Source: Enterobacteria phage FfLavender. From it: a stretch of DNA of 6,412 bases. The position numbers were made by a program, and so were the translations under genes. The notes under the pieces are model-generated. The model was given only the letters and a program-made list of their open reading frames with translations, ran no database searches and was not told where the DNA came from. The stretch lies in sequence record PP430149.1. One strand, written 5' to 3'. Each line of letters opens with the position of its first letter. The first letter of the stretch is position 1. Shown here piece after piece: positions 1 to 6,412 of the stretch.

Positions 1-80
1 CGGCGCATTAAGCGCGGCGGGTGTGGTGGTTACGCGCAGCGTGACCGCTACACTTGCCAGCGCCCTAGCGCCCGCTCCTT
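1..80 (+). promoter_or_regulatory. Ff intergenic-region hairpin A: morphogenetic (packaging) signal, also the region where transcription ending after gene IV terminates
   Basis: GC-rich imperfect inverted repeat (gcgcggcgggtgtggtggt ... gccagcgccctagcgcccgct) immediately after the gene IV stop, matching the position and sequence of the f1/M13 packaging signal as I recall it. Exact hairpin boundaries are approximate. Confidence 0.6.
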
Positions 81-84
81 TCGC

Positions 85-240
85 TTTCTTCCCTTCCTTT
101 CTCGCCACGTTCTCCGGCTTTTCCCCGTCAAGCTCTAAATCGGGGGATCCCTTTAGGGTTCCGATTTAGTGCTTTACGGCACCTCGACCCCCAAAAACTT
201 GATTTGGGTGATGGTTCACGTAGTGGGCCATCGCCCTGAT
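85..240 (+). promoter_or_regulatory. Minus-strand (complementary-strand) origin region, hairpins B/C, site of host RNA polymerase primer synthesis
   Basis: Position between the packaging hairpin and the plus-strand nick site, with recognisable Ff intergenic sequence (ctctaaatcggggg..ccctttagggttccgatttagtgctttacggcacctcgacccc). Boundaries are approximate and rest on the known order of Ff intergenic elements. Confidence 0.5.
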
Positions 241-261
241 AGACGGTTTTTCGCCCTTTGC

Positions 262-315
262 CGTTGGAGTCCACGTTCTTTAATAGTGGACTCTTGTTCC
301 AAACTGGAACAATCA
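262..315 (+). promoter_or_regulatory. Plus-strand origin core (domain A): pII recognition hairpins D and E, with the nick site between 281 and 282
   Basis: Sequence gagtccacgTTCTTT^AATAgtggactc forms the canonical hairpin (stems 268-275 and 287-294) with the pII nick sequence in its loop. It is followed by the second palindrome ttgttccaaactggaacaa (295-312). The nick falls about 281 nt after the gene IV stop, as in M13. Confidence 0.8.
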
Positions 316-434
316 TTACAACCTGCAAGGCCTATTGTTTTGATTTATAAGGGAATTTACCAAATCTAAGCCATTGCTCAAAAAATAACCATATTTAACA
401 GAAATTTAACCCGTTTTTTAACAAAATTTTAACG
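316..434 (+). promoter_or_regulatory. Plus-strand origin domain B (A+T-rich replication enhancer region)
   Basis: A+T-rich noncoding stretch between origin hairpin E and the gene II promoter, partly recognisable as Ff sequence (ttgatttataaggga, aaatttaac, ttttaacaaaat). The assignment is positional. Confidence 0.4.
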
Positions 435-463
435 TTTACAATTTTAATATTTGCTTATACAAT
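435..463 (+). promoter_or_regulatory. Gene II promoter (sigma70-type)
   Basis: TTTACA at 435-440, a 17-nt spacer, then TACAAT at 458-463, about 45 nt upstream of the gene II ATG. This matches the known strong promoter in the Ff intergenic region. Confidence 0.65.
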
Positions 464-469
464 CTTCCT

Positions 470-506
470 GTTTTTGGGGCTTTTCTGATTATCAACCGGG
501 GTATAT
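470..506 (+). promoter_or_regulatory. Gene II mRNA leader with putative pV translational operator and ribosome-binding site
   Basis: U-rich leader gtttttggggcttttctg (470-487), followed by ccgggg a few bases upstream of the ATG at 507. In Ff phages pV represses gene II/X translation by binding the gene II leader. The exact operator bounds are from memory and not verified. Confidence 0.4.
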
Positions 507-1739
507 ATGATTGATATGCTTGTTTTAAGATTACCGTTCATCGATTCTCTTGTTTGCTCCAGGCTTTCAGGTAATGACCTGATAGCCTTTGTAGACCTTT
601 CAAAAATTGCTACCCTCTCCGGCATGAATTTATCAGCTAGAACGGTTGAGTATCATATTGATGGTGATTTTACTGTTTCCGGTCTTTCTCATCCTTTTGA
701 ATCTTTACCTACACATTACTCCGGTATTGCTTTTAAAATATATGAGGGGTCAAAGAATTTTTATCCCTGCGTTGAAATAAAGGCTTCACCTGCAAAAGTT
801 TTACAGGGTCATAATGTTTTTGGTACAACCGATTTAGCTTTATGCTCTGAGGCTTTATTGCTTAATTTTGCTAATTCTCTGCCTTGCCTTTATGATTTAT
901 TGGATGTTAACGCTACTTCTATTAGTAGAATAGATGCCACCTTTTCAGCTCGCGCCCCAAATGAAAATATAGCTAAACAGGTGATTGACCATTTACGCAA
1001 CGTTTCAAATGGTCAAACTAAATCAACACGGTCGCAGAATTGGGAATCTACTGTTACTTGGAATGAAACTTCCAGACACCGTACTTTAGTTGCATATTTA
1101 AAGCACGTTGAATTACAGCATCAGATTCAGCAATTAAGCTCTAAGCCATCGGCAAAAATGACCGCTTATCAGAAGGAGCAATTAAAAGTATTATCCAATC
1201 CTGATTTATTGGAGTTCGCTTCCGGCTTGGTGCGTTTTGAGGCTCGTATAAAAACCAGATACTTAAAGTCTTTCGGACTTCCTCTAAATCTTTTTGATGC
1301 AATTCGCTTTGCATCCGACTATAATAGACAAGGTAAAGACCTGATTTTTGATTTATGGTCATTCTCGTTTTCTGAATTGTTTAAAGCATTTGAGGGGGAT
1401 TCAATGAACATTTATGACGATTCCGCAGTTTTGGACGCTATCCAATCTAAGCATTTTACTGTCACCCCCTCTGGCAAAATCTCTTATGCAAAAGCCTCTC
1501 GCTATTTTGGCTTTTATCGCCGTTTGGTAAATGAGGGATATGATAGCGTTGCTCTTACCATGCCCCGTAATTCCTTTTGGCGCTATGTTTCTACATTAGT
1601 TGAATGCGGCATTCCTAAATCTCAATTAATGAATCTTTCTACCTGTAATAATGTCGTCCCGTTAGTACGTTTTATTAACGTGGATTTTTCCTCCCAACGT
1701 CCTGACTGGTATAATGAGCCAGTTCTTAAAATCGCATAA
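507..1739 (+). CDS. gII: pII, replication initiator: site-specific nickase/ligase for rolling-circle replication
   Basis: 410-aa ORF beginning MIDMLVLRLPFIDSLVCSRLSGNDLIAF and ending NEPVLKIA, recognisably Ff gene II protein. It is the first gene after the intergenic region and has the canonical length. Confidence 0.97.
   Translation: MIDMLVLRLPFIDSLVCSRLSGNDLIAFVDLSKIATLSGMNLSARTVEYHIDGDFTVSGLSHPFESLPTHYSGIAFKIYEGSKNFYPCVEIKASPAKVLQGHNVFGTTDLALCSEALLLNFANSLPCLYDLLDVNATSISRIDATFSARAPNENIAKQVIDHLRNVSNGQTKSTRSQNWESTVTWNETSRHRTLVAYLKHVELQHQIQQLSSKPSAKMTAYQKEQLKVLSNPDLLEFASGLVRFEARIKTRYLKSFGLPLNLFDAIRFASDYNRQGKDLIFDLWSFSFSELFKAFEGDSMNIYDDSAVLDAIQSKHFTVTPSGKISYAKASRYFGFYRRLVNEGYDSVALTMPRNSFWRYVSTLVECGIPKSQLMNLSTCNNVVPLVRFINVDFSSQRPDWYNEPVLKIA
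1404..1739 (+). CDS. gX: pX, replication regulator made from an in-frame internal start within gene II (C-terminal 111 aa of pII)
   Basis: In-frame ATG at 1404 (pII Met300, context ...FEGDS-M-NIYDD) preceded by a purine-rich gagggggatt, giving 111 codons to the shared stop. This matches known Ff gene X. Confidence 0.85.
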   Translation: MNIYDDSAVLDAIQSKHFTVTPSGKISYAKASRYFGFYRRLVNEGYDSVALTMPRNSFWRYVSTLVECGIPKSQLMNLSTCNNVVPLVRFINVDFSSQRPDWYNEPVLKIA

Positions 1740-1750
1740 GGTAATTCAAA

Positions 1751-2014
1751 ATGATTAAAGTTGAAATTAAACCATCTCAAGCGCAATTCACTACCCGTTC
1801 TGGTGTTTCTCGTCAGGGCAAGCCTTATTCACTGAATGAGCAGCTTTGCTATGTGGATTTGGGTAATGAATATCCGGTGCTTGTCAAGATTACCCTTGAT
1901 GAGGGTCAGCCAGCTTACGCGCCCGGCCTCTACACGGTTCATCTTTCCTCTTTCAAAGTTGGTCAGTTCGGTTCTCTTATGATTGACCGTCTGCGCCTCG
2001 TTCCGGCTAAGTAA
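1751..2014 (+). CDS. gV: pV, ssDNA-binding protein and translational repressor
   Basis: 87-aa ORF MIKVEIKPSQAQFTTRSGVSRQGKPYSLNEQLCYVDLGNEYPVLVKITLDEGQPAYAPGLYTVHLSSFKVGQFGSLMIDRLRLVPAK, which matches canonical Ff gene V protein as I recall it. aagg lies upstream of the ATG. Confidence 0.97.
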   Translation: MIKVEIKPSQAQFTTRSGVSRQGKPYSLNEQLCYVDLGNEYPVLVKITLDEGQPAYAPGLYTVHLSSFKVGQFGSLMIDRLRLVPAK

Positions 2015-2015
2015 C

Positions 2016-2117
2016 ATGGAGCAGGTCGCAGATTTCGACACAATTTATCAGGCGATGATACAAATCTCCGTTGTACTTTGTTTCGCGCTTGGTATAATCG
2101 CAGGGGGTCAAAGATGA
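2016..2117 (+). CDS. gVII: pVII, minor coat protein at the virion tip that emerges first
   Basis: ATG at 2016, two bases after the gene V TAA. Translates to MEQVADFDTIYQAMIQISVVLCFALGIIAGGQR (33 aa), stop TGA at 2115-2117. Absent from the ORF track because of its size. Confidence 0.9.
   Translation: MEQVADFDTIYQAMIQISVVLCFALGIIAGGQR
2071..2098 (+). promoter_or_regulatory. Candidate strong promoter for the gene IX/VIII transcript, located inside gene VII
   Basis: TTGTAC at 2071-2076, a 16-nt spacer, then a perfect TATAAT at 2093-2098. This is consistent with the known strong Ff promoter upstream of gene VIII. Confidence 0.55.
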
Positions 2118-2212
2118 GTGTTTTAGTGTATTCTTTCGCCTCTTTCGTATTAGGTTGGTGCCTTCGTAGCGGCATTACGTATTTTACTCGTTTAATGGAA
2201 ACTTCCTCATGA
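2114..2212 (+). CDS. gIX: pIX, minor coat protein at the virion tip that emerges first
   Basis: ATG at 2114 overlaps the gene VII stop (ATGA). Translates to MSVLVYSFASFVLGWCLRSGITYFTRLMETSS (32 aa), stop TGA at 2210-2212, which overlaps the gene VIII ATG. Confidence 0.9.
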   Translation: MSVLVYSFASFVLGWCLRSGITYFTRLMETSS

Positions 2213-2430
2213 AAAAGTCTTTAGTCCTCAAAGCCTCTGTAGCTGTTGCTACCCTCGTTCCTATGCTGTCTTTCGCTGCTCAGGGTGATGATCCCGCTAA
2301 AGCGGCCTTTGACTCTCTTCAAGCCTCTGCAACCGAATATATCGGTTATGCCTGGGCGATGGTTGTTGTTATCGTCGGCGCAACTATCGGTATCAAGCTG
2401 TTTAAGAAATTCACCTCGAAAGCAAGCTGA
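2209..2430 (+). CDS. gVIII: pVIII, major coat protein precursor (23-aa signal peptide plus 50-aa mature protein)
   Basis: 73-aa ORF MKKSLVLKASVAVATLVPMLSFA/AQGDDPAKAAFDSLQASATEYIGYAWAMVVVIVGATIGIKLFKKFTSKAS, with the typical signal peptide, hydrophobic core and basic C-terminus. Confidence 0.97.
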   Translation: MKKSLVLKASVAVATLVPMLSFAAQGDDPAKAAFDSLQASATEYIGYAWAMVVVIVGATIGIKLFKKFTSKAS

Positions 2431-2445
2431 TAACCCGATACAATT

Positions 2446-2473
2446 AAAGGCTCCTTTTGGAGCCTTTTTTTTT
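2446..2473 (+). terminator. Rho-independent terminator downstream of gene VIII
   Basis: Perfect stem aaaggctcc / ggagccttt (2446-2454 and 2459-2467) with a tttt loop, followed by a run of nine T (2465-2473). This is the classic intrinsic terminator after Ff gene VIII. Confidence 0.85.
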
Positions 2474-2486
2474 GGAGATTTTCAAC

Positions 2487-3764
2487 GTGAAAAAATTATT
2501 ATTCGCAATTCCTTTAGTGATTCCCTTTTATTCTCATTCTGCTGAAACTGTTGAAAGTTGTTTAGCTAAACCTCAAACAGAAAATTCATTTACTAACGTC
2601 TGGAAAGACGAAAAAACATTAGATCGTTATGCCAACTATGAAGGTTGCCTCTGGAATGTAACTGGTGTAATTGTTTGTACTGGCGATGAAACTCAGTGTT
2701 ATGGCACTTGGGTTCCTATCGGTGTTGCAATCCCTGAAAATGAGGGTGGTGGCTCTGAGGGTGGTGGCTCTGAGGGTGGCGGTTCTGAGGGTGGTGGTAC
2801 TACTCCCCCTGAGTACGGTGATACTCCTATTCCGGGTTATACCTATATAAATCCTCTTGACGGCACATATCCGCCTGGTACTGAGCAAAACCCTGCTAAC
2901 CCTAACCCTACTCTTTATGAGTCTGAGCCTTTAAATACTTGGATGTTCCAGAATAATAGATTTAGTAATAGGCAAGGTGCATTAACTGTCTATACCAGTA
3001 CTGTTACGCAAGGTACTGACCCTGTTAAAACTTATTACCAGTACACTCCTGTTTCATCTAAAGCCATGTATGACGCTTTCTGGAATGGCAAGTTTAGGGA
3101 TTGCGCTTTTCATTCTGGTTTTAATGAGCATCCATTCGTCTGCAAATATCAAGGCCAATCATCTGACCTGCCCCAACCTCCTATTAATGCTGGCGGCGGT
3201 TCTGGTGGTGGTTCCGAAGGTGGCGGCTCTGAGGGTGGTGGCTCTGAGGGTGGCGGTTCTGAGGGTGGCGGTTCTGAGGGTGGCGGTACTGGCGGCGGCT
3301 CTGGTTCTGGCGATTTTGATTATGACAAAATGGCAAATGCTAATAAGGGGGCATTAACCGAAAATGCAGACGAAAACGCATTACAGAGTGACGCTAAAGG
3401 CAAACTTGATTCTGTCGCTAATGATTACGGTGCTGCTATCGATGGCTTCATCGGTGATGTTTCCGGTCTTGCTAATGGTAATGGTGCTACTGGTGATTTT
3501 GCTGGCTCTAATTCCCAAATGGCGCAAATTGGTGACGGTGATAATTCGCCTTTAATGAATAATTTCCGTCAATATTTACCATCATTGCCGCAGTCCGTTG
3601 AATGTCGTCCTTTCGTATTTGGTGCTGGTAAGCCTTATGAGTTTTCTATTGACTGTGACAAAATAAACTTATTTCGTGGTGTTTTTGCATTTCTGTTATA
3701 CGTTGCTACGTTCATGTATGTTTTTTCAACCTTTGCTAATATTCTGCGTAATAAGGAGTCTTAA
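2487..3764 (+). CDS. gIII: pIII, minor coat and adsorption protein (N1-N2-CT domains with Gly-rich linkers), GTG start
   Basis: GTG at 2487 preceded by ggag. Signal peptide [18 protein letters not shown], then [60 protein letters not shown]-like N1 sequence, two (E)GGGS linker arrays and the C-terminal anchor ...[26 protein letters not shown]. The track's 2457 start is an upstream in-frame extension across the terminator. Confidence 0.95.
2742..2801 (+). repeat. Tandem 15-nt coding repeat (gagggtggtggctct x about 4) encoding the first EGGGS linker of pIII
   Basis: Direct tandem units are visible at 2742-2756, 2757-2771, 2772-2786 and 2787-2801, with minor third-position variation. Confidence 0.9.
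3192..3311 (+). repeat. Tandem 12/15-nt coding repeats encoding the second, longer GGGS/EGGGS linker of pIII
   Basis: Runs of ggtggcggctct / gagggtggcggttct units translate to [40 protein letters not shown]. Confidence 0.9.
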
Positions 3765-3766
3765 TC

Positions 3767-4105
3767 ATGCCAGTATTGTTAGGTATTCCGTTATTACTAC
3801 GCTTTCTGGGTTTCCTTCTGGTAACTTTATTTGGTTATCTCCTTACCTTTTTGAAAAAGGGATTCGGTAAGATAGCTATTGCTATTTCATTGTTTCTCGC
3901 TCTAATTATTGGGCTTAACTCTATTCTCGTGGGTTATCTTTCCGATATTAGCGCACAATTACCCTCTGATTTTGTTCAGGGTGTACAGCTTATTCTCCCT
4001 TCTAATGCGCTTCCCTGTTTTTATGTTATTCTTTCTGTCAAGGCTGCTATATTCATTTTCGATGTTAAGCAAAAAATCGTTACTTATTTGGATTGGGATA
4101 AATAA
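3767..4105 (+). CDS. gVI: pVI, minor coat protein at the pIII end of the virion
   Basis: 112-aa hydrophobic ORF MPVLLGIPLLLRFLGFLLVTLFGYLLTFLKKGFGKIAIAISLFLALIIGLNSILVGYLSDISAQLPSDFVQGVQLILPSNALPCFYVILSVKAAIFIFDVKQKIVTYLDWDK. ATG lies 3 nt after the gene III TAA, with aggag upstream. Confidence 0.95.
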   Translation: MPVLLGIPLLLRFLGFLLVTLFGYLLTFLKKGFGKIAIAISLFLALIIGLNSILVGYLSDISAQLPSDFVQGVQLILPSNALPCFYVILSVKAAIFIFDVKQKIVTYLDWDK

Positions 4106-4107
4106 CT

Positions 4108-5154
4108 ATGGCTGTTTATTTTGTAACTGGTAAATTAGGTTCTGGAAAGACCCTCGTTAGCGTCGGTAAGATTCAGGATAAGATTGTTTCTGGCTGCAAA
4201 ATAGCGACTAATCTTGATTTAAGGCTTCACAACCTCCCGCAAGTCGGGAGGTTTGCTAAAACGCCTCGCGTTCTTAGAATACCGGATAAGCCTTCTATTT
4301 CTGATTTGCTTGCTATTGGTCGTGGTAATGAATCATATGATGAAAATAAAAACGGCTTACTTGTTCTTGATGAATGTGGTACTTGGTTTAATACTCGTTC
4401 GTGGAACGATAAGGAAAGACAGCCGATTATTGATTGGTTTTTGCACGCTCGTAAATTGGGATGGGATATTATTTTTCTTGTTCAGGATTTATCAATAGTT
4501 GATAAACAGGCGCGTTCTGCACTTGCTGAACACGTCGTTTATTGTCGTAGACTTGACAGAATTACATTACCTTTTGTTGGTACTTTGTATTCTTTAATAA
4601 CAGGCTCTAAGATGCCTTTGCCAAAATTGCATGTTGGAGTTGTTAAATATGGAGATTCGCAATTAAGCCCTACCGTTGAGCGTTGGCTTTATACTGGTAA
4701 GAATTTATATAATGCTTATGATACTAAACAGGCATTTTCTAGTAATTATGATTCAGGTGTTTATACATATTTAACTCCTTATTTAACTCATGGTCGGTAT
4801 TTCAAACCTTTAAATTTAGGTCAGAAGATGAAATTAACAAGAATTTATCTCAAAAAGTTTTCACGTATTCTTTGTCTTGCGCTGGGATTTGCATCAGCGT
4901 TTACATATACTTATATAACCCAACCTAAGCAGGAGGTTAAAAAAGTAGTCTCTCAGACCTATGATTTTGATAAATTTACTATTGACTCTTCTCAGCGTCT
5001 TAACCTAAGCTATCGTTATGTTTTCAAGGATTCTAAGGGAAAATTAATTACTAGCGATGATTTAAAGAAGCAAGGTTATTCTCTTACTTATATTGATTTG
5101 TGTACTGTTTCTATTAAAAAAGGTAATTCAAATGAAATTGTTAAATGTAATTAA
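4108..5154 (+). CDS. gI: pI, inner-membrane assembly ATPase (Walker A motif GKLGSGKT)
   Basis: 348-aa ORF starting MAVYFVTGKLGSGKTLVSVGKIQDKIV, with a P-loop near the N-terminus and a central hydrophobic segment (ILCLALGFASAFTYTYI). Canonical position after gene VI. Confidence 0.95.
   Translation: MAVYFVTGKLGSGKTLVSVGKIQDKIVSGCKIATNLDLRLHNLPQVGRFAKTPRVLRIPDKPSISDLLAIGRGNESYDENKNGLLVLDECGTWFNTRSWNDKERQPIIDWFLHARKLGWDIIFLVQDLSIVDKQARSALAEHVVYCRRLDRITLPFVGTLYSLITGSKMPLPKLHVGVVKYGDSQLSPTVERWLYTGKNLYNAYDTKQAFSSNYDSGVYTYLTPYLTHGRYFKPLNLGQKMKLTRIYLKKFSRILCLALGFASAFTYTYITQPKQEVKKVVSQTYDFDKFTIDSSQRLNLSYRYVFKDSKGKLITSDDLKKQGYSLTYIDLCTVSIKKGNSNEIVKCN
4828..5154 (+). CDS. gXI: pXI, assembly protein made from an in-frame internal start within gene I (C-terminal 108 aa of pI)
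   Basis: In-frame ATG at 4828 (pI Met241, context LGQK-M-KLTRIYLKKF) lies just upstream of the membrane-spanning segment. This matches known Ff gene XI. Confidence 0.8.
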   Translation: MKLTRIYLKKFSRILCLALGFASAFTYTYITQPKQEVKKVVSQTYDFDKFTIDSSQRLNLSYRYVFKDSKGKLITSDDLKKQGYSLTYIDLCTVSIKKGNSNEIVKCN

Positions 5155-6412
5155 TTTTGTTTTTCTGATGTTTGTTTCTTCATCTTCTTTTGCGCAAGTA
5201 ATTGAAATGAATAATTCCCCTCTCCGTGATTTCGTCACTTGGTATTCAAAACAGACGGGTGAATCTGTTATTGTTTCCCCTGATGTTAAGGGTACTGTTA
5301 CCGTATATTCATCTGATGTTAAGCCTGATAATTTGCGTAATTTCTTCATTTCTGTTTTACGTGCAAATAATTACGATATGGTTGGTTCCAATCCCTCAAT
5401 TATTCAGAAATATAACCCAAATAATCAGGATTATATTGATGAATTGCCAGCATCTGATAATCAGGAATATGATGATAATACCCCTCCGTCTGGGGGTTTC
5501 TTTGTTCCGCAAAATGATAATGTAACTGAAACTTTTAAAATTAATAACGTTCGCGCAAAGGATTTAATAAGGGTGGTTGAGTTGTTTGTTAAATCAAATA
5601 CCTCTAAATCATCCAACGTATTATCTATTGATGGTTCTAATCTATTAGTCGTTAGCGCCCCTAAAGATATTCTTTCTAGTCTGCCACAATTTCTCTCAAC
5701 TGTTGATTTACCTACAGACCAGATTCTTATTGAGGGTTTAATATTTGAGGTTCAGCAAGGTGAGGCTTTAGATTTTTCTTTTGCTGCTGGTTCTCAACGT
5801 GGCACTGTTGCTGGCGGTGTTAATACAGACCGTTTAACCTCTGTATTATCTTCTGCGGGTGGTTCATTTGGCATTTTTAACGGTGATGTTTTGGGGCTAT
5901 CAGTTCGCGCATTAAAGACTAATAGCCATTCTAAAATATTGTCTGTGCCTCGTATTCTTACCCTTTCAGGTCAAAAGGGTTCTATTTCGGTTGGTCAGAA
6001 TGTGCCTTTTATAACGGGTCGTGTTACTGGTGAATCAGCTAATGTAAATAATCCATTTCAGACAATTGAGCGTCAAAATGTTGGTATTTCTATGAGTGTT
6101 TTTCCTGTAGCAATGGCTGGAGGTAATATTGTTCTTGATATTACAAGCAAGGCAGATAGTTTGAGTTCTTCTACCCAGGCTAGTGACGTGATTACCAATC
6201 AGAGAAGCATTGCGACAACGGTAAATTTACGCGATGGACAGACCCTTTTGCTCGGTGGCCTTACGAATTACAAAAACGCCTCTCAGGATTCTGGAGTGCC
6301 GTTCTTGTCTAAAATCCCTTTAATCGGACTCCTTTTTAGCTCCCGTTCTGATTCTGACGAGGAAAGCACGCTGTACGTGCTCGTAAAAGCAACCGTTGTA
6401 CGCGCCCTGTAG
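5132..6412 (+). CDS. gIV: pIV, outer-membrane secretin (export channel for the phage)
   Basis: ATG at 5132 gives MKLLNVINFVFLMFVSSSSFAQVIEMNNSPLRDF... (426 aa) with the signal peptide and the secretin C-domain (...VPFLSKIPLIGLLFSSRSDSDEESTLYVLVKATVVRAL). It overlaps the gene I 3' end by 23 nt. The track's 5093 start is an upstream in-frame extension. Confidence 0.95.
   Translation: MKLLNVINFVFLMFVSSSSFAQVIEMNNSPLRDFVTWYSKQTGESVIVSPDVKGTVTVYSSDVKPDNLRNFFISVLRANNYDMVGSNPSIIQKYNPNNQDYIDELPASDNQEYDDNTPPSGGFFVPQNDNVTETFKINNVRAKDLIRVVELFVKSNTSKSSNVLSIDGSNLLVVSAPKDILSSLPQFLSTVDLPTDQILIEGLIFEVQQGEALDFSFAAGSQRGTVAGGVNTDRLTSVLSSAGGSFGIFNGDVLGLSVRALKTNSHSKILSVPRILTLSGQKGSISVGQNVPFITGRVTGESANVNNPFQTIERQNVGISMSVFPVAMAGGNIVLDITSKADSLSSSTQASDVITNQRSIATTVNLRDGQTLLLGGLTNYKNASQDSGVPFLSKIPLIGLLFSSRSDSDEESTLYVLVKATVVRAL

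Follow-up and report, generated by a model that had tools for sequence, protein, structure and literature searches.

The coat proteins of the filamentous phages fd and M13 are one charge apart, and the two virions have served as a model pair for the influence of rod charge on colloidal and liquid-crystal behaviour. At the second residue of the mature major coat protein, pVIII, Boeke, Russel and Model (J Mol Biol 1980) reportedly used a gene VIII amber mutation together with a glutamine-inserting suppressor and revertants, and phage with Gln at this position are said to have been viable. Cao, Kuhn and Dalbey are said to have found in 1995 that the membrane potential moves acidic residues of the procoat periplasmic loop electrophoretically. 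The procoat signal peptide of fd and M13 is 23 residues long (PMC10480500). In cryo-EM maps of f1- and M13-derived particles, the first four residues of the mature protein (AEGD) have no density, and this tip is portrayed as a flexible, exposed stretch that carries negative charge (PMC10175506, PMC10480500). The carboxylates of pVIII that react in carbodiimide chemistry are Glu2, Asp4 and Asp5, with Glu20 being poorly accessible (PMC4270384).

Here, we describe a natural pVIII allele with Gln at position 2 in a 6,412-nucleotide stretch of DNA (the window), which is the published genome of Enterobacteria phage FfLavender (PP430149.1). A methods paper lists the same accession and a length of 6412 bp for FfLavender, and sewage isolates 98.5% identical to it exist (PMC12648497). 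According to the accessible portion of the discovery paper, FfLavender is an IncF-dependent sewage isolate with 88% identity to M13, for which its isolators proposed the new species Inovirus lavender; the coat protein is not discussed in that portion (bioRxiv 10.1101/2023.03.19.532758). Our literature search found no paper on E2Q in pVIII, and the substitution in FfLavender has apparently gone unremarked in print so far.

The window comprises a whole Ff-type genome, whose genes II/X, V, VII, IX, VIII, III, VI, I/XI and IV stand in canonical order. Its nucleotide identity is 90.0-90.8% to every record in the phage collection (the best four being PP430147, PP430148, PP430150 and PP430151) and 90.5-90.8% to all classical Ff genomes (M13, fd and f1). 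Current phage taxonomy places the species threshold at about 95% whole-genome nucleotide identity, and the window, at about 91%, lies outside the species Inovirus M13, which holds M13, fd and f1. In 300-nt sliding windows taken from the end of gene IV onward, the first (bases 1-300) is 99.3% identical to fd, and identity falls to 84-86% in the next two, which begin at bases 151 and 301; the conserved stretch after gene IV probably covers the packaging signal, with the divergent part toward the replication origin. A Lambdavirus lambda record (OR474059.1, 25547-25989) is 91.9% identical to positions 1-444, in the intergenic/origin region, presumably because it derives from a cloning vector that carries an f1 origin. 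In FfViolet (PP430151.1), a genome of 6388 nt, gene IV is annotated shorter (5127-6374) than the 1281 nt of other Ff genomes, and there is a deletion in the 3' end of gene IV or in the adjacent intergenic region.

The features of the gene VIII region are collected in the table. The gene VIII product reads MKKSLVLKASVAVATLVPMLSFA up to the cleavage point and AQGDDPAKAAFDSLQ...KLFKKFTSKAS beyond it. Codons 24 (2278-2280), 25 and 26 encode Ala+1, Gln+2 and Gly+3 (2278-2286, gct cag ggt), such that the mature protein begins AQGDDPAKAAFDSL. The original prediction had read the second mature codon as cag, and both the window sequence and the open reading frame agree. In an alignment of pVIII from fd, f1, M13, Copypasta, FfIris, FfAmethyst, FfLilac and FfViolet, a single amino-acid difference, E2Q (GAG>CAG), separates the window protein from that of fd and f1 (98.6% identity); fd has the same signal peptide and the same residues 3-50. 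Residue 12 is Asp, like fd and f1, in contrast to Asn in M13. The same alignment upholds two further points of the prediction, namely that AEGDD is the canonical Ff sequence where the window has AQGDD, and that position 12 is of the fd/f1 rather than the M13 type. Gln2 in reference coats would have spoken against the prediction; it is encoded by none of the 39 phage records that have a pVIII homologue, and it is absent from the solved structures (pVIII chains in the PDB). The exact window protein is on record once, as the major capsid protein of Enterobacteria phage FfLavender (WZB35653.1), and has no match in the contig index, though it is present in the protein cluster table.

Table. Features of the gene VIII region, in window coordinates.
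Feature	Position	Strand	Remarks
Gene VIII (pVIII procoat)	2209..2430	+	ORF, 73 codons plus stop
Signal peptide MKKSLVLKASVAVATLVPMLSFA	2209..2277	+	23 codons; identical to fd
Mature pVIII AQGDDPAKAAFD...KLFKKFTSKAS	2278..2427	+	50 residues; full-length alignment to PDB fd and M13 chains
Codon CAG, Gln at mature +2	2281..2283	+	GAG (Glu) in fd, f1, M13 and the closest relatives of the window
Exposed N-terminal segment, mature residues 1-12	2278..2313	+	Acidic E/Q2, D4, D5, D12; natural replacement hot spot
Terminator hairpin and T-run 3' of gene VIII	2446..2467	+	9-pair stem, 4-nt loop
Minus-strand ORF overlapping the Gln2 site	2221-2322	-	33 aa; from the ORF list

The window protein is unambiguously a member of the Ff pVIII family. 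It scores 95.8 bits with Pfam PF19199 (Phage_coatGP8; cutoff 24.6, E = 1.6e-27). Its signal peptide of 23 residues has small residues at positions -3 and -1, and the mature chain combines a hydrophobic core with four clustered lysines near the C-terminus (K40, K43, K44 and K48). By homology to the fd/M13 procoat, cleavage is expected after Ser-Phe-Ala, and the Ser-Phe-Ala/Ala context is the same as in fd. The genes run VII-IX-VIII-III, gene VIII being followed by a terminator, and are colinear with those of FfIris, FfAmethyst, fd and M13. The one family trait that the protein lacks is the acidic residue at +2. It also matches the TrbC/VirB2 conjugative pilin family (PF04956) weakly, at 21.9 bits, below the cutoff of 27.9 (E = 2e-4), which probably reflects a common architecture of signal peptide and hydrophobic helix and not homology. 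The terminator is unaffected by E2Q. The ORF list places the start of gene III at TTG 2457, inside the terminator hairpin; homology with annotated relatives identifies GTG 2487 as the true start.

Over residues 1-20 and the alpha-amine, the nominal charge per subunit is -2 in the window protein and -3 in fd-type coats. The stoichiometry of pVIII is 2.3-2.4 nt per subunit, which for 6412 nt corresponds to roughly 2670-2790 (about 2700) subunits. The predicted loss of one negative charge per subunit at an exposed N-terminus is backed by the published evidence for exposure (PMC10175506, PMC10480500, PMC4270384). An intact-mass measurement could not tell the Gln2 coat from that of M13, since Glu to Gln and Asp to Asn shift the mass equally and both coats have a computed mass of 5237.97 Da.

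A second Gln2 allele (P0013), which carries E2Q, I32V and T36A, was found in the 90% protein cluster, of whose 33 members we inspected 15. Six contigs (L009-L014) encode it, and at least two of these (L013 and L014) are marked by their record names as wastewater or sewage samples. All six have CAG at +2, together with the synonymous variants of the lavender type that the window has. What sets P0013 apart from the window allele is a pair of additional replacements within the membrane-spanning helix; the codon and the lavender-type gene VIII background are the same. The presence of CAG on six independent metagenomic contigs indicates that Gln2 is not a sequencing artefact of one record. The six genomes are mosaic and 93-95% identical to the window. 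In one of them (L010, ENA ERZ27239179), two tracts, at window positions of about 450-1350 and 3900-4650, match fd at 95-99% identity; they cover most of gene II, and the end of gene VI with the first half of gene I, and elsewhere this genome is lavender-like. L009 also resembles fd over 3900-4650. Judged from these genomes, the lavender clade thus seems to recombine commonly with the classical Ff clade, and the Gln2 of the window and that of the six contigs may reflect common origin, recombination or independent mutation.

A DNA pattern scan of IMG/VR for CAR at +2 found nothing. Scans of IMG/VR, JGI metagenomes and GTDB genomes in which the +2 codon was left free returned 52 loci, two of which were real gene VIII sequences, one fd-like (L018) and one M13-type (L060), the others being chance matches. 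The M13-type sequence lies in a SAR11 single-cell assembly (JPUP01000080.1) and is almost certainly laboratory M13 contamination of that assembly. The lavender clade was seen only in Logan, ENA and NCBI assemblies, via exact-protein look-ups.

A broad protein search and exact-protein look-ups recovered near-complete genomes of closer relatives, whose identities to the window are given outside gene III, except for whole-genome BLAST values for L084 and L085. At 99.7%, L076 and L077 encode AEGDDPAKAAFA (D12A); L076 is 6412 nt long and comes from a Salmonella enterica assembly. L078 and L079 (99.2%) encode AEGDNPAQAAFA, which combines D5N, K8Q and D12A with S-3T and A27T, and L078 lies in a Klebsiella pneumoniae assembly. 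The sewage genomes L071 and L072 (99.0%) have D5N, and a further sewage group, L080-L082 (also 99.0%), has G3V with D5N. D5N is again found in L073 (96%), and D4A in a fragment with a lavender gene VIII background (L075). The coats of L084 (99.1%) and L085 (98.8%) are of the fully acidic fd type, AEGDDPAKAAFD, with Glu at +2. Position 2281 is G in L076, L077, L078, L079, L071, L072, L080 and L081, and the window is the only member of the 99% group with Gln2.

Two accounts of the allele were rejected on these genomes. The idea that Gln2 is a singly derived marker of the whole lavender clade had rested on the synonymous haplotype common to the window and L009-L014, and relatives 98.8-99.7% identical to the window have Glu2. 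The idea that a charge of -2 is fixed in all coats on a lavender background is refuted by L084 and L085, which belong to the lavender clade and have the fd-type acidic coat.

Charge losses occur in the classical clade as well (D12N in M13, D5G in FfIris and D5N in L074), in contrast to the coats of fd, f1, FfViolet, FfAmethyst, FfLilac and Copypasta. In total, the natural replacements in residues 1-12 are E2Q, G3V, D4A, D5N, D5G, K8Q, D12N and D12A, and the remainder of the coat protein is nearly invariant. E2Q is best read as part of a recurrent series of single acid losses at positions 2, 4, 5 and 12, of which M13 D12N is the familiar case; as far as the literature was searched, the series around Gln2 appears not to have been described before. 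FfIris D5G and the lavender alleles D5N, D12A, D4A and D5N+K8Q+D12A resemble the window allele in affecting the same segment of the same protein and in reaching a net charge of -2. They differ from it in the residue that is neutralised, and none of them carries Gln2. Several of their genomes are 99.0-99.7% identical to the window. In a tree built without genes VIII and III, the fully acidic allele is basal in the 99% group and the charge-loss alleles are derived tips. The fully acidic allele persists in both the lavender and classical clades, and any selection must therefore be conditional rather than universal.

In the 5' half of gene VIII, L078 and L079 differ from the window at about 11 nt in about 130 nt, compared with about 0.8% over the genomes as a whole, and this divergent patch, which holds all five replacements of their allele, was possibly imported from an unsampled lineage. 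Near-complete or complete lavender-clade genomes are present as separate contigs in three assemblies, GCA_007768205.1 (L076), GCA_022059495.1 (L078) and GCA_036688325.1 (L084). Their occurrence in isolate assemblies suggests carriage by clinical enterobacteria that bear F-like plasmids, or contamination.

Purifying selection between the window and fd is strong, with dN/dS of 0-0.062 and dS of 0.10-0.56 across all genes, and pV, pVII and pIX are identical at the protein level. Gene VIII has 12 synonymous differences and one replacement, E2Q (dN/dS 0.023). The +2 residue is D, E, D and E in the coats of If1, IKe, I2-2 and PEar6, respectively (36-59% identical), and Gln2 is therefore derived. Two distant If1-like coats from a large protein collection (P0034 and P0039) have Gly or Thr at this position. 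An acidic +2 residue thus looks like a strong habit of the pVIII family and not an absolute requirement.

Across 11 genomes of the 99% group, replacements affect 7 of 73 codons in pVIII compared to 17 of 1448 in the seven other non-pIII proteins (Fisher p = 8e-5), and the ratio of replacement to synonymous-only codons is 7:7 in pVIII versus 17:70 elsewhere (p = 0.02). In the ancestral allele, a single-nucleotide missense change within residues 1-12 would remove an acid in 27% of the possible cases and add one in 6%. Among the inferred events, at least 8 of 10 remove an acid (binomial p = 7e-4), or 6 of 8 when identical alleles on different backgrounds are merged (p = 6e-3); these counts rest on a recombining phylogeny, in which a D5N, D12A or E2Q change that arose once may have been spread by recombination and counted more than once. 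No acid gain in residues 1-12 was found among the inferred events, though five single-step paths to one exist. The sole loss of Lys, K8Q, sits in the sole allele that has lost two acids and brings its charge back to -2. The charge-loss alleles arose by G>C, A>C, G>A and A>G changes, and a single mutational hot spot is therefore no explanation for them. The window and L076 differ by 13 replacement and 11 synonymous changes among 24 coding differences. Recent tip branches carry an excess of replacements in general, and part of the excess in pVIII may be slightly deleterious variation that has not yet been purged.

Gene III shows a pattern of its own. Over window positions 2659-3144 (precursor codons 58-220, in the N1/N2 domains), the window differs from L076 by eight replacements (A58V, V62I, I142T, Q147E, K162R, G171S, D215H and E220K, with the L076 state first) and no synonymous change; several of the eight occur in no other genome of the 99% group. 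All nine nucleotide changes in this interval are non-synonymous, and recombination was rejected as their source. The receptor-binding domains of pIII are probably evolving fast and adaptively.

How might Gln2 act? A single G>C change neutralises one of the three tip carboxylates (Glu2, Asp4 and Asp5). The tip makes no ordered contact in the capsid, and neither assembly nor DNA packaging should suffer. Given that residues 1-4 are disordered and exposed to solvent, the effect of E2Q should be electrostatic. Repeated over about 2700 subunits, Gln2 would give the virion a surface charge like that of M13 and not that of fd. During procoat insertion there would be one fewer acidic residue to cross the inner membrane, and an insertion step with one acid fewer in the loop may depend less on the membrane potential. 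The alleles E2Q, D4A, D5N/G, D12N/A would, on this model, be interchangeable ways of losing charge from a fully acidic ancestor in both Ff clades. We infer these effects on virion charge and membrane insertion, and likewise the action of selection.

Our main interpretation, to which we assign a probability of about 60%, is that Gln2 is a real, functional natural allele with an electrostatic effect, and that the recurrence of charge loss, its direction and K8Q hint at selection on net surface charge. Recurrence in one direction, together with K8Q beside a double acid loss, would suggest that such selection acts on net charge and not on any single residue. Candidate causes of such selection are insertion efficiency, adsorption, aggregation and antibodies. 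A stronger form of the proposal is that net surface charge of the Ff virion is a selected, tunable trait in sewage and gut populations, in which -3 repeatedly becomes -2 and the loss of K8 compensates a double loss. We put this form forward tentatively, and would sooner bet against it than for it. If it is true, M13 D12N and FfLavender E2Q would be one and the same adaptive move, possibly coupled to the fast evolution of the pIII receptor-binding domains. A report cited by PMC4270384 describes lower infectivity when the phage surface is neutralised, and this counts against selected charge loss.

Alternatively, Gln2 could be an effectively neutral or slightly deleterious polymorphism in a disordered, unconstrained tip that tolerates almost any replacement, with acids hit often because a third of the residues there are acidic, and with dN/dS values inflated over the short term. 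The invisibility of residues 1-4 in cryo-EM fits this explanation, as do the restriction of Gln2 to the window in the 99% group, the genome-wide excess of replacements on the window's short branch, the coexistence of the ancestral fully acidic allele in both clades, and the Gly or Thr at +2 of the distant If1-like coats. This explanation would account poorly for the preponderance of acid losses (at least 8 of 10 events, or conservatively 6 of 8, against 27% expected, with no gains) and for the coincidence of the only Lys loss with the only two-acid-loss allele, where it restores -2. Moreover, Asp12 lies in ordered helix beyond the four disordered residues and yet is replaced too, and three genera conserve an acidic residue at +2. 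We regard neutrality as somewhat unlikely. That Gln2 instead arose during isolation or propagation on E. coli MG1655 with an F plasmid, as an adaptation or as a passenger of plaque purification, is a thought invited by the status of FfLavender as a cultured isolate and by the Glu2 of its nearest uncultured or assembly-derived relatives (L076, L077, L084 and L085). Such an origin is very unlikely when CAG is found on six metagenomic contigs that were never cultured, at least two of them (L013 and L014) from wastewater or sewage, and when other charge-loss alleles also come from uncultured data; the eight private replacements in pIII are likewise too many for a few passages, indicating that the branch is not purely a laboratory product. 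Selection on the G>C change at the level of DNA or RNA (mRNA structure, translation or a minus-strand feature) would have to explain why different nucleotide changes at four codons converge on the loss of one acidic residue. We found no supporting evidence for it, and none that the minus-strand ORF at 2221-2322 is a gene; a sequencing error, for its part, would not recur in independent assemblies as this allele does. We consider both of these explanations highly improbable.

Gln2 alone is a minor finding, a single conservative substitution in a published genome that adds to the natural charge variants of a very familiar protein; the allelic series is the more interesting result. A coat without Glu2 would have one fewer of the three coupling carboxylates of M13 (PMC4270384). 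The N-terminal tip is also the insertion site of display libraries, and antibodies against the tip may bind a Gln2 coat differently. Should the repeated loss of charge prove adaptive, the electrostatics of the virion surface would count among the traits that shape the fitness of filamentous phages in sewage and the gut, with a bearing on procoat membrane insertion, adsorption and aggregation.

The closest analogue of Gln2 is the Asp12/Asn12 difference between fd and M13. In both cases one outer acid is neutralised while the rest of the protein is identical, the charge becomes -2 rather than -3, and the resulting coats have the same mass of 5237.97 Da. The two differ in that position 12 lies in the first helical turns and position 2 in the disordered tip, in that M13 exchanges Asp for Asn and the window Glu for Gln, and in that the window genome is about 9% diverged from M13, fd and f1. 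FfLavender thus reaches the net charge of M13 at another, fully disordered position, and could provide a natural control for separating net charge from charge position. The amber system attributed to Boeke and colleagues likewise places Gln at +2 of an otherwise wild-type coat, which leader peptidase would still cleave, but its variants were engineered or selected in laboratory f1 or M13, whereas FfLavender is a wild isolate. An origin of the window as a laboratory revertant of a +2 amber mutant was rejected on its divergence of about 9-10%, in all genes, from every f1, M13 and fd record. In pVIII engineered for display and nanomaterials, such as the f8-1 vector with D4E (P0010) and the f88 vectors (P0019 and P0023), the five N-terminal residues are altered or extended and assembly is kept; these N-termini, unlike that of FfLavender, are artificial, are often present beside wild-type pVIII and are not charge-matched.

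Follow-up and report, generated by a model that had tools for sequence, protein, structure and literature searches.

The complete Ff-type inovirus genome analysed here (6412 nt, hereafter the window) raises the question of where translation of genes III and IV begins. A listing of open reading frames that accepts the longest frame starts both of them at TTG codons: gene III spans 2457..3764 in this listing and encodes 435 aa, while gene IV spans 5093..6412 and encodes 439 aa with the N-terminus MICVLFLLKKVIQMKLLNVINF... (all features given below lie on the + strand). The listing reproduces exactly the position 2457 from which the ORF track was originally reported to begin gene III. In the gene III frame the upstream in-frame stop, TAA 2445, is followed by three start-capable codons, namely TTG 2457, TTG 2472 and GTG 2487; in the gene IV frame the stop TAA 5063 is followed by TTG 5093-5095 and ATG 5132-5134. 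Basing the assignment on positions, homology to annotated starts, the pattern of substitutions and the N-termini of homologous mature chains, we conclude that gene III very probably starts at GTG 2487 and gene IV at ATG 5132, a reading to which we assign a probability of about 0.97. The starts at TTG 2457 and TTG 5093 are artefacts of the longest-ORF rule.

The genes of the window follow the canonical order II(X)-V-VII-IX-VIII-III-VI-I(XI)-IV, and its first base lies just 3' of the gene IV stop codon, a coordinate origin that is common to the records PP430147, PP430148, PP430150 and PP430151. Our comparison set comprised ten annotated Ff genomes plus a fragment of V00604.2, drawn from FfIris, FfAmethyst, FfLilac, FfViolet, Copypasta, fd, f1 (three records) and M13 (two records). 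In megablast searches against annotated phage records the window was covered over 100% of its length, with a top identity of 90.8% (FfIris, FfAmethyst, FfLilac and FfViolet) and identities of 90.0-90.4% to f1, fd and M13. Identity between the window and each of the ten annotated Ff genomes is 89.8-90.8%; any two of the ten share at least 96.2%. By the usual ICTV criterion, a genome is assigned to a species if its nucleotide identity to members is 95% or higher, and the window, at 89.8-90.8%, falls below this value for the species Inovirus M13 (the f1/fd/M13 group). It has the gene order of other Ff phages and all ten or eleven of their genes. Thus, going by its sequence, the window is an Ff phage in its workings yet belongs to a separate lineage, since it is roughly equidistant from all annotated Ff genomes. 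To this lineage also belong six contigs that come from wastewater-type metagenomes, from NCBI assemblies and from a Logan run and are 98.3-99.6% identical to the window; three of them carry 55-nt terminal repeats, which imply a circle of 6412 nt. The differences between the window and the other Ff genomes, about 9-10%, are overwhelmingly synonymous, with 111 synonymous and 22 non-synonymous codon differences in gene III and 115 and 14, respectively, in gene IV. Given this mostly synonymous divergence, codon periodicity can reveal which frame is read.

Examination of the region upstream of gene III revealed that it is dominated by a transcription termination signal. Gene VIII, which codes for the major coat protein, occupies 2209..2430 (coordinates as in the FfLilac annotation) and ends in TGA 2428-2430, followed directly by TAA 2431-2433. 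A terminator scan combined with folding predicts a rho-independent terminator at 2446..2473, in which the hairpin 2446-2467, AAAGGCTCC-TTTT-GGAGCCTTT, forms nine pairs (five of them G-C) around a loop of 4 nt and has a run of nine T residues (2465-2473) directly on its 3' side. The RNA of the 76-nt segment 2425-2500 folds at -19.9 kcal/mol (z = -3.7), a stability equalled by none of 200 shuffled sequences; with a G+C-rich hairpin and a U-run that together outperform the shuffles, the element has the features of a predicted intrinsic terminator. Its sequence is invariant in 11 Ff genomes and in the six same-lineage contigs. TTG 2457..2459, the mechanical ORF start, has its TT at the end of the hairpin loop and its G at the beginning of the 3' arm, and the ten codons by which it extends pIII run from that arm through the T-run and the GGAG to the spacer. 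The best pairing of the sequence upstream of this TTG with the anti-Shine-Dalgarno (anti-SD) sequence is weak (-3.2 kcal/mol), and no annotated record uses it. The original prediction had called a start inside the gene VIII terminator region implausible, and the location of the TTG at the boundary of loop and 3' arm, together with its weak anti-SD pairing, bears this out.

The same prediction had placed the genuine start at GTG 2487..2489, preceded by ggag. We indeed recover a Shine-Dalgarno GGAG at 2474..2477, 9 nt upstream of the GTG, whose duplex with the anti-SD (-6.4 kcal/mol) is the strongest among the three candidate starts of gene III. This GTG is homologous to the annotated start in ten Ff records; the start codon is GTG in nine of the ten, the exception being the M13 reference (V00604.2, NC_003287.2), which has ATG. 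Such a substitution of one start codon for another marks this codon as the initiator. The annotation of f1 in V00606 explicitly reads "gene III; valine start", and the alignment and motif scan identify the window's GTG, downstream of the gene VIII terminator, as the homologue of this f1/fd codon. The comparison with annotated pIII and pIV that had been proposed as a check thus came out in its favor, with all ten Ff records starting at homologous codons (for instance, genes III and IV at 2486 and 5128 in FfIris, and at 2487 and 5144 in FfLilac). There is some circularity in this agreement, since the early f1, fd and M13 annotation has been carried over into later records and Pfam seeds. Gene calls on the same-lineage contigs give a pIII of 425 aa, i.e. 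the GTG form, in four of the six, the gene being cut by the contig end in the other two (L014 and L016).

The pattern of variation around the GTG provides a further, weaker line of evidence. The spacer between genes VIII and III is 56 nt long and differs from that of the other Ff genomes at one base (2434); the region 2435-2486 is invariant in 11 genomes that are up to about 10% diverged, and in the six same-lineage contigs. Among the 11 genomes the third codon positions of gene III start to vary right after 2487. Since constraint on the terminator and ribosome-binding site explains the invariance of 2435-2486 equally well, invariance alone does not exclude that this region is coding. In folding predictions the GTG has a probability of being unpaired of about 0.1, sitting as it does in a weak UUUUCA/UGAAAA hairpin, and the corresponding value for the Shine-Dalgarno element is context-dependent (0.60 or 0.05), so that predicted accessibility does not speak for the GTG.

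Gene IV begins in a different setting, namely within the 3' end of gene I (4108..5154, from ORF and annotation), the final 23 nt of which overlap gene IV. The mechanical start TTG 5093..5095 lies inside gene I, and the best anti-SD pairing upstream of it is weak (-2.7 kcal/mol). ATG 5132..5134 follows a Shine-Dalgarno-like element, AAAGGT (5119..5124), which forms a duplex of -3.9 kcal/mol with the anti-SD and is invariant among all Ff genomes compared. The assignment of gene IV to ATG 5132 instead of 5093, likewise part of the original prediction, agrees with the annotated start in ten of ten Ff records and with the substitution pattern across the two codons. Additionally, the exact 426-aa product of this ATG is recorded on 23 public contigs, and gene IV is called as 426 aa on all six same-lineage contigs that were fetched.

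The substitution pattern at this locus is informative about the frame. Between 5093 and 5131 there are three variable columns (5100, 5103 and 5112), all of which fall on position 3 of gene I codons and on position 2 in the gene IV frame, where they would result in the non-synonymous changes C/Y, V/A and L/Q/P; the G/A variant at 5100 is also carried by one of the same-lineage contigs, L014. With its substitutions on gene I third positions, the extension evolves as coding sequence of gene I and not of gene IV. Past the end of gene I, the stretch 5155-5220 contains seven variable columns, five at position 3 of gene IV codons and two at position 1, one of the latter being a synonymous CTG/TTG change; nearly all substitutions here are thus silent for gene IV.

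We then compared the predicted precursors with the known mature chains of their homologues. The leaders were judged by charge, hydropathy and the -3/-1 rule, and the cleavage sites were taken from the homologues' mature chains; as features of a Sec-type leader we considered a short basic n-region, a hydrophobic h-region some 7-15 residues long and small amino acids at -3/-1. The g3p chains 8b3o, 1g3p and 2g3p begin with AETVES, whose first residue is number 29 in the long ORF and number 19 when counted from the GTG. This delimits a pIII signal peptide of 18 codons (2487..2540), followed by the mature pIII of 407 aa and its stop codon (2541..3764), as delineated by the ORF and the homologue structures. 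The leader has an MKK n-region, a hydrophobic core of 12 residues and the cleavage site SHS|AE, in keeping with a Sec-type signal by hand-applied hydropathy descriptors. Mature f1 pIII has 406 aa (f1 cryo-EM paper); the mature pIII of the window is one residue longer than that of f1, and the extra residue lies in the glycine-rich linker 2. Likewise, the f1 pIV chain 7ofh begins with QVIEMN, the Q being number 35 in the long ORF and number 22 when counted from the ATG, and f1 pIV is reported to lose 21 signal-sequence residues (PMC8563730). In the window this N-terminus delimits a pIV signal peptide of 21 codons, MKLLNVINFVFLMFVSSSSFA (5132..5194), and a mature pIV secretin of 405 aa with its stop codon (5195..6412; from the ORF, 7ofh and Pfam). 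The pIV leader, MK / LLNVINFVFLMFV / SSSSFA|QV, has the Sec-type features by the same hand-applied descriptors. Judged from these descriptors, the short forms of both pIII and pIV would be furnished with textbook Sec leaders.

Sequence searches are in accord with these boundaries. The Pfam domain PF05357 (Phage_Coat_A) matches pIII with 190.3 bits (cutoff 20.8), its profile positions 2-63 aligning to residues 12-75 of the long ORF, i.e. the profile begins at the N-terminus of the GTG form. The match to 8b3o (E = 1e-266) places residues 29-435 of the long ORF on residues 1-406 of the mature chain, and the similarity to characterised g3p runs over the full length, including N1, N2, the glycine linkers and the C domain with its membrane anchor. 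In pIV the C-domain of the secretins and the N0 and N3-type domains all score above their gathering thresholds, with PF00263 at 148.2 bits (cutoff 27.5), PF21305 at 47.6 (27.0) and PF03958 at 29.4 (28.2), and 7ofh is recovered with E = 1e-245, which identifies it as a secretin. Because the leader is cleaved off either way, the choice of start leaves mature pIII and pIV unchanged.

The layout described above is shared with the closest known systems. In f1, fd and M13 (gene III: V00606 CDS 1579-2853, fd J02451, FfIris PP430148) gene III has the hairpin, the run of nine T, the GGAG and the 9-nt spacer in common with the window; a single substitution (V to I at position 12) separates the signal peptides, and the mature protein is about 5% divergent at the amino-acid level, the window having the extra linker-2 residue. 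The M13 reference records differ in the initiation codon itself, as noted above. The ATG of gene IV in f1/fd/M13 (CDS 4220-5500; 7OFH) is likewise 23 nt inside gene I, and the sequence from AAAGGT (5119) through the overlap (5154) is identical to that of the window. The pIV proteins of these phages have the same 21-residue signal peptide and the mature N-terminus QVIEMNNSPLRDF, and share 96-97% amino-acid identity with that of the window, the DNA differences being mostly synonymous.

More distant phages, from genera different from that of the window's phage, retain the architecture. Both I2-2 (Lineavirus, X14336) and If1 (Infulavirus, U02303) have gene VIII followed by a G+C-rich hairpin, a Shine-Dalgarno sequence and the start of gene III; the hairpin of I2-2 passes the terminator scan (4922-4943 plus a T-run), whereas that of If1 fails it. 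The pIII leaders of both phages comprise basic residues and then a hydrophobic stretch, although their sequences are unrelated to that of the window. Gene III of I2-2 has an annotated GTG start (VKRKIIAISLF...), like the window, with only three open codons upstream, and that of If1 has an ATG (MKKIIIALFF...) with a TAA directly before it. Their pIV proteins are about 50% identical to that of the window, in an alignment that sets in at the mature N-terminus (about residue 21-24). As I2-2 and If1 have no upstream open frame, no over-extension arises in them and the extended forms are impossible there.

Against this background we considered whether the long forms could be real, such that TTG 2457, TTG 5093 or both are used and the precursors carry leaders of 28 and 34 residues. 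Both ORFs are open from these codons, and the structures are unable to tell the long from the short forms, since they show the proteins after loss of the leader. Nevertheless, we regard this as extremely improbable, as TTG 2457 lies within the terminator hairpin with weak anti-SD pairing upstream, and neither it nor TTG 5093 is used by any annotated record or gene caller that we examined. The long leaders are also atypical: with the two acidic residues of its extension the pIII leader has a net charge of 0, and in the long pIV leader (MICVLFLLKKVIQ...) a hydrophobic ICVLFLL precedes the basic residues. Moreover, the substitutions in 5093-5131 are not only non-synonymous but also radical in the gene IV frame, and I2-2 and If1 are devoid of an open frame for such extensions. 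At the opposite extreme, gene IV might start further 3', at ATG 5168 or ATG 5207, both of which are in frame. The leader that results from the former, MFVSSSSFA, has nine residues, lacks a basic n-region and has a hydrophobic core that is too short, while the latter falls past the mature N-terminus QVIEMN seen in 7ofh and has essentially no anti-SD pairing upstream (-0.2 kcal/mol). Further, the substitutions in 5155-5207 are synonymous in the gene IV frame, and this stretch is therefore coding. Starts at either of these ATGs have, in our assessment, a vanishingly small chance of being correct.

A subtler alternative is minor initiation at the second in-frame TTG of gene III (2472..2474), which would yield a small fraction of pre-pIII with a 5-residue extension (MEIFN-VKK...). 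The motif TTTTGGAG occurs twice in this region, at 2455-2462 and 2470-2477, each time 9 nt upstream of an in-frame start-capable codon; the GGAG at 2459-2462 has the spacing of the true Shine-Dalgarno element and forms a duplex of -5.6 kcal/mol with the anti-SD, and the frame is open. However, this GGAG makes up part of the terminator stem, on its 3' side, and is predicted to be fully paired (probability of being unpaired 0.00) in each of the two contexts that were folded, the one firm outcome of the accessibility predictions; TTG codons initiate weakly, and the extension would put an acidic residue into the n-region. The hairpin sequence by itself yields the arrangement of the two motifs, so that no further explanation is needed for it. 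We hence consider minor initiation here very unlikely and TTG 2472 a cryptic candidate that is probably unused; were it used, mature pIII would be unaffected. A conditional version of this idea may also be envisaged, wherein ribosomes also initiate at TTG 2472 if the hairpin has melted, or is missing because the transcript starts within it. In that event a pre-pIII with a 5-residue, less basic leader would tune the export of pIII. What speaks for such a site is the sequence arrangement, which the hairpin would produce as well, and we give this possibility very little credence.

Returning to initiation at GTG 2487 and ATG 5132, the evidence suggests the following scheme for the expression of the two genes. 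Translation of gene III would begin at the GTG, directed by the GGAG 9 nt upstream, right after the terminator of the gene II-VIII transcription unit. The gene II-VIII block is highly transcribed, and pIII is required at about five copies per virion. In light of established Ff biology, the weak GTG and the placement behind a strong terminator may help hold the output of pIII low. The resulting pre-pIII would carry an 18-residue Sec signal (fM-KK, hydrophobic core, SHS), and signal peptidase would cut before AETVES to release the 407-aa attachment protein. Gene IV would be translated from ATG 5132, after AAAGGT, in a frame other than that of gene I, whose last 23 nt it overlaps, and established Ff biology also suggests that this overlap may allow translational coupling of pIV to gene I. 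The 21-residue signal of pre-pIV would be cut before QVIEMN to give the 405-aa secretin. TTG 2457 and TTG 5093 would merely be the earliest start-capable triplets past the in-frame stop, unused by ribosomes.

With regard to the transcription of gene III, a promoter-like match is present at 2416-2444 (TCGAAA, 17 nt, TACAAT), which agrees with the consensus at only 9 of 12 positions. Across the window the count of such promoters is 19, as against 14.7 ± 3.0 in shuffled sequences, which is not clearly higher; we accordingly make no claim that this match is a gene III promoter. A full-text literature search on the gene III GTG, read-through of the terminator and a gene III promoter returned only unrelated papers on phage display and PACE, and for this reason our statements on gene III transcription draw on general knowledge.

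The original observation is thus confirmed and its interpretation supported, with nothing new in the starts themselves, which have long been annotated: the "valine start" of gene III and the overlap of genes I and IV have been part of the annotation since the first f1, fd and M13 sequences of about 1980. The importance of the result is limited to annotation. The longest-ORF rule also over-extends gene VII (TTG 1983 versus ATG 2016) and gene IX (TTG 2078 versus ATG 2114), and a version of it that accepts TTG and GTG thereby mis-starts four of the nine non-nested genes. Such mis-starts would add false residues to the precursors of pIII and pIV, and these could upset the prediction of signal peptides or the numbering of residues in phage display. 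Additionally, the unchanged GTG of gene III and the unchanged I/IV overlap in a lineage that is 9-10% diverged add slightly to the evidence for functional constraint on both.

Finally, the lineage to which the window belongs is a natural one that recurs in public assemblies, as its contigs show. A 2025 methods paper describes sewage isolates that are 98.51% identical to FfLavender (PP430149.1, 6412 bp), a value similar to the 98.3-99.6% of the same-lineage contigs found here. Scans with pIII recovered no intermediate relatives from genome contigs and viral contigs: from the former came nothing but M13-like fragments, located in the unrelated assemblies of a SAR11 single-cell genome and a Marinobacter and taken by us to be vector contamination, and from the latter a single ordinary Ff contig. 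Within the lineage the charge of the exposed N-terminus of mature pVIII varies, this segment being AQGDD in the window and AEGDN, AEVDN, D12A and AEGDG elsewhere.

Whole-genome comparison of the window (1-6412) with each of the annotated Ff phages, including f1, fd, M13 and FfIris, recovered identities of 89.8-90.8%, and the annotated phages are at least 96.2% identical among themselves. The usual line for delimiting species is 95% identity and, by this sequence measure, the window is a separate Ff lineage lying under that line. The differences from the annotated phages are synonymous by a large majority: the differing codons of gene III comprise 111 synonymous and 22 non-synonymous cases, and those of gene V comprise 15 synonymous and none that are non-synonymous. 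The lineage was found repeatedly in public data, with the exact pIV sequence occurring on 23 contigs. Six contigs that we fetched (L011-L016; from the ENA metagenomes LOUY21, two NCBI GCA assemblies and one Logan run) match the window at 98.3-99.6% identity, and three of these six carry 55-nt terminal repeats, which imply a circle of 6412 nt. FfLavender itself (PP430149.1, 6412 bp) is cited in PMC12648497.

Charge differs among close relatives in the surface-exposed residues 1-13 of mature pVIII (window 2278-2316). The N-terminus reads AQGDD in the window (E2Q), AEGDN in contig L011, AEVDN in contig L013 and AEGDG in FfIris, and there are further substitutions in contig L015 (D12A) and M13 (D12N). 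Outside this segment pVIII is nearly invariant, the exception being a single signal-peptide change, S to T, in contig L016. Such N-terminal variation could reflect diversifying selection on the surface charge of the virion, or else simply tolerance of change at that site.

Examination of the gene III start revealed a difference within the M13 records themselves: the reference records NC_003287.2 and V00604.2 have ATG (L002 1579 and L023 100), and the M13 isolate Rutgers (JX412914; L009 1579) has GTG, which is also the codon in f1 and fd, in the new Ff isolates and in the window. Either the codon is truly polymorphic or the difference goes back to an old discrepancy in the sequences. Upstream of the gene, TTTTGGAG is present in two copies within window 2455-2477, spaced 15 nt apart, the first of which lies in the terminator hairpin, within its loop and 3' arm, and the second at the true ribosome-binding site. 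Both copies are followed 9 nt downstream by an in-frame codon capable of serving as a start, namely TTG 2472 and GTG 2487. A promoter-like match also occurs at the end of gene VIII (window 2416-2444; TCGAAA, 17 nt, TACAAT), which agrees with the consensus at 9 of 12 positions and is a consensus match only; the count of promoters across the window is not clearly higher than in shuffled sequence. Transcription from this candidate would start within the terminator hairpin, in its 5' arm, so that the resulting transcript would be unable to form that hairpin.

The ORF finder also over-extended genes VII (window 1983-2117; TTG 1983 in place of the annotated ATG 2016) and IX (window 2078-2212; TTG 2078 in place of ATG 2114), so that four of the nine non-nested genes are mis-started, with TTG each time. 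Its listing lacks the nested genes X (ATG 1404, with a strong SD of -11.3 kcal/mol) and XI (ATG 4828).

Among other records, M13-like gene III fragments with 91-97% amino-acid identity were recovered from two assemblies in genome_contigs (L017-L019), one of a SAR11 single cell (JPUP01) and one of a Marinobacter (PYVH01); we take these to be contamination by cloning vector or laboratory phage. In FfViolet, whose genome is 6388 nt, gene IV (L005 5127-6374) is annotated as 415 rather than 426 residues, and the C-terminus of its pIV appears to be truncated or altered relative to all other Ff genomes.
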